Source of the DNA: a virus
Lineage: Duplodnaviria; Heunggongvirae; Uroviricota; Caudoviricetes
Reading direction: 5' to 3' (one strand)
Virus record (IMG/VR): IMGVR_UViG_2728369592_000010
Span: 1-38,452 of that record
Length of the DNA stretch: 38,452 bases
Positions within the stretch are counted from its first letter, which is position 1; each line of letters starts with the position of its first letter. Below are positions 1 to 38,452 of this stretch, piece after piece. The translations under genes and the position numbers were made by a program. A model generated the notes under the pieces. The model made no database searches, was not told the DNA's origin, and saw only the letters and a list, made by a program, of their open reading frames with translations.

Positions 1-516
1 ATGAAATTTAAAAAATGTCTTCTGCCTGTGGCAATGTTAGCGTCATTCACTCTGGCAGGATGCCAGTCAAATGCTGATGATCATGCCGCCGATGTTTATC
101 AAACCGATCAACTGAATACCAAACAAGAAACTAAAACCGTTAATATTATTTCCATTCTTCCCGCAAAAGTTGCCGTAGACAACTCCCAAAATAAACGAAA
201 CGCACAAGCCTTCGGCGCGCTTATTGGTGCAGTCGCTGGCGGTGTAATCGGCCACAACGTGGGGTCTGGCAGCAATTCCGGAACGACGGCAGGTGCAGTT
301 GGCGGCGGAGCTGTTGGCGCGGCAGCGGGTTCTATGGTGAATGATAAAACCTTAGTGGAAGGTGTTTCTCTAACGTATAAGGAAGGCACCAAAGTGTATA
401 CCTCCACCCAGGTGGGTAAAGAGTGCCAGTTTACGACAGGTTTAGCCGTTGTTATTACCACGACGTATAACGAAACGCGTATTCAGCCAAATACCAAATG
501 TCCTGAAAAGAGCTAA
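1..516 (+). CDS. Glycine-zipper outer-membrane lipoprotein (YcfJ/SlyB-like)
   Basis: Lipobox LAGC after signal peptide; glycine-zipper stretch GALIGAVAGGVIGHNVGSG resembles the YcfJ/17-kDa-antigen family; ATG at position 1. Confidence 0.65.
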   Translation: MKFKKCLLPVAMLASFTLAGCQSNADDHAADVYQTDQLNTKQETKTVNIISILPAKVAVDNSQNKRNAQAFGALIGAVAGGVIGHNVGSGSNSGTTAGAVGGGAVGAAAGSMVNDKTLVEGVSLTYKEGTKVYTSTQVGKECQFTTGLAVVITTTYNETRIQPNTKCPEKS

Positions 517-531
517 TAATCAGGAGGAGTC

Positions 532-1071
532 ATGAAGAAAGTTTTTCTTTGCGCCATCTTAGCCTCCTTTAGCTATCCGGCTATCGCCTCATCATTGCAG
601 GATCAACTCTCGGCTGTCGCAGAAGCGGAACAGCAAGGTAAAAATGAAGAGCAAAGGCAGCATGACGAATGGGTCGCGGAGCGCAACAGGGAAATCCAGC
701 AAGAGAAGCAACGTCGCGCAAACGCCCAGGCCGCGGCTAATAAAAGAGCGGCAACGGCAGCGGCAAATAAGAAAGCTCGTCAGGATAAACTGGACGCCGA
801 AGCCACTGCGGACAAAAAACGCGATCAAAGTTATGAAGATGAGCTACGCAGCTTAGAGATTCAGAAACAAAAACTGGCACTGGCGAAAGAAGAAGCCCGC
901 GTTAAGCGCGAAAACGAATTTATCGATCAGGAACTGAAGCACAAAGCTGCGCAAACCGATGTGGTGCAATCTGAAGCTGACGCAAACAGAAATATGACTG
1001 AAGGCGGTCGCGATCTGATGAAAAGCGTGGGCAAAGCAGAAGAGAACAAATCGGACAGCTGGTTTAATTAA
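532..1071 (+). CDS. Secreted coiled-coil protein, function unknown
   Basis: Strong SD AGGAGG 7 nt upstream; N-terminal signal peptide; remainder charged, K/E/A/Q-rich coiled coil; 16-nt gap to upstream lipoprotein gene suggests an operon. Confidence 0.6.
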   Translation: MKKVFLCAILASFSYPAIASSLQDQLSAVAEAEQQGKNEEQRQHDEWVAERNREIQQEKQRRANAQAAANKRAATAAANKKARQDKLDAEATADKKRDQSYEDELRSLEIQKQKLALAKEEARVKRENEFIDQELKHKAAQTDVVQSEADANRNMTEGGRDLMKSVGKAEENKSDSWFN

Positions 1072-1111
1072 TCGATGTAAGTAACTTCAAGCCTATAATT
1101 CTTGAAGATAA

Positions 1112-1143
1112 AAAACCCTCTGTAGTAACAGAGGGTTTTGTTC
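1112..1143. terminator. Bidirectional rho-independent terminator shared by the plus-strand gene pair and the minus-strand lysis operon
   Basis: Hairpin AAAACCCTCTG-tagtaa-CAGAGGGTTTT with an A-run upstream and T-run downstream. Confidence 0.7.
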
Positions 1144-1290
1144 ATTCATAGTGCAGGGATCAAAATCATTCCCACTCAATTATTTACGGATACCATAACC
1201 AATTGACTGATAACAACTTCCTGCAACATGATTTTCACCGTACCGTTTTATATACCGTCACCGGAAATCAGTACCATGAAAAATGCCATG

Positions 1291-1773
1291 CTATCTTGTC
1301 AGGGTGTCATACTGTTTTTCACAGACTCTTCCGGCTTCGGCTGCCCGGTCAGCATACTCTGCCAGTTGTCTGTTTCTCTCGAGAGATTTGCTGAGCACGT
1401 CGGCAAGCAAAACTCCGGTGTCTGCGGCTGACGTCCCAGCGCCGACAATGGCGTTATACTGCCTGAGCTGCTCACGGATGGCAAAGAGTTGTTGCTGCAA
1501 CCTGCCAGCGCGAGCGGCAGCATCAAGAGCATCATTGCGCGCCTGGTCGATTCTCTGCTGCGCTTCACGTTCATTGGTCACTTTCTCCTGTTCGTAGTAC
1601 TGACGAACTTTGTCTTCTTCGTCTTTGCGATCTTCTTCCGCCTGCGCATACCCGGCATCGTACTGGCGACTGCCGTGTATATTCCAGGCAACCACTCCGA
1701 CGATGAACAGAGCAGCAAGCATCACCACGATAATCAGTTGTTTCCAATATGCTTTTACGAATGCCCAGATCAT
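1291..1773 (-). CDS. Rz: Rz-like inner-membrane spanin (i-spanin)
   Basis: N-terminal TM segment then charged coiled coil; start overlaps endolysin stop as ATGA; last gene of the lysis cassette; contains an embedded lipoprotein ORF in another frame. Confidence 0.8.
1299..1535 (-). CDS. Rz1: Rz1-like outer-membrane lipoprotein spanin (o-spanin), embedded in Rz in the +1 frame
   Basis: ORF 1299-1574 contains [13 protein letters not shown] lipobox followed by a Pro/Ser-rich mature part; start set at the internal Met before the signal peptide. Confidence 0.6.
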   Translation of the reverse strand: MMLLMLPLALAGCSNNSLPSVSSSGSITPLSALGRQPQTPEFCLPTCSANLSRETDNWQSMLTGQPKPEESVKNSMTP

Positions 1774-2399
1774 ATAGCCAGCACCTTACTGGCAGTGACG
1801 TACCGCGCGCGCCGGTCGTCGATGCCGTTCCGGCCACCATTGATAATCAGAGTTACACGTGCAATATCACCGGTATACTTCATGCATCCTTTGCTGGCAA
1901 AGAACCACGCCGCGCTACGAGCCGCGTATTCGTCCTGCGCCAGCAGTTCAGGATTCTCCAGCAGGTCAACTTTCAGACCGTTTCCGCAGTCACGATAGTT
2001 ATTTAAACCGGTAATCTGGATAAGCCCGCGCCCACGGTAATTCCAGCCATCGCCGGGAGCATTGTTACCCATGCGTTTGCTGTAAACCAGATTTGCGATC
2101 GCGCGCTGGCGCTCAAGTGGCAATGGTGGTTCACCAGCACGGCGCCCCAGTGAATTAGCCTGTCCCTGGGTGAGGCGTCCAGTCCTGACAAAGCTCGCCA
2201 GTCCGCTGACGCTGTAGTTGAAATTTTCCTGCAACCGGGTGAAGCCTCCAGACTCATGCCCGACCTGAGCAATAAACATTGCCTGATCTTCTGGTTTGCT
2301 GATATCAAACTCTTTCATCGCAGAAGTTATATGCGAGAACCAGCGTGCGGCCAGCGCCTCGCTAATACCAGCAGCTCGTTGGAATTGTTTAATCTCCAT
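1770..2399 (-). CDS. Endolysin, glycoside hydrolase family 19 (chitinase-like lysozyme)
   Basis: Motif [21 protein letters not shown] and overall pattern typical of GH19 phage endolysins; sits between membrane proteins and Rz. Confidence 0.85.
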
Positions 2400-2697
2400 G
2401 TTTAGACCTCGTTATTTTGAAAATCTGAACAACGTTACCGCGAGTTTTAATAACCGCAGCTAGCATGACAGCGTTGATAATGACCTCAGATAAATCCACA
2501 GCCATTGGCGTACGTAACCAGATTGCATAGGCGACACGAACAGGAATACTGGCCGCAGCAACAATCAGGAAATAAGCAAGCCATCCTCCCCACCTTCGGT
2601 GTTGAGAGCCGTTACGCCGGAATGTGACAACGCGAATTGCTATGCCAGTGCAAATAACTGCATTGGTGATAAGCAAAAAAAACTCATGCGTTACCAT
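2389..2697 (-). CDS. Small membrane protein of the lysis cassette (holin/antiholin candidate)
   Basis: 102 aa, about 3 predicted TM helices, overlaps both neighbours, immediately upstream of the endolysin. Confidence 0.55.
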
Positions 2698-3178
2698 CGT
2701 CTTTTCTCCCCGGAATTAACTCGCGTGGATTATCGGAACGGTGATAAAGCCATATACCAATTCGCACAGCGACAATTGACGACACAAATGCGCCAGCAGA
2801 GAAGACGATCCCTTTCTCGAAAGAGTCCTGCGTGATGGTAGGGATCAGGCCGGCTACACCGATAAGGATGGATGCTGTAGGTTTGTAAAAGAGAAGGCCG
2901 CAGAGAAAGCTAAGCATCGACAAGAGTACGCGACGACGAATGGGATACTCTACTGCAGAGGTAACAAAAATAACCGCTCCAGCCAAAGACCCCAAAGCAA
3001 CCTCAGGAGGTGCTCCTGCTATAACCGCCACCAGAGAACTCATGCTAAGCCACTGATTTAAAGACTCACTGGTTATCTGAACTGACATAAAAACCACCGT
3101 TAAATGTGCATATGCCCCACCTAATTTAAGGGGTTCATCATACACAATAAACCACATGTGGTTAAACAGGTAATTCAT
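2684..3178 (-). CDS. Multi-TM membrane protein, putative holin (alternative internal start at Met31 with GGTGG SD)
   Basis: 164 aa with about 4 hydrophobic helices; first gene after the tailspike; no SD before the first ATG but GGTGG precedes an in-frame ATG 90 nt downstream; a seroconversion/flippase-like role cannot be excluded. Confidence 0.5.
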   Translation of the reverse strand: MNYLFNHMWFIVYDEPLKLGGAYAHLTVVFMSVQITSESLNQWLSMSSLVAVIAGAPPEVALGSLAGAVIFVTSAVEYPIRRRVLLSMLSFLCGLLFYKPTASILIGVAGLIPTITQDSFEKGIVFSAGAFVSSIVAVRIGIWLYHRSDNPRELIPGRKDDGNA

Positions 3179-3291
3179 TGTGATACTAATGTTAAACTCA
3201 TTACTGCCGAAAAAGTGTCACTGATTAAAACACGGTAGAGAAATTATTAACGAGTAATTTAGGCATAATTACAATATTTAAGTTATTAATT

Positions 3292-3306
3292 CACTGATTT
3301 AATCAG
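3292..3306. promoter_or_regulatory. Perfect palindrome ACTGAT-TTA-ATCAGT upstream of the lysis cassette, with a related half-site CACTGATTAAAA at 3218-3229
   Basis: Read directly; lies in the 190-bp gap between tailspike stop and first lysis gene. Confidence 0.35.
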
Positions 3307-3326
3307 TAAAAGATAGCTATAACATA

Positions 3327-3345
3327 CCACCTCCCAAGGAGGTGG
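3327..3345 (-). terminator. GC-rich hairpin CCACCTCC-caa-GGAGGTGG downstream of the tailspike gene (weak terminator/attenuator)
   Basis: Perfect 8-bp stem; no clean T-run on the minus strand, so efficiency is uncertain. Confidence 0.35.
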
Positions 3346-3371
3346 TTTAGGAATAACAATAAAATATGTAC

Positions 3372-5387
3372 TTACGCACTTCGTAATAAATGTTTAGACA
3401 TAGCAGCAATACAGAAACAAGATAAGTCAGCGTAATTTACACCGTACATATCCGATTCTTTATCATAAGTAACCAGAGAATAGTCTGTAGGGTTAAGATT
3501 ATATTTCTCCATAATCAGCATTACTTCTTGAGCCATACATCCGAAGTGATACTTATCAGATTCTGCATCTGTCCATTTAAACTTTATCATGCTAATGGCT
3601 AATTCTAGCCCTGCACTATACTCTGCCGTAGATATCTCATACAAATCTTTACATCTACCGTCAGATGTTTGTATTACACCATTAGTTGCAAAGACAGTTT
3701 GCCATCTACGACTAGATTGACCACAAGTTCTTTGATTATCTATCTGGGGGGCAACACTACCATCTATACGCAAATAGTTATCTTCCGCTTGTGCGCCTCC
3801 CATAACACCTTCTAAAAAAGGCAATCCTTTGTGATTATTTACAATGAATTTATTGGAGGTGTCTTCTGATATTCCGGTACCAGCATCTGGACCTATAAAA
3901 ATATTACCATTTCCAGTTGGTAATTTTCTTCCTGCTCTTGCTCCTATCATAACATTCAGGTCACCTGAGGATAGGGAATTGAGAGCATCAACACCAATTG
4001 CTGTATTAAAATTACCTGTGAGAGTCCCAGTGTATGGGTTCTCTGTTGATGATACTCCTCGCAATGCTCCATTACCTATAGCTGTGTTATGATCACCTTG
4101 CTTTAACTCCCTACCAGCTGCATTACCAATAAGGGTATTTCCATTACATTTATTATACCCAAGACGTACACCTTGAGGGTCTGTGTAGATGCCAGTACGC
4201 ATTCCTGCAGAGCGTCCTATTGCAACATTAGCTTCTCCAGAATGGAGTTGCTGCAAAGCTGACATACCAACTGCAACATTGAACCTACCATCCTTACACT
4301 CGTTTAGCGCATCCCTGCCAATACCAATCATGTTATTTCCAGTGGTGGCTTTCTTCAAAGCATTAATACCTATACTGATAATCTCTGTTCCAGAAAATGG
4401 CGACTTATCTGTAAGATCATCTTCTAGAGTATCTCCTGACAAACCACCCACACCAACCACGATTGTGTTAGTGCCGCTAGTTATGTTGCGACCAGAACTT
4501 GGTCCAAGCAAAACCAATTGATTACCTTTACCAGAGTCAGTGTAATTTTTTGCGGCATCATAACCTAAAATAAGGTTGCTATGAGACTGAGCTACATTGG
4601 TAAACGGAATTCGTTCCGCTCCTGTCTCTTTAATTATTTTTCCTGGGCCATAAAATCTTCCATTAATATCTTCCGGCAATAAATACGTGCCATCAGGAAC
4701 ATAAACACCTTGTGGCGAAGCAGATGCCGCGGCAATGAAAGCATCTGTATCATTTGTGACTCCATCACCTTTAGCGCCAAAGTCAAGAACACTGACAGTA
4801 TCCCGCATCTTATCCTGAAACGTTCTATATACCGCGCCTGAACCATACTGAATAAACCAACCAAAACCACCAACAACCCCGGCGATTGCAGCATCGACAT
4901 AATTACACATTGAGCGATTATTTACAGCGTCCTGCTCAAGTGATGGATCTGCAAGGTTAGAAATTCTGTTTTGCTTTGCATCGTAATATTTTGCAAGCAA
5001 AGATGGTTTCATCAATGCACGTCTGAACCACCCAAAACATTGCTGGATCAGCATCGTCAGGTAGTCAAAAGCATCTTCATGCACTTCGGGGAAAAATTTT
5101 CCCTGATTGCGAAGGTCTGTCTCCTGCACTACATCAAGCACACGATCTATCGTAATTCGCCATCCAGCAGCAAGCGGAGACGGAAGAACAACAGAACCGC
5201 CACTATAAGTGCCCGCCCCAGTTACCGTATAACCGGTATCCAGAACCAATTCTGTTACGTTCCCGTTCAGGTCAGACACCTGAACAACCAGGTCGGATTT
5301 TTTGAAAATACGGAAGGTATACGGAAATGATGTCGTAACGCCGTTACCTGTGTATTCGTTGTGGTCAACTTCGGTTGAGACCGTCAT
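3372..5387 (-). CDS. Tailspike / tail fibre with conserved N-terminal particle-binding domain and repeat-rich receptor-binding body
   Basis: N-terminus MTVSTEVDHNEYTGNGVTTSFPYTFRIFKK matches my memory of the epsilon15/phiV10 tailspike head-binding domain; body has repeated N-x-A-I-G-x-x-A motifs; C-terminal about 100 aa may be an intramolecular chaperone; 3' half is AT-rich. Confidence 0.85.
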   Translation of the reverse strand: MTVSTEVDHNEYTGNGVTTSFPYTFRIFKKSDLVVQVSDLNGNVTELVLDTGYTVTGAGTYSGGSVVLPSPLAAGWRITIDRVLDVVQETDLRNQGKFFPEVHEDAFDYLTMLIQQCFGWFRRALMKPSLLAKYYDAKQNRISNLADPSLEQDAVNNRSMCNYVDAAIAGVVGGFGWFIQYGSGAVYRTFQDKMRDTVSVLDFGAKGDGVTNDTDAFIAAASASPQGVYVPDGTYLLPEDINGRFYGPGKIIKETGAERIPFTNVAQSHSNLILGYDAAKNYTDSGKGNQLVLLGPSSGRNITSGTNTIVVGVGGLSGDTLEDDLTDKSPFSGTEIISIGINALKKATTGNNMIGIGRDALNECKDGRFNVAVGMSALQQLHSGEANVAIGRSAGMRTGIYTDPQGVRLGYNKCNGNTLIGNAAGRELKQGDHNTAIGNGALRGVSSTENPYTGTLTGNFNTAIGVDALNSLSSGDLNVMIGARAGRKLPTGNGNIFIGPDAGTGISEDTSNKFIVNNHKGLPFLEGVMGGAQAEDNYLRIDGSVAPQIDNQRTCGQSSRRWQTVFATNGVIQTSDGRCKDLYEISTAEYSAGLELAISMIKFKWTDAESDKYHFGCMAQEVMLIMEKYNLNPTDYSLVTYDKESDMYGVNYADLSCFCIAAMSKHLLRSA

Positions 5388-5490
5388 GTTAAATCTCCAG
5401 ATAGTCGCAGCACCCGTTGCGCCGCATATCTGGTTATTCTATTACCTGAAAAACCATATATGGATAGAAAGGCTGTAAATACGAATAGAT

Positions 5491-5507
5491 ATTACCTTTC
5501 AGGTAAT
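5491..5507. promoter_or_regulatory. Operator-like palindrome ATTACCTTTCAGGTAAT (TTACC-N5-GGTAA family)
   Basis: Perfect inverted repeat; identical core to the site at 22435-22449. Confidence 0.6.
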
Positions 5508-5543
5508 TTGCAAAACGTGCTGGATAGCAAACAAATTATTTGC

Positions 5544-5563
5544 TACTGTATAAATATACAGTT
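5544..5563. promoter_or_regulatory. LexA (SOS) box TACTGTATAAATATACAGTT
   Basis: CTGT-N8-ACAG with AT-rich spacer, 18/20 match to the E. coli consensus TACTGTATATATATACAGTA; 5-20 bp upstream of the start of the plus-strand small gene. Confidence 0.75.
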
Positions 5564-5568
5564 ATTGC

Positions 5569-5841
5569 ATGGAGAAGATTAAGATGCAGCAGTATCACTA
5601 TCCACTGGAAGACGGATTTACCGAAAGGATTCACACGCCGGGAGGCGTCAGGTCACTGGTGGAGGGATCGCACTTGATGAAATTACTCCGGGATCTCGAT
5701 AAGGATGGATTTAATGTCGATGGCCCACTTGCCGAACTGACTGCACTGATTAACTACGTCACCAGCTCACAGATGTCTATGCAGGATCTGCAAACACATC
5801 TCGACTATTGTGCCGAACAATTACGAAAACAAACCCGGTAA
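5569..5841 (+). CDS. Small SOS-regulated protein, candidate antirepressor (likely start at ATG 5584 after GGAGAAG)
   Basis: Opposite strand to flanking virion genes, own LexA-box promoter and downstream hairpin; 85-90 aa soluble protein with no family I can assign. Confidence 0.6.
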   Translation: MEKIKMQQYHYPLEDGFTERIHTPGGVRSLVEGSHLMKLLRDLDKDGFNVDGPLAELTALINYVTSSQMSMQDLQTHLDYCAEQLRKQTR

Positions 5842-5848
5842 ATTTAAA

Positions 5849-5877
5849 GGCCGCAAGAGCGGCCTGTGACATGTCAC
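5849..5877. terminator. Bidirectional terminator region: hairpin GGCCGC-aaga-GCGGCC followed by palindrome GTGACATGTCAC and a T-run
   Basis: Read directly; sits between the convergent plus-strand small gene and the minus-strand 98-aa gene. Confidence 0.5.
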
Positions 5878-6170
5878 GCTCTTTTTCTGAATGATAGCCA
5901 TTCGAAAAATGATGACATTCCACCGCAGACAATAGCAAAGATGATCCCACCAAAGAAGAGAAGGCCAGCCTGCCACCACTCCCACCGCCATACATCCACA
6001 GCGCCAACCATACCAACAATCGCTCCAACAAATGGAATATAGCTCACGATGAAAGCAATGGGGGCTGCAATTATCCAGTGCAATCCCCACCATGATTCAA
6101 GCCCAGCCATAATTGCTGCCAACTGAAAAAGACCAACGACGATATAAACAATGAATCCTATAGCTTGCAT
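5874..6170 (-). CDS. Small integral membrane protein (about 3 TM helices)
   Basis: 98-aa hydrophobic ORF with SD AGGTGA; sits within the late operon between internal virion proteins and tailspike. Confidence 0.6.
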   Translation of the reverse strand: MQAIGFIVYIVVGLFQLAAIMAGLESWWGLHWIIAAPIAFIVSYIPFVGAIVGMVGAVDVWRWEWWQAGLLFFGGIIFAIVCGGMSSFFEWLSFRKRA

Positions 6171-6365
6171 GTAGTCACCTATTTACCCAGTAAAAATCAG
6201 AGGCCTCCCCTCAATAAGGCTTGCAACAAGAACTATTCCCTGCACAACAAAGATGAACCAGCAAATAGCTTGAGTCTGAGGGTTAAGAAAATATTTGTAG
6301 CGGTCAATAAATAACAACCCACCAGAAATTATCACACTCAAAATAATTAAAAACACAACACTTCC

Positions 6366-8840
6366 TTATTGCGGAGTGACATCCTGAGGTCGCCACCAGT
6401 ATGTCTGGTTAAACTCTTTCTTCGAACGTTGCTCCATTTTACGCAAATAGCCTGGTGAAAAATACTCCTGCATCTGGTTAAAGATCATATGATCGAGAGC
6501 CGCCTTTAAGTACCAGAGATTCGCACCTGGCATCAAACCTTTCCCCAGCTTCACCAGATCACCACCAGTCTGCTCACTCTTCCCTTCCACAGCATTTAAC
6601 GGTATGCCCTGAGCAATCTTCACTACGTCATCAACCAGACCAGCTACCGGGCCAAGCATCGACGCCAGCGCGCCGCTTCCGTACCTAGTGTGATCTGACA
6701 ATAAAAAGTCACCGTAAAGGCCAAGACCACCACCTTTCAGTAGAGCACCAAGCCAAAATTTAGCAGCATCTTCTCCTGTCATCTCGCGAGGATTACGACC
6801 AGACGCAAGGTCGTTAAGTTGCTGCGACAAAGCGCCAAGAATGGTCGTACTGGCAATAAACGTCGCAATATATGCCGCACGCCCACCAGCAGACGGCATA
6901 CCCATAGCGCGTGACCAGTGACGCATAACCACCGAGATAGGGAACGATTTAAACAGGAAAACACTTCTCGTTAATTCACCTTTCCATGTTCCACGCTGAA
7001 TACCAGAACCGGTTATCAGTTGCTCACGTGCTCCTGGTGTAATAACAGCCATATCAACTTCTTCAGTTACGGCACCGAGCAGTTTACGCATTGCCTCAAA
7101 TTTCACGCGTTCAGGCTCACCAAGATGTTTAACTGCTGAATCAGGGATACGCATAATGCTTTCCGGTGTCAGCATCGTATTATTGCCGTTCCCCCAGTCC
7201 TCCTGTTGCGCCAGCTTCCATACGCTCCAGTCTGTGTCAGTAATCCCTTTGCTTTTCAGGATACGAAAATCAGAGTCATCGAGGCGACGAAGGTCTGATG
7301 TCCGTGACACTACTTCTCCCAGGCTTCCCATCATGGTTACGCCATAGGCGCGCTTGTGCGCATCTGACCATGCTGTAAGCCCACTGGCACGCATTACCGC
7401 CGTTGCAGCCCAACGAGACACAGACGGCCCCATATTATCCATCGCCCAGCGGTTAACGCTGCCAAGTAGAGATTCCATCGCCAGACCAGCGCGGCGCGCC
7501 CGCGCAAGTTCTGTACGGTTCGTTGGGTCCATAGCTTCAAGCTGGTTGCGGAATAACTGGTTCATTGGAAGGTTGGTAACCTTCGCAGACAGATACATGG
7601 TTCCAAGATCAGAGAACGATGACAGCAACGCGGATCCGAGTCTGCTGGCAACCAGCCAGTTGCGGATATTGTCAGACCATCGCGCGATGTGCGGATTCGC
7701 TACAGGCTGTGTCTTTCCGGAAATAAAGTTGTACAGATTCTCTGTGTTGTTCGCCAGCCGCTCGACTTTACCGGTTTTACTCGGGTTAGCTGTTGCCGTT
7801 TCTGCCTTCACCTGATCAAGAAGAGAGCGGAAAACATGATCGGGGTTTGGACCATATGTTTCCACCAGTGCAATATCTTTACTGATACCTTCCAGGTGAC
7901 CGACCATGATTTCCCATAGAGAGCGATCGCCATAAAGTTGCTGATATTGCAGATAGGAATCTGCATCTTTGAAATGTATCTGTCGTGATGCATTACCACG
8001 GTTAGCACGTGCGCCGGAAATTCGCATTCCGGTATCAGTAAGCTTATTCAGCCCACCAGTAGCGATCGTGTTATAAGCCTCTCCAAGAAATGCAGACAAC
8101 TCGGCATCGTTCATCAGTTGTCCATCGGCTCGGGTATAATATTTGCGATCCAGCTTACCTATAACATCGCTAACCCATTTATCTTTTGATACCGCCCCAA
8201 CCTTTTCCATAGAATGATGTTGAGGGATCCCCCAGTTTTCGAGATAGCCAATGTCCCCACCAGCATCATTAAACCGGCGGCGCAGTAGCTCTGTCACTTC
8301 TCTCCACGCCTTAGCACCTTTTCTTGCTTTAGCATTGCCAGTATTTTGCCCCCGCATTTCATATACCAGGTCACGTACGCCCGCTTCATCTTCAAACAGA
8401 CCAAAAAAGCGAGGATCAACTGCTTCGAATGCCTCCTGTAATTGACTCAATGCATAATCACGGGTGGCTTTTGTTCTGGATTCAACAGAGAGGAAATTCG
8501 ATTTACCGTCTGCATTAAAAGCAATAGTACGGTTAAGAGCGCCAAGTTTCCCATCAGCCCCTTGATAGCTATTGATAAATTTATCCAATCTCTGACGTGC
8601 GGCTATAGTGAGGGCCACACGACGTTTCTTTAATGCCGCTTCTCGCTGTAATTCTTCAGATGCCAATTGTGCTGCACGATACAGCCGCTCTGATTCGGAA
8701 AGTTGTCGCCACGACATCGGGTCATCACGAGCAATGGAGCGCATATTTCGATAAATGCGGTCTTCAATGTTCTGTATTTCTCGCGCCGTTAACGTGCGCT
8801 GCGCCGCCTGCTGGACCGCTTGTATACATTCCTGTCTCAT
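6366..8840 (-). CDS. Large internal virion / DNA-ejection protein (T7 gp16-position analogue)
   Basis: 824-aa ORF with SD, in a run of three very large genes after the tail tube genes; assignment by size and position. Confidence 0.8.
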   Translation of the reverse strand: MRQECIQAVQQAAQRTLTAREIQNIEDRIYRNMRSIARDDPMSWRQLSESERLYRAAQLASEELQREAALKKRRVALTIAARQRLDKFINSYQGADGKLGALNRTIAFNADGKSNFLSVESRTKATRDYALSQLQEAFEAVDPRFFGLFEDEAGVRDLVYEMRGQNTGNAKARKGAKAWREVTELLRRRFNDAGGDIGYLENWGIPQHHSMEKVGAVSKDKWVSDVIGKLDRKYYTRADGQLMNDAELSAFLGEAYNTIATGGLNKLTDTGMRISGARANRGNASRQIHFKDADSYLQYQQLYGDRSLWEIMVGHLEGISKDIALVETYGPNPDHVFRSLLDQVKAETATANPSKTGKVERLANNTENLYNFISGKTQPVANPHIARWSDNIRNWLVASRLGSALLSSFSDLGTMYLSAKVTNLPMNQLFRNQLEAMDPTNRTELARARRAGLAMESLLGSVNRWAMDNMGPSVSRWAATAVMRASGLTAWSDAHKRAYGVTMMGSLGEVVSRTSDLRRLDDSDFRILKSKGITDTDWSVWKLAQQEDWGNGNNTMLTPESIMRIPDSAVKHLGEPERVKFEAMRKLLGAVTEEVDMAVITPGAREQLITGSGIQRGTWKGELTRSVFLFKSFPISVVMRHWSRAMGMPSAGGRAAYIATFIASTTILGALSQQLNDLASGRNPREMTGEDAAKFWLGALLKGGGLGLYGDFLLSDHTRYGSGALASMLGPVAGLVDDVVKIAQGIPLNAVEGKSEQTGGDLVKLGKGLMPGANLWYLKAALDHMIFNQMQEYFSPGYLRKMEQRSKKEFNQTYWWRPQDVTPQ

Positions 8841-8845
8841 TTAAT

Positions 8846-10648
8846 TTAACCTCTCAAGAAACACGCCACAGCAACATCAAACAGGCTGGAATCCTGTATT
8901 GCCTGCTCACTTTCCCTGTTCGCTTCATCCAGTACTTCACGCGCACTGCGCGATTGTGGATTACCATCATCATCCAGCACGGTGATTATCATGTCAGGTG
9001 ATTCAAGCAGCGAGTCTTCAGCTATACGCAGATCAATATCTCCTGCCGGATCTGCCATCATTTTTTGTTCTGTCTGTTGCAATATCTTACCGGGCTCAAA
9101 AGGAGCTACTTCTTCTGGCGTCCTGACCTCTGCTGTTTTATAGAATGAAACAGCCTGAGCATTAAGTTCACTTTCTGCCTGCTGTCGTCGTGCCAGTTCT
9201 GCTCGAGCTTCAAAAAACTGACCTCCAGGCTCGTGCGGTGCCAACGCGTTACGAGAAAATTCCAGGCGTTCTTGTGCCTGCCGGATTCGTTGGTCAATAT
9301 CGCGAAGTCTGGCCTGTTTATCTGATCGAGCACGAGATAAAGCCTTACCGCTACCGGTTGGCTCTTCTGCAAGAATTTGTGCGCGCTGTTCAGTGAGATT
9401 TTCAATAATTCGTTGGCTATTAGCGATTTCAGACTGGTAAACCTTTCTATCGCCACGCGACAAAAGCTGCGCGGCCTGTTCTTCAAGCAACCGATTTTCT
9501 ATAGCGCGCGCCGTTACTCCATCATCTACAGATGACAGAGCCTCATTAACTGCCTGAGACAGCAGACTCTTGCGCCCAGGAATTTCACTGAAAGATGCAG
9601 ACTCAACAATGCTGGCAACGTCTACAGGTCTCCCCTGGCTAACATCAGACATGGCTTTTCGCAGAGCCTGAATGTGCGAATTACGCGAAAGCACGTTGAT
9701 CGGAACGCCGGGAGCAATATCAATTTCAGCATGATGAGCGGCATTCGCCGCCAGTGCAGCATCAATATCAACTGGTGAAAAATTTGGTGCGCTTGTAGAC
9801 TCGCCGCGAGAGTTAATAAATCTGCCGACACCACCAAACGCCACCCCAAGAACAGCATCAATAGCAATTGCCTGTCGATCCAACACATCATACTGGTTAG
9901 CCATTTCGCTATAGCCACCATCACGAAGCGTTTTTGCAGTAAGCCCACGCTGTGCCATACCGAACGCAATATTTGTACCTGCGGCATAGGCAATATCTGG
10001 CGTTGCACGTACTGCTGTTGCTGCGGCGCGTCGCACTGAACTTTCACCCGTCCGCGCAAGCTGAGCCGCCACACCTTCCGCCAGCGCACCACCAGCACGT
10101 AACCCGAGGCTCATAGGGATCAGTGTTCCGGCACCAGCAGTAATACCCTGCACTAATCCCGCTTCCTGCGCCGTCCTGAAATCAACACCCTGTGCTGTCA
10201 ACCGTTCAAACTCAGAAAAACCCTGTAGAGAAGCTACCGCCGCAGCACCTCCGACCGGACCACCGAGCGCTGTACCGACAACAGCCTGCCCGCCCATATC
10301 GAACAACCCATAAAGGACCTGCCCGGCGGTTCCGGTTGTCGCGGCATCAGGCGTCAGCCGCTTAACCTGCTGCTCTGCTAGTTTTCTCTGCTCAGCAATG
10401 TATGAAACTGAAGTGTCATTGAGCGAGGTGTTTTCGTTAACAAGCTGAGCAATCGGGGATACGATTTTATCCATCCCTGCCCATAGCAACTGATCTGGCT
10501 TTGCCACCAGCCCGGAGTACAAACCAGACAATGCCGCTCCTACAGCATTGTCGAAAAAACCAACATCGCTGTTAAAGCCAACTGGATTTGATGCTGCTTC
10601 GTCAAGCTGCTGATTCTGGTTTACTGGATTAAGGCCAAAGTAACTCAT
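8846..10648 (-). CDS. Internal virion / ejection protein with Gly/Ala-rich hydrophobic N-half and coiled-coil C-half
   Basis: 600 aa; start overlaps upstream stop; glycine-zipper-like membrane segments then heptad-rich region. Confidence 0.8.
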   Translation of the reverse strand: MSYFGLNPVNQNQQLDEAASNPVGFNSDVGFFDNAVGAALSGLYSGLVAKPDQLLWAGMDKIVSPIAQLVNENTSLNDTSVSYIAEQRKLAEQQVKRLTPDAATTGTAGQVLYGLFDMGGQAVVGTALGGPVGGAAAVASLQGFSEFERLTAQGVDFRTAQEAGLVQGITAGAGTLIPMSLGLRAGGALAEGVAAQLARTGESSVRRAAATAVRATPDIAYAAGTNIAFGMAQRGLTAKTLRDGGYSEMANQYDVLDRQAIAIDAVLGVAFGGVGRFINSRGESTSAPNFSPVDIDAALAANAAHHAEIDIAPGVPINVLSRNSHIQALRKAMSDVSQGRPVDVASIVESASFSEIPGRKSLLSQAVNEALSSVDDGVTARAIENRLLEEQAAQLLSRGDRKVYQSEIANSQRIIENLTEQRAQILAEEPTGSGKALSRARSDKQARLRDIDQRIRQAQERLEFSRNALAPHEPGGQFFEARAELARRQQAESELNAQAVSFYKTAEVRTPEEVAPFEPGKILQQTEQKMMADPAGDIDLRIAEDSLLESPDMIITVLDDDGNPQSRSAREVLDEANRESEQAIQDSSLFDVAVACFLRG

Positions 10649-13158
10649 TGCGGAATATCTCCGGAGAATCTCTGACGCTTCTGTGTCAGATCAAGAACAA
10701 CGGGAGAACCATCATCTTTTAGCAGATAACCAGTACCAAGTTTCACCAGGTACTGACTATCGCCGTAACTTTGCAAACCATACTGACCAGGCGGTGTTTT
10801 TATCCCGGCGCCGACCACTTGTTCATTCCAAGCCTGATTAACCTGCTTATCGAATTGCTCTGCAGACATTCCCCACGGCAAAAGGACATTCCCCATTCCG
10901 TTATAGTCATGCACGCCACCTGTAGCTACGTTAACAGCCTGCTTCCAGATATCAGTGTCAATTTCGCCTGATATCACGCCTTTTTTCGCCATCACACCAG
11001 CGTAATAGTCCTTTGCGATCTCGTATGCCATTGATGCCCCCTGAGCATCACCAGCAAATGCATCCTTCACCATGTCAGAAAACTCAAGGCGAAGATCAGC
11101 ATCTTTAGGCATCGGAATACCTTTCGCATCATCAGTACCTTTACGAGCCGCCGCGCCAGTAAGAATTGTCTGCGCAGCGGTTTCAGGAGACACGGAAACA
11201 TCCGGATTAAACCAGTTTTTTTCTGCCAAAATACCACCAGGCTTGTCCATCAGTATCCCGGCAACGGCAGCAGATGGAGCGTTGGCACTGATCTGCTGTA
11301 GTGCTGACATATACACCTGCCCACCACCAGTGCTCTGCCTGATGGTATCGAGATATGCTGCCTGTTGGGAAACTGGAGCATCACGAAAGAAAACACCGAT
11401 CTGATTGGCCTCGTCTTTGGAAAAGAACGTCAGTGGAGTGCCATATGACTTAGCAAGGTCACTGACCTGAGCAGCACGCAAGGCAACGCTCTGTCCAAAG
11501 TTATCCTTATTGCTCATGTCGATAGGCTTTGCCTGTCCGGCGGCAAGAGAGAACTGTACAGGATCAGCCTGTCGCTGCTTTATCACCTGACTTGCAGCCG
11601 ACACAACGTTGTCATAAAGAGCGGCTCGTGCCGCATAACCCTCCCCTGTCTCACCAGTATCCGGGCGTAATTGCTCAACATATGCTGTAATGCTGCTTGT
11701 CGGCATGTTGCGGAAAGAGCCTATATACTGTCCGGCGATTTGCGTATTTCTGAACTCGGTATATCGCAGGTTTCCTTCTCTGACTCCATAAGCTGCAATA
11801 AAATCAGCCTCACCAGGTGGGTTAGGAAATTCAACGCCCCGCATATACGCAGCTGTCGCATCGCGAACCTTGCTGTCAATCATCGTTTTATATTCAGCCT
11901 GCTGCTGCCGACGCAGTTGATCCGCCTGTCGCATAAAACTTGCCTGCGCCTCAGGAGATGCCGCATCGAATGCTGCATTACCGGTATAGCGTTTGGTGTT
12001 GGTTGGAATTGTTGATAAACCAAGTGCTGCACTGACACCAGCAGTTAACTGCTGATCACTGTATGGCTGGCTACCGTTCTCATGATGGATAATGGCTGCA
12101 CAAAGCGCCTTCAGGGTATCAGGATTTGATGCATCGAGAGGCTCATCAGCAGAAACGCCAAGTTGTTCGCACACTGCTTTGATATACGACATAGTGTCAT
12201 TTTTATCAGTAGGCGGTGCCCAGCGATTAATTATCTCGCTGACGGTATCAATACCCTGCCGCTGATACGACATCAGGTTCCGCCCTAATGCACGAATCCC
12301 GTGTTCAGGTGTTTCGAATTTAGCAAATCTACCATCATCACCGGTCTGGCCTACCCACGGATTAGTTTTGCTGTATTCGAGATTTCCGGGGTTATTGTTG
12401 CGTATGCCACGGACACGCTCGGAAGAGCCACTATCTGTTACAGCACGGCGAGCTCCAGCAGCAGTATCACTTAACTCGCCATTACTTTGGATGAATGCGG
12501 TCGCATTGTTTGCCGACCACTGGGACAATGCTGCATCAGCAACCTTCTCTTTAAACTCGATTTTCTTGGTCTGTATTTGCTCGTCGCTCCAGCCATGTGC
12601 AGCACCGTACTCCTCAATTTGCTGGAAAGTTTGCTTATTAGCCAATACGTATGCGGCATTGTCGCCATACAATGCTGCGGCATTTTTACCATTGTTCAGC
12701 AGCGTCGCCTGAAACTGACCTTCTTCGTAGGCATTAATTTGCCCTATCTCGTGCCGCCCGGCCTGCGTAGTGAACTGAATGCGCTGCTGCTGCGCCTGCT
12801 GCATGAAAGCATTACGAGCCTGTTCATCCGGCAGCGACATAGCCAGTTGTTCGACCTGAGCATCAAACTGCTGCGTATACTCATGGCCTTTTCCAATAGC
12901 ATTTTTCCCTTTCAGGTTAAGCAAACCTGTTTCAGGGTTATTCAGCAGATCACTGCTTATCTGACTGAGGTTAAGAGATGCCTCCTGAGCCAGAGCGATA
13001 TTGGCACGCTGTTTTGCCTGCCCCAAAACATCAATTGCCTCTGTCCCTGCCCGAACAAAAGCATCACCAATACCTGGCTGAGAAAACGTCTGCAAGCCTG
13101 CTGACTGAACTCCACGGCTCTCAACCTGGCGTCCGGATACTGTTGGTACGACTGGCAT
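10645..13158 (-). CDS. Large internal virion protein with a conserved central domain (motif GIRNNNPGNL...FETPEHG...RWAPP), possibly enzymatic
   Basis: Start set at ATG 13158 (TAATG overlap with upstream stop, SD GGAGGA) rather than the ORF-track start at 13233. Confidence 0.8.
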   Translation of the reverse strand: MPVVPTVSGRQVESRGVQSAGLQTFSQPGIGDAFVRAGTEAIDVLGQAKQRANIALAQEASLNLSQISSDLLNNPETGLLNLKGKNAIGKGHEYTQQFDAQVEQLAMSLPDEQARNAFMQQAQQQRIQFTTQAGRHEIGQINAYEEGQFQATLLNNGKNAAALYGDNAAYVLANKQTFQQIEEYGAAHGWSDEQIQTKKIEFKEKVADAALSQWSANNATAFIQSNGELSDTAAGARRAVTDSGSSERVRGIRNNNPGNLEYSKTNPWVGQTGDDGRFAKFETPEHGIRALGRNLMSYQRQGIDTVSEIINRWAPPTDKNDTMSYIKAVCEQLGVSADEPLDASNPDTLKALCAAIIHHENGSQPYSDQQLTAGVSAALGLSTIPTNTKRYTGNAAFDAASPEAQASFMRQADQLRRQQQAEYKTMIDSKVRDATAAYMRGVEFPNPPGEADFIAAYGVREGNLRYTEFRNTQIAGQYIGSFRNMPTSSITAYVEQLRPDTGETGEGYAARAALYDNVVSAASQVIKQRQADPVQFSLAAGQAKPIDMSNKDNFGQSVALRAAQVSDLAKSYGTPLTFFSKDEANQIGVFFRDAPVSQQAAYLDTIRQSTGGGQVYMSALQQISANAPSAAVAGILMDKPGGILAEKNWFNPDVSVSPETAAQTILTGAAARKGTDDAKGIPMPKDADLRLEFSDMVKDAFAGDAQGASMAYEIAKDYYAGVMAKKGVISGEIDTDIWKQAVNVATGGVHDYNGMGNVLLPWGMSAEQFDKQVNQAWNEQVVGAGIKTPPGQYGLQSYGDSQYLVKLGTGYLLKDDGSPVVLDLTQKRQRFSGDIPQ

Positions 13159-13703
13159 TATAATCCTCCGGGTAATCTGGTTCCTGCTGCTGCCCCGATT
13201 GGCGCAGGGGTGCTTTGAGTAAACGGACTCCACGTCCCACCAAACATCTGGTACGCACCGTATGCCTTCAGAGGCGCAGTGAGCAATGTTGTTGCTGCTC
13301 CTACATTCCCCTGTTTACGGGCTGAACTGGCTTCTGCTTTATAGTTGGCAGCCTGAACCTGATAACCGTAAGCCTCGCGTTGCGCGTTATTCACCGTCGT
13401 CAGCGAATCAAGAGCGCCAAACTGGGCAGTGTCGCCAAATATATCCAGCGCGTTACCTGTAGATAAATCAGCGCCGGTAGCCCCCATTGTCGCCGCCTGT
13501 GTACCAAGCCGCTGTCGGGTCTCTCTGCGTCGTTGCTCAGCTTCAGCGTTACCTCTGTTTATTGCATCATTTGCCTGAGCTGTGGCTATATCTGCGTTCG
13601 CTTCTGCAACCTTCGAGGCATACTTTCCCTGTTGGTACTGGGTGTATGCCTGAATGCCACTCATGGCGAGCATTGCGCCACCAGCAATAACCGGATCGCA
13701 CAT
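13158..13703 (-). CDS. Virion internal protein (gp14-position analogue)
   Basis: 181 aa, Ala/Gln-rich; translationally coupled to both neighbours by 1-nt overlaps. Confidence 0.7.
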   Translation of the reverse strand: MCDPVIAGGAMLAMSGIQAYTQYQQGKYASKVAEANADIATAQANDAINRGNAEAEQRRRETRQRLGTQAATMGATGADLSTGNALDIFGDTAQFGALDSLTTVNNAQREAYGYQVQAANYKAEASSARKQGNVGAATTLLTAPLKAYGAYQMFGGTWSPFTQSTPAPIGAAAGTRLPGGL

Positions 13704-14167
13704 TATTTTCTCTCCATGTGAAATCTGTGGAAATTAAGACCAAGAGCACCATAAGGCGCGGCTTCTTCAAGCCTGAATCCAAGCCAGTGCAGCCATGCTT
13801 TGGCAACATGGTTTCGCTCGTCGACGTAGTTTTCCAGGCGCGGATAAACTGCCAGCATCTGCTGCAATACAGGGCGGCAGTGGCGCAGAAATGTCTTCTG
13901 ATATTTTTCAATACGGCTGGTTCCTACCAGCCAGGGCGTACCATTGCCACCGATCATTGACGCCGGAGATACGCCAAACATGGTTACCAGTTCTCCGTTC
14001 GCAAATCCTGACCAGGCCATAGTCGCAGTGCGCAGACCAACACGCAGCGCATCTTCGGTAGTCATCAGCGATACCGCATACAGTTCGTCAATATCAGCCT
14101 GACGAACATCCGGCAAAATCATCTGAAGATGCTCTTCGGTAGCGGGAATAATTTGAACATCGACCAT
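13703..14167 (-). CDS. Virion-associated protein, function unknown
   Basis: 154-aa ORF, translationally coupled between the tail tube B-like gene and internal virion protein genes. Confidence 0.7.
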   Translation of the reverse strand: MVDVQIIPATEEHLQMILPDVRQADIDELYAVSLMTTEDALRVGLRTATMAWSGFANGELVTMFGVSPASMIGGNGTPWLVGTSRIEKYQKTFLRHCRPVLQQMLAVYPRLENYVDERNHVAKAWLHWLGFRLEEAAPYGALGLNFHRFHMERK

Positions 14168-16638
14168 CAGAATCCCCCAACAGTAAGGCGAGGAATAACG
14201 GCAAGAACAGACAGCGGCAACGGGTCAAGCTGACGGATTTTTACACGCCCGTTTTTGCCCCAGTTACTGTCCAGCTTCACTTCTACTTTTCCGGTAGCAT
14301 CATCAACAGGATCATCGTAGAACTCGAATTCACGCTGTGGATATTCGTACCATTTACCGCCGGGCGTAGTCGCCCAGATGCCGCGACTGGCATTCACAAC
14401 CAGAGTAACGGACGGGATCACCTGTTTTTTGTCCAGCAGCGTTTCCTGTCCGTTAATGTTGATATCCAGTGTTTCGAATTCAGCAGTTATTGGCAGGCCG
14501 ATGTGCACAACAGCCCCCGGTGATTCCAGCGTGACGGCACCTCCGGAAACCACTTTTTGTGGTTCCACGTTCGCATCAGAGAGGATGTTTACGGTCTGGC
14601 CTTCAAGATGAGACAAGCCGCCAAATGTCCGGCGCGCCATCTGCCAGTTCGTGGTGGCCACATTCCTGAGGGATGGCGGGACGTTCCTGTTAGCACGAAC
14701 CACTACTGCGGTATTGCTGGTTACAGAAATAATGTCGCAACGTAATTCTTTTGACACTTCATCGCCAGTATCAGGATCAGTTCCGGTATAAGGGAACTGT
14801 AGTTGCGCGCCGACATCACTACTGGTGAAGTACGCACCACCAGAAACACTGATTGTATATTCCGCACGGTAATCCCATTCACCAGAACCACCAGTGATGG
14901 TCATCGTTCTGTCAGACGTATTTCTTCCATCATAGCTAAGGCCAGAATCAACAAAGAAAGCATCTTCATCGCTGGTAAATAAACGGCTGGACAGTCGCTC
15001 GATGTATCTCACTGTTTGCCCGTTAACGGTTCGGTTAATGACGAAATACACCGCATCTTCATTGCCTTCGCTGATACTGCATGTGCTTTCATATTTTCCG
15101 GTACTGGACTGTGGTGCCCATGCAAAAACCTGTTGATCACGCAAATAGGTCATCACCAGTAATTTACCGTCATCACGAATGCAGAAGGCGCTGGAGTAAG
15201 GGACAATAGAGAAGCACCAGTCAACAATGCTGTGCTTCTGAAAAAGATGATTGGCAAGGATAGTAAGGTCGTTCCCCTGATAGCCGTCAACATCGAATGA
15301 GTAGGCCAGATCACGGACAACACTGCCTTTCTCCTGGACGAACAGAGCAATATTCGCCACAGCAATTGGTGGGACGTTGCTTGAGCCATTTGATCCCTGA
15401 GAGCTGAATGCAAATGATGATGGGGTTAACACTTTGTTCTGGTCGCCGGTGATGACGTACTCACCTCCGGAAGTCAGCGCCACCAGCGAACCAACATCAA
15501 TCAGGTGGCGGATCTCATTAACCTGACGCCCGGCATAGGTGTAGATAATTCTGTCGTCATCCTGCGTAGGATTGCTTTTGCCAAAATCCTTATAATCCCC
15601 GGTACGGCTGGCCCAGATAGTCTGAGGGAACGCAGTCGATGCGGCGAAGTAAAGACGTTGTTGATAATAAACAACAGTGCCAGGATAACCATTAACACTG
15701 TTCCAGGCATATTTAGCCCATTTATAGCTGGCATTATCCTCGCCAACGACCTGCGAAGGGATATAGGAAATCACCTCGGCAGTTGCAGTAGTGCCGTTTA
15801 CAGCAGTGATACGGGCAATGCCAAAACCACTGTGCAGATACTCCCACTCAATGCCAGTATCATCATCACCGGAGCCGCCCCAGCCATCCCATGATGTGCC
15901 TTCTGTATGCGAAGGGCGCAAAGTGCCTGTTTTGCCTGCTGTAACGGCGCGATAGTAGTTACTGTCTGCACGGCGAATATCGCCAATCGACGTACTCTTA
16001 CTGGTTTCCCATACCGGCACTGAATCCACTGCAGGCTGTTCCAGATAGAACAATTTGCCTACCTGCTCCGCGCCAAAAATAGAGGCGCTTGCCGTTAACG
16101 TAATTGTCCCGGTGCTGGCGCTGGCATAAACCGTCACTGACTCGTCAATATTGATATCTTCAAATGGCCCGTTCTTCGTTACCACATCAACCAGTTGCCA
16201 GTTGTCATGCGCATAGCGGCGCAACTCTTTCGGCGGGTATGCCGGGTGAACCAGCGTAAGCACGTCGGCGCTTTGCGTAAATTTAATTCGGAACAGATCG
16301 GCTTCAGTATATGGCGTGGCAATTTCATAAATAACATTGCTGCTGTTCAGCACCAACGCACCATCTTTGATAACGCGCATGTACTGGTGCCCGAACTCCA
16401 GAGCATAGGTCTGAACCGTCGAGAACTGGAACGGGATCAGGCGGCATTTCCGATTTGGGTATTTGGCGGCACCGACAAAACGCGTACCAGGTCGATTCTC
16501 AACGCCGCCATACTGCCGCACGATAAAGTTATCGCACTTGCGCAATGCCACCTGGTACTTCGCCATGTCGATACGACCGTACAACGACGGTCCAATCTCA
16601 CCACCGGCAAAGCTGGGCTGGATCCAACTGATAGCCAT
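14167..16638 (-). CDS. Tail tube / nozzle protein (T7 gp12-like tail tubular protein B)
   Basis: 823 aa; N-terminus resembles T7 gp12 N-terminus from memory; directly follows the gp11-like gene as in T7-type tails. Confidence 0.75.
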   Translation of the reverse strand: MAISWIQPSFAGGEIGPSLYGRIDMAKYQVALRKCDNFIVRQYGGVENRPGTRFVGAAKYPNRKCRLIPFQFSTVQTYALEFGHQYMRVIKDGALVLNSSNVIYEIATPYTEADLFRIKFTQSADVLTLVHPAYPPKELRRYAHDNWQLVDVVTKNGPFEDINIDESVTVYASASTGTITLTASASIFGAEQVGKLFYLEQPAVDSVPVWETSKSTSIGDIRRADSNYYRAVTAGKTGTLRPSHTEGTSWDGWGGSGDDDTGIEWEYLHSGFGIARITAVNGTTATAEVISYIPSQVVGEDNASYKWAKYAWNSVNGYPGTVVYYQQRLYFAASTAFPQTIWASRTGDYKDFGKSNPTQDDDRIIYTYAGRQVNEIRHLIDVGSLVALTSGGEYVITGDQNKVLTPSSFAFSSQGSNGSSNVPPIAVANIALFVQEKGSVVRDLAYSFDVDGYQGNDLTILANHLFQKHSIVDWCFSIVPYSSAFCIRDDGKLLVMTYLRDQQVFAWAPQSSTGKYESTCSISEGNEDAVYFVINRTVNGQTVRYIERLSSRLFTSDEDAFFVDSGLSYDGRNTSDRTMTITGGSGEWDYRAEYTISVSGGAYFTSSDVGAQLQFPYTGTDPDTGDEVSKELRCDIISVTSNTAVVVRANRNVPPSLRNVATTNWQMARRTFGGLSHLEGQTVNILSDANVEPQKVVSGGAVTLESPGAVVHIGLPITAEFETLDININGQETLLDKKQVIPSVTLVVNASRGIWATTPGGKWYEYPQREFEFYDDPVDDATGKVEVKLDSNWGKNGRVKIRQLDPLPLSVLAVIPRLTVGGF

Positions 16639-17246
16639 CAGGACAACCTCGCAATGGTAAACTCATCAACCGGTGGCTGTGGTTCCTGTGATTCATTCTG
16701 GCTATGCGATCCAGCACTAAGAATCACGCGATTGTACATATTGAGGGCAAACGTACCGAGGTCTGCATTCCCAGTCAGCGCCATGTTAATAGCTGCCGCA
16801 AGACGCCAGGCCAACGCCTCCATAAAAATGGCATCAAACATGTTCACATCTGTAACGCGAGAGACATACTTGAGCCATGCCTGAGGCTGATCTGTGTAGA
16901 TCAACTTTCCTGTTCCGTTGGTGTCTGCACCAACTTCGTACTGAACGCGCATTGATGCTGTTGGATTGCGTACACCAGGAAGCATAATTTCAGTAATGCG
17001 CAGACAATCTGACGGGTACTGGTACGCATATTCCCAGTCAGGCGGTGGATTGCTCGTATCTGCAAGCGCCACGCGTTTGGTAGCAAAGTTCCAGTCAAAA
17101 TCAGAAAGCACAGCATCACGGCAGGCCTCAAAGTGCAGCGAACATTCCCCCGCTTCCTTGCTGGCTTCCGTCAGGCTGTTAATGCTGCGGCTGTTGCCAA
17201 TATTGGACAGCGCACGATTACAGATCTCTACTACAGAGGCCATCAC
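16638..17246 (-). CDS. Tail adaptor / gatekeeper protein (T7 gp11-like tail tubular protein A)
   Basis: 202 aa, size and position match gp11 upstream of the gp12-like gene; weak N-terminal resemblance. Confidence 0.7.
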   Translation of the reverse strand: MMASVVEICNRALSNIGNSRSINSLTEASKEAGECSLHFEACRDAVLSDFDWNFATKRVALADTSNPPPDWEYAYQYPSDCLRITEIMLPGVRNPTASMRVQYEVGADTNGTGKLIYTDQPQAWLKYVSRVTDVNMFDAIFMEALAWRLAAAINMALTGNADLGTFALNMYNRVILSAGSHSQNESQEPQPPVDEFTIARLS

Positions 17247-17566
17247 TCACCTCCGTTACCGTACAGAGTTTCAGCCGCTGATTTTTCTACATCCCCGGAA
17301 ACAGGAGCGATCGCCATATCAGTGATCTGCAGATCGGCGCTGCGATTAACGCCATCGTCAGTTTCTCTGGCAGACAGGCCTCGAATAACAGCCTTTGCAG
17401 TTATCATCACTTCTGTTCCGACGCCCTTAGGTTGCGCCTTCAGCTTATTCAATGTGTCGTTATTCAGCGTGATGCACAGCCCCCACGGGTATTCATCGCG
17501 AGTTCTGGTTTCTCCGCTCTCATCCTGGTAGCTGTCAGTGCCGGTTTTGAGGTTTACGAGTTCCAT
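17243..17566 (-). CDS. Head-tail joining region protein, unknown function
   Basis: ORF with SD AGGAG 5 nt before ATG at 17566; ORF-track start at 17572 is a GTG without SD. Confidence 0.6.
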   Translation of the reverse strand: MELVNLKTGTDSYQDESGETRTRDEYPWGLCITLNNDTLNKLKAQPKGVGTEVMITAKAVIRGLSARETDDGVNRSADLQITDMAIAPVSGDVEKSAAETLYGNGGE

Positions 17567-17582
17567 ATACACTCCTGCAATA

Positions 17583-17600
17583 AAGGGGCCGAAGCCCCTT
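17583..17600 (-). other. Stable hairpin GGGGC-UUCG-GCCCC in the late transcript (attenuator / RNA-stability element)
   Basis: Seven-bp stem with UUCG tetraloop on the minus-strand RNA, between two late genes and just upstream of an RBS. Confidence 0.4.
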
Positions 17601-17616
17601 GTCTGATCCGCGAGGC

Positions 17617-17961
17617 TTACACGCCCAGTTCTTTACGCTTATCTGCGATCTTCTCGCGGAGCGTTTCGGCTTTGGCGTTATGGTGTGGCTTCTCGTTAAA
17701 GAGCAATTCGTACTCTTCACGGAGCTTATCCAGTTCACCATCATCTGACACATCGTTGATGATTTTGGTGCTGATTGCTGCCATTGACACCTTTCCTGCA
17801 ACTTTTGCTTTTGCCTGTCTGGCTGCATCGTTAACAGGTTCCAGTGCGCTACCAGGCTCACCTTCGTATTCGATTTCTGCCCCCTCCGGCCACAGAGTGT
17901 TATGGATATGAGAGAGGCGCAGAACGCGGTATCTTGGTTTCTCACCTGACATAGATATCAC
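17617..17961 (-). CDS. Head-associated protein, unknown function
   Basis: 114-aa ORF in the head module between capsid-proximal genes. Confidence 0.6.
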   Translation of the reverse strand: MISMSGEKPRYRVLRLSHIHNTLWPEGAEIEYEGEPGSALEPVNDAARQAKAKVAGKVSMAAISTKIINDVSDDGELDKLREEYELLFNEKPHHNAKAETLREKIADKRKELGV

Positions 17962-17962
17962 C

Positions 17963-18400
17963 TTAACCAGTTACTTTTGAGCGGATCGGATACGGCGTAT
18001 TGGCATCAACATCAAGACTGATACCAGCAGTGAATTCGCCAGCCGTTAGTGGGCCAGTTGCGACGGAGTAGTTAACACGCAGATATCGCTGAACACCGGC
18101 AGGCACCTTTGCAGAAACAACTCGTTTACCTGCTGTCAGGGCGGTCTTTGCCAGTGCGCCACTATCATAAATAGTGGTCCATGAGCTGTTATTCTCACTC
18201 GTCTGCAACTGGATGTTTACAGTTGCATCACCGCTTGCCGTGGCGGCTGTGCTAACCAGCACCCAAAACTCAAGCGGGTAACCCACGCCGATATCACGAC
18301 GTTTTCCGTCAATTGGACCGAGATCGATTACGTCAGTAGAAGCCGCGGTATCAGTTACCGCCTGTGCTTCGGAGAACATCAACAGTTTGTCGGTGATCAT
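17963..18400 (-). CDS. Putative capsid decoration / minor capsid protein
   Basis: 145-aa ORF immediately after the major capsid gene; assignment by position only. Confidence 0.55.
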   Translation of the reverse strand: MITDKLLMFSEAQAVTDTAASTDVIDLGPIDGKRRDIGVGYPLEFWVLVSTAATASGDATVNIQLQTSENNSSWTTIYDSGALAKTALTAGKRVVSAKVPAGVQRYLRVNYSVATGPLTAGEFTAGISLDVDANTPYPIRSKVTG

Positions 18401-18451
18401 CTTCTTTCTCCATTAGTGGGTCTGTTACGACCCACAGGTTAATAACAGGCG

Positions 18452-19444
18452 TTACACCACGCGGGCTTCTGTTTCCAGAAGCGCATCAGTTTCACGGATT
18501 GGTACACCACGGAATGACGTCCACCACTCGCCTTCAGTCTCTTTTACGCTAATCGCCAGAGATGTTTTCTCCAGAGACTGCAAATCAAGAGCCTGGCCTA
18601 CAGTGCGGTTCATGTAGAACACCGGGCGCCCCATGCCACGGTTTGGAATGCGATGCAGTGCTTTAACCATCAACTTCGCAATATTTGCGGCAGAGGAAGG
18701 TTCTGAAAGATTGCTGACATCGATGTTTGCAATGCGAACAACATAACGCCAGTCACGCAGAGCAAGTCCGTTATCCCATTTGTAATGGGTACGGTAGCCT
18801 TCGTACTTGCCGCCATTAGCATCTTCCAGTGTCACCTGGCCTTTATCTTCCATCTGAATGCCAGCCTTCTGCCCTTTCGGGAAGATGCCATGCACGGTGT
18901 TTTCGCCCCACACCACTAACCAGATTGAGGTGTTATCTGTACCCGTGCCACCAGCATCAATGATGTTCTGAGCATTACCTGCAGACAGGCTGGAATAGCG
19001 GGAGGACAGTCCCATAAACTGCTGAGGGTTAACGCTGGAATCACCATAAAACAGCGTCTGCGCCATCTGCTGATTCATCGCTTCAATAAATGCGCGGTCT
19101 TCAGACAGGCGGAATTCGGCGGTATTGCCGTTCAGATCAGCCAGTGACTTATCGACTTCAGCATAGGTTTCCAGCATGCCAACGGAATCGGTTACCTGCA
19201 CTGTGGTTGATTTGCTTGGCTGTACGCCATAGTTCAGCAAACGCCAGGTAGCTGAAGGTAAACCAGAACGAATGGTGGTTCGGTGTCCGGTAGGAAGGTT
19301 CCCTTCGACAAAAGGCATATCCTGAAGGATCGGGTTAGTTTGACCGAGAAGCTCGATAATCTTATCGACTTTCCCGTTTGGATCGACGCGCTTACCCCAG
19401 TCAGCCAGCGTTAGCGCAGTTAAGCCTTTAACAGCCATTGTCAT
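18452..19444 (-). CDS. Major capsid protein
   Basis: 330 aa, follows the scaffold gene and precedes the decoration candidate; size and position match a HK97-fold major capsid protein of epsilon15-type phages. Confidence 0.8.
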   Translation of the reverse strand: MTMAVKGLTALTLADWGKRVDPNGKVDKIIELLGQTNPILQDMPFVEGNLPTGHRTTIRSGLPSATWRLLNYGVQPSKSTTVQVTDSVGMLETYAEVDKSLADLNGNTAEFRLSEDRAFIEAMNQQMAQTLFYGDSSVNPQQFMGLSSRYSSLSAGNAQNIIDAGGTGTDNTSIWLVVWGENTVHGIFPKGQKAGIQMEDKGQVTLEDANGGKYEGYRTHYKWDNGLALRDWRYVVRIANIDVSNLSEPSSAANIAKLMVKALHRIPNRGMGRPVFYMNRTVGQALDLQSLEKTSLAISVKETEGEWWTSFRGVPIRETDALLETEARVV

Positions 19445-19452
19445 TTCCTCTC

Positions 19453-20154
19453 TTATTTGCCATAGAGCACTTCGGCCGCACTACGCTGGCCTTCATTACC
19501 ACCGGTGACCATGCCATCTTCAGACATCGCCTTTCCGATTTTCACGAACGTTTTGACCAGATCAGGGTGATTACCCAGCCCGGTGGTGTTCAGATATTCT
19601 TTGAGTTCAGGTGTCCCGAACTGGTCAAGCGCACGCTGTGCGGCGCTAAGGTTAGAAATCAACTTGTCGCCACCGATTTCTTTGTCAGCTTTTACATCCG
19701 CAGCCCACTGCTCGGTTGTTTTCTGCCAGGCTTCTGCCTGGCGCTGCTGAACACCTGCCAGAATCTTCGGATAAGCATCAACCAGCTTTTGCGCTTGCTC
19801 GTTGGTCAGGTTAAGTTCTCGCGCCACCGGCTCGAATTCCTTCAACGCTTCTGTATCCAGCTCTACGCCTTCGGCAGCCTGAAACTCGTACTTCTCAGGC
19901 GCACCCTCTGGTTTATCGCCGTCCTTTTTTTCATCCTGCTTATCGTTTTCAGGCTTTTTGTCATCAGCAGGTTTATCGCCATCAGCAACAGGTTGTGGCT
20001 TATCACCTTCCTGTTGTGATGGATCACCAACTGGAGCAGGGTTATCACCTGCAGGCGCTGACGGTTCTGACGCAGCCGGAGCTGCTCCACCATCGACTGG
20101 TTGCTCATTGCAAAGACGGCGATACAGCAAACGCTCAAATAAATTCATGATCAC
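19453..20154 (-). CDS. Scaffolding protein
   Basis: 233 aa, acidic, low-complexity Pro/Asp/Lys-rich segment then coiled coil, located between portal and capsid genes. Confidence 0.7.
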   Translation of the reverse strand: MIMNLFERLLYRRLCNEQPVDGGAAPAASEPSAPAGDNPAPVGDPSQQEGDKPQPVADGDKPADDKKPENDKQDEKKDGDKPEGAPEKYEFQAAEGVELDTEALKEFEPVARELNLTNEQAQKLVDAYPKILAGVQQRQAEAWQKTTEQWAADVKADKEIGGDKLISNLSAAQRALDQFGTPELKEYLNTTGLGNHPDLVKTFVKIGKAMSEDGMVTGGNEGQRSAAEVLYGK

Positions 20155-20447
20155 TCCTGTTCACTGGCCTCTTTGGCCATCTTCAAATACTGTTCAGGGC
20201 AATGCGCCATAACGCGCTGAAACAGTTCCAGCGCCAGATTGCGTTGCCCCTCATTAAATGCCATTGCCATAGCATCCATCGGAGAGATAGCGGAAAACAC
20301 CCGGCCTTTCTCCAGCACAGACCAGACAACGCGACGCCCATGTTCACTGCTCATGACAAAGCGAATGTCATCAATTTCACGCTGTGCCATGTCACGTTGC
20401 TTACGGGCGTTTTCTTCTTTCAGTTGATCGTCTTCGTAATCTGTCAT
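20151..20447 (-). CDS. Small head-assembly protein, unknown function
   Basis: 98-aa ORF overlapping portal stop and scaffold start. Confidence 0.6.
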   Translation of the reverse strand: MTDYEDDQLKEENARKQRDMAQREIDDIRFVMSSEHGRRVVWSVLEKGRVFSAISPMDAMAMAFNEGQRNLALELFQRVMAHCPEQYLKMAKEASEQE

Positions 20448-22123
20448 TGTGATTGCCCACCCTGACCACTAACTACATTCGCCATAGCTGACAAAACACT
20501 CGGATCCGAAGTTTTAGCTTCGCTTAGCGTTTTGGCACCCTGTGCCGCCGCCATCCCCATCGCCATCATTTGTTGCTGCTGTTGCTGCTGTGCCCGTTGC
20601 TGGCGAGCCTGCTCAACCTGTTCCTGCGGAACAATGACGGTTGGAGACACTCCGGACATATCAGCGAATGCATCGATCGCCTGATCAACGTTGAGTTTGT
20701 CGAGAGCTTCTGGTTTCGCTTGCGCAAGTTGACCAATGAAGTTAACCGTGGACGCCAGACTGGACAGGCCGATAGACTTCTGCGCCTGAGCCATGACGGA
20801 AATGTATTCGACCTTCAGGGGCATACCTTCCATCGCGTCAGGCGGTGGCGGCAGCATGTTTTTACGCACCATCATCGAGAAAGCGCGGTCAATGAGAGGG
20901 TTAAGACATTCGTCGTTCAGACGCTCCAGAACCGGCCCCAACATCAGAAGCTTTTCTTCTTTCATTTCGATCACTGCTTCAACAGGCATCGAGCGGGTAT
21001 TGATGTTCTGCAACATCATGAACAGATCGACAAAGTAGGCGCTGTTAATGATTTGGCGGGTGTCCTGAATGTCTGCTACCAGATCTGCTGTACTGGGGTT
21101 AACCAGATAAGCAGGCCTGAAACCATCCTGACCAGTAATCTGATCGATATACGTGATGTCGCCAGGAAGAAGAGAGGCGCGCTGATTCTTGAGGGAAGTC
21201 GGAGCAACCATCGGCGGATTGGTGGCTTTATCAATCAACTGCGACTTGCGCTGCTGGAGAAGCTGCAATGCCTTAACAGGTCCAAGCGCCAGCATACCCG
21301 GGCATGATGATCCATAAACATCTTCGCCGTTAACTTCCCAGCGCGGAGCCATAATTGGAAACTCATCGAATCCGGACTCACGCAACAACTTGTCGTTATC
21401 GCCGCCAACCTCGTAATAAACCGATTTGAATGGCTTGTTCTTGCTATCCAGCTTCGATGTATCGCGGTCAATGTTCGGGTAAACCGAATGCATAACTTCA
21501 ATCCACTTCTCGTAGGTGCCGCTTTCCCACATGCTTTTTACGGATTCGCTGACGTTATTTAGCCCGAACTCCTGAACAAGCTGACGAACAGTCATAGAGA
21601 ACTTGCGAAAACAGGTGTCCACACTGCCACGAGGTGAGTTAGCCAGGTAGTAACTGCCTATCGGGAATGGCATTGTGCGAATGATGTCCTCGTCATCCTC
21701 CAGCACCGCCATTGCACCAGTGCTGTATGTACCGAGGCTTCCGTATAACTGCGGCAGCGACTGGTAGAGATTCGACTTATTGAACATATCGTTCATACGG
21801 TTCTGCACCGCCTCAAGCCACAACTTAACAGGTCCATAATCCATCATTTCAGGATCTGGCGTAGCCAGGCGAAACCACGGACGCGCTGGGCTTGTGATGC
21901 CTGACATCATGCCGCTGGCGAGAGTGCGCGCCGCCATAGTCCCGGTCGAATCAATAATGCGTGTATTGCGTCGATCGTTACGGTTGACCTCAGAAGTCAG
22001 AAAGCGGGAACCACGCGGGTTGATGTAATCACTCAACTCGCGCCAGTGCGGCTCGAACGACTGACGCTCGCTTTCAAGTTGTGCGAACTGTTTGTTCAAT
22101 CGCTCTTTAGTTGTTTCCGCCAT
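20444..22123 (-). CDS. Portal protein
   Basis: 559-aa ORF in portal position between terminase and scaffold/capsid genes. Confidence 0.85.
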   Translation of the reverse strand: MAETTKERLNKQFAQLESERQSFEPHWRELSDYINPRGSRFLTSEVNRNDRRNTRIIDSTGTMAARTLASGMMSGITSPARPWFRLATPDPEMMDYGPVKLWLEAVQNRMNDMFNKSNLYQSLPQLYGSLGTYSTGAMAVLEDDEDIIRTMPFPIGSYYLANSPRGSVDTCFRKFSMTVRQLVQEFGLNNVSESVKSMWESGTYEKWIEVMHSVYPNIDRDTSKLDSKNKPFKSVYYEVGGDNDKLLRESGFDEFPIMAPRWEVNGEDVYGSSCPGMLALGPVKALQLLQQRKSQLIDKATNPPMVAPTSLKNQRASLLPGDITYIDQITGQDGFRPAYLVNPSTADLVADIQDTRQIINSAYFVDLFMMLQNINTRSMPVEAVIEMKEEKLLMLGPVLERLNDECLNPLIDRAFSMMVRKNMLPPPPDAMEGMPLKVEYISVMAQAQKSIGLSSLASTVNFIGQLAQAKPEALDKLNVDQAIDAFADMSGVSPTVIVPQEQVEQARQQRAQQQQQQQMMAMGMAAAQGAKTLSEAKTSDPSVLSAMANVVSGQGGQSQ

Positions 22124-22137
22124 TTCAATGACTCCGG

Positions 22138-22344
22138 TTACTGACCAAGCAGCGTTTTACCGCTGGTATTAGCGGTTGATGTGTCGCCCTGAGAACCGGT
22201 AAGCAGCGTAGAACTACGACCAGCAGCAGCGCGACGGCGACGTGTTTCTTCGTCGCGGGCATCAACAACGGCGGCATCCTGCTCCTGTGGTGCTGCCTGA
22301 ACTTCTGGTGTTGCAGGCACTGATGGTGAGCTACCCATGCACAT
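22138..22344 (-). CDS. Possible small protein immediately upstream of portal
   Basis: 68-aa ORF with SD GGAG; low-complexity sequence, so weak. Confidence 0.3.
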   Translation of the reverse strand: MCMGSSPSVPATPEVQAAPQEQDAAVVDARDEETRRRRAAAGRSSTLLTGSQGDTSTANTSGKTLLGQ

Positions 22345-22412
22345 ATCAATGACTCCGTACGCAATTAAATTATTACCAATTTAACCACATATGATTTATT
22401 TATCGTAGACAG

Positions 22413-22450
22413 TTGACATTTAACGCACGAATTATTACCTTTCAGGTAAC
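22413..22450 (+). promoter_or_regulatory. Candidate promoter (-35 TTGACA at 22413-22418) overlapped by operator-like palindrome ATTACCTTTCAGGTAAC (22434-22450)
   Basis: Consensus -35 hexamer on the plus strand about 350 nt upstream of the tRNA; operator covers the expected -10/+1 region. Confidence 0.45.
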
Positions 22451-22771
22451 CAAAGAGTTCATTCCGGTTACTAACCTGACTGGCTTGTCGTTAAATTGAA
22501 CAGGTGGAGTGAGCTTTTATTTTGAGCAGTACGGCGTATGGCACATGCGCCGATAGCGGTCTGGATACGTTTAAGGGGCACCCTCCCTTGCTCGGGCAAA
22601 CGAACCAGGTAGCCGGAATGTGCAAGTCGAGCGGTTTTATTCCGCGCACGGGGATTCACCATCCCGGCGATTCGGTGTGACGCCTCGGAAGAGACGAGGG
22701 TACAACGATGAGAGCATTTATGGAGCCGCGACAAAGTGTGGCGCCTTAACAGGCTAAGTGCTCTCAGCGTT

Positions 22772-22848
22772 GTGGCATTAGCTCAGTTGGACAGAGCAAC
22801 CGCCTTCTAAGCGGTTGGTCGCAGGTTCGAATCCTGCATGCCACGCCA
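22772..22848 (+). tRNA. tRNA-Arg (anticodon UCU, reads AGA), phage-encoded, with encoded CCA
   Basis: Manually folded cloverleaf: acceptor GTGGCAT/ATGCCAC, D-stem GCTC/GAGC, anticodon stem ACCGC/GCGGT with loop CTTCTAA (TCT at 22806-22808), T-arm GCAGG-TTCGAAT-CCTGC, discriminator G, CCA; similar to but distinct from host argU as I recall it. Confidence 0.85.
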
Positions 22849-22893
22849 GAATCACACCTGAGGACCGTGATGCCAGAAGTTCCAGGGGCTTGG

Positions 22894-22935
22894 CGGTGAT
22901 GGTTTCCCTTGAAGGACTACCACCGCCCTTTTTAC
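22894..22935 (+). terminator. Hairpin GGCGGTG...CACCGCC followed by CTTTTT (first terminator after tRNA)
   Basis: 7-bp GC-rich stem with a long structured loop and a T-run. Confidence 0.45.
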
Positions 22936-23011
22936 AGCAGGACGCCATTGCGATGACTTCATGCTGTAAACCAGTACAGCCACGGAAGGCGGAACTCATT
23001 GCTTCCAGTTC

Positions 23012-23036
23012 GCCCGGTTCGTCCGGGCATTTTTTT
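23012..23036 (+). terminator. Rho-independent terminator GCCCGG-ttcgt-CCGGGC-TTTTTTT
   Basis: Textbook GC stem plus T7 run, ending 6 nt before the downstream ORF. Confidence 0.75.
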
Positions 23037-23041
23037 GCCTG

Positions 23042-23920
23042 ATGACCACAAATTACCTTAAAGGTATAATCATGAAAAACTTTAAGGTAATTAGTATGTT
23101 CGAATCGTTCAAAGAGCTGTTTTTATCTACTGCCAATACTGCCGTGCATCGAGCTAAAAACCCTGTGCTTGGTGCTTTTGTTATGTCCTGGTGCGCCTTC
23201 AACTGGAAATCACTTCTTTATCTATTTTTTAGCAAATCAAATATAATAGATAAAATTTCATACATCTCAGATAACAGCACATGGAAAACTGTTATGTTTT
23301 ATCCATGCTTATCTGTAATTACTATCTGCTGCCTATTACCATGGGTAAACAATATCATTAACGTATGGCAAGCAAAGCCTCTTGATAATAATGACTCAAT
23401 CGAAAATCACCGGAAGGCAAGAAAAATACAACGTGAAACACGGCTACAGAGATTGCTGGCTAAAAAAGACATTACTTACGAAAAAGTAAAAACAGGCGCT
23501 GAAAAAAACATTCAAGACATGAAAGAGGAAATAATTCTTTCAAAAGACAGAATGGGACAACTCACATCTGAATTGAAAGAGAGGGAGACAGAACTGCGCG
23601 CAGAACAAGCTCGTATTTTAGAATTATCTAAGGTTATTGATGAAACAACATCTAAACTAGAAAATCTAGAAAAAGCTCACAAAAATTTAAAAAACGAATA
23701 TGAGTCCTATAAGAAAAACATTCCTTTGGCAACAAATAATACAATTGCTAATGGGCTTGTAGGTCTAAAATCATTACAAGACCTTAATGAGTCCGTAAAG
23801 AAACTTGGCGTTACTGGAATTAACAATCCAGAAATCAATACATTATTGAATAATCCTCTAGTAAATATAAATGGTGGTTTAAATTCCACCTATCAAAGAA
23901 AATTAAAAACACAAAAGTAA
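23042..23920 (+). CDS. AT-rich moron: membrane-anchored coiled-coil protein of unknown function (candidate exclusion/abortive-infection effector); probable start at ATG 23096
   Basis: Clearly AT-rich relative to flanks (by eye about 35% vs about 50% GC); opposite strand to terminase and portal; own -10 TATAAT at 23065-23070 overlapped by near-operator TTACCTTAAAGGTAT (23053-23067); two N-terminal TM helices then about 120-aa coiled coil; uses AGA/AGG Arg codons. Confidence 0.75.
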   Translation: MTTNYLKGIIMKNFKVISMFESFKELFLSTANTAVHRAKNPVLGAFVMSWCAFNWKSLLYLFFSKSNIIDKISYISDNSTWKTVMFYPCLSVITICCLLPWVNNIINVWQAKPLDNNDSIENHRKARKIQRETRLQRLLAKKDITYEKVKTGAEKNIQDMKEEIILSKDRMGQLTSELKERETELRAEQARILELSKVIDETTSKLENLEKAHKNLKNEYESYKKNIPLATNNTIANGLVGLKSLQDLNESVKKLGVTGINNPEINTLLNNPLVNINGGLNSTYQRKLKTQK

Positions 23921-23923
23921 AAA

Positions 23924-25393
23924 TCATTCAAATGGGTCATAGTCTGTTATAGCCCTGCCCTGCTGCTGCCGTGGGTCATTAGTTTTCTTGGCTACCGGGA
24001 AAGCAAACGTCAGCAGTAGCGCATCGCCTTTACCCGGCGAACGCCCAAGCCGCTCTTTGATATCTTCCTTCGGTTCGATAACGATTTTACCGTCCACACG
24101 AACTTTGTACTCTGCCGCCGACAGGTCATCCGCTGTTTCCTGGTCATCCAGCATCCCGCCGAGCCTCAGCCATGTCTTGCATGAGTTGAACATCTCCCCG
24201 CGCTTATTGAGCATCTGCGGGTCAGTAGACGCGCCGCCGAACGGAACAAGTTGCCATGTACGACCCCAGCCGTCACCGATTGACTTCAGACCGGTACCGT
24301 AACCGAAGTCGATGAACACCGCGTCAGCCTGATACTGGTCTTCAAAGTCAGCGATACGCTTTGCCATAATCAGATCGTCAGTGGTCTTGTTGCCGGTCCA
24401 CAGCACCTTACTGTGCAGCCCCTGCCGCAGGTATATCACCGCGTCATCAACGCCTGAGTATGCCGGGTCAACGCCGATTATCACCGGAGCATGTGCAACC
24501 TGCGCAGCGGTGACCACCCGTTTCATTGCCTCGTCAGTAAGTCCGGTAGGGATAAACTGCAATTCAGATGCATCCGGGAATATGCCGCGCACACGGATTT
24601 TAACGAAGTCGCTGTCTTCCCCGTAGTCATCAACCCATTTCTGCAACTGCTGTTTGTTAGTGCCTTCCACCGTCCGGCTGTCAATCTGCGCAGTTTTCCA
24701 GCGGTGTTTATATTTGCGGAAACATTCGCGGAAACGCCCGGTGTTACGTGTAGGGTTTCCGAACGCCACCCAGATAATCTCAGTGTCTTCGTCCGTTAGC
24801 GCCCCCTCAGCAACTTCCCACACCAGATCCGCAATGTTCGACGCTTCATCGAATACCACGATGATGCGTTTGCGCTCGTTGTGTAGTCCGGCGAATGCCT
24901 CAGTGTTGTGCTCAGACCAGGGGATTGCGTCAGCTCGCCACCGCTTGTCGTGCCCAGGATCATTGCTGTACATCGCGGTAGCGGTACAGGTAAACCAGTC
25001 TTTCGTGATAGCAAGGTTCGACCACTTGATAATTTCCGGCCAGGTCTTCGTTCGTAGCTGGTTGTCGGTGTTGGCGGTCACCACGACCTTACAATCCTCG
25101 CAAGTGGACATGCCCCAGTTGATCAGCATTGAGATGAATGCGGATTTACCAATACCGTGACCAGAAGCGCGTGCCAGCATAAGCGGCTGATAGCGCGTCT
25201 CTGGATTCTGCAGGTGATCACGTATCTCTCGGAACGCATCAGCCTGCCACTGACGTGGGCCGGTAGCATGTGCCAGTTCAGTCCCCTCTTCCCCCCACGG
25301 GAACGCATAGAGGGCATAGCCAAGCGGATCGTGAGTGAACCCTGCAATATCCTCGATCAACTGCTCTTCAGGAGATAACGCTGTATCTGTCAC
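23924..25393 (-). CDS. Terminase large subunit
   Basis: 489 aa; N-terminal ATPase features and C-terminal nuclease region; ATGA overlap with small-subunit stop. Confidence 0.9.
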   Translation of the reverse strand: MTDTALSPEEQLIEDIAGFTHDPLGYALYAFPWGEEGTELAHATGPRQWQADAFREIRDHLQNPETRYQPLMLARASGHGIGKSAFISMLINWGMSTCEDCKVVVTANTDNQLRTKTWPEIIKWSNLAITKDWFTCTATAMYSNDPGHDKRWRADAIPWSEHNTEAFAGLHNERKRIIVVFDEASNIADLVWEVAEGALTDEDTEIIWVAFGNPTRNTGRFRECFRKYKHRWKTAQIDSRTVEGTNKQQLQKWVDDYGEDSDFVKIRVRGIFPDASELQFIPTGLTDEAMKRVVTAAQVAHAPVIIGVDPAYSGVDDAVIYLRQGLHSKVLWTGNKTTDDLIMAKRIADFEDQYQADAVFIDFGYGTGLKSIGDGWGRTWQLVPFGGASTDPQMLNKRGEMFNSCKTWLRLGGMLDDQETADDLSAAEYKVRVDGKIVIEPKEDIKERLGRSPGKGDALLLTFAFPVAKKTNDPRQQQGRAITDYDPFE

Positions 25394-25986
25394 TGATTAC
25401 CATCCTGACGTTCTTTGAGTCGCTTCCTGGCTGCTGCTATGCGATCAGCAATTGTCACATTCACATTAACATCCAGACGTTCTTTGAACGCGTTGACATC
25501 AACATGCTTACCAATCAGCTCAAGGTTCTTCACCTTGTCAGGCCATTTAATTTTTTTGAGGATTGTCTCTATCGAATCCTCGTTCATGTTCATGATGGTC
25601 GATGACAGATCAAAGCCACTAAGCGTAGTGCGCCAGATTTTCGGCCACTCACGGATTGGTTTAAGGCTCCCATCGTCGTTGAGGATGTCGATCACGTCCA
25701 TCTGGTCGATCTCCACCAGGCGCATGAGAACGTAATCAGCACTGACGCGCATTCGTTTGTTGCGCTCCTCCATCAACTCGGCAATCCGTTTTTGAATGCG
25801 TTCATCGCGCATCATGACACTGGCTTTAACTGCCGCTGTATTTGGGGAGAATCCTGCGTTAATCGCTGCCTGAGTCTGGTTTTCAGGCGTTTTGATGTAT
25901 GACTGGCAATAAGCCTCCTGCATTGCTGTTAGTGGCTTAAATTGCGTTGATTTGCGTTTATAGGTTTTAGGTTCAGCAGGCATCAT
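25390..25986 (-). CDS. Terminase small subunit (start set at MMPAEP; ORF-track start at 26064 adds a low-complexity extension without SD)
   Basis: Motif AAINAGFSPNTAAVKASVMMRDERIQKRIAE is typical of small terminase DNA-binding domains; GGTGG before the internal ATGs. Confidence 0.75.
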   Translation of the reverse strand: MMPAEPKTYKRKSTQFKPLTAMQEAYCQSYIKTPENQTQAAINAGFSPNTAAVKASVMMRDERIQKRIAELMEERNKRMRVSADYVLMRLVEIDQMDVIDILNDDGSLKPIREWPKIWRTTLSGFDLSSTIMNMNEDSIETILKKIKWPDKVKNLELIGKHVDVNAFKERLDVNVNVTIADRIAAARKRLKERQDGNQ

Positions 25987-25993
25987 AACCACC

Positions 25994-26025
25994 GTGGTAA
26001 TAGTTACCGTTGTGGTAATAGTACC
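25994..26025. repeat. Two direct copies of an everted GGTAA/TTACC element (GTGGTAATAGTTACC and GTGGTAATAGTACC) upstream of the terminase small subunit
   Basis: Read directly; half-sites are the same as the operator family but in everted arrangement with 3-bp spacer. Confidence 0.4.
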
Positions 26026-26096
26026 ATGCAAAATAAAGCCGCCATAGTTGGCGGCAGTATTCAAAACCCATCAAATTCATCATGCATAATCTACTC

Positions 26097-26108
26097 GTGA
26101 CATGTCAC
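26097..26108. repeat. 12-bp perfect palindrome GTGACATGTCAC (second copy at 5866-5877)
   Basis: Identical 12-mers at two loci, each overlapping the TGA stop of a small minus-strand gene at the same palindrome positions. Confidence 0.5.
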
Positions 26109-26443
26109 ACTATTAATTTCGTTTCATGCCAGCCTTTAGTCACCCAGCATTGCGAGTCACCATTACACGGGCATGAATTAACTGGAACTCTCTCGCCGCA
26201 CTTACCGCAACATTTTCTGCTGATCGATTTTATACGCCCGCGCACGCGTGCATCATCCTGGCGGATCAGTAACGCTATATACTCACCAAATTCGTAAGGC
26301 GCACGCCCGGGGCGACGCGTGGCACAGTTACGCTCCAGCATTTCAATTTCCTGAGCATCAAGCACAATTTCCAGCTTACGCACACCAGATGCAGCTTGTC
26401 TGGCTCTCTGAGCGGCTTTGCGCTCTGCTGCTGATTTAGCCAT
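26105..26443 (-). CDS. Small Cys-rich protein (putative zinc-ribbon regulator), last gene before the packaging operon
   Basis: 112 aa; basic N-terminal helix then C-terminal CCGKCG...CPCNGDSQC cysteine cluster. Confidence 0.6.
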   Translation of the reverse strand: MAKSAAERKAAQRARQAASGVRKLEIVLDAQEIEMLERNCATRRPGRAPYEFGEYIALLIRQDDARVRGRIKSISRKCCGKCGERVPVNSCPCNGDSQCWVTKGWHETKLIV

Positions 26444-26789
26444 TCTGATTTTCCTGCATCATGAGAAATACAATCATGGCGGCTCGGAGTGGATTATTCG
26501 CATGAAAGCAAATGTTCTCGGCATTAAAAACAGCTGACCACTCACCGCGAGATTGGTGGCAGGTTAGACTGATTTTATTATCAACAATAATAGGCCATGC
26601 ATCCGATGGATTATTGCAGTAGTCAGGTAAAGGGTTTAATGGCTCAAAAGTTGTATCAGTATTTCCGTAATACCATTTGTTGGTGTTATTCCCTGATGTT
26701 TCCGGTTTACACGCCCAAAGGCCTTTAAAAATTATGTCTCCTACCATTCTGTTAATTTCAAAATCACTTAACTGTGAATAGTCCATCAT
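26436..26789 (-). CDS. DUF2591/NinX-like phage protein
   Basis: C-terminal PLRAAMIVFLMMQE and CNNPSDAWPII motifs match my recollection of the DUF2591 family in lambdoid nin regions. Confidence 0.6.
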   Translation of the reverse strand: MMDYSQLSDFEINRMVGDIIFKGLWACKPETSGNNTNKWYYGNTDTTFEPLNPLPDYCNNPSDAWPIIVDNKISLTCHQSRGEWSAVFNAENICFHANNPLRAAMIVFLMMQENQNG

Positions 26790-27916
26790 TTTGCCTCCTG
26801 CGGCGGTTCTGGTAGCGGCATCCAGTGAGTTACATGTGCCCCGTAATGATTCCAGAACGACGCAACTGGCTCACTGTCTCCATCAGGGACAACCCAGTAA
26901 TCGTGATGAACTTTATTATTAAGCCCATCAAACACCAGATACTCTTTACAACTTCCGGGAATGTTCTCAGGCATTCGCTCACTACAGCTTATCCAACCAT
27001 CCGGAGTTACCGGATAGTTGCCAGCCAGTCTACGCAAAACAGTCTTAACCGCCTCAATACGGTCATCATCGCAACTTTCCAGCGTATCTATGCGATCGAG
27101 CATGATGATGGCGTTATCAATATCAGGATTGCCGGTCCACTCATTACCGCGATTGGATTCGGCAGCCTGGTTGCCGCGTACTGGTTGATTCTCGGCTTTA
27201 CCCTGTCTGTCGTCGCTGCATGAATGCCCTTCCAGCCAGACCAGTGCTTGTCGCATGAAATACGCAATATGCTTGCCGTGGTAATCGTCTTCATCGATGT
27301 GAAAAGCGATACTGCGGATATATTCAATTGCGTTTTCAATGGCCTCCGGCGTTATCGGAGTTGGTCCATCGAATTCGGGCATGTCAGGACCTTTTCTGAT
27401 AGCTTTAGCCAGCTCCAGCGGGTCATCGTAAAGCCAGTCGCCAGTTTGTGGGTGATTTGCTTCTGCAAGCTGCGCAGCCCATTCAAGACCATCTTTTTGA
27501 CCTTGGAGATAATCAAGCGGCAACTCTTCATGATTACTTGCAGGTTCGGCACTATGAAGCATGGCGGCGCGGCATGCGTTCCAGCCTCTCACCTCTGCAA
27601 TAGCGGCAACAGCATCAACCGCGTACATGCTAAGAGGATTAGGCATTGGTTTTTCTTCCGGTACTACTGGCACTGGAGGGGTGGCGTAGAGTGGAACTCC
27701 TCCCCCTCCACCAGAAAATTCATTGCGAGCGTTATACTCACGACCATCTGCGTCATCACGCATCCACGCCACCGGTTCTGCTTCCAGCGATGCCAGTGCA
27801 ATTCGTGCCAGTTCCCTAAGATTTTCGCTATATGGTGAAGTATTATCACGATTGATTATGTGATTAGCTGTATCTATGAGAACTTGCTTTTGTTCTTCTC
27901 TGGTCATAGTGGTCAT
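26786..27916 (-). CDS. DUF551 domain-containing phage protein
   Basis: C-terminal WMPLPEPP signature of DUF551; acidic N-terminal region. Confidence 0.7.
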   Translation of the reverse strand: MTTMTREEQKQVLIDTANHIINRDNTSPYSENLRELARIALASLEAEPVAWMRDDADGREYNARNEFSGGGGGVPLYATPPVPVVPEEKPMPNPLSMYAVDAVAAIAEVRGWNACRAAMLHSAEPASNHEELPLDYLQGQKDGLEWAAQLAEANHPQTGDWLYDDPLELAKAIRKGPDMPEFDGPTPITPEAIENAIEYIRSIAFHIDEDDYHGKHIAYFMRQALVWLEGHSCSDDRQGKAENQPVRGNQAAESNRGNEWTGNPDIDNAIIMLDRIDTLESCDDDRIEAVKTVLRRLAGNYPVTPDGWISCSERMPENIPGSCKEYLVFDGLNNKVHHDYWVVPDGDSEPVASFWNHYGAHVTHWMPLPEPPQEAK

Positions 27917-27917
27917 A

Positions 27918-28217
27918 TCACATCACCCTGAAGCCGTTGCATTTACGTAAGAAATCGCAGATATAGCCCTTCATTTTTTCATGCCAATCTCGATCATTCC
28001 CATTGCACCAACCATCAGGTGGAGTCCAGTTTTCTATCAGAGCAACCATTTTCTTTGCTTTCGCCGGAGTAGCTGTTGCGGTATCGCAGTAATGACGAGT
28101 GTCAACCAACGCATCCATACCATCGATATCAAGTACGCAAAACCATGTGTGATTCGGCATTCCAACAGATGGTATTTGTTGCCCACGTCGACGTTTATCA
28201 ATAAGACATACAGTCAT
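27918..28217 (-). CDS. Hypothetical phage protein
   Basis: 99-aa ORF translationally coupled within the nin-like block. Confidence 0.55.
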   Translation of the reverse strand: MTVCLIDKRRRGQQIPSVGMPNHTWFCVLDIDGMDALVDTRHYCDTATATPAKAKKMVALIENWTPPDGWCNGNDRDWHEKMKGYICDFLRKCNGFRVM

Positions 28218-28759
28218 GGTTCCACCTTCTCTATTTGCTTAAGACCGTCTCTCACTGCATTAAGTACGCGTTCCAGATACTGGTATTTCGGGTTTGGTGC
28301 CGTTGGCCAGTCGGCATACCACGGATCATCACCAAAGAGATTCAGCAGTTTGTTACCGACACCGAAACAACAGCAGCTTTCTTTTACGTCATCGGCGTTT
28401 TCCGCCTCGTCCCACATTTCTCGAGCCTGTACCGCGTCGATTTCTCTCTCTCTTCGTAACTTTATGATTTCTGACTTCACGAAAAGCAGATTTGCATCGT
28501 TGTCATCGTCGACCGTGCTTCGCAGTTGAGGGTCGAAATAGCCGATTAGATACTCGTTGCTGACCCGCTTAATGAACGTCTGCACATCATCACCGCCCAT
28601 AGCAAACCAAGCCGCAGTCCACGCTTTTCCGTAGCAGGTGATGGTGATTCTTCCCTTACCAGGTTCGTAGTTTTCAATCATCACTCTAACCGGATCTAGT
28701 CGCTCTGCACCGGTTATAACGAATGACAACACATCAATCTTTTCAACCGTTACACTCAC
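28214..28759 (-). CDS. Hypothetical phage protein
   Basis: 181-aa ORF overlapping both neighbours. Confidence 0.6.
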   Translation of the reverse strand: MSVTVEKIDVLSFVITGAERLDPVRVMIENYEPGKGRITITCYGKAWTAAWFAMGGDDVQTFIKRVSNEYLIGYFDPQLRSTVDDDNDANLLFVKSEIIKLRREREIDAVQAREMWDEAENADDVKESCCCFGVGNKLLNLFGDDPWYADWPTAPNPKYQYLERVLNAVRDGLKQIEKVEP

Positions 28760-29187
28760 TGGTTGCCTCCTTTGCGAAGCTCAGCGGCGAAGGCTACTGC
28801 GTGATCATGATGTTCAAGTGTGTATGCACACTCCGCAAACATCTCCACGCCCTGCGCTCGTACTTCAGCCAGGAAAGCATCGGTGGCAGGCATATTTCCT
28901 GTTGCTTTCATGGCCTCCAAGATAACCAGAACGCCATCTCTCCCAACCTCCTCGCAGATAACCTCGGTTTTGTCGCCAACAACATCGCAGAATGCCTGAA
29001 CTGCTTTACGAGCCAGCTCATTCTCCGCCGCCAGCGCATTAGCACGCACCAGTTGCACTTCCAGTTGCGTTGCCAAATCGCTGATCAGCTTTGCCACGCT
29101 GCGCATATCAACGGCACCACATTCTGCTTTCAGTTCCGAAGCCATCTCATGCCCGGCGGAAACTAACCCTTTGATATTACTTTCCAT
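28756..29187 (-). CDS. Hypothetical phage protein
   Basis: 143-aa ORF; acidic, helical. Confidence 0.6.
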   Translation of the reverse strand: MESNIKGLVSAGHEMASELKAECGAVDMRSVAKLISDLATQLEVQLVRANALAAENELARKAVQAFCDVVGDKTEVICEEVGRDGVLVILEAMKATGNMPATDAFLAEVRAQGVEMFAECAYTLEHHDHAVAFAAELRKGGNQ

Positions 29188-29248
29188 CTTTACCCTCGCT
29201 TATCCACATAACTTATTGATTACATTGATAACTAAAAAGATCGTCGAT

Positions 29249-29593
29249 TCAGAACTCTTCGATGTTCCAGCCACCACCTGCTTTCTTTGGTTTAACCGTT
29301 ACCCCGATGATTCGGAACGGATACTGATCTGCGGCGACTTTGGTTTTCACCCTGGCGTCGTCGGTCCAGAAACCTTTCACTTCGTGCAGTTCCATCTCGC
29401 CGGTGGCGAGCATCACAGCAAAATCGGGCGTATAGAACGTGTTGTCAGCTAACCGCAGCTTGATACCCTCAAATCGATACCAGGCTATTTCCCCTGCACG
29501 TTTACGCAGCTCAAGGTGCTGGCAATACGCAGATTCTGTTTTGTTCATCTGGCCTGTTTTGAGTCGACCAAGAGCCTGTATCTGTTTTCTCAT
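29249..29593 (-). CDS. DUF1064-type putative nuclease / resolvase-like protein
   Basis: Motifs YTPDFAV and ELHEVKG resemble the DUF1064 family; first gene downstream of an operator-flanked promoter. Confidence 0.65.
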   Translation of the reverse strand: MRKQIQALGRLKTGQMNKTESAYCQHLELRKRAGEIAWYRFEGIKLRLADNTFYTPDFAVMLATGEMELHEVKGFWTDDARVKTKVAADQYPFRIIGVTVKPKKAGGGWNIEEF

Positions 29594-29596
29594 GAT

Positions 29597-29673
29597 TTAC
29601 CCCTTAGGTAATTAAAAACCACATAAGACACGAAATCAATAGATTTTAGAATATTTTATTACCTCAAAGGTAA
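29597..29673 (-). promoter_or_regulatory. Promoter-operator cassette: operator TTACCTCAAAGGTAA (29659-29673), -35 TTGATT (29634-29639, minus), 17-bp spacer, -10 TTTAAT, operator TTACCCCTTAGGTAA (29597-29611) overlapping -10/+1 and the SD
   Basis: Same geometry as the plus-strand cassette at 32702-32778. Confidence 0.6.
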
Positions 29674-29685
29674 TTATCGAGACGT

Positions 29686-29704
29686 AAAAAAATGCGCTAT
29701 CGCG
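29686..29704 (-). terminator. Weak terminator after the P-like gene (GCGC-gata-GCGC then T7)
   Basis: Short all-GC stem followed by seven T on the minus strand. Confidence 0.35.
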
Positions 29705-29710
29705 CTGGTA

Positions 29711-30511
29711 TTACTTGATAAATCCTGACGCCTTTCCCCGCCTGTATTCCTCCATCAGCCACTGCGCCGGTGTTATTCCCCCAAGGGTGGCGGCGTTAGG
29801 CATGCACCCGAAACTTCGCCCTGGTGGATGGTAAACGTCTCTCCCTGTGTCCGGAGGCGTACTCATGGGTTCTGGCTTTGCCTGTATGCTGATCACCGGA
29901 TCGGGTATCTGCTGTCCGGAAGCCACCTTTTTCGCCCAATCATCGAGCAGCCTGCGCGCGTGTTTCTCAACCTCAATCTCGCTAAGCTGGCGCTGATACA
30001 TTGCACGGCGGGTATCACATACGACCCAGTACATAACCGGATGCCGCCACGGGAATCTTTCGGGACCACCAGGATATAAACTTTTTTCCTTGCTGTACCG
30101 GTGAAACTCCGCCATCACATCGTCAATGGTGACGCCAAGAACCATCTTGCTGTCTTTGCACCACTTGATAAATTGCCCTGGCGACGGCCAGAACGGAGAT
30201 TCACTGGCGCGGGCGTGGCGCATACCAGCAGAAACCTGTTCACGGGTTCGGATCCCCCCTTCGGCAAACGCAGCAATCCACTGCTGTTTTGCAGCGACTT
30301 CCTGCTCTGGCGTCTTCAGGTTGGTTACCACTGCCGCCGGAAACAGCTGTTTCAGCTGTTTGAAAAGGGCATCAACAAGCCTCTCTGCTGACATGTTCAC
30401 CACATTGTCATTGTTGACGTACTGATGCTCATAACCTGACATGCGAGAAAGGGCTTCTCCGTCACGGTTTTGTATCGCGGTAAAAACGTTGTTCACAAGA
30501 AATCCTCCCAC
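29711..30511 (-). CDS. Replication protein P-like helicase loader
   Basis: REQVSAGMRHARASESPFWPSPGQFIKWCKD aligns with lambda P MEQVNAGMRVARRQNRPFLPSPGQFVAWCRE (from memory). Confidence 0.85.
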   Translation of the reverse strand: MGGFLVNNVFTAIQNRDGEALSRMSGYEHQYVNNDNVVNMSAERLVDALFKQLKQLFPAAVVTNLKTPEQEVAAKQQWIAAFAEGGIRTREQVSAGMRHARASESPFWPSPGQFIKWCKDSKMVLGVTIDDVMAEFHRYSKEKSLYPGGPERFPWRHPVMYWVVCDTRRAMYQRQLSEIEVEKHARRLLDDWAKKVASGQQIPDPVISIQAKPEPMSTPPDTGRDVYHPPGRSFGCMPNAATLGGITPAQWLMEEYRRGKASGFIK

Positions 30512-31308
30512 GCTTCAGGGCTGTTCCAGTGCGGAACGTTGTTATCAGGTAATGTTGATTGCTTCTGTCTGCTAATCTGCAGCCGCCTTGCCAGCTTCTG
30601 CTCCCACTGTGCCTGATGGTATGCCTTACCCTCAGCCATCCAGTAAATTCTGAACTCTGCAAGTTCCTGTGCTGTTGGCAGACTGTCCAGGTAGATCCCC
30701 TGCAATGAGCTTTTCCGAAGAAAGTCATCTGATGGCTGCCATTGTTCATGCATGACAAATTTGCCTAATTGCCCTGGCCCACCAGGAGGAACAAAGTTAT
30801 TCATCACGGCGTTGTTTGCGCCGGGGTCATGAGGCACAGAATCCCCGCTTTTTGTCCTGCTCTCCCTCTCTTGGTTAAATGACTGGTTATATGACTGGTT
30901 CTGGATCCCGTTTTTGGGATCATTCAACATCCCGTTTTTGGGATCATTCAACATCCCGTTTTTGGGTATATTCCCGTTTTCGGTAACATTACCGTTTTCG
31001 GGTTCATTACCCCCTTCCCGGTTGCCTTTAATGTTCCCGTTTTTGGTTATATTAAGAGAGAAAACCCGCACTCTTTTCGTCGCTCCCTTTCTCTCTCCGG
31101 TATCTGAAATAAGCCCCATTTTCATGAGCGATATAAGTCCGGCCTGCACGGTTTTTTTATTCAGGCAAGTGTCTTTAACGAGGCGTTCTATGCTGGGGTA
31201 GCAGAGGTTATATTCATCGGCTCTGTCAGCCATCGAGAGCAGTATGAGCTTTAATGACGAGCTACCTGGATCTGTCTCCCAGGCCCAATCTGTTGCATGT
31301 CTGCTCAT
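30493..31308 (-). CDS. Replication initiator (lambda O-like) with N-terminal winged-helix and internal iteron-encoded repeat
   Basis: N-terminal HTH-like region, central NGN/KNG peptide repeats encoded by DNA iterons, C-terminal region upstream of the P-like gene as in lambda O-P. Confidence 0.8.
   Translation of the reverse strand: MSRHATDWAWETDPGSSSLKLILLSMADRADEYNLCYPSIERLVKDTCLNKKTVQAGLISLMKMGLISDTGERKGATKRVRVFSLNITKNGNIKGNREGGNEPENGNVTENGNIPKNGMLNDPKNGMLNDPKNGIQNQSYNQSFNQERESRTKSGDSVPHDPGANNAVMNNFVPPGGPGQLGKFVMHEQWQPSDDFLRKSSLQGIYLDSLPTAQELAEFRIYWMAEGKAYHQAQWEQKLARRLQISRQKQSTLPDNNVPHWNSPEAWEDFL
30905..31053. repeat. Origin-like iteron array inside the O-like gene: two perfect 24-bp copies ATCCCGTTTTTGGGATCATTCAAC plus about five degenerate CCGTTTT(T)GG units
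   Basis: Read directly; each unit has an ATCCC...GGGAT inverted core, as in lambda ori iterons. Confidence 0.7.
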
Positions 31309-31323
31309 GATTAATCTCCGCTA

Positions 31324-31524
31324 TCAGCTTGAATGTTGTGGGGAGGAATTAATCATGATCTGCTTAATCTCTGCCCTGATGCGACGGTTTGATTCCATGG
31401 TGCACTCAACACAGTGTCCGTTGTAAACCCAGCGTTCACTGTCATGTCCGTGCTTACATGGTTTTCCGGTGTAGTAGCGTTTAAGTCCGCGCTTTGCGGC
31501 ATCAATACGTGTAATGATTTCCAT
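31324..31524 (-). CDS. Small zinc-ribbon-like protein in the cII position (start at MEIITR)
   Basis: C-x-H-x-H...C-x2-C cluster; ORF-track N-terminal extension is hydrophobic and lacks SD. Confidence 0.5.
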   Translation of the reverse strand: MEIITRIDAAKRGLKRYYTGKPCKHGHDSERWVYNGHCVECTMESNRRIRAEIKQIMINSSPQHSS

Positions 31525-31558
31525 GGCAAGCCCTGTTATTAGTATTGGGATTACGGTT

Positions 31559-31619
31559 ATTTTGTGCTGACACAAAAAAAAGATCAACCAGATTTGGTTT
31601 TTTATTACCTTTGAGGTGC
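31559..31619 (-). promoter_or_regulatory. Candidate promoter for the replication operon: half-degenerate operator TTACCTTTGAGGTGC (31605-31619), -35 TTGATC, palindrome TTTTGTG-ctga-CACAAAA (31560-31577) over the spacer/-10
   Basis: Read directly on the minus strand. Confidence 0.4.
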
Positions 31620-31627
31620 GAATAGAT

Positions 31628-31652
31628 ATGAAAAGACCGCCGGATGGCGGTC
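31628..31652 (-). terminator. Rho-independent terminator after the Cro-like gene (tR1 analogue): GACCGCC-atcc-GGCGGTC then TTTTC
   Basis: Perfect 7-bp GC-rich stem with T-run on the minus strand, 23 nt after the Cro-like stop. Confidence 0.6.
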
Positions 31653-31674
31653 TACAGAGGGTTGTGGCTGGATA

Positions 31675-31905
31675 TCATGAGTAGAAGAAGTATGCCAGTT
31701 CTGCTTTTGAGCGCAACCATTGTCTTGATTTACAGGCTTTAAAAAGCCCATTCATCAATACTTTACCTGGCATTTTGCGCTTACCTGTTAAGTGAGTCTG
31801 GATATAGTGACTCGTCGTTCCGGCTTCCTGTGCGAAGGCTTCACGCTCATCCGGAGTAAGTGCAAGCCAGTGCTTTTTGAAATCGAAATGTCCGTTATCG
31901 CTCAT
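31675..31905 (-). CDS. Cro-like small HTH regulator, first gene of the lytic-direction operon
   Basis: 76 aa with HTH-like segment EREAFAQEAGTTSHYIQTHLTGKR; divergent from the repressor gene across an operator cluster. Confidence 0.6.
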   Translation of the reverse strand: MSDNGHFDFKKHWLALTPDEREAFAQEAGTTSHYIQTHLTGKRKMPGKVLMNGLFKACKSRQWLRSKAELAYFFYS

Positions 31906-31941
31906 AGCTATTGCCTGATATTTATTTCAGATAATAAATAT

Positions 31942-32004
31942 TCACCCATAAGGTAACAAAAATCAAGGATAGTTACCTATGGGGTGCATTTACCTGTTGG
32001 GTAA
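31942..32004. promoter_or_regulatory. Tripartite operator cluster between Cro-like and repressor genes: TCACCCATAAGGTAA (31942-31956), TTACCTATGGGGTGC (31973-31987), TTACCTGTTGGGTAA (31990-32004)
   Basis: Three TTACC-N5-GGTAA-family sites in the 154-bp divergent intergenic region. Confidence 0.6.
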
Positions 32005-32059
32005 TATTGCTTTAAATTGAATCATCTACTGATTCATATATGAGGCGATTTTCCAGAAA

Positions 32060-32644
32060 ATGAAAAGTATCCAGGACGTCCGCAGGCAAAATCTCAACGA
32101 CTTGATCGACCGTGAATTCAATGGTGTTCAGACGCGGATGGCAGAAAAACTTGGAACTCAGGCAAATCTGGTAAACCGCTGGGCTCTTGGCAAGAAGGTT
32201 ATCGGCGACCAGGTTGCGCGAAAAATTGAAGCTGCCGCCAATAAACCCCGTAACTGGCTTGATATCGATCGCTCGCTTTCTCAGGAAGGTTTTCAGCCTG
32301 TCGGCCCAAGCGACATTGGTCAGCTAGCGGCTCACAACCTGGAACGCTGGATGAGCGAAAGCCGCGACCTTTCAACACAGGGAAAACTTCACCGCGCATC
32401 CGGCGTCGCCCAGGTGACAATCAGCCGCCTGTTAAACAATGAGGTCAGCGTTTCCATTTCCACCCTGGAGAATGTTGCATCCGCATTCGGGCGTCACGGA
32501 TATGAACTACTGATTCACCCGCACGACCCTGCGACTATCAACTATGACCGCTCACGCTACGCATTGTTACCCGAAACCGAGAAAGCAAAGATCGAAAGTT
32601 ACATTGAATTTGTCATCAACCAGAACGAAAAAAGCAAACAATAA
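32060..32644 (+). CDS. Immunity repressor candidate with two tandem XRE-type HTH domains and no recognisable S24 autocleavage domain
   Basis: HTH-like segments at about residues 20-65 and 110-150; no Ala-Gly cleavage site or Ser/Lys peptidase motifs seen; divergent from the Cro-like gene. Confidence 0.7.
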   Translation: MKSIQDVRRQNLNDLIDREFNGVQTRMAEKLGTQANLVNRWALGKKVIGDQVARKIEAAANKPRNWLDIDRSLSQEGFQPVGPSDIGQLAAHNLERWMSESRDLSTQGKLHRASGVAQVTISRLLNNEVSVSISTLENVASAFGRHGYELLIHPHDPATINYDRSRYALLPETEKAKIESYIEFVINQNEKSKQ

Positions 32645-32701
32645 AACTATAGTTTTCAGTAAGTAAGCCGCCTCATGGCGGCTTTTTTATTGCCAGATAG
32701 A

Positions 32702-32778
32702 TTACCTTACGGGTAATTTTTTTAACTCATATCTATTGACACCAAACCAAATAAGCATAATTATTACCCCAACGGTAA
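32702..32778 (+). promoter_or_regulatory. Early-left promoter-operator cassette: operator TTACCTTACGGGTAA (32702-32716), -35 TTGACA (32736-32741), 17-bp spacer, -10 AATTAT, operator TTACCCCAACGGTAA (32764-32778)
   Basis: Read directly; geometry mirrors the minus-strand cassette at 29597-29673. Confidence 0.6.
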
Positions 32779-32797
32779 CAGACCGAGGTAACAAGTT

Positions 32798-32950
32798 ATG
32801 CAGTGGAAAATCATCAACGGTTGGTACTGCGTTACTGCATGCGGATTCATGAGCTGGAAGTTCCGCACCTTACAGGAAGGCATTAAGTGGGCTTTCGTCA
32901 GCAAAGAAGCTCGCGATGTAGCCAACGATAACGAGATATGGGAGGGCTGA
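32798..32950 (+). CDS. Possible 50-aa leader ORF of the early-left operon
   Basis: ATG with SD GAGGTAA, not in the ORF track; Trp/Cys-rich product. Confidence 0.3.
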   Translation: MQWKIINGWYCVTACGFMSWKFRTLQEGIKWAFVSKEARDVANDNEIWEG

Positions 32951-32953
32951 TAA

Positions 32954-33252
32954 TGAACGTTAATCAGCAGAAAAATCTTCAAAAAATCATGCTGGCATTC
33001 GACAAGGACTACCGCCTGTCAGAACAGCTATATGACCGACAAGTTGAACTGATTGAGAGCATCCGACTTCATCAACTGTCCTCAACTTTCGACGTTGTAA
33101 CAGGCAAAGGCGTTCGTCAGGAAGTGCTGGAGGCTGCTAAAGACAGCCCTGAGTTCGAAGAACTGGTGGATGCCTACCGGCGCGAGGCAATGGCAATTAT
33201 AGCGCGCTGGGATCTGGCGGATCAGCTTGATGGGCAGAGGGACGCGGCATGA
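32954..33252 (+). CDS. Hypothetical early protein
   Basis: SD GGAGGG 6 nt before ATG 32954 (ORF-track start 32938 lacks SD). Confidence 0.55.
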
Positions 33253-33455
33253 AACCAACACTCCTCTCATTGCTGCGAGGTGGAAAACACAGCATCCGAG
33301 ATATGGCAAAGATTCTTGGTATCTCAAGATCGAAGGTTTCTTGGTTCATCGCTGAGCTTGAACGTCGCAAATGGGTAGAGGTAACCAGGAGCGCAATATA
33401 TTTCCACGATGGAACCCGTTCCAACAAGCAGAACGAATACAAGGTTAAGTTATGA
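33249..33455 (+). CDS. Small putative DNA-binding protein (wHTH-like)
   Basis: 68 aa; segment SIRDMAKILGISRSKVSWFIAELERRKW resembles a helix-turn-helix. Confidence 0.5.
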   Translation: MKPTLLSLLRGGKHSIRDMAKILGISRSKVSWFIAELERRKWVEVTRSAIYFHDGTRSNKQNEYKVKL

Positions 33456-34273
33456 ATACTGGCATCTATTTCGACATCAGCAATGAGGACTACCACGCCG
33501 GTGACGGCGTGAGTAAGTCGCAACTGGACATGGTTGCCAAGAATCCGGCGCTTCTTAAATGGGTTCAGGCAGCACCAGAAGACGAAGAGAAAAAGTCTGC
33601 ACTAGATATGGGAACTGCATTGCACTGTCTGCTTCTTGAACCTGGAGAATTCGACAAACGCTTCATTGTTTCACCAAAGTTCGATCGTCGGACGAAACAA
33701 GGTAAAGCTGACGAAGAAGCATTTCTTCGTGATGTAGCGGATATGGGGATTGCGGTACTTGATGCCGAGCAGTGGCGGAAACTGGAGCTGATGCGTGATA
33801 GCGCAATGGCTCACCCGGCGGCACGCTGGATGCTGGAAGCACCTGGTTACTGCGAAGCATCAATGTACTGGAACGATGAAGAGACTGGTGAGTTGTGCCG
33901 CATTCGTCCAGACAAATGGCTGAACGAGCACAACGTGATCGTCGACGTGAAAAAGGTTGCAGATATGGACCGTTTTGCACGCCACATCGAGGAATTCCGC
34001 TACCACGTGCAGGACGCAATGTACCGCGAAGGCGCAATGAGGGTTACTGGTCAGCCGCATGGTTTTTTCTTTCTTGCCGTGAGCGAAAGCATTGATTGTG
34101 GTCGGTATCCGGTACGCGTGTTCGAGCTGGATGCGCCGGATGTCGATGCCGGGCACGCTCTGTTCCGCCGGGATCTGAATACCTATCACGAATGCCGCAT
34201 CAGCGATGAATGGGGCGGCGTGGAAATTATTAAACGCCCTGAGTGGGCACGCAAACAGGATATGTACGTATGA
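33452..34273 (+). CDS. RecE-like PD-(D/E)xK exonuclease (DUF3799-type)
   Basis: N-terminus GIYFDISNEDYHAGDGVSKSQL and D...IVDVKKV motif typical of the exonuclease VIII C-terminal domain family; immediately upstream of recT. Confidence 0.7.
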   Translation: MNTGIYFDISNEDYHAGDGVSKSQLDMVAKNPALLKWVQAAPEDEEKKSALDMGTALHCLLLEPGEFDKRFIVSPKFDRRTKQGKADEEAFLRDVADMGIAVLDAEQWRKLELMRDSAMAHPAARWMLEAPGYCEASMYWNDEETGELCRIRPDKWLNEHNVIVDVKKVADMDRFARHIEEFRYHVQDAMYREGAMRVTGQPHGFFFLAVSESIDCGRYPVRVFELDAPDVDAGHALFRRDLNTYHECRISDEWGGVEIIKRPEWARKQDMYV

Positions 34274-35187
34274 GCAACGAAATTGCAATCACCAATGATG
34301 TGTTGGCTATTCGGGGAATCGATGAAGTTACATGGAGCGCTCTGAAAAACAGTATTTACCCTGGGGCAAAAGATGAATCGGTAATGATGGCAGTCGATTA
34401 CTGCCGGGCGCGTCAACTCGATCCTCTTCTTAAGCCGGTACACCTGGTACCAATGAGTGTTAAAGACTCGAAGAGTGGAAAGAATGAATGGCGCGACGTG
34501 GTCATGCCTGGCATTGGACTTTATCGCATTCAGGCCTACCGTTCCGGCGATTACGCAGGCGCTAATGAACCTGAGTTCGGTCCAGATGTAACACAAACGC
34601 TTTCAGGCGTGGAGGTTACCTTCCCTCAGTGGTGTAAGTACACCGTCAGCAAGCGAATGGCAAGCGGGGAAATCGTAGAGTTTAGCGCCAAAGAATACTG
34701 GATTGAGAACTATGCAACTGGGGGGCGTGACACATCGGCACCAAATGCCATGTGGAAAAAGCGCCCTTATGCGCAGTTGGCAAAATGCGCAGAGGCACAG
34801 GCATTACGTAAAGCATGGCCGGAGATTGGTCAACAAGCCACAGCTGAGGAAATGGAAGGTAAATATATCGACTCACCTGACATTATTGAACGTGACGTAA
34901 CTCCAAGAAGTCAGGCAAAGCACGGCACAGCATCCAGCATGAACAGTCTGATCAACGCTAAACCAGTGAAAAAGCCTGATGAGCAAACGCGTAAAGCGGA
35001 TAGCCGTGATCCAGAAGAAATGCTGATGGCCTTTACCAGCGCAGCGATGAATTACAGCACTGTATCCGAACTGGATAAGGCTTACAAATACATTGCACAA
35101 AAACTTTCAGATGATGACGAACTACTGGCAAAAGCCACCGACGTTTACAGCGTTCGTCGGGAAGAATTAAACGAAACATCTATGTAA
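34270..35187 (+). CDS. recT: RecT-family single-strand annealing recombinase
   Basis: Motif WKKRPYAQLAKCAEAQALRKAWPE characteristic of RecT; start at ATG 34270 overlapping upstream stop (ATGA). Confidence 0.85.
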   Translation: MSNEIAITNDVLAIRGIDEVTWSALKNSIYPGAKDESVMMAVDYCRARQLDPLLKPVHLVPMSVKDSKSGKNEWRDVVMPGIGLYRIQAYRSGDYAGANEPEFGPDVTQTLSGVEVTFPQWCKYTVSKRMASGEIVEFSAKEYWIENYATGGRDTSAPNAMWKKRPYAQLAKCAEAQALRKAWPEIGQQATAEEMEGKYIDSPDIIERDVTPRSQAKHGTASSMNSLINAKPVKKPDEQTRKADSRDPEEMLMAFTSAAMNYSTVSELDKAYKYIAQKLSDDDELLAKATDVYSVRREELNETSM

Positions 35188-35236
35188 CCACCACCGCGGC
35201 GCCACACGCGCCGCACTGCAACCAAGAGAGGTATTT

Positions 35237-35485
35237 ATGAAAGGTGCATTAGGTAAGAAGGAACTCCTGGCGGTGGTGCCACTGTCATGGAGCACTATCG
35301 ACCGTATGGAGCGCGCAGGGGAATTTCCTAAACGCTGGTATATCACTGACAAACGCTGCGCATGGAACCGTGACGAAGTTGAGCGTTGGCTTGATGAACG
35401 TCAGGCAGCAAGCCCGGCAGAGTTCCAGGGTAAAAAACCTCCTGTTCAGCAACGTGTATATCGTCCCGTGAGCAACGCTGCATGA
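35237..35485 (+). CDS. AlpA-family excisionase / transcriptional regulator
   Basis: Segment LSWSTIDRMERAGEFPKRWYITDKRCAWNRDEVERWL matches the AlpA/Xis pattern. Confidence 0.7.
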   Translation: MKGALGKKELLAVVPLSWSTIDRMERAGEFPKRWYITDKRCAWNRDEVERWLDERQAASPAEFQGKKPPVQQRVYRPVSNAA

Positions 35486-35594
35486 GTGCGCTGCTAAGGC
35501 ACTGGATCAAATGGTCAGGATGGTACTTATTCCTGGCCTCTGTTTCAGCATGGCTTTATCTGCTGGCATTAATTTTCAGAGAGGGTTGGATTAA

Positions 35595-35894
35595 GTGAGA
35601 AAGTTAAGCCGACTTGAAAAATATCACATGAATAAGGTTTCAATGCGCAGTCCGTCAAAGATTGTCGCCGTTACTCCTGCGGCGATAGAGATCGAAAAAC
35701 GCGCGATTGAAAGAGAGAAAAAAGGGCAGTTCCGCATTGCCGCTCACCTTTGGCTTCAGTGTATGGATGTTGCTTCTGGTGATGTTGAGCGTGCAAGGAT
35801 CGCGGTTCGCAGGGACCAATGTATCACAAAAGGTAACGGCCTTCGCCGTGGAGACTATAGCGGTATAGGATGTTGCGGGGTGGTTTATGACTAA
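35595..35894 (+). CDS. Small regulator-like protein (possibly PerC-like), GTG start
   Basis: 99-aa ORF with SD GAGGG; weak resemblance to prophage PerC-family activators. Confidence 0.45.
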   Translation: MRKLSRLEKYHMNKVSMRSPSKIVAVTPAAIEIEKRAIEREKKGQFRIAAHLWLQCMDVASGDVERARIAVRRDQCITKGNGLRRGDYSGIGCCGVVYD

Positions 35895-36537
35895 GAAATA
35901 CACACTAATCTATGCAGATCCACCCTGGGTATACCGGGACAAAGCCGCAGATGGTAATCGCGGTGCCAGTTTTAAATATCCGGTTATGAGTGTGATGGAT
36001 ATCTGCCGCCTTCCTGTGTGGGATTTGGCCGATGAAAACTGTCTGTTGGCCATGTGGTGGGTGCCAACACAACCACTCGAAGCGCTAAAAGTTGTTGAAG
36101 CCTGGGGATTCCGTCTGATGACCATGAAGGGCTTCACGTGGATAAAATGTGGTAGTCGACAACCAGATAAACTGGTTATGGGTATGGGACACATGACTCG
36201 CGCCAATAGTGAAGATTGCCTGTTTGCAGTAAAGGGAAAACTACCTCCACGCATTAATGCAGGGATCGTTCAGTCATTTACCGCACCGCGGCTTGAGCAT
36301 TCAAGAAAACCAGATGTCGTTCGTGAAAAACTTGTGCAATTGTTAGGCGATGTTTCTCGCATTGAACTGTTCGCCCGCCAGACGTCTCATGGCTTCGATG
36401 TTTGGGGTAATCAGTGCGAAGACCCGGCAGTGCAACTACACCCTGGATACGCGTTGGATATTGGCGGATTAACAAATGCATTCAGCAATGCTCCGGTGTC
36501 ACCAATAGACAACCAGGGGCGGGAGCGTGCAGCATGA
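35887..36537 (+). CDS. MT-A70 family DNA N6-adenine methyltransferase
   Basis: Catalytic DPPW motif in [10 protein letters not shown] near the N-terminus. Confidence 0.85.
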
Positions 36538-37193
36538 ACCTATATCAACGCATCAATGGCGCTGACTGGTGCAATATCTTCGTCGTCGGCGATCTGCATG
36601 GGTGCTACACGCTGCTGATGAACGAACTCGACAAAGTTTCATTCGACCCGGCGCGCGATTTACTTATTTCCGTTGGTGACCTTGTTGACCGCGGCGCTGA
36701 AAACGTCGAATGCCTGGATTTGATTACTATGCCGTGGTTCCGAGCTGTTCGTGGCAACCATGAGCAGATGATGCTGGATGCACTGGTCAACGGCGGAAGT
36801 TTCGGACATTGGATGTCAAACGGCGGTGGATGGTGGCACCAACTTGATTCTGAGCAGGATGTGCAACTCAAATACCTTCTGCCAAAGATTACCAACCTCC
36901 CGATGATTATCGAACTGGTTACCGGCAATAAGAAGGTCGTCATCTGTCACGCAGACTACCCGCACAACGAATACGCATTCGATAAGCCAGTACCAGAAGA
37001 AATGGTGATATGGAATCGTGAGCGGGTTAGCGACGCGCAGGACGGTATTGTCTCGGAGATAACCGGTGCCGATTTGTTCATCTTCGGTCATACGCCAGCA
37101 CATCACCCACTGGTGTATGCAAACCAGATGTACATCGACACCGGCGCAGTGTTCTGCGGAAATCTGACGCTTACCAAAGTCCAGGAAGGATAG
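36534..37193 (+). CDS. Lambda-type serine/threonine protein phosphatase (metallophosphoesterase)
   Basis: Motifs GDLHG, GDLVDRG and GNHE; start at ATG 36534 overlapping the methylase stop (ATGA); ORF-track start 36414 rejected. Confidence 0.85.
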
Positions 37194-37195
37194 AA

Positions 37196-38452
37196 TTATT
37201 TATTACTGTCTTCCATCCACCTCTCAAACTTCGACGGGGAGAACGGAATCAGATCCGTATGCTCCCCGTTAATCCAGGAATCAATCATATCGGCCCACTG
37301 CTGCAACATGTAGGCGCGCTGTCTGGCGTATTCCGCTTTGTTATATACGGCGCGCACACCTTTCTGCTCATGTGCCAGAGCCTTTTCAATCCAGTCTGAA
37401 GGATAACCAGCCTCATGCAACAACGTACTTGCTGTACGGCGCATATCGTGTACGGTGAAGTCCTGAATATGCTCACCATCTTCATTTATTATTTTCACCG
37501 TTCTGTCGATCAGAGAGTTCAGCGCGGCATTAGATAATGGCTTCCGGAAATTGTAACGACCAGGAACCAGATATTCACTTCCACCAGCGCACATCTGCAA
37601 CCCAACCAATATATCCTGTGCCTGTTTAGGCAGGTAAATAACGTGCGCCCGGCTTCCCTTCATGCGGTCTGAAGGAATTGTCCATGTCCATTTTTTAAAA
37701 TCTATTTCGTCCCACGTTGCATTAGTGAATTCTCCTTTACGAACCATAGTGATAAGCACCAGCTTTAAAGCCATTTTCATAGTGCCCATAGCACCAATGG
37801 CATCCAGCGTGCGGAAGAACAGGCCAATTTCTTCTGGTGTCAGTGTTCGCTCTCGTGGTTTAAATATGGCGATAGACGAAGGTTTAATGTCAGCCGCAGG
37901 ATTAAACAAACCATGACCACGGTCATTGGCGTGACGGTATACGCTGCTGATGATCTCCCTGGCCTGTACTGCTGTTGCACGGCCACCGCGTTCGACAATC
38001 CGGTCACACAAATCACGAACCATCGATGTGGTAATTTCAGCCATCATTTTGTTGCCAAGAACCGGAAGTATGTCACGGTCGATCACCGCCTGCTTCATTG
38101 CGCGGGTACTGTCAGCCAGGATGACGTGTTTCATATAACTGTCGGTATGTACCGCAAACGTCTCGGCACCACGAATCTTTTTGATACCGTCACGTTTAGC
38201 CGCAGCCGGCGACTGGCCTGCTTTAAGCAGCTTCTTTGCAGCAATCAGTTCTTCTCGCGCTTCTGCCAGGCTGATACCGTCACGCCCATACTGCCCGATT
38301 ACCAGTGTTTCGCGGCGACCGTTGATACGGTAGTCATAGCGAAACGAGACCGTGCCTGACGTAAGCACAGCTACATACAGCCCGTCACGATCGGAGACCT
38401 TGTACAGTTTGTCCTGCGGCTTGAGGTTTTTTAATTTTGTATCGGTAAGCAC
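37196..38452 (-). CDS. int: Tyrosine recombinase / phage integrase (P4-like), start at or just beyond the window edge
   Basis: N-terminus LTDTKLKNLKP typical of P4-type integrases; C-terminal HDMRRT and downstream Tyr catalytic motifs; first in-window codon is GTG at 38452. Confidence 0.9.
   Translation of the reverse strand: MLTDTKLKNLKPQDKLYKVSDRDGLYVAVLTSGTVSFRYDYRINGRRETLVIGQYGRDGISLAEAREELIAAKKLLKAGQSPAAAKRDGIKKIRGAETFAVHTDSYMKHVILADSTRAMKQAVIDRDILPVLGNKMMAEITTSMVRDLCDRIVERGGRATAVQAREIISSVYRHANDRGHGLFNPAADIKPSSIAIFKPRERTLTPEEIGLFFRTLDAIGAMGTMKMALKLVLITMVRKGEFTNATWDEIDFKKWTWTIPSDRMKGSRAHVIYLPKQAQDILVGLQMCAGGSEYLVPGRYNFRKPLSNAALNSLIDRTVKIINEDGEHIQDFTVHDMRRTASTLLHEAGYPSDWIEKALAHEQKGVRAVYNKAEYARQRAYMLQQWADMIDSWINGEHTDLIPFSPSKFERWMEDSNK

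Follow-up and report, generated by a model that had tools for sequence, protein, structure and literature searches.

The closest described system to the locus studied here is the Ant/Rep switch of the Salmonella phage SPC32H (PDB 5D50, 5D4Z), which was reportedly settled by genetics, biochemistry and a Rep-Ant crystal structure in the work of Kim & Ryu in 2013 (J Virol 87:11775) and of Kim et al. in 2016 (PNAS 113:E2480). SPC32N, which we take to be the constitutively Ant-producing sibling of SPC32H, is said to differ from it by two nucleotides genome-wide (Kim & Ryu 2013, J Virol), and in the same study a change in the LexA site reportedly made Ant constitutive, which led to the lytic growth of SPC32N. 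The SPC32H authors are also said to have found their Ant structurally distinct from Tum, for which Shearwin 1998 is reportedly the source in coliphage 186, and from the Gifsy/Fels-2 antirepressors. In 186 (Tum), Gifsy-1/-3 and Fels-2, LexA represses a small antirepressor gene, and the SOS response results in a non-cleavable repressor being inactivated without proteolysis (PMC7380047; Lemire et al. 2011, PMC3121763). A review gives the same order of events, from LexA cleavage through the synthesis of Ant to the inhibition of the repressor (PMC7380047). Another temperate podovirus, P22, has an antirepressor gene (ant of immI) that adjoins its tailspike gene; however, P22 Ant is large and is controlled by Mnt and Arc rather than by LexA, and P22 ant mutants are still SOS-inducible (PMC7380047).

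The stretch of viral DNA that was analysed, referred to below as the window, is 38,452 nucleotides long. Across its first 25 kb it aligned at approximately 97% identity with phages of the phiV10/TL-2011b/ZX5/phiv142-3 type, and 513 bp around the SOS box and the ant gene shared 96-99% DNA identity with the Escherichia phages phiV10, TL-2011b, vB_EcoP_ZX5, phiv142-3 and others. Judged by its sequence, the window is a phiV10/TL-2011b-like Uetakevirus, that is, an epsilon15-like temperate podovirus of E. coli. The system that it carries is, on the same kind of evidence, one that is already known: its Ant is an 88%-identical orthologue of SPC32H Ant, and the two phages belong to one genus. The likeness extends over the full length of the protein and to the position and orientation of the gene, to a homologous LexA box that is equally far from the start codon and is accompanied by the same -35, extended -10 and Shine-Dalgarno sequences, to a repressor-type palindrome at an equal upstream position and to a Rep that is homologous end to end and likewise lacks an S24 domain. 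The window differs from SPC32H in its host, which is E. coli, in its Rep, which belongs to another allele class (43% identity), in an upstream ATG that a 1-nt insertion has brought into frame and in the receptor-binding part of the tailspike, which is unrelated. The sequence-only reading had compared this locus with 186 Tum and the Gifsy-type phages; the Ant of the epsilon15-like podovirus SPC32H is the better comparator, while Tum and the Gifsy antirepressors are functional analogues only, differing in genomic position and phage type and showing no similarity to the window Ant as far as the Pfam scan alone can tell (DinI was absent and only DUF724 was returned). The same scan found no ANT or KilAC domain in the window Ant that would liken it to P22 Ant.

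The SOS box and the promoter of ant

A LexA (SOS) box, TACTGTATAAATATACAGTT, was read directly at 5544-5563. It is near-consensus, matching TACTGTATATATATACAGTA at 18 of its 20 positions and differing at two, and both tetranucleotides, CTGT and ACAG, are intact on either side of the A+T-rich spacer ATAAATAT. It was the sole site in the 38.4-kb window with no more than three mismatches from TACTGTATATATATACAGTA, and none of 100 shuffles gave one, which confirms the almost perfect SOS box that had been proposed from the sequence. The looser core CTGT-N8-ACAG was present three times in the window compared with 0.43 expected. The copies at 18422 and 22964 were rejected as SOS boxes because they have G+C-rich spacers, lie off gene starts and depart from the 20-mer consensus by more than three mismatches; the copy at 22964 has a tRNA gene on one side and a terminator-like hairpin on the other.

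The tailspike-ant intergenic regions of nine Uetakeviruses from E. coli, Salmonella, Enterobacter and Klebsiella were aligned, and four elements were found to be kept: the SOS box, a CTGGA(T/A)A block, a T.TG.TA.TGT block and GGAG. The CTGT and ACAG halves are kept in the six relatives from E. coli, Salmonella and Enterobacter, while the spacer of the box varies. The three Klebsiella phages have ATGT in place of CTGT as the left half, together with a 1-nt insertion (alignment columns 165-185). The mismatch affects a core position of LexA contact, so in these phages the repression of ant may be looser, or the site may have shifted. Over 461 nt across the region, SPC32H and SPC32N are identical except for a change of ACAG to AAAG in the right half of the homologous box; the box of the window carries the intact ACAG, as does that of SPC32H.

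A standard sigma-70 scan returned no promoter at ant because TACTGT scores only 3/6. A relaxed scan, which credits a TG extension, picked the pair that matches the conserved blocks as the one clear best candidate, consisting of a predicted -35 TGGATA (5521-5526, plus strand) and a predicted TG-extended -10 TGcTACTGT (5541-5549, plus strand) with a 17-bp spacer between TGGATA and TACTGT (5544-5549); this was the best-scoring -35/-10 pair in 5490-5583. The CTGGA(T/A)A block over the predicted -35 is invariant in all nine aligned phages, and the T.TG.TA.TGT columns over the predicted -10 are also invariant in the alignment. The predicted -10 overlaps the left half of the SOS box and the predicted transcription start of ant, at approximately 5556, falls within it, so LexA on 5544-5563 would cover both, which is classic repression by occlusion. 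We infer that LexA binds at 5544-5563 and that ant is SOS-inducible.

Downstream of the box, a Shine-Dalgarno sequence GGAG (5572-5575, plus strand), invariant in the nine phages, precedes by 8 nt the ATG at 5584, which is the conserved start of ant and the equivalent of the ATG at which SPC32H ant begins. The length of 85-90 aa that had been given for the product can therefore be narrowed to its lower end. The 90-aa reading frame from the ATG at 5569 was rejected as misleading, since this codon is in frame in this window only, as a result of a 1-nt insertion (AGATTAAG compared with AGA-TAAG in phiV10 and other relatives, 5569-5583); in the aligned relatives the equivalent ATG is either out of the ant frame (the six phages of E. 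coli, Salmonella and Enterobacter) or missing (the three of Klebsiella).

Ant, its presumed target and the operator-like palindrome

The ant gene (5584-5841 including the stop codon, plus strand) encodes an antirepressor of 85 aa. Residues 2-84 matched SPC32H Ant, which is chain E of PDB 5D50 ('Anti-repressor protein'), with 88% identity and an E value of 4e-47, the sole match in the PDB, and the gene is annotated as 'ant: anti-repressor protein' in both SPC32H (KC911856) and SPC32N. Ant also matched PHROG 450 (E 3e-48, covering 2-88 of 88) and, through the C-terminal 50 positions of that family, PHROG 1760 'anti-repressor' (E 4e-7). A tblastn search of the phage records with Ant matched 35 records, SPC32H and SPC32N among them, and 41 columns were invariant across seven homologues. 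Because of the matches to PHROG 450 and to 5D50 chain E, Ant has a family by sequence similarity, and a relative in it has been solved in complex with its repressor. The sequence-only reading, which could assign the protein to no family, was right as regards Pfam and NCBIfam and wrong as regards PHROG and the PDB: the Pfam scan (E<=1) gave only a sub-threshold, spurious DUF724 and no DinI, ANT, KilAC or Bro-N, and NCBIfam gave no match and has no model. Rfam had no match to the ant region at E<=1, and no second copy of Ant was found in the window. Within its own group, Ant is 98-100% identical to the Ant of phiV10, TL-2011b, ZX5 and phiv142-3, in every record of which the gene is a 'hypothetical protein'.

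The presumed target of Ant is the master repressor encoded by rep (32060-32644, plus strand, 194 aa). It is the one full-length homologue of SPC32H Rep in the window, aligning with it end to end at 43% identity, and it matched chain A of PDB 5D50 ('Repressor') with an E value of 3.5e-42. Pfam found only HTH domains in it and no Peptidase_S24, in agreement with the earlier remark that the repressor lacks a domain for autocleavage; nor did an S24 domain or alternative induction device turn up in a further ten small non-virion ORFs, which came mostly from the early region. The window Rep is 99-100% identical to the Rep of phiV10, TL-2011b, ZX5 and phiv142-3, including 99.5% to the ZX5 ORF21 repressor, whose overexpression resulted in no free phage or lytic growth and brought the transcripts of endolysin and holin down by over 99.9% (PMC9782041). 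SPC32H Rep is described as consisting of a DNA-binding domain at the N-terminus, a dimerisation domain in the middle and, at the C-terminus, a domain for tetramerisation and Ant binding, with F187 and F190 at the tetramer interface (PMC9986798). The corresponding positions in the window Rep are Y and F, and the identity between the two proteins is 49% in the C-terminal tail and 33% in the middle domain.

Compared with SPC32H, Rep is an outlier among the window proteins: its identity is 42-43%, whereas that of Ant is 87-88%, that of the Cro-like protein (31675-31905) is 78% and that of the adjacent virion protein (6366-8840) is 94%. Among six phages the Rep proteins form two classes, one from E. 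coli and Enterobacter and one from Salmonella and Klebsiella, which are 42-47% identical to each other, and rep has either been swapped or has diverged into these allele classes. The identity of Ant does not track this split and remains 84-87% across the classes. The NLVNRW stretch of Rep, taken to be its recognition helix, is invariant in both classes, which fits one shared operator. As for occurrence, Rep matched 37 phage records and Ant 35, and these are nearly the same set of Uetakeviruses. With an overall identity to SPC32H Rep of just 43%, falling to 33% in the middle domain, the window Rep is a divergent E. coli allele, and its binding by Ant is an extrapolation by analogy with SPC32H. 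This is the chief reservation about the proposed mechanism; it may be that Ant reads features of Rep that have been conserved.

The ant-tailspike intergenic region also contains a 17-bp palindrome, ATTACCTTTCAGGTAAT (ATTACC-N5-GGTAAT), at 5491-5507. It precedes the SOS box by 37 bp, its centre is at approximately -57 from the predicted ant start, and it is kept in all nine phages. Copies with no more than two mismatches number 14 in the window compared with 1.07 expected and 18 in SPC32H compared with 0.92 expected. Those in the window are found at 5491-5507, 22434, 25985, 26003, 29596, 29658, 31989, 32701 and 32763, in addition to weaker ones, and the copies with one mismatch at most cluster intergenically around rep and cro, past the end of rep, ahead of terS and where other operons start. 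The RefSeq record of epsilon15 annotates the equivalent sites as 'protein_bind: repressor; lysogeny'. The palindrome is probably the operator of Rep, common to both Rep classes, and Rep would be expected to bind to it. Pairs of copies are often 62 bp apart, as at 29596/29658 and 32701/32763 in the window and at 33603/33665 and 35971/36033 in SPC32H. Elsewhere in the window, an operator-like palindrome, ATTACCTTAAAGGTATAAT, at 23052-23075 overlaps a perfect TATAAT just 5' of a plus-strand ORF (23042/23073-23920), which has no Pfam match, is opposite to the virion genes and adjoins a tRNA-Arg gene (22772-22848).

Several of the E. coli relatives, phiV10 (phiV10p23) and ZX5 among them, have an extra Bro-N 'anti-repressor' gene downstream of ant, which is absent from the window. 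In ZX5 this gene is ORF4 (3077-3772 of locus L010), a 231-aa Bro-N protein whose C-terminal domain (150-223) is 42% identical to residues 2-75 of Ant (E 8e-16). Its overexpression lowered lysogeny, measured as prophage counts, approximately 1000-fold (PMC9782041). We did not accept the ZX5 study as a direct E. coli test of the small Ant because its 'ORF4 anti-repressor' is this 231-aa protein and the small Ant was left as 'hypothetical'. Nevertheless, the Rep of ZX5 is 99.5% identical to that of the window, so the effect of ORF4, with its Ant-like domain, indirectly supports the action of an Ant-type domain on the E. coli allele of Rep.

Neighbouring genes and the hairpin

The tailspike or tail fibre gene (3372-5387, minus strand, 671 aa) is divergent from ant, and on the other side of ant lies a membrane-protein gene (5874-6170, minus strand, 98 aa), beyond which are the genes for virion proteins of 824 aa and 600 aa, also on the minus strand. 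All of the virion genes near ant are thus on the minus strand and the ant ORF is on the plus strand, as the sequence-only reading had stated for a small gene beside the tailspike. This layout, with ant on the opposite strand between the tailspike and the internal-virion-protein genes, is that of SPC32H_018-021 and of epsilon15 gp17-gp20. The N-terminal 167 aa of the window tailspike share 68% identity with the SPC32H tailspike.

Two blocks upstream of the tailspike gene (5436-5466), ATTCTATTACC and AACC..ATATG.AT, are also kept in all nine phages. On the minus strand ATTCTATTACC reads GGTAATAGAAT, in which a -10-like TAGAAT adjoins an operator half-site, and the blocks may represent an activator-dependent tailspike promoter. 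An inspection by eye for a minus-strand tailspike promoter over the 5491-5507 palindrome revealed nothing convincing, only the conserved TAGAAT at 5441-5436 with a weak -35.

A G+C-rich hairpin follows ant at 5848-5865 (minus strand); its 7-bp stem has six G-C pairs and is followed on the minus strand by TTAAATTT. The folding energy was -17.2 kcal/mol, with a z-score of -3.7 on the minus strand and -1.8 on the plus strand, and the ant strand has no U-run directly after the stem. In the epsilon15 record the equivalent hairpin is a rho-independent terminator on the virion-gene strand. Because the U-tract is on the minus-strand transcript, the hairpin is chiefly a terminator for the virion operon that converges on ant, although it may also stop ant transcripts; the terminator that had been described as flanking ant is therefore real but belongs mainly to the other operon. 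Directly after the hairpin, a perfect 12-bp palindrome, GTGACATGTCAC, at 5866-5877 overlaps the stop codon of the 98-aa membrane-protein gene, and it is kept in SPC32H (approximately 3287-3298 of locus L001).

Mechanism, alternatives and meaning

The locus is very probably the module by which an epsilon15-like (Uetakevirus) prophage of E. coli is induced, with a LexA-controlled Ant inactivating a non-cleavable Rep. In the lysogen, host LexA bound to the box (5544-5563) would occlude both the -10 and the predicted start, leaving ant silent. Upon DNA damage, active RecA would promote the self-cleavage of LexA, the ant promoter would open and the 85-aa Ant would be made, which would then bind Rep (32060-32644), itself incapable of self-cleavage. 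If the SPC32H Rep-Ant crystal structure is a guide, an Ant tetramer would split the Rep tetramer into dimers that could no longer hold the operators, and the lytic promoters, freed of Rep, would open. The SOS-controlled antirepressor route that had been suggested from the sequence is thus supported by an Ant that is 88% identical to that of SPC32H, together with a full-length homologue of its repressor (5D50) without an S24 domain.

The likeliest alternative, although we consider it improbable, is that ant is SOS-induced but does not act on its own Rep, the E. coli allele having perhaps drifted too far for Ant to recognise, that it has some other role, directed at co-resident prophages with a Salmonella-type Rep or at a host target, and that the prophage is induced otherwise. 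Such a role would agree with the low identity of Rep to its SPC32H and epsilon15 counterparts (42-43%), compared with 84-87% for Ant, whose divergence is independent of the Rep class, and the crosstalk of trans-acting antirepressors has been documented for the Gifsy phages (PMC3121763). Against this, the sets of records with Ant and with Rep nearly coincide, the domain layout of Rep is complete, with the C-terminal tail for Ant binding and tetramerisation better conserved (49%), neither Rep nor the ten small non-virion ORFs offers an S24 domain or alternative induction device, and a protein with an Ant-like domain acts in ZX5, a phage that has the same Rep.

It is far less probable that the box is a chance palindrome, or that it regulates something else, for instance the divergent tailspike promoter or antisense late transcription, with ant being constitutive or late. 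The intergenic region is indeed common to the tailspike gene and contains other conserved blocks, but the shuffles gave no such site, the box is 157 bp from the tailspike start compared with 21 bp from the ant start and overlaps the conserved plus-strand -10, CTGT and ACAG are kept while the spacer varies, and the single-base change of SPC32N falls in the homologous box. It is scarcely credible that the ORF makes no protein and that a small RNA is encoded here instead; the small size of the ORF is all that speaks for this reading, which is refuted by the 88%-identical homologue that was crystallised as a protein (5D50), while the 41 amino-acid columns that are invariant among homologues with diverged DNA and the lack of an Rfam match at E<=1 point the same way.

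Beyond the induction of the prophage by its own Ant, the conservation of Ant (84-87%), Cro (78%), the operator palindrome and NLVNRW across the Rep classes suggests that one Ant type may inactivate both of them. We put forward only tentatively, as a rather doubtful extension, that this permits SOS cross-induction among Uetakevirus prophages and that the palindrome places the ant or the tailspike promoter under the joint control of Rep and LexA. If ant were controlled jointly in this way, there would be positive feedback once Ant had started to remove Rep. The divergence of Rep, set against a conserved Ant and operator, thus poses a modest but testable question about antirepressor specificity. 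The locus was found in 533 of 5426 complete E. coli genomes, approximately a tenth, including O157 and other STEC-associated prophages of the phiV10/TL-2011b type, and it was labelled as a 'hypothetical protein' in all 12 of the genome records listed. The practical value of the finding lies in annotation, as naming the gene ant would mark these prophages as SOS-inducible via an antirepressor.

Follow-up and report, generated by a model that had tools for sequence, protein, structure and literature searches.

A structured RNA with extensive base-pair covariation, here called X, lies near the head of the 1.58-kb plus-strand block that separates the terminase and portal genes of the prophage studied here. 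It is this 'noncoding leader', rather than the protein gene behind it, that is the most unusual part of the island. The window, by which we mean the whole 38,452-nt stretch of DNA analysed, is a phiV10-type (Uetakevirus) prophage, and its island is 100% identical to that of E. coli PCN033. Judged by comparison with relatives, the block is a conserved plus-strand accessory operon of the Uetakeviruses and not a recent insertion. In the account that we favour, and to which we give about an even chance, the island would be an ancestral, repressor-controlled early unit made up of X, acting in cis on the polymerase, a tRNA for a rare codon and a passenger gene that can be exchanged. The positions of the features are given in Table 1.

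Table 1. Positions of features in and around the island (window coordinates)
Feature	Position	Strand	Basis
Portal	20444..22123	-	Pfam Head-tail_con, E=2.7e-187
gp3-like small ORF, 68 aa; portal-side flank, outside island	22138..22344	-	phrog_831, E=2.4e-36
Island early promoter: -35 TTGACA (22413-22418), 17-nt spacer, -10 TACCTT (22436-22441)	22413..22449	+	Read from sequence
5' leader segment upstream of X	22450..22527	+	By-eye alignment with epsilon15 3950-4049
X core, 178 nt	22528..22705	+	Covariance model R1, 186.9 bits; covariation
X 3' long hairpin, 77 nt, CAACGAUGAGAGCA...UGCUCUCAGCGUUG	22700..22776	+	Fold -37.5 kcal/mol, z = -5.5
tRNA-Arg, anticodon UCU, CCA encoded	22772..22848	+	ARAGORN; Rfam 73.3 bits (gathering score 29)
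Intrinsic terminator T1: hairpin 22892-22927 (GGCGGUGAUGG...CUACCACCGCC), then CUUUUU	22892..22933	+	
Intrinsic terminator T2: hairpin 23012-23028 (GCCCGGUUCGUCCGGGC), then AUUUUUUU	23012..23036	+	
Passenger promoter, ATGACC-17-TATAAT	23042..23070	+	Conserved with the gene in six contexts
Passenger gene, 274 aa	23096..23920	+	phrog_4780, E=2.7e-121
Terminase large subunit, terL; convergent with passenger gene, flank outside island	23924..25393	-	Annotation of homologues in phiV10, epsilon15 and EC.W1-9
Repressor, 194 aa	32060..32644		

When epsilon15/phiV10-type genomes were compared for contiguity of terL and portal, the gap between terL and gp3/portal was found to hold a plus-strand block of 0.9–1.9 kb in all eight relatives examined. 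The split between terL and portal is therefore ancestral; the first-pass annotation had treated it as peculiar to this genome, and all Uetakeviruses examined carry it. Its inventory of the opposite-strand block of about 1.6 kb was otherwise accurate, with the operator-overlapped promoter, the GC-rich noncoding leader of about 320 nt, the tRNA-Arg(UCU), the two tandem terminators after the tRNA and the AT-rich gene with its own −10 all present. Between the island and the portal gene sits the gp3-like ORF, which is homologous to epsilon15p03 and PhiV10p06. The left 0.7 kb of the island (promoter, leader, tRNA and terminators) is 98% identical to phiV10, and across the relatives the last gene of the block is the sole variable part, differing even between phages that are otherwise 98% identical. 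This slot is occupied in the window by the 274-aa coiled-coil protein and in relatives by Phage_gp49_66, DUF551 or, in a Klebsiella relative, a Tad2-like anti-defence domain. Different slot genes, in a pattern of presence/absence polymorphism, are found in phiV10, epsilon15, SPN9TCW, ST512, Tyrion and PAT1.

The island transcript is predicted to start at about 22448. The palindrome TTACCTTTCAGGTAA (22435–22449) overlaps the −10 of the island promoter and is homologous to an epsilon15 site annotated as a repressor operator; epsilon15 and ST512 have the same promoter-operator architecture. The window contains 11 copies of the operator pattern TTACC-N5-GGTAA, where 0.73 would be expected. The promoters of the tailspike, terS and passenger genes and of the island carry such sites, and others flank the repressor gene. 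At the passenger gene, the operator-like palindrome TTACCTTAAAGGTAT (23053–23067), which has one mismatch, covers the promoter spacer and the −10. Wherever the gene was compared, in six different contexts, this promoter and its palindrome are conserved along with it. The mismatch, and the retention of the site in a prophage that shows no other such site, weigh against repression at the passenger gene. From the position of the sites we infer repression at both island promoters. Since both overlap predicted repressor operators, silence in the lysogen and early firing are predicted, unlike in a classic moron, and the slot probably belongs to the early lytic programme, not to lysogeny. The arrangement recalls the P1 C1 regulon, where operators are likewise scattered over the promoters of separate units, although the P1 repressor and operator sequences are unrelated to those of the window and the virion type is different.

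The match of the passenger to its family covers residues 19–292 of a 292-aa ORF, i.e. the entire 274-aa protein. All homologues begin MLES or MFES and the −10 lies just 2 nt before the ATG at 23072, so that the true start is the ATG at 23096; starts at 23042 and 23072 were ruled out on the same grounds. The GC content of the ORF is 0.337, compared with ∼0.52–0.55 in its neighbours, and the last base of its stop codon, 23920, lies 3 nt from that of terL (23924–23926). AGA makes up 4 of its 11 arginine codons and is rare in the core genes checked. None of the 187 homologues is named. The protein has a conserved N-terminal region of ∼160 residues, with one strong and one weak hydrophobic helix, followed by a hypervariable coiled coil; median identity among homologues is 69% in the conserved membrane domain versus 14% at the C-terminus. 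The AlphaFold2 model is all-helical (pLDDT 68, pTM 0.26), and the protein is probably an inner-membrane-anchored, cytoplasmic coiled-coil protein. A Foldseek search of the model against PDB and BFVD gave no significant match, and neither did sequence-profile searches of Pfam, NCBIfam and PDB. The best hit in PADLOC-DB 2.0, LmuB (E=7.9e-5), was confined to the coiled-coil stretch and was low-complexity noise. A membrane-level role in exclusion or host takeover early in infection is our guess.

Morons and accessory hot spots are familiar from lambda bor and lom, HK97 gp15 and the P2/P4 defence hot spots. The first-pass annotation had seen in the island the layout of a moron or defence cassette. 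Under such a reading the AT-rich gene would be expressed in the lysogen from its own promoter and would protect the host, with superinfection exclusion or abortive infection at the membrane as possible means, and the upstream RNA would be unrelated to it. Part of this holds. Like those examples, the island is a fixed slot with exchangeable, compositionally foreign passengers, and this passenger has its own promoter. Gene and promoter are found together in other prophage types, and are intact in a decayed prophage remnant beside guaA. A conserved membrane domain paired with a hypervariable C-terminus is what one would expect if the protein meets variable phage partners. The defence part fared less well, with no significant defence-family, domain or fold match to support it. 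Expression in the lysogen is what defines a moron or prophage defence gene, and with an operator on each of the two promoters, that of the passenger invariant with the gene, such expression is predicted to be absent. No plus-strand terminator lies after the passenger gene, which ends 3 nt from the terL stop. Other slot occupants lack promoters and some need read-through, and the relative of at least one is an anti-defence protein, not a defence one. We consider a classic moron unlikely.

The noncoding region between the predicted start and the tRNA is ∼324 nt long, with a GC content of 0.55–0.59, and X (22528–22776) makes up its last ∼250 nt. The core consists of hairpin P1, a long-range helix P2 around a variable hairpin, the conserved CCGGAAUGUGCAAG, the variable P3, hairpin S1 with its possible pseudoknot partner S2, and hairpin P5 with a GAAGAGA loop. 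The 14 nt of CCGGAAUGUGCAAG are unchanged in nearly all members examined. The base of the long 3′ hairpin includes the tRNA's first 5 nt, so that the tRNA start lies within it, and its stem is retained with differing sequences in other members. Across 16 sequences, 97% of the cells at paired positions were paired, versus ∼35% when the partners were slid, and nine pairs showed compensatory changes. With 45 sequence clusters the figures were 98.2% paired and 12 of 23 pairs compensatory (103 cells), which none of 500 shuffles matched. X is thus a real structured RNA. Its G-U pairs identify the plus strand as the functional one; a minus-strand function was ruled out by these pairs together with the consistent orientation of X. 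A coding reading was also rejected: the short ORFs across X are not conserved, and the 24-codon frame of the window meets a stop in mEp460. An Rfam 15 scan of 21500–24500 at E≤1 gave no match to X; its hits were the tRNA itself and one antisense to it, the latter due to chance.

Two further contacts were considered. The pseudoknot stem S2 (CACC with GGUG) has a single compensatory lineage, and for this reason we call it possible only. RNAalifold proposed a long-range helix (GCACAU with AUGUGC) that clashes with hairpin P1. Its bases are invariant and so covariation speaks neither for nor against it; it is possibly an alternative or tertiary contact.

X was found in 1840 of 5426 complete E. coli genomes (about one-third), and it is unannotated in all of the matches listed. 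UTI89 may carry it as well, as suggested by a note in the mEp460 annotation. It heads the early operons of Uetakeviruses and of lambdoid phages without an annotated N gene, some Stx (Stx2) phages included, and in P1 and P7 it is found within the ban operon, which C1 controls. In the window X begins ∼80 nt past the predicted transcript start. In the lambdoids, mEp460 among them (which has no annotated N gene), it begins ∼35 nt after the predicted PL start, 97–265 nt downstream of CI-type repressor genes and on the same strand. A strong hairpin with a U-tract follows 220–330 nt downstream in 94 of 102 distinct loci, and in lambdoid phages a hairpin after X is homologous to T1. Taking Uetakeviruses, lambdoids and P1-type elements as three groups, terminators follow X in two of them. 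X directly adjoins tRNAs in two unrelated phage groups, and is kept without a tRNA in lambdoids, Tyrion and PAT1. In epsilon15 most of X and the tRNA have been lost and the passenger gene lies behind T2; epsilon15 is a viable phage, and X is therefore not essential. In phiV10, ST512 and epsilon15 the passenger ATG lies 13–17 nt after the U-tract of T2. This leaves no space for a promoter, and the passenger is therefore reachable there only by read-through from the island promoter.

The favoured account would run as follows. The sigma-70 promoter, with its −10 inside a phage repressor operator, would be off under the prophage repressor and on at infection or induction. X, made first, would act in cis on the RNA polymerase that is transcribing it, in the manner of the HK022 put RNAs, and this polymerase would read through T1 and T2 into the passenger gene, which would also be driven, from about 23077, by its own, likewise operator-overlapped, promoter. 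RNase P would separate X from the tRNA at 22771/22772, and the released tRNA-Arg(UCU) would supply AGA decoding. We put the specific proposal that X is a put-like cis-acting antiterminator just short of an even chance.

The put RNAs of HK022 are cis-acting and make E. coli RNA polymerase resistant to terminators; they are ∼70 nt long with two stem-loops and lie a short way behind PL or PR, ahead of terminators. Their read-through depends on the zinc-binding domain of the β′ subunit, and rpoC mutations there, such as Y75N, block put. Like them, X opens an early transcript under repressor control, with terminators and promoterless genes behind it, and this placement speaks for an action on transcription. 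Lambdoids bearing X also lack an annotated N gene, and X occupies in them the same position as HK022 putL and the 'putL-like antiterminator RNA' of HK639. There is one copy of X per phage, as the HK639 annotation shows for its putL-like RNA; a search of the window, mEp460 and other loci for a second copy, the counterpart of putR, found none. A bipartite 15-nt motif, ACGGCG...CAUGCGYCG, noticed post hoc, is shared by these two RNAs and hairpin P1 of X, and occurs once per genome or region examined. The differences are also considerable. X is ∼250 nt long, has five or more helices and perhaps a pseudoknot, and is built on another conserved core; the equivalent of G35, which is essential in HK022 put, is A, U or C; and X is found inside the P1 ban operon and in podoviruses too. 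We do not claim membership of the put family for X, since a blastn comparison with the HK022 immunity region (word size 7) gave no put similarity, and neither covariance model R1 nor an nhmmer profile of the 5′ half of X matched put in HK022 or HK639. The map position of X, just downstream of PL, is also that of lambda nutL, which with N protein brings about protein-dependent processive antitermination. X loci have no N-like gene annotated or obvious nearby and no boxB-type hairpin was identified in them, whereas CGCUCUUUUUACAA, after the lambdoid terminator hairpin, may resemble the boxA consensus.

P1-type elements have no terminator within 700 nt downstream of X, and epsilon15 does without most of X; both observations tell against antitermination. 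They fit better with X as a stand-alone early noncoding RNA acting in trans, for instance by drawing off a host protein or defence factor as a decoy. X would then be freed by RNase P at the tRNA 5′ end here and by tRNA 3′ processing in P1, T1 and T2 would merely end an X-tRNA gene, and passengers would receive leaky read-through only. The layout of promoter, X, tRNA (where present) and terminator does resemble an RNA gene, the adjoining of X to tRNAs in unrelated groups points the same way, and the near-invariant CCGGAAUGUGCAAG suggests a specific binding partner. This reading, however, leaves the promoterless passengers, and the leftward early operon of lambdoids without annotated N, unexpressed behind terminators, and we think it decidedly unlikely. 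Somewhat below even we place the broader proposition that X is a phage regulatory RNA of a class not described before. It would then be either a large antiterminator that binds the polymerase and has no relation, or a distant one, to put, or an early RNA acting in trans to neutralize a host factor. Literature searches covering put-like RNAs, phiV10/epsilon15, transcription of P1 ban and defence in Uetakeviruses turned up no description of X or the passenger family.

It is highly improbable that the leader is a mere tRNA precursor or RNase III processing region, or that the minus (late) strand is the functional one: although epsilon15 shares the 5′ leader segment and has an RNase III site annotated in it, and both strands fold better than shuffled sequence, X is conserved without the tRNA, the minus strand would turn the G-U pairs among the compensatory changes into C-A, and X in lambdoids and P1 always follows the direction of early transcription, so that covariation and context largely refute both ideas.

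If X controls read-through, it would explain how the early leftward operon is switched on in many lambdoids without an annotated N gene, some Stx2 phages included, and how Uetakeviruses express their exchangeable accessory genes. RNA-only antitermination would then extend from a few HK022-like phages to elements in one-third of E. coli genomes, P1 included. The covariance model of X can serve to annotate a region that is now blank or covered by spurious ORFs. A slot that is probably early-lytic also changes how its passengers (the Tad2-like domain, gp49_66 and the membrane coiled-coil family) should be approached in testing.

The tRNA has a parallel of its own. Phage-borne tRNA-Arg(UCU) is also found next to the stx genes in Stx phages, and in both cases a temperate coliphage carries a rare-codon tRNA, with AGA codons concentrated in AT-rich accessory genes. 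The tRNA of the window differs in being fused to a structured leader RNA, within an operator-controlled unit.

The first-pass annotation described the island at 22345-23923 as an inserted moron or defence cassette that splits normally adjacent terminase and portal genes. Every element listed there was found in the sequence: a promoter with its -10 within the palindrome TTACCTTTCAGGTAA, a tRNA-Arg(UCU) followed by two tandem terminators (T1 and T2), and an AT-rich gene (GC 0.337) with its own TATAAT, ending 3 nt from the terL stop codon. The adjacency claim proved untrue for Uetakevirus, as a plus-strand block of 0.9-1.9 kb lies between gp3/portal and terL in all eight relatives compared (phiV10, epsilon15, EC.W1-9, SPN9TCW, Tyrion, PAT1, ST512-KPC3phi13.3 and BUCT711). 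Window 22100-23036 is ~98% identical to phiV10 and close Uetakevirus relatives. A chromosomal prophage of E. coli PCN033 matches the whole island at 100% identity, and at least 80% of the island is present in 18 of 5426 complete E. coli genomes. The terminase/portal split is ancestral, with variation confined to the last gene of the block (the passenger), and the island is a built-in accessory slot of the genus. What stands of the cassette is this swappable gene; the block itself is genus-wide and is best read as an early accessory operon, repressor-controlled as predicted from the position of its sites.

Features of the window and of compared loci (L002, epsilon15; L004, mEp460; L005, P7; L010, P1; L134, ST512-KPC3phi13.3)
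Feature	Location	Strand	Remarks
terS	25390..26064	minus	first in minus-strand gene order
terL	23924..25393	minus	between terS and island
gp3-like ORF	22138..22344	minus	68 aa; between island and portal
portal	20444..22123	minus	after gp3-like ORF
island promoter	22413-22418 (-35); 22436-22441 (-10)	plus	TTGACA, 17-nt spacer, TACCTT
palindrome TTACCTTTCAGGTAA	22435-22449		at island promoter
X 3' hairpin	22700-22776	plus	77 nt
tRNA-Arg(UCU)	22772..22848	plus	
T1	22892-22927 (hairpin)	plus	intrinsic terminator; + CUUUUU
T2	23012-23028 (hairpin)	plus	intrinsic terminator; + AUUUUUUU
passenger promoter	23042-23070	plus	ATGACC-17-TATAAT
palindrome TTACCTTAAAGGTAT	23053-23067		at passenger promoter
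operator-like palindromes elsewhere	5492-5506; 25986-26018; 29597-29673; 31942-32004; 32702-32778		
X in ban operon	L010 1998-2181; L005 2498-2680		
lambdoid post-X ORF	L004 3069-3431; L171 9423-9815; L223 7244-7477		
antisense "hypothetical" ORFs	L001 3179-3430; L003 3186-3437; L004 2443-2811; window 22778-22999	minus (window)	PhiV10p04 (L001); mEp460_037 (L004)
slot occupant, phiV10 and epsilon15			Pfam Phage_gp49_66
slot occupant, Klebsiella phage ST512-KPC3phi13.3	L134 2011-2532		Tad2-like (Thoeris anti-defence) domain, E=4.2e-26
slot occupant, Tyrion			three small ORFs, one DUF551
slot occupant, SPN9TCW and PAT1			without family match
slot occupant, window, BUCT711, EC.W1-9 and many E. 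coli prophages			phrog_4780 family

The stretch previously taken for a noncoding leader is a member of a structured RNA family, here called X. Window 22531-22778 matches P1, P7, D6, SJ46 and RCS47 at ~80% identity, phages of Salmonella, Klebsiella and Enterobacter at 70-77%, and, at ~83%, unannotated DNA of the lambdoids mEp460, cdtI, 2H10, Ayreon, Stx2c and some Stx2a phages. There is one copy per phage. The X core occurs at 2471 places in 1840 of the 5426 complete E. coli genomes; 554 of these places are on plasmids, and we take these copies to be mostly P1-like. The annotation was "none" for all 12 of the matches listed, and even the P1 record, dense in annotation, leaves X unmarked. No Rfam family matched it at E<=1, no conserved ORF runs across it, and we found no published description. 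Widespread and unannotated, X is the most novel component of the island.

The fold, derived from 16 diverse sequences in an independent MAFFT alignment, consists of hairpin P1, helix P2 with a variable hairpin inside it, the likewise variable hairpin P3, hairpin S1 with S2 as a possible pseudoknot partner, and hairpin P5 with a GAAGAGA loop. In this alignment 97% of cells pair, compared with 31-47% when the partners are slid, and compensatory changes are seen at nine pairs. No more than 1 of 500 shuffles reached the observed values on four of five measures; the fifth, the count of further pair types, was not above shuffles. With the covariance model built for X (R1), 98.2% of cells pair across 45 sequence clusters (slid controls, 28-43%) and compensatory changes affect 12 of 23 pairs (103 cells; matched by 0 of 500 shuffles); this alignment was fitted to the model and is thus biased towards the structure, and the independent MAFFT alignment agrees. 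The G-U pairs, for example an invariant U-G in P2, show that X functions as plus-strand RNA. The 3' hairpin (z = -5.5) keeps its stem with differing sequences in other members; its base overlaps the first five bases of the tRNA. Nearly all 132 distinct X sequences have CCGGAAUGUGCAAG unchanged, and the loop GGCACAUG is likewise near-invariant. In some copies the 3' hairpin has an insert of ~95 nt (SPN9TCW, L006 ~2530-2640; loci L008/L009 ~2190-2290) holding strings that resemble tRNA T-arms (GGTTCAATTCC, GTTCGATTC); ARAGORN called no tRNA in these inserts.

Across diverse prophages a CI/LexA-type repressor gene precedes X by 97-265 nt and is read from the same strand. X starts ~35 nt past the predicted PL start in mEp460, with operators TTGCATATCTCGCAA and TTGCATAATGCGCAA just upstream, comes after the operator-overlapped island promoter in Uetakeviruses, and is found 14 nt past trnI and ahead of ban in P1 and P7, within the C1-controlled ban operon. 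A strong hairpin and U-tract follow 220-330 nt downstream in 94 of 102 distinct loci, and the ends of T1 in Uetakeviruses and of the terminator in lambdoids are homologous (GGCGGU...ACCGCY CUUUUUACA). No N gene is annotated in mEp460, where the first ORF after X does not look N-like. In lambdoids the first gene past X and the terminator is often a conserved ORF (~120 aa if full-length) with the motif ...EDTTETPMYVNRGG..., which is unlike an N-type arginine-rich protein.

X is the one element conserved between an early promoter under repressor control and terminators barring the way to downstream genes that have no promoter. We tentatively favour a cis-acting role like that of put, the antiterminator RNAs of HK022, in which X would let polymerase pass the terminators into the downstream genes. 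This reading is preferred because X is in the putL position and its hairpin P1 shares a motif with put stem I. The position is exactly that of HK022 putL and of the annotated "putL-like antiterminator RNA" of HK639. The motif, ACGGCG...CAUGCGYCG, was found post hoc. Single copies of it, at put or X, are present in the HK639 genome, in the HK022 immunity region and in the window (0.00-0.01 expected). One of its bases is a U matching put U28, the residue in contact with the beta-prime zinc-binding domain. However, X is three to four times the size of put, put residue G35, which is essential, has no conserved equivalent in X, and none of blastn, the covariance model and nhmmer links X to put. Also against a put-like role are the P1-type loci, with no hairpin and U-tract within 700 nt downstream of X, and epsilon15, in which the tRNA and most of X are missing (L002 4044-4133 versus window 22528-22930). 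In the main rival reading X would be an independent early RNA that acts in trans, freed by tRNA processing enzymes; we consider this alternative unlikely. The epsilon15 deletion junction falls within the UUCCCUUGA loop motif common to the P2 apex (PAT1 type) and the T1 loop, suggesting that the deletion may have arisen by recombination between two similar loops.

The tRNA has an ordinary explanation in decoding of the rare AGA codon. AGA accounts for 4 of the 11 arginine codons of the passenger and 9 of the 28 of the AT-rich tailspike gene, and is absent from portal, terL, terS and gp3.

In phiV10, ST512-KPC3phi13.3 and epsilon15 the passenger ATG lies 13-17 nt past the T2 U-tract with only a ribosome-binding site ahead. 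As this leaves no promoter space, these genes are reachable only from the island promoter through both terminators; the Tad2-like gene, for example, begins directly past the U-tract without its own promoter. For the passenger of the window, the start was corrected to ATG 23096 (274 aa), in agreement with a phrog_4780 profile match beginning at residue 19 of the long ORF; the 35 homologues in the alignment all start MLES or MFES. ATG 23072 was rejected, the -10 ending only 2 nt ahead of it. Hydrophobic segments at residues 66-84 (strong, hydropathy 2.0) and 27-45 (weak, 1.2) are followed by a basic stretch and a long helix (AlphaFold2 pLDDT >90, residues ~140-200). Searches of Pfam, PADLOC, NCBIfam and PDB sequences and a fold search gave no significant match for the protein. 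A function in prophage defence is considered fairly unlikely.

Compared with 33 homologues, the protein has a median identity of 69% in residues 1-160 and of 14% in residues 161-274. A match of ~95.6% identity to many E. coli prophages extends over the first 1212 bases of the island; they diverge beyond this point, which is inside the passenger. P0111, its commonest E. coli homologue, occupies the same slot. In Atlantibacter (L144/L145 5737-7882) an intact homologue with promoter and palindrome adjoins guaA; the prophage around it is decayed, with a terminase gene cut to 365 aa and no X or tRNA left. A further homologue, in an unrelated prophage of Klebsiella, is oriented against its neighbours. 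This pattern fits a mobile accessory gene, with the variable end meeting a partner that itself varies.

The epsilon15 counterpart of the TTACCTTTCAGGTAA site carries a repressor-binding annotation. With one mismatch allowed, TTACC-N5-GGTAA occurs at 11 sites across the whole window (0.73 expected; 0 of 100 shuffles reached 11), including both sides of a 194-aa HTH repressor gene (32060..32644) and the tailspike and terS promoters. The tailspike promoter has its operator fused to the -10, the same design as the passenger promoter, where TTACCTTAAAGGTAT lies across the spacer and -10. This palindrome is invariant together with the passenger gene in six contexts, among them a different Klebsiella prophage and the Atlantibacter remnant. 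The scattered sites resemble a dispersed regulon of the kind known for P1 C1; each exchangeable module would then have an operator-promoter of its own. From site position we infer that the repressor silences both island promoters in the lysogen and that they fire once derepressed, the reverse of a classic moron.

The terS ORF is listed from TTG 26064. Two operator-like palindromes immediately precede ATG 25986, and with the sequence context these suggest that the true start is ATG 25986 (MMPAEPKTY...). A minus-strand terminator-like hairpin and T-run lies just past terL, within the passenger 3' end (23873-23890). The late transcript must traverse the entire island antisense to reach gp3/portal, unless a separate promoter exists near 22345-22410. 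"Hypothetical protein" ORFs, annotated or callable, lie antisense to X or to the tRNA/terminator region and are probably spurious.

Follow-up and report, generated by a model that had tools for sequence, protein, structure and literature searches.

A widespread, unannotated family of structured RNAs in early-promoter-proximal positions of phages

The noncoding locus between the terminase and portal genes

The window analyzed here, a DNA stretch of 38,452 nucleotides (positions 1 to 38,452 of IMG/VR record IMGVR_UViG_2728369592_000010), was a phiV10/epsilon15-like (Uetakevirus) prophage. Its minus-strand gene order was terminase L, gap, 68-aa gene, and portal, and the gap carried plus-strand material, namely an ORF-poor stretch of 697 bp (22345-23041) followed by an ORF of 292 aa (Table 1). 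A preliminary description of the DNA had found no credible protein ORF here besides a tRNA, and this was borne out, with merely short overlapping ORFs on both strands and one gene for tRNA-Arg. Used as a BLAST query, the 697-bp stretch matched the E. coli PCN033 chromosome at 100% identity and phages phiV10, TL-2011b, and ZX5 at 98%, and the entire unit was present in 502 of 5,426 complete E. coli genomes. The G+C content over 22500-22900 was 0.555-0.575, about that of the neighboring structural genes, whereas the promoter had 0.38 and the downstream ORF 0.30-0.38. The earlier characterization of the segment as GC-rich thus held relative to its immediate flanks (0.56-0.58 vs 0.30-0.38), though not relative to the structural genes.

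Table 1. Features of the locus, with positions numbered as in the window.
Feature	Position	Strand	Details
Portal	20444-22123	-	
68-aa gene	22138-22344	-	Borders the noncoding stretch
Promoter and operator	22413-22449	+	-35 TTGACA at 22413-22418; 17-nt spacer; -10 TACCTT at 22436-22441
Variable 5' leader	22450-22530	+	Outside the conserved RNA; about 35-250 nt in relatives, sequence widely divergent
Conserved RNA core	22531-22706	+	Model R1, 142.6 bits, E 5e-39; sole R1 copy in the window
Helix P1	22532-22540/22544-22552	+	Loop GCA within invariant UAUGGCACAUG
Helix P2	22556-22563/22606-22613	+	Variable apical domain bearing UCCCUUG
Invariant 19-mer	22608-22626	+	GGUAGCCGGAAUGUGCAAG; followed by a variable hairpin at about 22630-22648
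Helix P4	22651-22654/22662-22665	+	Loop UUCACCA
Conserved linker	22667-22682	+	GGCG-N4-GGUGUGAC
Helix P5	22683-22687/22695-22699	+	Loop GAAGAGA
3' stem domain	22702-22774	+	ACAACGAUGAGAGCAUU (22702-22718) pairs with AGUGCUCUCAGCGUUGU (22757-22773); predicted independently by the MFE fold
tRNA-Arg(UCU)	22772-22848	+	CCA encoded; ARAGORN; Rfam tRNA, 73.3 bits
Conserved hairpin	22855-22876	+	AUCACACC...GGACCGUGAU; by comparison only, matching place in relatives L043, L067, L093, and L103
Terminator-like hairpin t1	22892-22936	+	GGCGGUGAUGG...CUACCACCGCC, then CUUUUU; read from the sequence; conserved in Uetakevirus relatives
Intrinsic terminator t2	23012-23037	+	GCCCGG-UUCGU-CCGGGC, then AUUUUUUU; conserved CAUUGCUUCCAGUUC in front; terminator scan
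292-aa ORF	23042-23920	+	Function not assigned
Terminase L	23924-25393	-	

The consensus -35 element reported previously was found at the head of the noncoding unit, and the arrangement TTGACA-17-TACCTT was kept in diverged Uetakevirus relatives despite differing spacer sequence. A palindrome, TTACCTTTCAGGTAA, at 22435-22449 covered both the -10 element and the start site. Sites of this type (TTACCT-N3-AGGTAA) occurred 15 times in the window when up to 2 mismatches were allowed, against about 1 expected. They flanked both sides of an HTH repressor ORF (32060-32644), lay between this ORF and a divergent cro-like gene as well as at the promoter after the repressor, and recurred at 23053 (the promoter of the 292-aa ORF), 5492, and 29597/29659. 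Since the promoter of the core is overlapped by a repressor operator palindrome, the RNA is expected in early lytic growth and not in lysogeny. Judging by these sites, it is most likely that the RNA and the tRNA of the window are kept repressed during lysogeny and are produced early once induction or infection has taken place. The search for a transcript in the lysogen that had been proposed earlier would probably fail for the same reason. The logic of this promoter was the same as that of PL in lambdoid phages.

The leader had been drawn as extending from 22450 to 22771. Its conserved part was narrower, consisting of a core (22531-22706) and a 3' stem (22702-22718/22757-22774), with 22450-22530 being variable, and the noncoding unit ran past the tRNA to the terminator at 23012-23037. 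Among diverged Uetakeviruses, conservation spanned the promoter through the last terminator, in the order variable leader, core, 3' stem, closed domain, hairpin, t1, another hairpin, and t2. The 3' stem enclosed an insert of about 38 nt in the window and of 30-400 nt among relatives. Across 19 distinct relatives, 92.8% of its alignment cells were paired, compared to 31-61% when the pairing was slid, and 5 of 16 pairs showed compensatory changes. The last pairs of this stem used the first three bases of the tRNA (22772-22774). Comparison with L043 and L067 indicated that the tRNA occupied the site of a domain closed by GUUGUGGU...ACCACAAC in relatives without a tRNA, and that the acceptor stem of the window tRNA substituted for the closing helix of the replaced domain. 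The hairpin after the closed domain read AUCAC...GUGAU in Uetakevirus relatives. The loop of t1 bore UUUCCCUUGA, a motif identical to that of the P2 apical loop, and L166 represented a deletion between these two motif copies. The terminator t2 and its flank recurred in relatives as well.

A conserved RNA core supported by covariation

The core measured about 150-180 nt and consisted of four helices with covariation, between which lay long invariant unpaired blocks (UAUGGCACAUG, AGCGGUC, the 19-mer, and GGCG-N4-GGUGUGAC). A model search of 100 sources returned 101 matches of 105-161 bits. In an alignment of 77 distinct sequences (A3), 98.1% of the cells at paired positions were paired, compared to 27-46% when the structure was slid, and compensatory changes were present in 11 of the 24 pairs (201 cells), a level reached by 0 of 500 shuffles. 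A3 was fitted to the model and is hence biased toward the structure. An unfitted MAFFT alignment of 30 diverse cores (A2) agreed with it, giving 97.9% paired cells compared to 28-46% when slid and compensatory changes in 9 of 24 pairs. The folding energy of the stretch (MFE z-score -2.25) was unconvincing by itself, and the case for the hairpins rests on the comparative evidence, by which the several short hairpins seen at first inspection proved real. The preliminary description had offered a structured ncRNA as one of two readings and a covariation alignment as a way to check it; conservation and covariation across the 77 homologues upheld that reading. These results established that 22531-22706 on the plus strand represents a structured RNA whose family had not been annotated.

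The strand of the RNA was given by its wobble pairs. G-U pairs were frequent at columns 4/20, 7/17, 30/90, and 139/153 (helices P1, P2, and P4), and would read C-A on the opposite strand, which places the RNA on the plus strand, in the same sense as the tRNA. This bears on the possibility that the element is not an RNA at all, and is instead a coding gene (for instance the antisense ORF 22471-22734) or a DNA site such as an operator array, an att site, or a single-strand origin. Hypothetical proteins are annotated over the core in several GenBank records, and a stop-free minus-strand frame was present in many copies. However, the core length and the lengths of both variable regions covered every class modulo 3 with no frame consistently open, and the open minus-strand frame shifted relative to the invariant block and was absent in 17 of the 77 sequences. 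The protein-coding reading was rejected on these lengths and inconsistent frames. Moreover, the substitutions were compensatory pair by pair, and the many G-U pairs, valid on the plus strand alone, argue against duplex DNA or the other strand. We therefore regard an explanation other than RNA as scarcely credible. The annotations concerned were found in phiV10, mEp460 (mEp460_037), and cdtI (orf40), and are probably mis-calls.

Folding with RNAalifold offered an alternative in which GCACAU of the P1 loop pairs with AUGUGC of the 19-mer; this pairing involved invariant bases only and competes with the covarying helix P1. This pairing, and one between CUUG in the loops of P2 and t1 and an invariant CAAG, are possible loop contacts, on which covariation cannot judge because the bases are invariant.

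The Rfam/Infernal scan suggested at the outset matched the core to no known family. Using Rfam 15, the tRNA was the sole match in the whole window at gathering thresholds, none was obtained on the plus strand of 22531-22771 when 22100-23200 was searched at E<=10, and the mEp460 leader was likewise without a match. Keyword and literal-sequence searches of the published literature retrieved no description of the RNA. It may be hidden in a 2023 catalogue of about 10,000 unnamed phage RNA candidates (PMC10690425).

Distribution and genomic settings of the family

BLAST searches showed that 22531-22778 of the window was 82-84% identical to unannotated DNA of the unrelated lambdoid phages mEp460, cdtI, 2H10, and Ayreon, and likewise to that of Stx2c, Stx2a, and Stx2k phages. 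The segment 22531-22693 was 77-81% identical to P1, P7, D6, SJ46, and hundreds of P1-like plasmids, and more distant copies were present in Salmonella, Klebsiella, and Enterobacter phages. A 256-nt core query matched 83 phage records and 591 plasmids, the latter mostly P1-like. When the 19-mer (GGTAGCCGGAATGTGCAAG) served as the query, more than 120 viral contigs and 24 contigs of species-representative genomes were retrieved, the latter comprising 22 from Enterobacterales and two MAGs labelled Bacillota or Oscillospiraceae; the core model confirmed 23 of these 24, one of the two MAGs among them. A search by another block recovered only single-base variants of the 19-mer. In all BLAST searches the core occupied one place per phage record, with the exception of a tandem pair in L026. 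The CPS-53 prophage of E. coli K-12, which has yfdP/Q/R, contained no copy.

The setting of the core differed among phage groups. In Uetakeviruses it lay in the terminase-portal gap. In lambdoid phages it directly followed the repressor gene on the same strand, at the position of nutL/N or putL, and in at least 52 of 130 loci the core was preceded, at a distance of 120-160 nt, by the end of an S24 repressor ORF on the same strand. In mEp460, the cI stop (2845) was followed by a terminator (2869-2889) and by two TTGC-N7-GCAA operators of the type also present between cI and cro. The OL operators and PL spanned 2902-2955, with PL itself (TTGCAT-17-TATCTT) at 2927-2955, and the core began at 3001, about 40 nt past PL. 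A terminator (3386-3432) lay between the RNA and the first early-left gene, a yfdP-like gene at 3569, and no sigma-70-like promoter was seen when the stretch from the RNA to yfdP was read by eye. No N-like gene was present among the first PL genes of mEp460 (phrog_204, DUF2303, and a YfbR-like nucleotidase). In Stx2a_1447, 780 nt after cI were gene-free. The lytic Klebsiella phage SopranoGao carried the core after its lysis genes.

In P1-like phages the core started 14 nt after tRNA-Ile(cat) and ended about 100 nt before ban; it stood alone, without the 3' stem, and in P1 no obvious terminator was found between the core and ban. A search of the 2.5 kb upstream of the P1 copy gave no match to the consensus of the P1 C1 operator, so that repressor control in P1 is suggested only by the control of ban by C1. 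For the family, the evidence indicates strongly, where it does not show outright, that the promoters of the RNA are controlled by prophage repressors and that it is thus an immediate-early lytic transcript.

The second reading offered earlier was a processed tRNA leader with regulatory function, and in a narrow form of it the core would be a mere 5' leader of tRNA-Arg that serves as a signal for tRNA processing or expression. The core does adjoin tRNA-Arg(UCU) in the window, with a precise junction, as it does at 26 of 156 loci (tRNA-Arg(tct) just downstream). However, 111 of the 156 copies had no adjacent tRNA (two of them had tRNA-Ile about 530 nt downstream), the remaining 19 had a tRNA just upstream, as in P1-like phages, and another structured domain replaced the tRNA in tRNA-less relatives. 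With 17% of the copies preceding a tRNA, the core is not a general tRNA leader, and its conservation was far above what such a leader requires. The distribution of the family largely refuted this explanation, and we consider it very improbable.

Two lambdoid phages without N, LLS and ST64B, share the yfdP/Q/R operon and have similar terminated leaders. Contrary to expectation, the core was absent from both. Their PL leaders (629 nt in LLS and 816 nt in ST64B) had the downstream modules, namely the ACAAC...GUUGUGG stem, CCACAAC, GCUGUGUGUAGUCUU with a terminator, and UUUUUACAC. Either leaders of this architecture do not need the core or its place is taken by other 5' domains, and the simple idea of the core as a substitute for N is weakened. 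Moreover, since P1 has only the core, LLS and ST64B only the 3' modules, and the window and mEp460 both, the modules are separable. A match to RprA in LLS and a sub-threshold match to Methylophilales-1 were also obtained, both probably by chance.

Proposed roles in early transcription

The function we favor, at somewhat less than an even chance, is that of an immediate-early leader RNA which helps transcription past terminators, comparable in function to the put RNA of HK022 and unrelated to it in sequence. Acting in cis, the RNA would influence either the transcribing RNA polymerase or the way in which the following terminators fold, such that transcription from the early promoter would pass intrinsic terminators (t1 and t2 in the window, tL in lambdoids) and long untranslated stretches and reach the downstream genes. 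In phages without N, it would thereby do the work of put RNA or of N/nut. In the window, a cut by RNase P between 22771 and 22772 would free the RNA, whose 3' terminus would then be the foot of the 3' stem. The exact placement of a tRNA at one end or the other points to release as a discrete molecule, and this agrees equally well with a product acting in trans.

The case for read-through is drawn from gene order only. In L093 and L043, ORFs without a promoter of their own started 12 nt past the U-run of t2 (GGGCAUUUUUUUAAGGUGAGAUUAUG), so that transcription must cross t1 and t2 from the promoter of the RNA. Several observations stand against it. In L103, the unit was directly followed by a convergent terminase gene only, leaving no gene to read through to; the 292-aa ORF in the window has its own operator-bearing promoter; and, unlike put, the core occurs in one copy per genome with none after PR. 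A terminator scan, which misses long-loop terminators, found terminators downstream of 48 of 100 cores and in 47 of 100 upstream controls, so that statistical support for a link between core and terminators is absent. The analysis of downstream-ORF strands was confounded by spurious antisense ORFs.

Comparison with known elements gave partial likenesses. The putL and putR sites of HK022 are cis-acting RNAs for processive antitermination, and put binds the zinc-binding domain of the RNA polymerase beta' subunit. Like put, the core lies just past PL in N-less lambdoids as an RNA-only head of the early operon with terminators after it. Unlike put, which has about 70 nt and two stem-loops, it has about 175 nt and four helices, occurs once with none after PR, and is also present outside lambdoids. 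Homology of the two was rejected, in that R1 with filters off found nothing in HK022 22000-30000, which holds PL-putL, and the putL sequence was unrelated. The core shares the position of nutL/N of lambda. In a lambda-type nut site a single-stranded boxA precedes a boxB hairpin; in most relatives of the present RNA, UGCUCUUU, which resembles rrn boxA, forms the 3' strand of the 3' stem and is followed by a hairpin. However, no N-like gene was found in core-bearing lambdoids, and this boxA-like string belongs to a covarying helix, varies with its partner strand, and is not conserved as a sequence, the window having UGCUCUCA. The EAR element of Bacillus eps operons is a structured leader RNA that allows read-through of several terminators. 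It resembles the present RNA, as do conAn2 and the Tn916 element of conjugative elements, in being a structured leader of a mobile element or operon, and the read-through of several terminators that these RNAs permit is what is proposed here; these elements differ from the present RNA in their Gram-positive hosts and sizes, and yielded no Rfam match here.

Instead of acting in cis, the RNA may be a stand-alone immediate-early product acting in trans. The core, with or without the 3' stem, would be excised by tRNA processing (RNase P here and tRNA 3' processing in P1) and would then function either unbound or as a ribonucleoprotein, its possible targets for binding or titration including a host factor, a tRNA, or a defence protein; the terminators would merely end the gene. 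The unit, having its own promoter and terminators, is closed, and L103 has no gene after it. The tRNA junctions are exact, with tRNA-Arg within the last pairs of the 3' stem in the window and tRNA-Ile 14 nt before the core in P1. The core moves as a module among unrelated phages, P1 retains it alone, one locus has two copies, and its long invariant unpaired blocks resemble binding surfaces. However, in annotated examples the core always headed co-oriented early genes, the downstream ORFs in relatives require passage of the unit's terminators, and nothing found pointed to a partner or target. We regard action in trans as the main rival of read-through in cis, and as somewhat less probable.

A riboswitch-like sensor was also considered. 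Here the core would be an aptamer for a metabolite, an ion, a tRNA, or a protein, and alternative pairings among ACAAC (22702), GUUGUGG (22769), and CCACAAC downstream in relatives would choose between termination and read-through of the early operon. A strongly conserved core followed by a variable platform-like sequence and terminators fits this arrangement, as do the three mutually complementary segments in tRNA-less relatives and the complementarity of UCCCUUG in the P2 and t1 loops to an invariant GCAAG. The candidate tertiary pairings, however, use invariant bases and lie beyond covariation, a distance of 100-400 nt, filled by a whole tRNA or big inserts, separates the terminators from the core, the P1 core lacks any platform, and the gene associations suggest no ligand. 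Such a sensor is unlikely.

Other phage RNAs shared single features with the locus. The sRNAs STnc100/PasD and StxS of lambdoid prophages are promoter-proximal terminated leaders and, like the present unit, end in terminators with conserved flanks. A module of the ST64B leader matched STnc100 (RF02076) below threshold (35.1 bits, gathering score 47, E 8e-6). It corresponds to the part replaced by the tRNA in the window, and neither the window nor mEp460 had a match to STnc100 in Rfam. The resemblance thus concerns 3' modules and not the core, and STnc100 and PasD are prophage sRNAs located near Q. GOLLD and ROOL are large modular phage ncRNAs with variable inserts, sometimes beside tRNA genes. 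The core is much smaller, belongs to Enterobacterales instead of Lactobacillales or rumen and lake samples, and had no Rfam match to them. The C4 RNA of P1 and P7 and the CI RNA of P4 are antisense immunity RNAs of about 80 nt that are made in lysogens and processed by RNase P. Release from a longer transcript by tRNA-type processing would be a trait in common with the core. Unlike these RNAs, the core lies behind a repressed promoter, and the C4 family, which is in Rfam, gave no match here.

The most specific form of the read-through proposal, which we put forward tentatively and as less probable than the general one, is that the core is a class of RNA-only processive antiterminator that reprograms E. 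coli RNA polymerase alone. Such a class would be unrelated to put and more than twice its size, would replace N in many lambdoids (Stx2a, Stx2c, and Stx2k phages), and would serve P1 before ban and phiV10-like phages before their early accessory genes. Seen as a phage early-leader regulatory RNA, the core may well prove to be new in mechanism. How N-less lambdoids other than HK022 escape past early terminators is an open question that was raised explicitly in 2025 (PMC12315714), and the core is a defined element that sits exactly where the answer should be. Should it act instead as a free RNA, it would represent a new type of effector among immediate-early phage products.

Together, our results defined a widespread RNA family, supported by covariation, in early-promoter-proximal positions. 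The family merits an Rfam entry, and the antisense ORF annotations over it need correction. One in ten complete E. coli genomes, along with Shiga-toxin phages and the long-studied model phage P1, carries a folded and deeply conserved RNA that is annotated nowhere.

Slots and motifs around the structured RNA

In tRNA-less relatives, the slot of tRNA-Arg(UCU) (22772-22848) was taken, at exactly the same position, by a structured domain with the closing helix GUUGUGGU...ACCACAAC. In the diverged Uetakevirus relatives L043 and L067, this domain shared its GUGG start with the tRNA. Its match to Methylophilales-1 in Rfam was weak (29.7 bits versus a gathering score of 79.9). The 3' strand of the stem that abuts the tRNA (22757-22768) reads UGCUCUUU in most relatives and is followed by a hairpin. 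This string is identical to the start of the rrn boxA; however, the strand covaries within its helix, and the resemblance may therefore be due to chance.

The motif UCCCUUG(AUGCU), complementary to the invariant GCAAG, occurred twice in the window, in the apical loop of core helix P2 (22575-22585) and in the loop of t1, the terminator-like hairpin 3' of the tRNA (22905-22915). In one viral contig (L166), the endpoints of a deletion were exactly the two copies.

Features in the window and in related genomes
Feature	Genome	Position	Strand	Remark
Palindrome sites	window	5492, 22435, 23053, 29597, 29659, 31942, 31990, 32702, 32764		weaker ones in addition
292-aa ORF	window	23042-23920		phrog_4780, unknown function
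GUUGUGGU...ACCACAAC-closed domain	L043, L067	about +165 to +260 from invariant 19-mer		
Small ORFs directly 3' of t2	L093; L043	+440 to +740; +468 to +730 from 19-mer		differ from each other
14-codon ORF (MPIISDIQHAWVEC)	phage P1	2729-2776		between core and ban
Two core copies	L026 (viral contig)	3993-4153, 4800-4958	minus	spaced by about 800 nt; scores of 113 and 150 bits
Long non-coding PL leader	phage LLS	31730-32359	minus	N-less lambdoid, without core
Long non-coding PL leader	ST64B	27237-28053	minus	N-less lambdoid, without core

Leaders and reading frames in other phages

The early-left (PL) leaders of LLS and ST64B had in common with the core-bearing units the modules that lie downstream of the core, namely an ACAAC...GUUGUGG stem, CCACAAC, and GCUGUGUGUAGUCUU with a terminator. 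ST64B also gave a sub-threshold match to STnc100 (27464-27582; 35.1 bits, E 8e-6). The 5' domain of its leader differs and contains CCUGUAGCCAGUGCAAGC, which recalls the invariant 19-mer of the core.

Hypothetical proteins have been annotated across the RNA on either strand (GenBank phiV10, 2666-3356; mEp460_037; cdtI orf40; Tyrion gp54; mEp390_036), and frame analysis indicated that these are mis-annotations. In P1, the stop codon of the 14-codon ORF overlaps the start codon of ban (UAAUG), an arrangement suggesting that the two are translationally coupled.

Probable operator sites and the genes downstream

The 15-bp palindrome TTACCT-N3-AGGTAA occurred 15 times in the window with at most two mismatches, versus about one occurrence expected. 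Its sites flanked the ORF of a helix-turn-helix (HTH) repressor (32060-32644), and the palindrome overlapped several promoters. Judged from these sequences, it is probably the operator of the prophage repressor and marks the early promoters of this phage.

The site at 23053 is operator-like and overlaps a promoter-like site (ATGACC-17-TATAAT) that belongs to the 292-aa ORF itself, whose translation probably begins in reality at 23073 or 23096. The G+C content of this ORF was much lower (0.30-0.38), and it looks like a separately acquired early accessory gene. In L093 and L043, the small ORFs 3' of the intrinsic terminator t2 each began 12 nt past the U-run, with the same AAGGUGAG ribosome-binding site upstream. 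By sequence comparison, the slot directly after t2 in related phages is a position for exchangeable cargo.

Follow-up and report, generated by a model that had tools for sequence, protein, structure and literature searches.

The closest described counterparts of the tRNA-Arg gene studied here are the rare-codon tRNAs of phages, such as ileZ-argN-argO of the Stx phages and trnI of P1, a tRNA-Ile2(CAU), which it resembles in having a cloverleaf and a genome rich in the cognate codon. Unlike those genes, it is neither part of a tRNA cluster nor placed ahead of a toxin or lysis cassette; its gene is joined to the closing stem of a conserved structured RNA and is interchangeable with non-decoding tRNA-like domains. 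A second kind of system is represented by MALAT1/mascRNA and by the T4 tRNA cluster with its stable RNAs species 1 and 2, where an RNase P cut at a tRNA or tRNA-like structure defines the RNA ends. By analogy, a noncoding RNA would be co-transcribed with a tRNA or tRNA-like structure at our locus as well, however the leader here is paired up to position -1, and its processing is what we infer.

Two further comparisons concern noncoding RNAs of phages themselves. GOLLD and ROOL are phage and prophage RNAs of unknown function which have pseudoknots and often lie near tRNAs, and the GOLLD linker sometimes embeds tRNAs (PMC12286853). The RNA described below is likewise a phage noncoding RNA with a pseudoknot and an association with tRNA; however, it does not match the Rfam models of GOLLD and ROOL and therefore is a member of neither, and it is smaller than they are, with a 250-nt core, and is confined, as far as sampled, to phages of Enterobacterales. 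The put RNAs of HK022 are about 70 nt long, consist of two stem-loops and form a putL/putR pair (PMC9378689). In N-less lambdoid phages our element lies, as they do, right behind the early promoter and ahead of terminators, but it differs from them in its 250 nt, in its eight helices including a pseudoknot, in its single copy per genome, and in an epsilon15-like context that does not fit.

The window, that is the whole stretch of 38,452 nucleotides analysed here, is an epsilon15/phiV10-like (Uetakevirus) prophage between yfgI and guaA. Our results revealed that its tRNA-Arg(UCU) is by itself ordinary and that several records of related phages already annotate it; the noteworthy result is that it is embedded in an unannotated RNA family which also occurs in P1 and in Stx-type phages.

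The tRNA-Arg(UCU) gene and its prophage

The gene and its neighbours in the window are as follows.

20444-22123, leftward: portal gene
22138-22344, leftward: gp3
22772-22848, plus strand: tRNA-Arg(UCU) gene with encoded CCA end (ARAGORN, Rfam tRNA, comparison with argU)
23924-25393 and 25390-26064, leftward: terminase genes

An earlier note on this DNA, made from the letters alone, had proposed a phage-borne cloverleaf tRNA with anticodon UCU whose acceptor and anticodon stems differ from those of the host gene argU. Both parts of this proposal hold. The only tRNA that ARAGORN predicts in the window is a tRNA-Arg with anticodon TCT and with exactly the proposed ends; it scores 73.3 bits against the Rfam tRNA model RF00005 (gathering score 29, E = 2.4e-14). 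In E. coli PCN033 and in further genomes, PGAP gives an identical sequence the label tRNA-Arg. When aligned with argU of K-12, the phage gene is identical at 65 of the 77 positions and all its stem changes are compensatory. More specifically, the acceptor stem carries three compensated pair changes (GUGGCAU/AUGCCAC versus GCGCCCU/AGGGCGC in argU) and the anticodon stem two, both compensated, while the remaining differences fall in the variable loop and at one base of the D loop; the two genes agree throughout the anticodon loop (CUUCUAA), in the D stem and in the T arm.

The identity elements of ArgRS are A20, C35 and U36. The phage tRNA has A20 in the D loop AGUUGGACA as well as C35 and U36 in the loop CUUCUAA, and its 3' end is GCCA. 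Moreover, the alleles of related phages keep the cloverleaf by compensatory changes, for example from C5-G68 to U5-A68. On these features of the sequence, 22772-22848 is a genuine tRNA-Arg(UCU) gene whose product very probably functions in AGA decoding.

The tRNA lies between the terminase and portal operons, on the strand opposite to these long leftward structural operons. The same tRNA-Arg is found in phiV10, EC.W1-9, SPN9TCW and a Klebsiella phage, while epsilon15 is without it; for the phage ZX5 it is mentioned in the genome paper (PMC9782041). About 505 of 5518 E. coli records carry the tRNA-Arg at an identity of at least 95%, and a 1.6-kb segment gives megablast matches in 1085 of 5426 complete E. 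coli genomes. The tRNA-Arg is thus a feature of the epsilon15/phiV10-like lineage and is unconnected to the neighbouring AT-rich gene. As a separate observation, the window and PCN033 are identical around the tRNA and this AT-rich gene only, and form a mosaic elsewhere.

A conserved structured RNA upstream of the tRNA

The approximately 250 nt on the 5' side of the tRNA are a conserved structured RNA, hereafter the 5' domain.

22526-22775, plus strand: structured 5' domain (covariation; covariance model R1, whose single match in the window scores 217.7 bits)
22532-22552, plus strand: hairpin H1 of the 5' domain

In the alignment of the intergenic region upstream of the tRNA, conserved blocks are parted by inserts of variable length. 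The domain is composed of H1, a long arm whose tip varies, a hairpin that forms a pseudoknot between its loop CACC and a downstream GGUG, the hairpin CCUCG-GAAGAGA-CGAGG, and a closing stem of about 17 bp with a variable apical insert. The final three bases of the closing stem are at the same time G1, U2 and G3 of the tRNA, and the last pairs of the stem can include them. An alignment of 33 diverse sequences (A2) supports 49 pairs in eight helices, among them the pseudoknot, with 98% of the cells paired. In this alignment 17 pairs are changed on both sides, against a mean of 8.9 in shuffled alignments, none of 500 of which reaches 17, and slid controls give 2-5.

The G-U pairs of the consensus are compatible with the plus strand only. 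The domain is noncoding, as 170 of the 188 indel runs are not multiples of three and the minus strand is open in just 14 of the 33 copies. Two minus-strand ORFs, 22778-22999 and 22471-22734 (compare PhiV10p04 and gp37 of mEp460), were considered as genes and rejected for their frame breaks and for the covariation of the plus-strand RNA. In fact, BLAST against annotated phages finds the element always unannotated or beneath a dubious antisense ORF. Several "hypothetical proteins" that have been called antisense to the RNA are spurious.

In a search of Rfam 15 with the window and seven related loci, at gathering as well as permissive cut-offs, tRNA was the sole family above threshold in the window and the 5' domain matched no family even at E <= 10; outside the domain, unrelated families (C4, isrK) were matched. 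In the literature on the phiV10 tRNA, tRNA-like phage RNAs, put and HK639, the SPC32H repressor, and GOLLD and ROOL we found no description of the element, though one may exist outside Rfam and these papers.

The same RNA in three types of phages

A search with a 19-mer taken from the sequence upstream of the tRNA gave at least 175 viral loci. Among 176 regions scanned, a tRNA-Arg lies about 164 nt downstream in 62, a tRNA-Ile2(CAU) lies about 170 nt upstream in 16, and 98 have no tRNA. The covariance model matches all 24 of the 24 species genomes that carry the motif, which belong to Enterobacterales except for two metagenome bins assigned to Bacillota, and the element is present once per genome.

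By BLAST against annotated phages, the element is common to three types, namely epsilon15-like phages, lambdoid phages of the SfV/Stx type, and phage-plasmids related to P1 and P7. The lambdoid carriers include mEp460, cdtI, and Stx2c and Stx2a phages. In their genomes cI and its terminator come first, then a PL-like promoter and, about 25 nt past it, the start of the element; behind the element, two terminator hairpins separate it from the first early-left gene. In P1, P7 and their relatives a truncated copy is located between trnI and ban within the C1-controlled ban operon; the P1 copy, which is 2.3 kb from Pban and has no terminator behind it, consists of the 5' domain and is without the 3' module described below. 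No protein partner common to all contexts of the element was found. Thus an RNA that is supported by covariation and is without an Rfam family or annotation sits in such well-studied genomes as those of P1, Stx2-converting and SfV-like phages.

A deletion between two copies of UUCCCUUGAUGCU has removed the tRNA from epsilon15 together with most of the 5' domain. As this phage is viable without them, the unit is dispensable.

A tRNA or a tRNA-like domain in one slot

In the window and its relatives the closing stem ends in ...CGUU and is followed by GUGG. In relatives that lack the tRNA, the invariant ...CGUU is likewise followed by GUGG, then by a D-arm-like hairpin, a variable middle of 40-90 nt, a T-arm-like hairpin (in some cases with a UUCGAAU or UUCGAUU loop) and an end of the form ...CCAC-A-CCA/ACC. 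We call this position the slot. Directly behind it a further hairpin is kept in the relatives.

22851-22871, plus strand: hairpin AUCAC(A/G)...CGUGAU directly 3' of the tRNA or tRNA-like slot

A strict search for the slot arrangement is positive for 23 of 58 distinct variants, versus 1.6% of shuffled sequences. In the tRNA-like domains no anticodon arm is recognisable, and those of seven related loci, searched against Rfam, gave no match at E <= 1. Since two exact motifs served to collect the loci, the following counts hold among the matches listed and are not unbiased frequencies: tRNA-Arg occupies the slot in the terminase/portal context only (64 cases), whereas tRNA-like domains occur about 30 times in that context and about 37 times in the lambdoid one. 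In one Phytobacter genome an odd tRNA, "Ile(AAU)", occupies the slot. The first four bases, GUGG, are invariant among tRNA-Arg, the Phytobacter "Ile(AAU)" and all types of tRNA-like domain. The acceptor stem of tRNA-Arg would thus be unlike that of argU because the slot dictates the four bases with which it begins.

Taken together, these comparisons present the tRNA as the 3' module of a composite noncoding RNA of about 0.5-0.6 kb, in a slot where non-decoding tRNA-like domains can take its place. A true tRNA and degenerate tRNA-like domains at one position form a natural series for a role of the tRNA "top half" beyond decoding.

Such a series raises the question whether the module mainly serves the composite RNA, with AGA decoding as a secondary gain. 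It could act as a handle for RNase P and the CCA enzyme by which the 5' RNA receives its 3' end, much as MALAT1 does through mascRNA, or it could be the "top half" of a tRNA with a structural or protein-binding role. This reading draws on the non-decoding tRNA-like domains in the same slot, in phages of this group as well as in lambdoid ones, on the acceptor and T-arm features that are kept while the middle part varies, and on the invariance of GUGG over all slot types, which would also account for the non-argU acceptor stem. It has to face, however, a perfect anticodon arm and ArgRS identity bases that are kept across phages of E. coli, Salmonella and Klebsiella, and this conservation speaks for selection on decoding too; moreover, the 5' domain of P1 exists without any slot module, therefore the 5' RNA is not strictly dependent on the module. 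We regard this reading, the main rival, as unlikely and retain a functional decoding tRNA as the preferred one.

Promoter, operator and terminators of the unit

The composite RNA is flanked by the following putative signals.

22413-22441, plus strand: putative sigma-70-like promoter, -35 TTGACA at 22413-22418, spacer of 17 nt, -10 TACCTT at 22436-22441 (sequence reading)
22435-22449, no strand assigned: predicted repressor operator TTACCTTTCAGGTAA over the -10 of this promoter (palindrome enrichment)
22892-22933, plus strand: first terminator-like hairpin GGCGGUG...CACCGCC, then CUUUUU (sequence reading)
22931-23036, plus strand: 3' block, end of the conserved unit (inverted repeat I3, terminator scan)
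22931-22970, plus strand: hairpin of the 3' block
23012-23036, plus strand: strong intrinsic terminator, stem 23012-23028 and T-run to 23036 (terminator scan)

From this promoter the unit would start at about 22448, leaving a leader of about 80 nt before the 5' domain. The blocks TTGACA and ATTACCTTT are invariant in seven phages from E. coli, Salmonella and Klebsiella; the promoter was missed by the promoter scan because its -10 matches at 3 of 6 positions only. The window contains 11 copies of the palindrome TTACC-N5-GGTAA, where 0.73 would be expected. Besides the -10 of the unit, its sites include the cro/repressor intergenic region (31942, 31990), the region behind the repressor gene, the start of the small terminase gene and a place before the tailspike gene, and with one mismatch it also covers the -10 of the promoter of the AT-rich gene. 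In the epsilon15 record the equivalent sites are annotated "repressor; lysogeny". The RNA would therefore sit in units under direct prophage-repressor control in all three phage types. It may be noted that the -10 TACCTT is weak and that the operator could alternatively serve a divergent promoter of the leftward gp3-portal operon.

At the other end, the first terminator-like hairpin is kept in the epsilon15-like phages and has the lambdoid counterpart GGCGGUACCAG...CUGGUACCGCUCUUUUU. Within the 3' block, a RyhB-like sRNA at 22937-23036 was considered and dismissed, as its score of 20.5 bits falls short of the threshold of 55 and the Klebsiella phage does not keep the shared 13-mer. A small ORF from the invariant ATG at 22953 was dismissed as well, since its length varies (13 codons in phiV10 versus 29 in the window); the long annotation of this ORF in SPN9TCW reads through the terminator.

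The position of the element in lambdoid phages invites a comparison with processive antitermination. These phages are N-less, the element starts about 25 nt past the PL-like promoter and is parted from the first early-left gene by two terminator hairpins, and all contexts appear to be under prophage-repressor control, hence the 5' domain might be a cis-acting antiterminator like the put RNA of HK022, with the tRNA as a passenger in the leader. But the element is at least 250 nt long and in single copy per genome, unlike put; nothing downstream of it in the window needs read-through, as the AT-rich gene is self-promoted and the terminase gene converges; and at its distance from Pban the P1 copy is followed by no terminator at all. 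A cis-acting antiterminator is therefore improbable in our judgement. Most likely the 5' domain works in trans as an early RNA, since in this phage only a separately promoted gene follows its terminators.

AGA codons and the proposed role of the tRNA

AGA and AGG codons were counted in the window's own ORFs, comparing 44 prophage genes (11,279 codons) with 42 sampled host genes.

Prophage, 44 genes: 84 AGA and 41 AGG; 7.45 AGA per 1000 codons
Host sample, 42 genes: 12 AGA and 4 AGG; 0.82 AGA per 1000 codons
Adjacent AT-rich (cargo) gene: 4 AGA and 1 AGG; 14.2 AGA per 1000 codons
Terminase, portal, protease, capsid and cement genes (2142 codons): 0 AGA and 4 AGG; 0 AGA per 1000 codons

The expected enrichment of these codons is thus present, and it is prophage-wide, AGA being used about nine times as often as in the sampled host genes. 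The AGA codons are concentrated in the tail/injection, early and lysis genes. As the most highly expressed genes (terminase, portal, protease and capsid) have none, only the tail, early and lysis genes would gain in translation.

The same count was made for four genomes from two hosts, one of which is without the tRNA.

Window, with tRNA: 7.45 AGA per 1000 codons in all genes, 5.02 in the orthologous structural block
phiV10, with tRNA: 6.90 in all genes, 4.98 in the block
SPN9TCW, with tRNA: 5.45 in all genes, 2.62 in the block
epsilon15, without tRNA: 4.38 in all genes, 1.30 in the block

The trend agrees with a coupling between codon use and the tRNA, weakly so because just one genome lacks the tRNA, and epsilon15 has 54 AGA codons despite having no tRNA.

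With these results, our main reading, to which we give a probability of roughly 60%, is that a functional AGA-decoding tRNA is carried within an early composite noncoding RNA, is released from it by RNase P, and aids the AGA-rich tail, early and lysis genes. In a lysogen the repressor would hold the RNA/tRNA unit off, and upon induction or infection the unit would be transcribed early. RNase P would then cleave at G1, just past the closing stem of the 5' domain, and part the 5' RNA from the tRNA, and the mature tRNA would add AGA-decoding capacity mainly for the tail, early and lysis genes. In this sequence of events, promoter use, repression, RNase P processing and translational benefit are all steps that we infer. 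Pairing right up to -1 is unusual among RNase P substrates, and the leader here, being base-paired up to that position, speaks against release by RNase P.

A different use for a variant tRNA was suggested in the earlier note, namely that it is a decoy against anticodon nucleases that cleave tRNA-Arg. Phage tRNAs are known to rescue anticodon-nuclease cleavage, for example in phage T5 and in mycobacteriophages, and the known evasion proceeds by changes in the anticodon loop. The variant tRNA and the tRNA-like domains might accordingly protect against defence nucleases that target tRNA, by standing in as a resistant replacement or by acting as a decoy; the unit would be early owing to its apparent repressor control, the stems differ from argU, and the tRNA-like domains are very diverse, as they might be in an arms race. 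However, the anticodon loop of 7 nt, CUUCUAA, is that of the host tRNA, therefore the known route of evasion by loop changes is absent, the tRNA-like domains have no recognisable anticodon arm, and no nuclease was identified. Nothing positive supports the decoy, and protection against nucleases in general seems to us very improbable.

Beyond the decoding tRNA, a broader proposal can be made tentatively, at somewhat less than even odds. The elements might constitute a family of large structured RNAs that has not been described before and is carried by temperate phages of enterobacteria (epsilon15-like, SfV/Stx-type lambdoid and P1-like), immediate-early and repressor-controlled, with a conserved pseudoknotted 5' domain and an exchangeable tRNA or tRNA-like slot ending in CCA, which would act in trans during the lytic switch. 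If this were true, the RNA may act on the host machinery of tRNA processing, charging or translation, or against tRNA-directed defences.

The cargo gene is independent of the tRNA

Behind the terminator of the unit follows the AT-rich gene, which we call the cargo gene.

23042-23070, plus strand: cargo promoter, ATGACC, spacer of 17 nt, TATAAT (promoter scan, 10 of 12 matches)
23053-23067: operator-like palindrome TTACCTTAAAGGTAT over the cargo -10 (operator search, one mismatch)
23072-23920, plus strand: variable AT-rich cargo gene (PGAP start 23072; likelier start ATG 23096)

The gene has a GC content of 33% and 11 Arg codons, including the AGA and AGG codons counted above, so that the description of it as AT-rich with several AGA and at least one AGG codon is correct. 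The earlier note had gone on to suggest that tRNA and cargo gene were acquired together, and that the 3' end of the tRNA served as a secondary integration site. Such an island could point to the base composition and codons of the gene, and to cargo homologues of 46-55% identity which occupy the same position in Klebsiella phages. Yet the two are found apart from each other. Among the matches listed, the cargo family lies beside the tRNA 17 times and beside tRNA-less variants five times, and tRNA-Arg is found without this cargo family at no fewer than 47 loci. In fact, the gene at this place differs from one relative to another: phiV10 has PhiV10p03, which is Sf6 gp66-like, epsilon15 has gp50, EC.W1-9 encodes a protein of 201 aa and the Klebsiella phage one with DUF2829, and the gene of SPN9TCW is different again. 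Nor does the AGA content tie the pair together, as ten other prophage genes exceed the AGA density of the cargo gene, whose own count, at least 4 AGA against an expectation of 2, would arise with a probability of about 0.15 by a Poisson estimate.

The boundaries point in the same direction. Downstream of the tRNA, the window stays homologous to its relatives for another 188 nt and through both terminator hairpins. The breakpoint of the variable segment, as seen against phiV10 and epsilon15, is 23036, directly after the T-run, and not the 3' end of the tRNA at 22848. No att-like repeats were found around the cargo gene (23037-23923), and the sole tRNA-like repeat, a 14-mer with 12 matches, is at chance level. 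The single integrase of the window lies at the end of the prophage beside guaA, and none adjoins the cargo gene. The attachment site of the Uetakevirus-type group is the 3' end of guaA (PMC9782041); with the att core of the group there, the tRNA is not the att site of the prophage. The cargo gene moreover has its own promoter, and one of its alleles shares the N-terminal half alone, that is, it recombined inside the gene. The cargo gene thus is outside the tRNA unit, and a joint arrival with insertion at the tRNA deserves hardly any credence.

As to the cargo product itself, the protein is hydrophobic in segments of its N-terminal part and contains a coiled coil. Searches against Pfam and PADLOC gave no family beyond coiled-coil noise, and the homologues from a large protein search are all named "hypothetical"; it matches phrog_4780, of unknown function, in an alignment that starts from residue 9. 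The palindrome over the cargo promoter, which has one mismatch in the window, is perfect in phage EC.W1-9.

Operator copies and the cargo gene

The palindrome TTACC-N5-GGTAA, which is ascribed to the phage repressor as its operator, occurs eleven times in the window against 0.73 copies expected, and the copies are dispersed as follows:

5492, 22435, 23053, 25986, 26004, 29597, 29659, 31942, 31990, 32702, 32764: operator palindrome

Such an arrangement resembles the scheme of P1, where many separate promoters are under one repressor, and by this analogy the repressor would act, among other places, at the promoters for the tRNA unit, for the cargo gene, and for the terminase and tailspike genes. 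The cargo gene itself (window 23072-23920) is a mosaic, as a second E. coli allele (related locus L008, 3212-4030) matches window 22360-23556 and then diverges, the match covering roughly the first 160 codons of the gene. Its true start is likely ATG 23096, which is preceded by AAGG and by a promoter with a -10 ending at 23070.

AGA codons and tRNA alleles

Along the prophage, AGA is used at none of the 2142 codons of the cement, capsid, protease, portal, gp3 and terminase genes (window 17963-26064); the AGA-rich genes are those for tail, early and lysis functions. Moreover, some phage alleles of tRNA-Arg(UCU), of the Klebsiella type (for example L006 1913-1989), are seen to have the 3' end ...AUGCUGC-A-CCA, which gives a G3.U70 wobble plus A73. 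G3.U70 and A73 form the identity set of alanyl-tRNA synthetase, and judged from their sequence these alleles might be charged with alanine and hence place alanine at AGA codons.

Loss, possible reuse and annotation of the structured RNA

Compared with phage SPN9TCW (L007 3970-4440), epsilon15 (L002/L250 2652-2764) has lost the tRNA together with the larger part of the 5' RNA domain. The motif (G)UUCCCUUGAUGCU is present twice, at the tip of a helix in the 5' domain and within the loop of the first terminator hairpin on the 3' side, and a deletion between these copies accounts for the loss. In epsilon15, the stretch annotated as 'RNaseIII' falls within the remnant.

The 3' sub-module of the structured RNA, that is, the GAAGAG hairpin with the closing stem, is also found on its own:

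L228 (Phytobacter ursingii) 2210-2887, (-): lone sub-module, about 340 nt past a core copy; an odd tRNA 'Ile(AAU)' follows it immediately
L222 (P1) 1464-1561: weak additional copy, upstream of tciA

From these placements, it may be that the sub-module serves as a pre-tRNA leader that can be reused.

Several phage records call ORFs antisense to the tRNA and the structured RNA hypothetical proteins, and these ORFs are most likely artefacts:

22778-22999 and 22471-22734, (-): antisense ORFs in the window, with counterparts PhiV10p04 and mEp460 gp37

The trailer and the lambdoid neighbourhood

Within the trailer, CACCGCCCUUUUUACAGCAGGACGCCAUUGCGAUGA is invariant across 7 phages from three host genera, and the stretch 22937-23036 (+) between both terminator hairpins may represent either an sRNA of the Hfq type or a product of RNA processing. 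This stretch matches RyhB weakly, at a score below threshold (20.5 bits, E = 0.39), and has the 13-mer CAUUGCUUCCAGU in common with it.

C4 antisense RNA and isrK are an immunity RNA pair of the P1/P7 type, and in lambdoid phages bearing the new structured RNA they are located close to the antirepressor gene:

L223 (mEp460) 206-394, (-): C4 antisense RNA and isrK, near the antirepressor gene

What the first reader, a model, noticed from the sequence alone, without database searches (positions are those of the whole stretch)
23042..23920. AT-rich gene for a membrane-anchored coiled-coil protein: candidate exclusion or abortive-infection effector
Composition is visibly lower in GC than the flanks. 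The product has two N-terminal TM helices, a long cytoplasmic coiled coil and an Asn/Leu-rich tail, with no family I recognise. Single-gene membrane/coiled-coil proteins in prophage morons often act in superinfection exclusion or abortive infection. The gene would be antisense to terminase mRNA during lytic growth.
Basis: inference. Interest (0 to 1): 0.8.

Follow-up and report, generated by a model that had tools for sequence, protein, structure and literature searches.

The report
Membrane coiled-coil gene in anti-defence slot
A real, AT-rich prophage gene for a membrane-anchored coiled-coil protein of a large unstudied phage family occupies a slot that in sister phages holds known inhibitors of bacterial immunity, and its promoter carries the phage repressor's binding site, so it is more likely an early counter-defence factor than a protector of the lysogen.

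Summary
The ORF is real, has 33% GC against flanks of 52-55%, and encodes an N-terminal membrane hairpin, a helix of about 105 residues and an Asn/Leu-rich tail. No Pfam, NCBIfam, PADLOC or PDB relative was found.

- **Start codon:** the true start is ATG 23096 (274 aa).
- **Host element:** the window is a phiV10/epsilon15-like (Uetakevirus) prophage of E. coli PCN033.
- **Family:** the N-terminal 160 residues define a large unannotated phage family (PHROG 4780; 2477 cluster representatives). The C-terminal part is swapped as modules (48 types in 157 proteins).
- **Regulation:** the promoter is overlapped by TTACC-N5-GGTAT, the motif that flanks the prophage repressor gene. I infer the gene is silent in the lysogen and switched on at infection or induction.
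- **Slot:** in 94 related phage contigs, 50 slots hold immune-signal sponges (Acb4, Tad2, Acb2/Tad1, Sequestin) and 24 hold this family.

Best reading, at 0.4: an early membrane-anchored counter-defence or conflict factor. Function is untested.

The parts
23096..23920 (+).
   Evidence: every homologue starts at this Met; the upstream ATGs 23042 and 23072 are not conserved. SD AAGG at 23084-23087.
23042..23070 (+). Sigma-70 promoter of the gene: -35 ATGACC (23042-23047), 17-bp spacer, -10 TATAAT (23065-23070)
   Evidence: 10 of 12 consensus matches. -35 TGAC and -10 TAnAAT are conserved upstream of the ATG in 71 IMG/VR loci and in the Klebsiella and Cronobacter loci.
23053..23067 (.). Operator-like palindrome TTACC-TTAAA-GGTAT overlapping the spacer and -10
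   Evidence: TTACC-N5-GGTAA has 8 perfect sites in the window against 0.03 expected. This site has 1 mismatch here and is perfect in other alleles.
23012..23036 (+). Upstream intrinsic terminator (GC hairpin plus T7). Its end is the left boundary of the variable slot.
   Evidence: Similarity to phiV10 ends at 23036. The stem covaries among phages.
23165..23233 (+). Hydrophobic segment 1 (residues 24-46, with the invariant FNW motif); a marginal TM or re-entrant helix
   Evidence: KD maximum 1.19 here, 1.53 family mean. AF2 puts a helix break at N36. N36, W37, G26, F28 and W32 are invariant or nearly invariant.
23288..23362 (+). Hydrophobic segment 2 (residues 65-89); a strong TM helix
   Evidence: KD maximum 2.0 here, 1.95 family mean.
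23363..23575 (+). Highly conserved juxtamembrane region and proximal coiled coil (residues 90-160)
   Evidence: many invariant residues (KPLDNNDSIEN..RKA...TRLQRL.AK.D.TY..V.TG.E..IQ.M.E).
23576..23917 (+). Hypervariable C-terminal module: distal coiled coil (to residue 208) plus the Asn/Leu-rich tail (residues 209-274)
   Evidence: 48 C-terminal clusters against 1 main N-terminal cluster; 209 pairs have N-terminal identity above 90% and C-terminal below 30%..
22772..22848 (+). tRNA-Arg(UCU), the first element of the same + strand island
22413..22449 (+). Promoter (TTGACA 22413-22418) and perfect operator (22435-22449) upstream of the tRNA / sRNA-like element / slot
32060..32644 (+). Prophage repressor gene (HTH_3), flanked by the operator motif at 31942-32004 (OR-like) and 32702-32778 (OL-like)
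   Evidence: Experimental support for the near-identical ZX5 repressor: PMC9782041.
23924..25393 (-). Terminase large subunit, convergent with the gene; the right boundary of the slot

Best explanation
The gene is a cargo gene of an early-expressed accessory island (tRNA-Arg, sRNA-like element, variable slot) of a Uetakevirus prophage.

Shown:
- It has its own near-consensus sigma-70 promoter.
- The spacer and -10 of that promoter are covered by the prophage repressor's operator motif.
- The product has an N-terminal helical membrane hairpin, a long single helix with heptad periodicity, and a C-terminal module that is exchanged among alleles.
- In sister phages the same slot holds Acb4, Tad2, Acb2/Tad1 or Sequestin immune-signal sponges.

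Inferred:
- In the lysogen the repressor keeps the gene off.
- On infection or induction the protein is made at once and inserts into the inner membrane with both ends probably in the cytoplasm.
- It oligomerises through the coiled coil.
- Its variable distal module binds a host or rival-element protein, so protecting the phage's lytic programme. The most likely route is neutralising a membrane-associated immune effector or abortive-infection system. That would make it a membrane-anchored counter-defence factor rather than a soluble sponge.
For: Promoter and operator:
- The promoter and operator are present in the window.
- They are conserved in 71 viral loci.
- They also precede a subfamily only about 27% identical that sits in the same slot.
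- The operator motif flanks the repressor gene in the window and in a Cronobacter relative, and is absent from the immunity region of a prophage with a different repressor.
- The repressor is 99.5% identical to that of ZX5, whose overexpression cut lysin and holin transcripts by more than 99.9%.

Slot census of 94 contigs:
- 37 Acb4 only
- 9 Tad2
- 1 Acb2/Tad1
- 1 Sequestin
- 22 this family only
- 2 Acb4 plus this family
- None of the unknown cargo hits a PADLOC defence model.

The anti-defence roles of the sponge families are published.

Architecture. Modular C-terminus.

Family members also lie in the accessory regions of filamentous, non-lytic phages. This argues against a lysis or packaging role.
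Against: - There is no functional data of any kind.
- Repression by the repressor is inferred from sequence only. This allele's operator has one mismatch and one allele group has two, so some lysogenic expression is possible.
- Unlike the sponge genes, this gene brings its own promoter.
- It is large and membrane-bound, which no known anti-defence protein is, to my knowledge.
- A conserved membrane 'effector-like' N-terminus with a variable 'sensor-like' C-terminus is also the design of single-protein abortive-infection systems.
- In a lambdoid prophage a family member lies two genes from a NACHT protein, a defence-type gene.
- Hot spots can mix defence and anti-defence cargo.
Confidence: 0.4

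Rival explanations
1. Superinfection-exclusion or abortive-infection effector. The membrane hairpin is the effector and the variable C-terminus senses or blocks a rival phage. Expression would be either leaky in the lysogen or during the resident phage's own lytic cycle.
For: - Conserved membrane N-terminus with 48 swapped C-terminal types.
- Stand-alone gene on the opposite strand in three different prophage backbones and in inovirus accessory regions.
- Lies near a NACHT gene in L087.
- The operator has 1-2 mismatches in some alleles and is an orphan in Klebsiella prophages, where the promoter would be constitutive.
Against: - The operator over the -10 predicts silence in the Uetakevirus lysogen.
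- No match to SieB, Imm or any of 5027 PADLOC models, for this protein or for 43 distant relatives.
- Every identified alternative cargo of the slot is an anti-defence sponge, and none is a defence gene.
Confidence: 0.25
2. Early host-takeover or decision factor acting at the membrane, for example a block of cell division or envelope remodelling, or modulation of a membrane protease that influences lysis versus lysogeny.
For: - Predicted early, repressor-controlled expression.
- Membrane anchor with an invariant juxtamembrane segment, suggesting a conserved host partner.
Against: - Most phages of the genus lack the gene, and the slot is interchangeable with sponges.
- A conserved host target does not explain the modular, hypervariable C-terminus.
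- No similarity to Kil, DicB, CIII or related families.
Confidence: 0.15
3. Membrane organiser of phage DNA replication or packaging (as in phi29 p16.7), or a spanin-like lysis component.
For: Membrane anchor plus coiled coil plus a distal head; position next to terL.
Against: - Dispensable: absent from phiV10 and from about three quarters of the slots.
- Also present in non-lytic inoviruses.
- Not in the lysis cassette and has no o-spanin partner.
- No structural or assembly homology.
Confidence: 0.07

Closest known systems
Phage immune-signal sponges Acb4 (PF13876), Tad2 (PF11195), Acb2/Tad1 (PF24729) and Sequestin (PF21825)
   Same: They occupy the identical slot, on the same strand, in sister Uetakevirus phages. 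They are single accessory genes. Two contigs carry Acb4 together with this family.
   Different: The sponges are small soluble proteins that start right after the upstream terminator without a promoter of their own. This protein is 274 aa, membrane-anchored and coiled-coil, has its own promoter and operator, and matches none of these Pfam models.
T4 RIIA/RIIB (own knowledge: early, membrane-associated proteins that let T4 escape RexAB exclusion)
   Same: The proposed logic is the same: an early-expressed, membrane-located protector against membrane-acting abortive infection.
   Different: No sequence or fold relation was detected. RII proteins are much larger and are not hairpin-plus-coiled-coil. 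The comparison rests on analogy only.
Membrane exclusion/Abi proteins of temperate phages: P22/lambda SieB, lambda RexB, T4 Imm and Sp, HK97 gp15 (own knowledge)
   Same: Small phage-borne inner-membrane accessory proteins involved in phage-phage conflict.
   Different: No Pfam match to these families. Those acting in lysogens are expressed from the prophage, whereas this promoter carries a repressor operator. None has a coiled coil of about 105 residues with a swappable tip.
2TM effectors of CBASS, Pycsar and retron systems
   Same: An N-terminal two-helix membrane module joined to a cytoplasmic part.
   Different: Those effectors work with a partner cyclase or sensor gene and carry a signal-binding domain. 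This gene stands alone, and there are no PADLOC hits beyond coiled-coil noise.
phi29 p16.7 (own knowledge: TM anchor, coiled coil and C-terminal DNA-binding dimer, expressed early)
   Same: The order of parts (membrane anchor, coiled coil, distal head) and early expression.
   Different: No homology. This gene is dispensable and variable. A winged-helix-like head that I thought I saw in distant members was not supported.

Membership tests
PHROG 4780 (unknown function) / wider N-terminal-domain family | Significant full-length profile match | tested here: met
   phrog_4780 E = 2.7e-121 over residues 19-292; phrog_13369 and phrog_35327 match more weakly. An N-terminal profile finds 2477 cluster representatives at E <= 1e-3.
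Prophage moron (lysogenic-conversion gene) | Own promoter and foreign base composition | tested here: met
   Promoter with 10 of 12 consensus matches, conserved across alleles. GC 0.33 against about 0.52 in the flanks.
Prophage moron (lysogenic-conversion gene) | Expression in the lysogen independent of the phage repressor | tested here: not met
   From sequence only: the repressor operator motif overlaps the spacer and -10. No transcript data were available, so this result is provisional.
Known anti-phage defence proteins (PADLOC v2), including Abi and membrane effectors | Profile match to a defence family | tested here: not met
   Only coiled-coil noise to LmuB, JetC and DruC, for this protein and 43 relatives.
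SieB / Imm / other Pfam exclusion families | Pfam domain match | tested here: not met
   No such hit at E <= 1 for this protein, or at E <= 0.01 for 44 family members.
Immune-signal sponges (Acb4, Tad2, Acb2/Tad1, Sequestin) | Pfam domain PF13876, PF11195, PF24729 or PF21825 | tested here: not met
   No match. It shares their genomic slot only.
Anti-defence protein (functional class) | Restores phage growth on a host carrying a defence system | not testable with these tools
   Needs co-expression or phage knock-in assays.
i-spanin (Rz-type) | Located in the lysis cassette with an o-spanin partner; single N-terminal TM; periplasmic coiled coil | tested here: not met
   It lies between portal and terL on the opposite strand with no partner gene. 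It has two hydrophobic segments, and charge bias favours a cytoplasmic C-terminus.
Any solved or predicted fold family | Significant structural match | tested here: not met
   - BFVD and PDB Foldseek: nothing at E <= 0.001.
- PDB sequence profile: nothing.
- afdb50 was unavailable.

The most novel reading that the evidence does not exclude
This is the founding example of a membrane-anchored class of phage counter-defence proteins. It would be an early protein whose conserved hairpin sits in the inner membrane and whose exchangeable coiled-coil tip captures or blocks membrane-acting immune effectors. Candidate targets are the TM effectors of CBASS, Pycsar or Thoeris, or Rex-like abortive-infection systems. 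It would do at the effector level what the sponges in the same slot do at the signal level.
Probability: 0.2. Interest if true: 0.85.

Novelty: new variant of a known kind. Interest (0 to 1): 0.6.

Why it matters
- **A new route of immune evasion.** All known inhibitors of signalling immunity are small soluble sponges or enzymes. A membrane-anchored, modular inhibitor would be a different route.
- **A ready test set.** The family is large: 2477 clusters at 50% identity, found in tailed temperate phages and in filamentous phages. Its natural allelic series of 48 or more C-terminal modules is a ready-made specificity experiment.
- **Reusable results whatever the function.** Three things found here can be reused:
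  - a defined anti-defence hot spot in Uetakevirus phages, between the tRNA-Arg/sRNA-like element and terL, with several further unknown cargo genes;
  - the repressor operator motif TTACC-N5-GGTAA and its map across the prophage;
  - a corrected gene start.
- **If it is an exclusion gene instead.** It would then be a defence gene under repressor control inside an anti-defence slot, which would also be unusual.

Tried and rejected
- **Fold and remote-homology routes.**
  - A PDB sequence-profile search gave noise.
  - afdb50 was not installed.
- **LF82 'Gally' transcriptome.** I first took Gally for an epsilon15-like prophage. Its gene table shows it is P22-like, so the data are irrelevant.
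- **Winged-helix head.** By eye, several distant family members seemed to end in a winged-helix-like segment (L..LGLI.K...F.IT.KGL.F). Pfam gave no support, so I dropped the idea.
- **Neighbours in other backbones.** Genes next to family members in non-Uetakevirus contexts were scanned for sponge or defence domains and gave nothing. The PHROG scan of other neighbours showed only ordinary phage genes.
- **RyhB match.** The Rfam hit to the upstream element is far below threshold (20.5 bits against 55). I kept it only as a side note.
- **Literature.** Searches for the protein accession, for phiV10 exclusion, and for membrane/coiled-coil anti-defence proteins found nothing on this family.

Full report
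**1. What is there**

The ORF 23042..23920 (+) exists. It is sharply AT-rich: GC 0.33 and GC3 0.30, against GC 0.52-0.55 and GC3 about 0.6 for the flanking portal and terminase genes.

The window is 100% identical to the E. coli PCN033 chromosome. It holds a phiV10/epsilon15-like (Uetakevirus) prophage, and the flanks of the gene are about 99% identical to phiV10.

The gene lies on the opposite strand to the late genes. To its left are portal (20444..22123, -), a small conserved ORF and tRNA-Arg(UCU) at 22772..22848 (+). To its right is terL (23924..25393, -).

**2. Gene model**

The two upstream ATGs are replaced by other codons in E. coli and Klebsiella relatives.

- -35 ATGACC at 23042-23047
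- a 17-bp spacer
- -10 TATAAT at 23065-23070, giving 10 of 12 consensus matches
- a Shine-Dalgarno AAGG at 23084-23087

The coding sequence is therefore 23096..23920, 274 aa. RefSeq annotates Met11.

**3. The protein**

All residue numbers below count from Met19.

- Residues 65-89 form a strong hydrophobic helix (KD 2.0).
- Residues 24-46 are marginal (KD 1.19 here; 1.53 as the mean of 131 family members). They carry an invariant Asn-Trp in the middle, where AlphaFold2 breaks the helix.
- Family-wide net charge is +1.1 before segment 1, -0.8 in the loop and +1.3 after segment 2. This weakly favours an N-in/C-in hairpin with a cytoplasmic coiled coil, but it is not proof.
- Residues 102-208 are one long helix, with pLDDT above 90 over about 140-200, and show heptad periodicity.
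- The last 66 residues are low-confidence and are 18% Asn and 17% Leu.

**4. Homology**

Pfam, NCBIfam and PADLOC give only coiled-coil noise. The same is true for 43 distant relatives.

The protein does belong to PHROG 4780, of unknown function, at E = 2.7e-121. A profile of the N-terminal 160 residues finds 2477 cluster representatives at E <= 1e-3 and 358 at E <= 1e-10 among 1.84 billion proteins.

The family signature is ER.KNP..G.F..SW..FNW, followed by a TM helix and an LP motif, then a coiled coil and a variable end.

**5. Modular evolution**

Among 157 distinct proteins of the close subfamily, the first 160 residues form essentially one cluster at 50% identity or more. Residues 161 to the end fall into 48 clusters. 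In 209 pairs the N-terminal part is above 90% identical while the C-terminal part is below 30%.

So the C-terminal part is exchanged as a module. This is the pattern expected of a specificity determinant.

**6. Where the family lives**

- Close relatives (for example the 246-aa P0109) and a subfamily only about 27% identical (P0278 in E. coli, P0303 in Cronobacter) occupy this same slot of Uetakevirus prophages.
- Other members sit on the opposite strand to their neighbours in a different Klebsiella podovirus prophage, between replication and nin-type genes.
- One sits in the nin region of a lambdoid prophage, two genes from a NACHT protein.
- Others lie at strand-switch points of low-GC phage contigs.
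- Others lie in the accessory regions of filamentous Vibrio phages.

The family is rare in sequenced phage isolates, at 7 of 50,697 records. Close alleles are present in 62 of 5426 complete E. coli genomes, while the conserved slot flank is present in 517.

Presence in non-lytic inoviruses argues against a lysis, packaging or virion role.

**7. Regulation**

The promoter spacer and -10 are covered by TTACC-TTAAA-GGTAT (23053-23067). The motif TTACC-N5-GGTAA has 8 perfect copies in the window against 0.03 expected, and 11 copies with one mismatch or fewer against 1.15 expected.

The copies are located as follows:
- Between the divergent cro-like gene and the HTH_3 repressor gene (31942 and 31990).
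- Just downstream of the repressor gene, beside a TTGACA promoter (32702 and 32764).
- As a pair flanking a promoter upstream of the DUF1064 gene (29597 and 29659).
- Over the -10 of the promoter upstream of tRNA-Arg (22435).
- Upstream of terS (25986 and 26004).
- Upstream of a LexA-box gene (5492).

The sites recur at the same places in other phages with variable central bases. They flank the repressor gene in a Cronobacter relative. They are absent from the immunity region of the Klebsiella prophage, which has a different repressor.

The window's repressor is 99.5% identical to that of phiV10/ZX5. Overexpressing the ZX5 repressor reduced lysin and holin transcripts by more than 99.9% (PMC9782041).

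My inference is that the motif is the repressor (and probably Cro) operator, and that the gene is repressed in the lysogen and derepressed at infection or induction. This has not been shown. The caveats are that this allele has one mismatch, forced by the TATAAT, that other alleles are perfect and one group has two mismatches, and that no transcript data exist.

**8. The slot is an anti-defence hot spot**

I used the conserved upstream element as an anchor and recovered 94 IMG/VR contigs with terL downstream. All cargo ORFs are on the + strand.

| Slot content | Contigs |
|---|---|
| PF13876 protein only (phiV10p03 type) | 37 |
| This family only | 22 |
| PF13876 plus this family | 2 |
| Tad2-like (PF11195) | 9 |
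| Acb2/Tad1 hairpin (PF24729) | 1 |
| PF21825 | 1 |
| Three unknown small proteins | 15 |
| None of these | 7 |

PF13876 is the Acb4 anti-CBASS sponge family (bioRxiv 10.1101/2024.12.30.630793). PF21825 is Sequestin, a 3'cADPR sponge, and PF11195 is Tad2 (bioRxiv 10.1101/2025.07.12.664507).

So 50 of 94 slots carry a known immune-signal sponge, and none of the unknown cargo matches a defence model. Most sponge genes start 10-15 nt after the upstream terminator with only a ribosome-binding site. The membrane/coiled-coil family brings its own promoter and operator.

**9. Interpretation**

Its 'lysogen-expressed moron' premise is contradicted by the operator. Its functional guess is one of two live options.

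Two lines of evidence point to a counter-defence factor: predicted early, repressor-controlled expression, and interchangeability with anti-defence sponges. I put that reading at 0.4.

Several points keep exclusion or abortive infection alive at 0.25:
- the membrane-effector-like conserved N-terminus with a variable C-terminus;
- the NACHT neighbour;
- the gene's own promoter;
- the orphan operator in other backbones.

Host takeover (0.15) and organiser or spanin roles (0.07) fit less well. Every mechanistic step beyond gene structure, predicted topology, promoter/operator anatomy, modularity and slot content is inference.

**10. Novelty**

The family is undescribed and has no detectable relative of known function. 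The kind of thing it is, a single accessory conflict gene in a phage hot spot, is familiar.

A membrane-anchored counter-defence protein would be new. I give that 0.2.

Noticed in passing
window 22925-23036 (+), between tRNA-Arg and the gene's promoter: A conserved sRNA-like element ends in the terminator at 23012-23036. The block CACCGCCCTTTTTACAGCAGGACGCCATTGCGATGACTTCATGCTGTAAACC is near-invariant across E. coli, Cronobacter and Klebsiella phages. The terminator stem covaries. In E. coli and Cronobacter alleles the 13 nt just before the terminator, CATTGCTTCCAGT, equal (from memory) the RyhB core; other alleles carry a different sequence there. The Rfam RyhB match is far below threshold (20.5 bits against 55, E = 0.93). 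The element travels with the gene into a Klebsiella prophage that lacks the tRNA.
   Followed up: partly
window 5492, 22435, 23053, 25986, 26004, 29597, 29659, 31942, 31990, 32702, 32764: The operator motif TTACC-N5-GGTAA has 8 perfect copies against 0.03 expected. It lies at OR-like and OL-like positions around the repressor gene and at five other regulatory regions. It is conserved in position, with variable central bases, in related phages. This is a candidate full repressor regulon map for phiV10-type phages.
   Followed up: yes
window 5544-5562 and ORF 5569/5584..5841 (+): A perfect LexA/SOS box (TACTGTATAAATATACAGT) sits directly upstream of a small + strand ORF (90 aa, no Pfam match) between the tailspike gene and the next late gene, with an operator copy at 5492. 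The repressor has no peptidase domain. This looks like an SOS-controlled antirepressor module, by the same logic as Tum or the Gifsy antirepressors. ZX5 has an experimentally supported antirepressor of a different type.
   Followed up: partly
window 22849-23924 and the equivalent slot in 94 IMG/VR contigs (loci L101-L220): The Uetakevirus slot between the sRNA-like element and terL is a hot spot for immune-signal sponges (Acb4 39, Tad2 9, Acb2/Tad1 1, Sequestin 1). It also holds at least five small cargo families with no annotation: 140-aa (8 contigs), 110-aa (4), 143-aa (3), 115-aa (2) and 60-aa (2), plus a single 99-aa ORF. These are candidate new anti-defence genes. phiV10p03 itself is an Acb4-family protein.
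   Followed up: partly
window 25980-26064 (-), start of the terS ORF: The listed terS ORF (TTG start at 26064) probably starts later, at MMPAEPK. Read on the - strand, the region upstream of that start contains a terminator-like hairpin (GCCGCCAACTATGGCGGC followed by TTTATTTT) and then two operator copies just before it. This suggests a regulated entry into the late/packaging operon.
   Followed up: no
locus L087 10228..12144 (+), lambdoid prophage from a JGI metagenome: A 638-aa NACHT-domain protein (a bacterial NLR-like defence type) and a DinI homologue lie next to a family member in the nin region of a lambdoid prophage. There the family gene is preceded by an overlapping 58-aa ORF.
   Followed up: no
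locus L008/L009 (Klebsiella prophage), -44 relative to the gene start: The operator-like palindrome (TTACCTCAAAGGTAT) is retained upstream of the Klebsiella homologue, although that prophage has a different repressor and no other copy of the motif. It may be a relic of transfer from a Uetakevirus, or the bases may be kept for promoter function. This is unexplained.
   Followed up: partly

Follow-up and report, generated by a model that had tools for sequence, protein, structure and literature searches.

A probable repressor-controlled promoter before the terminase genes of a Uetakevirus prophage, and a palindrome that appears to belong to the gene upstream

The terminase genes terS and terL of this prophage are probably transcribed from a promoter of their own, which would be insulated by a terminator from the operon upstream and repressed by the immunity repressor Rep, with a nearby palindrome belonging to the upstream gene for a Cys-rich protein. 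From the sequences and their statistics, from conservation among relatives and from the homology of Rep and of its antirepressor Ant, we infer that Rep binds here, that a promoter is active, where transcription starts and that the Cys-rich protein binds the palindrome. The terS control region does not stand out within its regulon, which had been sketched before for phage epsilon15, and its core is largely known. The new part is the palindrome as a separate element, linked to the gene upstream.

The window, meaning the whole stretch of 38,452 nucleotides analysed, is a Uetakevirus (phiV10/epsilon15-like) prophage, in which the genes around terS all lie on the minus strand. A NinX-like gene (26789..26436) is followed by the Cys-rich gene (26105..26443, 112 aa), which is the final gene of the early-right operon, and then by terS (25390..25983; Terminase_2, Pfam PF03592, E=1e-29) and terL (25393..23924). 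The control region thus lies 3' of the last early-right gene and 5' of terS. The gap of ~120 bp that the initial annotation had placed between the Cys-rich ORF (26443..26105) and terS is indeed there, and the true start of terS is the ATG at 25983-25981, which aligns with the single ATG of the relatives. The TTG at 26064, from which a program had called the terS ORF, was rejected as a start, as such an ORF would span the terminator and both operators. On the transcribed strand, the 120 bp consist of GTGTGACATGTCAC (26108-26097), a 41-nt spacer, GCCGCCAACTATGGCGGC, TTTATTTT and GCA TGg TACTAT, followed up to terS by TTACCACAACGGTAA, cta, TTACCACGGTGGTTA, tg and the ATG.

The 1.1 kb around the control region is 98-99.9% identical to the Escherichia phages HEMP4, ZX5, TL-2011b and PAS61, with phiV10, Tyrion and epsilon15-like Salmonella phages as more distant matches, and the control region was found in 502 of 5,426 complete E. 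coli genomes. A search of the region for RNA families returned only a sub-threshold rseX match (27.8 bits against a gathering score of 50 bits, E=0.7). Its strong RNA fold z-score (-4.1) is due to the terminator and the palindromic operators.

The region had previously been read as two direct copies of an everted element, with the half-sites of the operator family in opposite arrangement. One perfect everted unit, GGTAATAGTTACC at 25996-26008, is present; the second copy, at 26014-26025, reads GGTAATAGTACC and is one T short. The exact mechanical repeat is an 11-mer, GTGGTAATAGT, in two copies 18 bp apart. The opposite arrangement is an artefact of registration, since in register the same letters give two ordinary TTACC-N5-GGTAA sites in tandem. 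The "everted" unit arises where the right half of one operator meets, across a 3-nt linker, the left half of its neighbour. Among relatives this linker reads CTA, CAA, TTA, TTAT or TAAAA on the transcribed strand. The distal operator, TTACCGTTGTGGTAA at 26004-26018, is a perfect match. The proximal operator, TAACCACCGTGGTAA at 25986-26000, has one mismatch, lies 18 bp from the distal site, covers the terS Shine-Dalgarno sequence GGTGG (25993-25989) and stops 2 nt short of the ATG. Both sites carry the motif (A)TTACC-N5-GGTAA(T) of the sites annotated in epsilon15.

The two operators differ in how well they are kept. In the distal one the half-sites are invariant among relatives and the spacer varies. 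The proximal one is weaker and more variable, with TTACC, TTACT, TTGCT or TTTTC on one side and GGTTA or GGTAA on the other, and in ST512 it is degenerate (TTTTC...GTTTA). Because of such degenerate sites, the operator "pair" may be one strong site next to a sequence constrained by the Shine-Dalgarno function.

Sites of this family are strongly enriched in the window. With at most one mismatch, TTACC-N5-GGTAA occurs 11 times against 0.73 expected, a count reached in none of 100 shuffles, and all 11 sites are intergenic or on start codons. The half-sites are present at nine loci besides the terS pair. In the P22-like control Kapi1, the motif is absent save for one match with one mismatch.

One of these loci is the immunity region, in which operators cluster between rep and a divergent cro-like gene (31675-31905), at 31942-31956, 31973-31987 (two mismatches) and 31990-32004. 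They form a 17-bp tandem pair with a third site 31 bp off, and the immunity operators of epsilon15 and SPC32N share this pattern (17/30). Rep, the immunity repressor that presumably binds the operators, is encoded at 32060..32644 on the plus strand and matches SPC32H Rep (5D50_A) over its full length (E=3.5e-42). The antirepressor Ant (5569..5841, plus strand) matches 5D50_E (E=4.4e-47), and its gene is preceded by a LexA box, tactgtataaatatacagtt, and has a Rep operator at 5492-5506. The window resembles the SPC32H Rep-Ant switch (PDB 5D50/5D4Z), in that both proteins have full-length homologues here and ant follows a LexA box. The SPC32H work (Kim and Ryu 2013; Kim et al. 2016), as cited in PMC9638917 and PMC9986798, deals with the immunity switch and not with control of the packaging operon. 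Rep is described as binding palindromic DNA as a tetramer (PMC9638917), which fits operators that come in pairs, spaced 17-18 bp or 62 bp apart.

Furthermore, in phage ZX5 (98% identical), overexpression of Rep lowers endolysin and holin transcripts by 99.97-99.99% (PMC9782041). This agrees with control of late units by Rep, direct or indirect. Covariation between heteroimmune phages cannot separate Rep from another binder, because epsilon15, SPC32N and Tyrion have their TTACC half-sites in common.

Two further operator loci contain clear promoters. The early-left (PL-type) module at 32702..32778 on the plus strand consists of the rep terminator, a distal operator (32702-32716), the promoter TTGACA-17-AATTAT followed by TACC (32739-32778), and a proximal operator (32764-32778). 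The Pmid-type module, which lies inside the early-right operon on the minus strand (29597..29673), has a terminator, a distal operator (29659-29673), the promoter TTGATT-17-TTTAAT followed by TACC (29637-29597), a proximal operator (29597-29611) and the ATG. Their common layout is terminator, distal operator, -35, 17 nt, -10 and proximal operator, with the operators 62 bp apart. Epsilon15, SPC32N and Tyrion have kept both modules. In each, the final T of the -10 doubles as the first T of TTACC, a register conserved in the four genomes.

Before terS, the early-right operon ends in an intrinsic terminator (26030..26055, minus strand), which the initial annotation did not mention. It is a G+C-rich hairpin followed by a U-tract on the transcribed strand: the stem (26055-26038) pairs GCCGCCA with TGGCGGC around a 4-nt loop, ACTA, in seven pairs of which six are G-C, and is followed by TTTATTTT at 26037-26030. 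The terminator is conserved in epsilon15, SPC32N, Tyrion, 66FD and the loci L203-L207; in L017 one G-C pair has changed to a G-U wobble.

Directly after it, between terminator and terS, lies a candidate extended -10, TGgTACTAT (26018..26026, minus strand), with the TG at 26026-26025, one base 5' of the TAnnnT-type hexamer TACTAT (26023-26018). The suggestion that this might be a late-promoter architecture thus holds up in a more ordinary form, as a conserved TGnTAnTAT that the two operators overlap. The distal operator begins on the last T of the proposed -10, in the same register as at the PL and Pmid promoters. From this arrangement, transcription would start near 26011-26013, and the distal operator would cover about -7 to +8. 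Across 25 non-redundant relatives and six further species, the TG, TA and TAT of the motif never change. Variation is confined to the n of TGn (G/T/A), hexamer position 3 (C/T/G), the operator spacers and the linker. At two loci the hexamer is TATTAT, which is nearer to consensus than TACTAT. Only about six independent lineages stand behind this conservation, and part of the TAT conservation could reflect the operator flank, because A is favoured before TTACC. The proposed promoter has no match to a -35, the position of which is occupied by the terminator, and was not called by the consensus promoter scan.

These last points raise the question of whether there is a promoter at all. The operators could instead be a Rep roadblock, similar to a "stoperator", that backs up the terminator, with terS reached by read-through from the early-right operon. 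The missing -35 and the location of the operators directly 3' of the terminator and over the leader would fit such a roadblock. In addition, BUCT554, L202 and L204 have, in place of the upstream terminator, a umuD-like gene that carries a LexA box of its own. No terminator then separates this LexA-controlled gene from terS, and Rep would be the sole barrier. Yet these three keep TGnTAnTAT and both operators at the terS start. Read-through of a strong, conserved terminator would require an antiterminator, and none was recognised among the proteins scanned. A roadblock also leaves unexplained why TG-n-TA-n-TAT is invariant outside the operator core, and why the same register of -10 and operator recurs at two clear promoters. 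We therefore regard a roadblock without a promoter as unlikely. The two functions are not mutually exclusive.

A different promoter has been considered at the other end of the region. GTGACA-18-CATGAT (26108-26079), which overlaps the palindrome, would give rise to a short leader that ends at the terminator, in the manner of lambda PR'-tR'. The consensus scan gives it a 9/12 match, and epsilon15-type relatives carry GTGACA-17-TAAATT. But a 6-nt indel between the lineages breaks the spacing of the hexamers, the scan's yield of two promoter-like sites is below the 3.0 that chance would give, and the terminator hairpin would begin only a few nucleotides from the transcript start. Such a leader promoter is hardly credible.

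The extended -10 before terS, under Rep control, remains our preferred reading, and it finds close parallels in epsilon15. The curated epsilon15 record (RefSeq NC_004775.2) annotates "protein_bind: repressor" at 12-27, with terS starting at 47, and at six other loci, as well as a rho-independent terminator at 39646-39671 after gp49. The window shares with it the homologous position, the operator type TTACCAAAACGGTAA, the same terminator hairpin after the gp49 homologue, and dispersed operators that precede the same transcription units. The proximal operator, the extended -10 and the palindrome are marked in the present analysis, in contrast to the epsilon15 record. The phiV10 record annotates terminators only, including one homologous to the early-right terminator.

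Repressors with dispersed operators are known from P1 (C1), from coliphage 186 (CI at pB) and from mycobacteriophage L5 (gp71 and its "stoperators"). As is proposed here for Rep, the immunity repressor of these phages acts directly at many sites beyond the immunity region, some of them at late or late-control units. The likeness has its limits. The roughly 30 stoperators of L5 are asymmetric, biased in orientation and located within transcribed regions, whereas the 11 operators of the window are symmetric and lie for the most part at promoters. In 186, the target of CI is the gene for the late activator and not the structural operons themselves.

The second element of the region, the palindrome GTGACATGTCAC of the form GTGAC-NN-GTCAC, was correctly reported at 26097-26108. 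It contains the TGA stop codon of the Cys-rich gene (G/TGA/C) and lies 41 nt 5' of the terminator. A second exact 12-nt copy in the window, for which the chance expectation is about 0.002, lies at 5866..5877 and overlaps the TGA of the last gene of the late operon (6170..5874, minus strand), where it directly abuts a terminator (5865-5848 plus a T-run). This layout is also found at 19517 in epsilon15, 19634 in SPC32N and 20377 in Tyrion. Each of these three phages has three exact copies, located after the last gene of a unit and beside a terminator-type hairpin; at the epsilon15 copy at 2142 the adjoining stem is imperfect.

The first copy is invariant in the 25 non-redundant relatives, and the link between palindrome and gene extends much further. 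Among 93 non-redundant loci, drawn from Uetakevirus, P2-like and N15-like phages, 81 have the palindrome starting exactly one base ahead of the stop codon of the Cys-rich gene. The remaining 259.5 kb of flanks of these 93 loci contain no GTGAC-NN-GTCAC. The last codon before the stop varies (GTG, TTG, GCG, CTG, ATG or CCG), which points to a constraint on the DNA and not on the protein. Moreover, the palindrome is separable from the terS module, because inserted genes split it from the -10 and the operators. In ST512-KPC3phi13.3, for example, a gene is inserted between palindrome and terminator; the palindrome stays with the Cys-rich gene, and the terminator, the -10 and the operators stay with terS.

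The palindrome is also present in distant phages with a homologue of the Cys-rich protein. N15 carries GTGACTGGTCAC on the stop of gp46 and has three copies in its genome. Yersinia P2-like phages carry GTGACGCGTCAC on the stop, followed by a degenerate copy and a terminator, and Vibrio phages have GTGACACGTCAC ~230 nt downstream of the Cys-rich homologue. An extension to distant clades covered nine representatives at ten loci, as L210 and L211 encode the same protein. Five of the ten loci (L210, L211, L212, L215 and L218, encoding four proteins) lack the palindrome. In the Mu-like phage L209 it lies 36 nt inside a C-terminally extended ORF, in L213 one nucleotide past a TAG stop, in L214 and L216 just past the stop with one and two mismatches, respectively, and in L217 140 nt downstream. 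The N15/F SopB centromere (16 bp, TGSGACC-NN-GGTCSCA) was considered as an identity for the palindrome and rejected, since the four SopB-type sites of N15 (TGCGACCnnGGTCGCA-type, at 33480, 35931, 41125 and 45562) are separate from GTGACTGGTCAC. The palindrome sequences were not found in a phage context in the literature searched.

A role of the region in recognition of DNA for packaging, as had been proposed, is not supported. The location just 5' of terS resembles lambda cosB, and the records of phiV10 and Tyrion begin at or near the palindrome. Neither record start marks a mapped genome end, and both were discarded as such: the phiV10 record begins with the base after the gp55 stop codon, and the Tyrion record begins at the palindrome centre, but this genome, that of the one relative with described ends in the literature searched, is circularly permuted and terminally redundant (PMC5754475), which makes its start arbitrary. 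A unique packaging site would also not be expected to recur, and here the half-sites are those of the repressor and stand at nine other loci, while the palindrome has two to three copies per genome and is also present in cos phages (N15, P2-like) with ends elsewhere. We thus consider it very improbable that the repeats or the palindrome are a pac site or cosB-like sites for the small terminase.

The protein encoded by the gene that carries the palindrome, taken to be a zinc protein, matches PHROG 536, "transcriptional regulator" (E=1.7e-54), and its homologues include phiV10 gp55, epsilon15 gp49 and N15 gp46. The family has 210 representatives when clustered at 50% identity. Invariant are C40, C79, C82, C91 and C99, including the pair Cys79-x2-Cys82, and a motif RRPGRxPY is conserved. 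Profile searches with the Cys-rich protein against Pfam, NCBIfam and PDB gave no match, and Ogr_Delta (Pfam) was not found in it. The AlphaFold2 model has a pLDDT of 66.8, and Foldseek found no match to it at E<=0.001. The secondary structures follow an RHH-like order, which is only suggestive; the residues of the putative strand vary between clades, but the palindrome half-site does not. The proposal that the Cys-rich protein binds DNA in this region is thus supported indirectly, with the palindrome as target in place of the GGTAA/TTACC repeats. Given its linkage to the gene, we see an even chance that the palindrome is a DNA site of the Cys-rich protein, whatever such binding does.

One possible effect would be on termination. 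The Cys-rich protein, bound at the palindromes, could modulate termination, in the sense of antitermination or the reverse, and thereby gate read-through out of the early operon into terS and out of the late operon into the tailspike and lysis genes, as a substitute for Q. The initial annotation had recognised no Q-like antiterminator or late activator, and this stands: a scan of neighbouring and early-left proteins turned up no Q-like protein. Furthermore, the Cys-rich gene is the last before the late region, gene and palindrome are tightly linked, and the palindrome lies 1-41 nt 5' of an intrinsic terminator at both sites of the window and at most sites of epsilon15, SPC32N and Tyrion, and 57 nt before one in the Yersinia clade. 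The arrangement is reminiscent of lambda Q/PR'/tR', in that a regulator-like gene is in last position and ends in a DNA element, after which come a terminator and the late genes. Unlike in lambda, there is no Q-family gene upstream and no homology to Q, no constitutive promoter with conserved spacing 5' of the terminator, and a separate promoter 3' of it seems to serve the late genes.

Other observations speak against such gating. The distance from palindrome to terminator is not fixed (1, 4, 24, 41, 57 or 115 nt), and where relatives have inserted genes, 400-500 bp separate the palindrome from the terS terminator. In L067 and the N15 clade it directly adjoins the ribosome-binding site of the next gene, without a terminator, and one N15 copy sits within repA. 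The structure model is of low quality and matched no fold. In addition, other phages with this protein have late regulators as well: N15 encodes gp40, a Q-like "late transcription activator", with a late promoter/terminator, which weakens the idea of the Cys-rich protein as master late regulator, and a Yersinia P2-like phage has an Ogr-like gene. The latter codes for a regulator of 72 aa and follows gpD, as Ogr would, in a phage that also carries a Cys-rich homologue, which led us to reject the Cys-rich protein as a substitute for Ogr. Altogether, we judge termination gating by this protein at the palindromes to be improbable. That protein and palindrome form an undescribed regulatory module that marks where transcription units end, just 5' of intrinsic terminators, and which in the Q-less phiV10/epsilon15-like phages decides between stopping and reading on into the packaging and the tail/lysis genes, seems rather improbable to us.

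Under the preferred reading, a Rep-repressed promoter insulated by the terminator, the early-right operon would be ended by the intrinsic terminator, and a sigma-70 promoter with an extended -10 and no -35 would follow directly. In the lysogen, a Rep tetramer would sit on the two operators, whose centres are 18 bp apart, where it would mask the leader and the -10/+1 region and obstruct any polymerase that has passed the terminator. Once LexA-controlled Ant removes Rep, terS and terL would be transcribed from this promoter. The terS site would thus be one member of a genome-wide Rep regulon, with an operator before nearly every unit, early and late. The palindrome would travel with the 3' end of the Cys-rich gene, outside the terS control module, most likely as the DNA site of that protein. 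An extra factor may be needed for timing, because a promoter controlled by Rep only gives no distinction between early and late. The absence of such timing is unusual for a temperate tailed phage.

In the literature searched, we found no description of how packaging and structural genes are switched on in phiV10/epsilon15-like phages, and no recognisable Q, Ogr or Mor/C-type regulator was found in them. The evidence points toward a flat layout, in which one antirepressor-sensitive repressor sits on early and late promoters, each insulated by a terminator. If true, the timing of induction rests on something besides a classical cascade, and the proposed terS promoter offers a defined place to examine flat control. 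The palindrome at the end of the Cys-rich gene, found in Uetakevirus, P2-like, N15-like and Mu-like phages, provides a probable protein-DNA pair for an uncharacterised family.

The palindrome on the stop codon of the Cys-rich gene has a second exact copy in the window (GTGACATGTCAC, 5866-5877), which overlaps the TGA that terminates the final gene of the late operon (6170..5874, minus strand). Immediately next to this copy is a terminator hairpin (5848-5865), situated between the late gene and the convergent ant. In N15 (L208), three exact GTGACTGGTCAC sites were found, at 28550, 33237 and 39269, where about 0.04 would be expected. They are placed at the stop of gp46, the homologue of the Cys-rich protein, 115 nt before the annotated terminator after gene 33, and within repA, and are separate from the four SopB-type sites (TGCGACCnnGGTCGCA) of this phage.

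Immediately 3' of the palindrome, five related loci carry extra genes: L003 (BUCT554), L005 (ST512-KPC3phi13.3), L202, L204 and L067. In L003, L202 and L204 the inserted gene is umuD-like and has its own LexA-box promoter, while other genes are found in the remaining loci. With these insertions, the palindrome marks a recombination or mosaic boundary. In L209 and L212, metagenomic Mu-like contigs from two distant clades, a GemA-family gene directly follows the Cys-rich homologue, an order in which the homologue closes a Mu-type early region.

Among 5,426 complete E. coli genomes, 502 contain the control region (25960-26130), with at least 95% identity in nearly all of these; its location is chromosomal with few exceptions. 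The conserved terS start is the ATG at 25983. In phiV10 (41-715) and 66FD, terS is annotated from a start farther upstream, the counterpart of the TTG at 26064, which adds about 27 residues (…TITTTVTITTVV…) read from the terminator and operators (25984-26064). As for other regulators of the late genes, a further candidate is the 99-aa PHROG 868 "transcriptional activator" of the early-left operon (35595-35894).

Putative Rep operators also occur at other control points. The intergenic region (5492-5568) common to ant (5569-5841) and the divergent tailspike gene combines an operator (5492-5506) with a near-consensus LexA box (tactgtataaatatacagtt), and this layout upstream of ant is also present in SPC32N, epsilon15 and Tyrion. 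Between 22406 and 22848, a promoter-like TAGACA-18-AATTAT, continued directly by TACC, overlaps the operator at 22435-22449. It is directed along the plus strand and faces two genes: tRNA-Arg(TCT) at 22772-22848 and, in reverse orientation, an accessory gene of PHROG 4780 (unknown function; about 23072-23920), whose ribosome-binding site carries a further operator (23053-23067).

Two canonical promoters (29597-29673 and 32702-32778), each with a terminator upstream, are bracketed by operator pairs exactly 62 bp apart. Epsilon15, SPC32N and Tyrion keep the same distance, which suggests that a Rep tetramer may loop the DNA around these promoters.

Follow-up and report, generated by a model that had tools for sequence, protein, structure and literature searches.

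Cassette B, a promoter-like stretch between two operators at 29596-29674 on the minus strand, is probably a unit controlled by the prophage repressor Rep that serves a secondary early operon and shares the design of the early-left cassette, cassette A, on the opposite strand. We put the probability of this reading, which is drawn from the sequence, at roughly 0.7. The window analyzed here, the whole stretch of 38,452 nucleotides, is a Uetakevirus prophage of the phiV10/epsilon15 type, and its best DNA matches were PAS61, phiv142-3, ZX5, TL-2011b and phiV10 (96-98% identity). The att core ATTGAGTGGGAATGATT that has been reported for phiV10, epsilon15 and ZX5 (PMC9782041) was found at 1164-1180, and positions 1-1163 are therefore host DNA. 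An Rfam scan of the window returned a tRNA as its sole match. This type of prophage is present in about one in ten complete E. coli genomes, the cassette-B region being carried by 530 of 5426 of them, nearly all at 95% identity or more, and relatives of the prophage serve as reporter phages.

Each cassette contains two perfect TTACC-N5-GGTAA dyads that lie exactly 62 bp apart, measured start to start. Read directly from the sequence, cassette A (plus strand, 32702-32778) has the form TTACCTTACGGGTAA-(14 nt)-ATCTATTGAC...-AATTAT/TTACCCCAACGGTAA; in full order it runs TTACCTTACGGGTAA, TTTTTTTAACTCAT, ATCTATTGACA, a 17-nt spacer and AATTAT, the last T of which starts TTACCCCAACGGTAA. Cassette B, read in the same way on the minus strand (29673-29597), has the form TTACCTTTGAGGTAA-(14 nt)-ATCTATTGAT...-TTTAAT/TTACCTAAGGGGTAA; its full order is TTACCTTTGAGGTAA, TAAAATATTCTAAA, ATCTATTGATT, a 17-nt spacer, TTTAAT with its last T starting TTACCTAAGGGGTAA, then ATC and the ATG of a DUF1064 gene. 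Each cassette has one copy of the 9-mer ATCTATTGA, at the same offset, 14 nt beyond the 15-bp dyad core, and the window has no other copy. In both cassettes a 17-bp gap separates TTGAnn from an AT-rich hexamer whose last T is also the first T of the second dyad. The initial annotation had described two cassettes of identical geometry on opposite strands, each with a 17-bp spacer and an AT-rich -10 whose last T opens the second operator, and all of this was recovered at the coordinates it gave. Its distance of about 18 bp from operator to -35 needs revision, to 14 nt as far as ATCTATTGA and 19 nt as far as TTGA.

Matches to TTACC-N5-GGTAA with at most one mismatch numbered 11 in the window, against 0.73 expected (sd 0.84), and not one of 100 shuffles reached 11. 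The pairwise alignment that had been suggested as a check gave 46 identities over 79 positions when the two cassettes were compared without gaps. With the operator half-sites masked, 23 of 55 A/B positions still matched (P=0.03), most of the excess outside the operators coming from the ATCTA just 5' of TTGA; once the -35 and -10 were masked too, the count was 18 of 45 against 28% expected (P=0.056). The flanking matches that were said to extend beyond the motif are thus marginal in the first comparison and fade in the second, where identity is at or barely above chance. Similarity this slight outside the functional elements does not show duplication, and the duplicated regulatory module of the initial annotation, or any recent duplication, is therefore unsupported. 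The same 18 of 45 might be taken to mean that the cassettes resemble each other only by chance or by composition, both lying in AT-rich intergenic DNA. We regard that explanation as refuted, with a negligible probability, by four perfect dyads, each specified at 10 bases, that stand at identical 62-bp spacing and are accompanied by a 9-mer present at two places, where 0.73 dyads are expected in 38 kb, and by the recurrence of the same architecture throughout the genus.

The assignment of the dyads as operators of Rep is supported by several sequence features. All four cassette sites are the perfect 15-bp core of a 17-bp ATTACC-N5-GGTAAT dyad, the element itself encodes a cognate Rep homologue whose divergent control region has this dyad too, and the cassette sites are positionally homologous to annotated repressor sites of epsilon15. 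The rep gene (32060-32644, plus strand) encodes a protein with two HTH domains that matched SPC32H Rep (PDB 5D50_A) with an E value of 3.5e-42 over residues 1-190. A Pfam search of Rep returned HTH_3 only and no S24 peptidase domain. Three dyads, at 31942, 31973 and 31990, make up OR (31942-32004, given without strand), which lies between rep and a cro-like gene; the dyad was assigned to the immunity repressor on account of this position. The promoter scan found a minus-strand match at OR, TTGTTA-17-TATTAT, with the 31942 dyad inside its spacer. Similarity between the Cro-like protein and the N-terminal HTH of Rep was faint (27% over 41 amino acids). Further Rep dyads were found at terS, the head operon, the ant/tailspike region, downstream of cro and at ORF 23073; with Rep sites at four or more other loci, cassette B is not the sole extra repressed site.

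A homologue of the SPC32H antirepressor Ant (PDB 5D50_E, E value 4.4e-47) is encoded on the plus strand at 5569/5584-5841. It is 85-90 amino acids long and stands behind a perfect LexA box, CTGTATAAATATACAG, that was located by a LexA-box search at 5546-5561, so that box and gene together span 5546-5841. A small Ant homologue, an SOS box ahead of it and a repressor that has no self-cleavage domain are the components of a Rep/Ant/LexA antirepression switch, and from them Rep is evidently inactivated by LexA-controlled Ant, not by self-cleavage. Such a switch in SPC32H was reportedly described by Kim & Ryu in 2013 and Kim et al. in 2016, with PDB 5D50 and 5D4Z said to be its structures. The initial annotation had placed the cassettes in a lambda frame. 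That lambdoid reading, with CI, nin and an N/Q cascade, was ruled out because the top DNA matches are Uetakevirus podoviruses and because the repressor is SPC32H-like, with two HTH domains and no S24 peptidase domain, and is evidently turned off by Ant.

Cassette A is the stronger of the two by promoter sequence. The rep terminator, which is strong (32665-32690, plus strand; an 8-bp stem and T-run, -16.6 kcal/mol), lies about 12 nt upstream of its distal operator ATTACCTTACGGGTAAT (32701-32717, plus strand), a perfect dyad homologous to the annotated epsilon15 site 32616-32632. The predicted promoter, ATCTA-TTGACA with a 17-bp spacer and AATTAT (32731-32764, plus strand), scored 10/12 and was the best sigma-70 match in 25800-33000. 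It has the features of a sigma-70 promoter (TTGACA-17-AATTAT), and A at position 2 and T at position 6 of the -10 were present in 33 of 33 unique A cassettes. The proximal operator ATTACCCCAACGGTAAC (32763-32779, plus strand), also a perfect dyad and homologous to the annotated epsilon15 site 32554-32570, covers about -7 to +8.

All parts of cassette B are on the minus strand. A terminator-like hairpin, GCGC-GAUA-GCGC followed by a U7 tract (29686-29705), closes the replication (P) operon, and the distal operator follows about 12 nt downstream. It has 4 bp and a folding energy of -7.4 kcal/mol (z = -3.5), as against -15 to -17 kcal/mol for the terminators of rep, cro and pre-terS, and it was not called by the terminator scan, having too few pairs. 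In an alignment of 14 cassettes, seven of each type, every B row has the same stem bases at this hairpin, and the phiV10 record carries an annotated terminator at the homologous site. The distal operator ATTACCTTTGAGGTAAT (29658-29674), a perfect dyad, is homologous to the epsilon15 site 35906-35922; counted from the predicted start site, it occupies about -70 to -56. Between it and the -35 box is an A/T tract, AAAATATTCTAAA (29645-29657), which is a candidate UP element or bendable segment. The extended -35 box ATCTATTGATT (29634-29644, with TTGATT at 29639-29634) includes the 9-mer confined to the two cassettes. In the candidate -10 region (29610-29616) the hexamer reads TTTAAT if the spacer is taken as 17 bp and TTAATT if it is taken as 18 bp, and both overlap the first bases of the proximal operator ATTACCTAAGGGGTAAA (29596-29612). 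This last element, a perfect dyad as well, extends over the tail of the -10, the predicted start site and a Shine-Dalgarno sequence, AAGGGG at 29605-29600, and the DUF1064 ATG follows 6 nt past its core. Transcripts from the proposed promoter would have a 5' UTR of just some 11 nt, which we counted against the proposal.

By sigma-70 standards cassette B falls short in the window. Its -35, TTGATT, matches at 4 of 6 positions, and position 2 of the -10 (-11) is T in both the 17- and the 18-bp register. The promoter scan of 25800-33000 called cassette A and did not call the cassette B promoter, because the B hexamer TTTAAT has T at position 2. No A was present at that position in 20 of 20 unique B cassettes in the 17-bp register. 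In the 18-bp register A at position 2 and T at position 6 were both present in 13 of the 20 (TAAATT in 12 and TATATT in one), and the E. coli type, including the window, has TTAATT. The -35 boxes of B cassettes are weaker (TTGATT, TTGAAA or TTGATA), with TTGA invariant. Cassette B is therefore, by position and conservation, a promoter-like region that is sub-consensus in this prophage, and since it lacks the -11 A in either register we predict a weak promoter. It follows that part of the expression of the operon may be read-through of the weak upstream terminator. The second directly repressed promoter that the initial annotation had placed after the replication genes holds up as an operator-bracketed, promoter-like unit conserved ahead of DUF1064; it is qualified by the predicted weakness of the promoter and by the Rep dyads elsewhere.

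Taken further, the same observations might mean that cassette B has no promoter of its own, that its operon is reached by PR transcripts passing the weak terminator and that the Rep dyads act as roadblocks or insulators, the proximal one also occluding the ribosome-binding region on the DNA. The missing -11 A, the failure of the scan to call the site and the 4-bp hairpin all fit this account, as do the terS and cro-downstream sites, where dyads directly follow terminators and no -35 is recognizable. It would, however, leave the CTATTGA box to serve some other factor or to be a relic, and TATTGA stands at the -35 offset of cassette A and is invariant in 14 aligned cassettes and in nearly all of 146 unique ones. 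The acceptable hexamer at the 18-bp spacer in 13 of the 20 unique B types also argues against it, and a conserved terminator upstream makes most sense if transcription starts anew after it. We therefore consider this account unlikely, if still a real competitor.

A different placement of the promoter is considerably less probable. The promoter scan also found TCGATA-16-TAAAAT (29680-29653) over the distal dyad of cassette B, which would then sit in the spacer, and the proximal dyad would lie in a leader of about 55 nt as a roadblock or as an RNA hairpin masking the Shine-Dalgarno sequence. This match scores 9/12 and has the proper -11A and -7T. Its -10, TAAAAT (29653-29658), takes its initial T from the end of the distal operator (29658) and its other five bases from the start of the A/T tract; TAAAAT-like sequence occurs here in all B cassettes, TAAAAT or CAAAAT being kept directly past the distal dyad in B and absent from A, and PR likewise has a dyad inside its spacer. 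The corresponding -35, however, belongs to the hypervariable outer flank and differs between cassettes (TCGATA, TCAATA, CAGTGA and TTAATG were found), and the invariant CTATTGA box would go unexplained. Our reading of cassette B remains that of a probably genuine but weak promoter, supplemented by read-through from PR, with both routes crossing the proximal dyad.

The genes upstream of cassette B are lambda-P-like and DnaT-like replication genes. Behind it, in order, are DUF1064, two genes of unknown function, DUF7739, a DUF551 protein, a NinX homologue (PF10765) and the phrog_536 'transcriptional regulator', followed by a strong terminator and terS. The DUF1064 gene (29249-29593, minus strand) matched Pfam PF06356 with an E value of 3.7e-7 and phrog_190, a PHROG 'Holliday junction resolvase', with an E value of 7e-43. 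In epsilon15, Tyrion and PAT1 it is swapped for a RuvC-type resolvase behind the same cassette. The last gene (26105-26443, minus strand) is a predicted transcriptional regulator from its match to phrog_536 (E value 1.7e-54); Pfam, NCBIfam and PDB sequence searches gave no match to it, so the PHROG label stands alone. The terminator after the operon (26038-26055) was located by terminator scan and folding, and the terS operators lie beyond it.

The dyad was mapped in epsilon15, Tyrion, SPC32H, phiV10, BUCT711 and PAT1. Five relatives had 13-19 matches each against about 0.6 expected per genome. Loci common to the relatives were a pair 18 bp apart that abuts terS, a site upstream of the head operon, one or two sites in the ant/tailspike region, sites before the lysis genes and before int, OL, OR, and a pair directly after the replication genes. 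The dyads of this last pair were 62 bp apart in 7 of 7 Uetakevirus genomes. By position and by sequence, cassette B has homologues in phiV10, epsilon15, PAT1, SPC32H, Tyrion and BUCT711, and the gene behind it is of the DUF1064 or the RuvC type. When the seven B and seven A cassettes were aligned, both sets of half-sites, TATTGA and the AT ahead of the proximal dyad were invariant and the remainder had diverged; the C preceding TATTGA was nearly invariant across the 14. The sequence GGTAAATCATG is usual downstream in B cassettes, being present in 6 of the 7 reference cassettes; BUCT711 has two extra A's, and about 10 IMG/VR variants differ.

A scan of IMG/VR for two perfect dyads separated by a gap of 35 to 65 nt returned at least 120 loci. 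Among the dyad pairs 50-80 bp apart at the loci listed (at least 175), a spacing of 62 bp was found at least 120 times, 63 bp at least 23 times and 76 bp at least 9 times, with at most 4 pairs at any other spacing; these cassettes are related, so the counts are not independent. Every B type among the 146 unique cassettes listed had the 62-bp spacing, and A types had 62 bp, or 63 bp in the Klebsiella clade, apart from rare spacings of 61 or 64 bp that come from changes in the length of a T-run. The sequence between the dyads has diverged and its length has been kept. Both in the IMG/VR cassettes and in near-identical prophages the central N5 varies freely and the half-sites are unchanged, as expected for the site of an HTH dimer.

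Both units are built in the same order. An insulating terminator comes first and is followed by the distal Rep dyad of 17 bp (about -70 to -56), an A/T tract, a CTATTGA -35 box and a -10 running into the proximal dyad, which covers about -8 to +8 and, in cassette B, the ribosome-binding site as well. Rep occupancy, promoter activity, start site and cooperativity or looping of the cassettes belong to a scheme that we infer. In a lysogen a Rep tetramer of the SPC32H type would occupy both dyads. At the proximal dyad Rep would sterically block open-complex formation and any read-through from PR. The operators flank the promoter at 62 bp, or about 5.9 helical turns, a register suited to loop-type repression, and the distal dyad, on the same face of the helix, may stabilize Rep binding cooperatively. 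Such cooperativity would arise most simply if the promoter DNA were bent by a single bivalent tetramer or by two that interact. Upon DNA damage, cleavage of LexA would turn on ant, and Ant would take the Rep tetramers apart, freeing PL, PR, the B promoter and the other Rep-marked loci together.

For the oligomeric state of Rep this scheme draws on two secondary sources on SPC32H. One (PMC9638917) describes Rep on palindromic DNA as a tetramer in which each DNA-binding pair is formed across dimers, and describes Ant as dismantling that tetramer. The C-terminal tetramerization domain of Rep has the looping-associated 'TetDloop' fold that is also found in Rco, and its two pairs of middle (dimerization) domains, which bear the DNA-binding domains, are about 100 Angstrom apart; the mechanism of repression was described in the same paper as not well characterized (PMC9986798). 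In the short-loop tetramers LacI, GalR, DeoR and Rco of pLS20, whose operators are 75 bp apart (PMC9986798), operators on the same face flank or overlap a promoter and a tetramer supplies two DNA-binding units. Looping by Rep is a proposal by comparison with these systems, and 62 bp lies near the lower limit of known loop lengths. A single tetramer could form such a loop only with difficulty, because DNA-binding units about 100 Angstrom apart on a 62-bp segment require a bend that we estimate at about 220 degrees. The fixed spacing could alternatively arise if each dyad is independently fixed relative to the promoter. We offer only tentatively, and lean against, the more specific idea that one Rep tetramer, with its DNA-binding pairs in trans, clamps both dyads and holds the whole promoter in an unusually tight micro-loop, and that the variable N5 and outer flanks of the distal dyads, uncontacted by Rep, act as evolutionary tuning knobs for repression strength or induction threshold, possibly under diversifying selection. 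If true, the micro-loop would provide a structural rationale for the 'noncanonical' Rep tetramer.

The Rep/Ant switch of SPC32H is among the closest known systems, Rep and Ant in the window being clear homologues and a LexA box again lying ahead of ant. The SPC32H genome has the same dyad at the same loci, with 62-bp pairs at OL (33604/33666) and, before a DUF1064-type gene, at 35972/36034. Conservation of Rep is only moderate; 42% was given for phiV10-type versus epsilon15-type repressors in the ZX5 paper, which predicted four promoters and left operators undefined (PMC9782041). OL has two dyads in the window and three in the Salmonella clade, where the third is 76 bp further on. The epsilon15 record (NC_004775.2, annotation of Kropinski et al. 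2007) lists seven 'protein_bind: repressor' sites: at terS, at gp3, in the tail-fibre region, three at OL and one at 35906-35922. The last of these corresponds by homology to the distal dyad of cassette B and lies between the replication gene and the next gene, which in epsilon15 encodes a RuvC-type resolvase where the window has DUF1064. Left unmarked in the record are the proximal B dyad (35969-35983) and the three OR dyads, all of which our dyad scan found, and the record lists no promoter.

Outside the genus, the CB repressor of N15 is by analogy the nearest functional counterpart. It has three OR operators and two OL operators on the repA promoter (PMC4488713), and so resembles Rep in that an immunity repressor holds a second, separate promoter through an overlapping operator pair, besides acting at the divergent cI/cro region. 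Neither the repressor nor the operators are related in sequence, however, and the N15 target is a replication gene, for plasmid copy control, whereas the target in the window is the operon after the replication genes. Lambda shares with the window the order of repressor, divergent cro, replication genes and resolvase/Nin-type genes, and operators that overlap PL and PR. In lambda, transcription from PR extends into nin and Q through N antitermination, and no CI-repressed promoter is known there. Its operators are adjacent (about 24 bp apart) and CI cleaves itself, whereas the dyads in the window are 62 bp apart around a promoter and Rep has no S24 peptidase domain, so that the arrangement differs from a lambda-type CI operator array.

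Judged by sequence, cassette B belongs to the known set of Rep operators in epsilon15/SPC32H-type phages, and a repressor site at this place is already recorded for epsilon15. In the records and literature examined, which for SPC32H and epsilon15 were secondary sources and records, we did not find the proximal dyad, the 62-bp bracket at OL and the post-replication site, the contrast between the A and B promoters or the variation hotspot described below. The arrangement suggests that lysogeny is maintained by one repressor at many separately insulated promoters, not by an antitermination cascade, and for that reason a single antirepressor could switch on the whole genome at once. It also identifies compact, portable units of about 110 bp, made up of terminator, operator, promoter and operator, and the strict 62-bp spacing may provide a handle on how the SPC32H-type tetramer engages DNA.

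Sequence variation over 29447-32928 was compared among 16 prophages and phages whose identity to the window in this region is 94.5% or more. Nucleotide diversity here averaged 0.030, with 0.012-0.077 at third codon positions. In the N5 of the distal dyad of cassette B diversity was 0.46-0.68; it was 0.3-0.7 in the corresponding N5 of cassette A and in the outer flank of each distal dyad. These patches were the top-ranked 5-nt windows in the region of about 3.5 kb. Two possible sources of the variation were rejected. Gene conversion between the A and B distal operators had been suggested by N5 similarity within genomes (2.5 versus 3.2 mismatches), which is explained by clade structure; identical N5 in both cassettes was present in only one E. 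coli-type genome. For an origin of the hypervariable patches by hairpins or template switching, judged from how well the outer flank pairs with N5, the effect was small (about 2.05 versus 1.78 of 4 pairs), with relatedness as a confounder. At the distal dyad of cassette B there were 13-14 distinct 19-mers, against a median of 2 elsewhere; half-sites never changed, and the OR dyads were quiet.

Beyond the two promoter cassettes, Rep dyads (TTACC-N5-GGTAA, the predicted operator of the SPC32H-type repressor Rep) were found at the control region of terS, where a strong terminator (26038-26055) followed by two dyads lies upstream of the gene on the minus strand (25986-26062). The two dyads abut, 18 bp apart, directly after the terminator, and the second overlaps the ATGATG at which terS starts as well as its Shine-Dalgarno sequence. 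No recognisable -35 was found at this dyad pair (25986-26062, minus strand). The same layout of terminator and abutting dyads is also present in epsilon15, phiV10, Tyrion and PAT1. On the same strand, a strong terminator followed by CATATCTATTCGCACCTCAAAGGTAAT (31600-31653) lies 3' of the cro-like gene; CATATCTATTCGCACCTCAAAGGTAAT consists of the box CATATCTATT of the early-left cassette joined to a degenerate dyad at 31605-31619. A comparable degenerate dyad occupies the equivalent position in phiV10 and Tyrion, and the BUCT711 counterpart is more weakly placed.

A perfect Rep dyad is located at 22435, upstream of the head operon. The same region (22435-23090) has a second dyad, at 23053 and with one mismatch, that overlaps the ribosome-binding site for an ORF starting at 23073, forming a junction of the GGTA-AATCATG type, as in the post-replication cassette. 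Between these two sites is a tRNA-Arg(UCU) (22772-22848), and the approximately 290 nt ahead of it contained no ORF and no Rfam match. The stretch from the tailspike start to ant, the antirepressor gene, contains another Rep dyad (5492-5506), and ant is directly preceded by a perfect LexA box, CTGTATAAATATACAG (5546-5561); the ant product is a close homologue of SPC32H Ant (region 5492-5841).

Seven repressor sites are annotated in the public epsilon15 record (NC_004775.2). Three dyads between the repressor and cro-like genes (33341-33402) carry no annotation there, nor does the post-replication cassette's proximal dyad (35969-35983).

Across 3.5 kb compared among 16 near-identical prophages, the highest short-range variability was seen in the dyad centre (N5) and outer flank of the distal operators of both cassettes (29659-29682 and 32693-32711), with a diversity of 0.3-0.7 against a mean of 0.03. 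These stretches yielded 13-14 distinct 19-mers, where the median was 2. In these distal operators the half-sites did not vary, and the dyads of OR were quiet in the same comparison. The N5 of the proximal operators was less variable than that of the distal ones, yet single positions reached 0.54.

The att core ATTGAGTGGGAATGATT (1164-1180) marks the prophage end, positions 1-1163 of the window being host DNA, and int (37196-38452) is incomplete, continuing past the other window end. Within the DnaT/HTH_36 initiator gene, six iteron-like repeats (30905-31057), whose ATCCCGTTTTTGGGAT units recur at intervals of 24 or 18 nt, probably constitute the replication origin. The ATCCCGTTTTTGGGAT unit is itself a dyad, resembling the Rep operator in construction.
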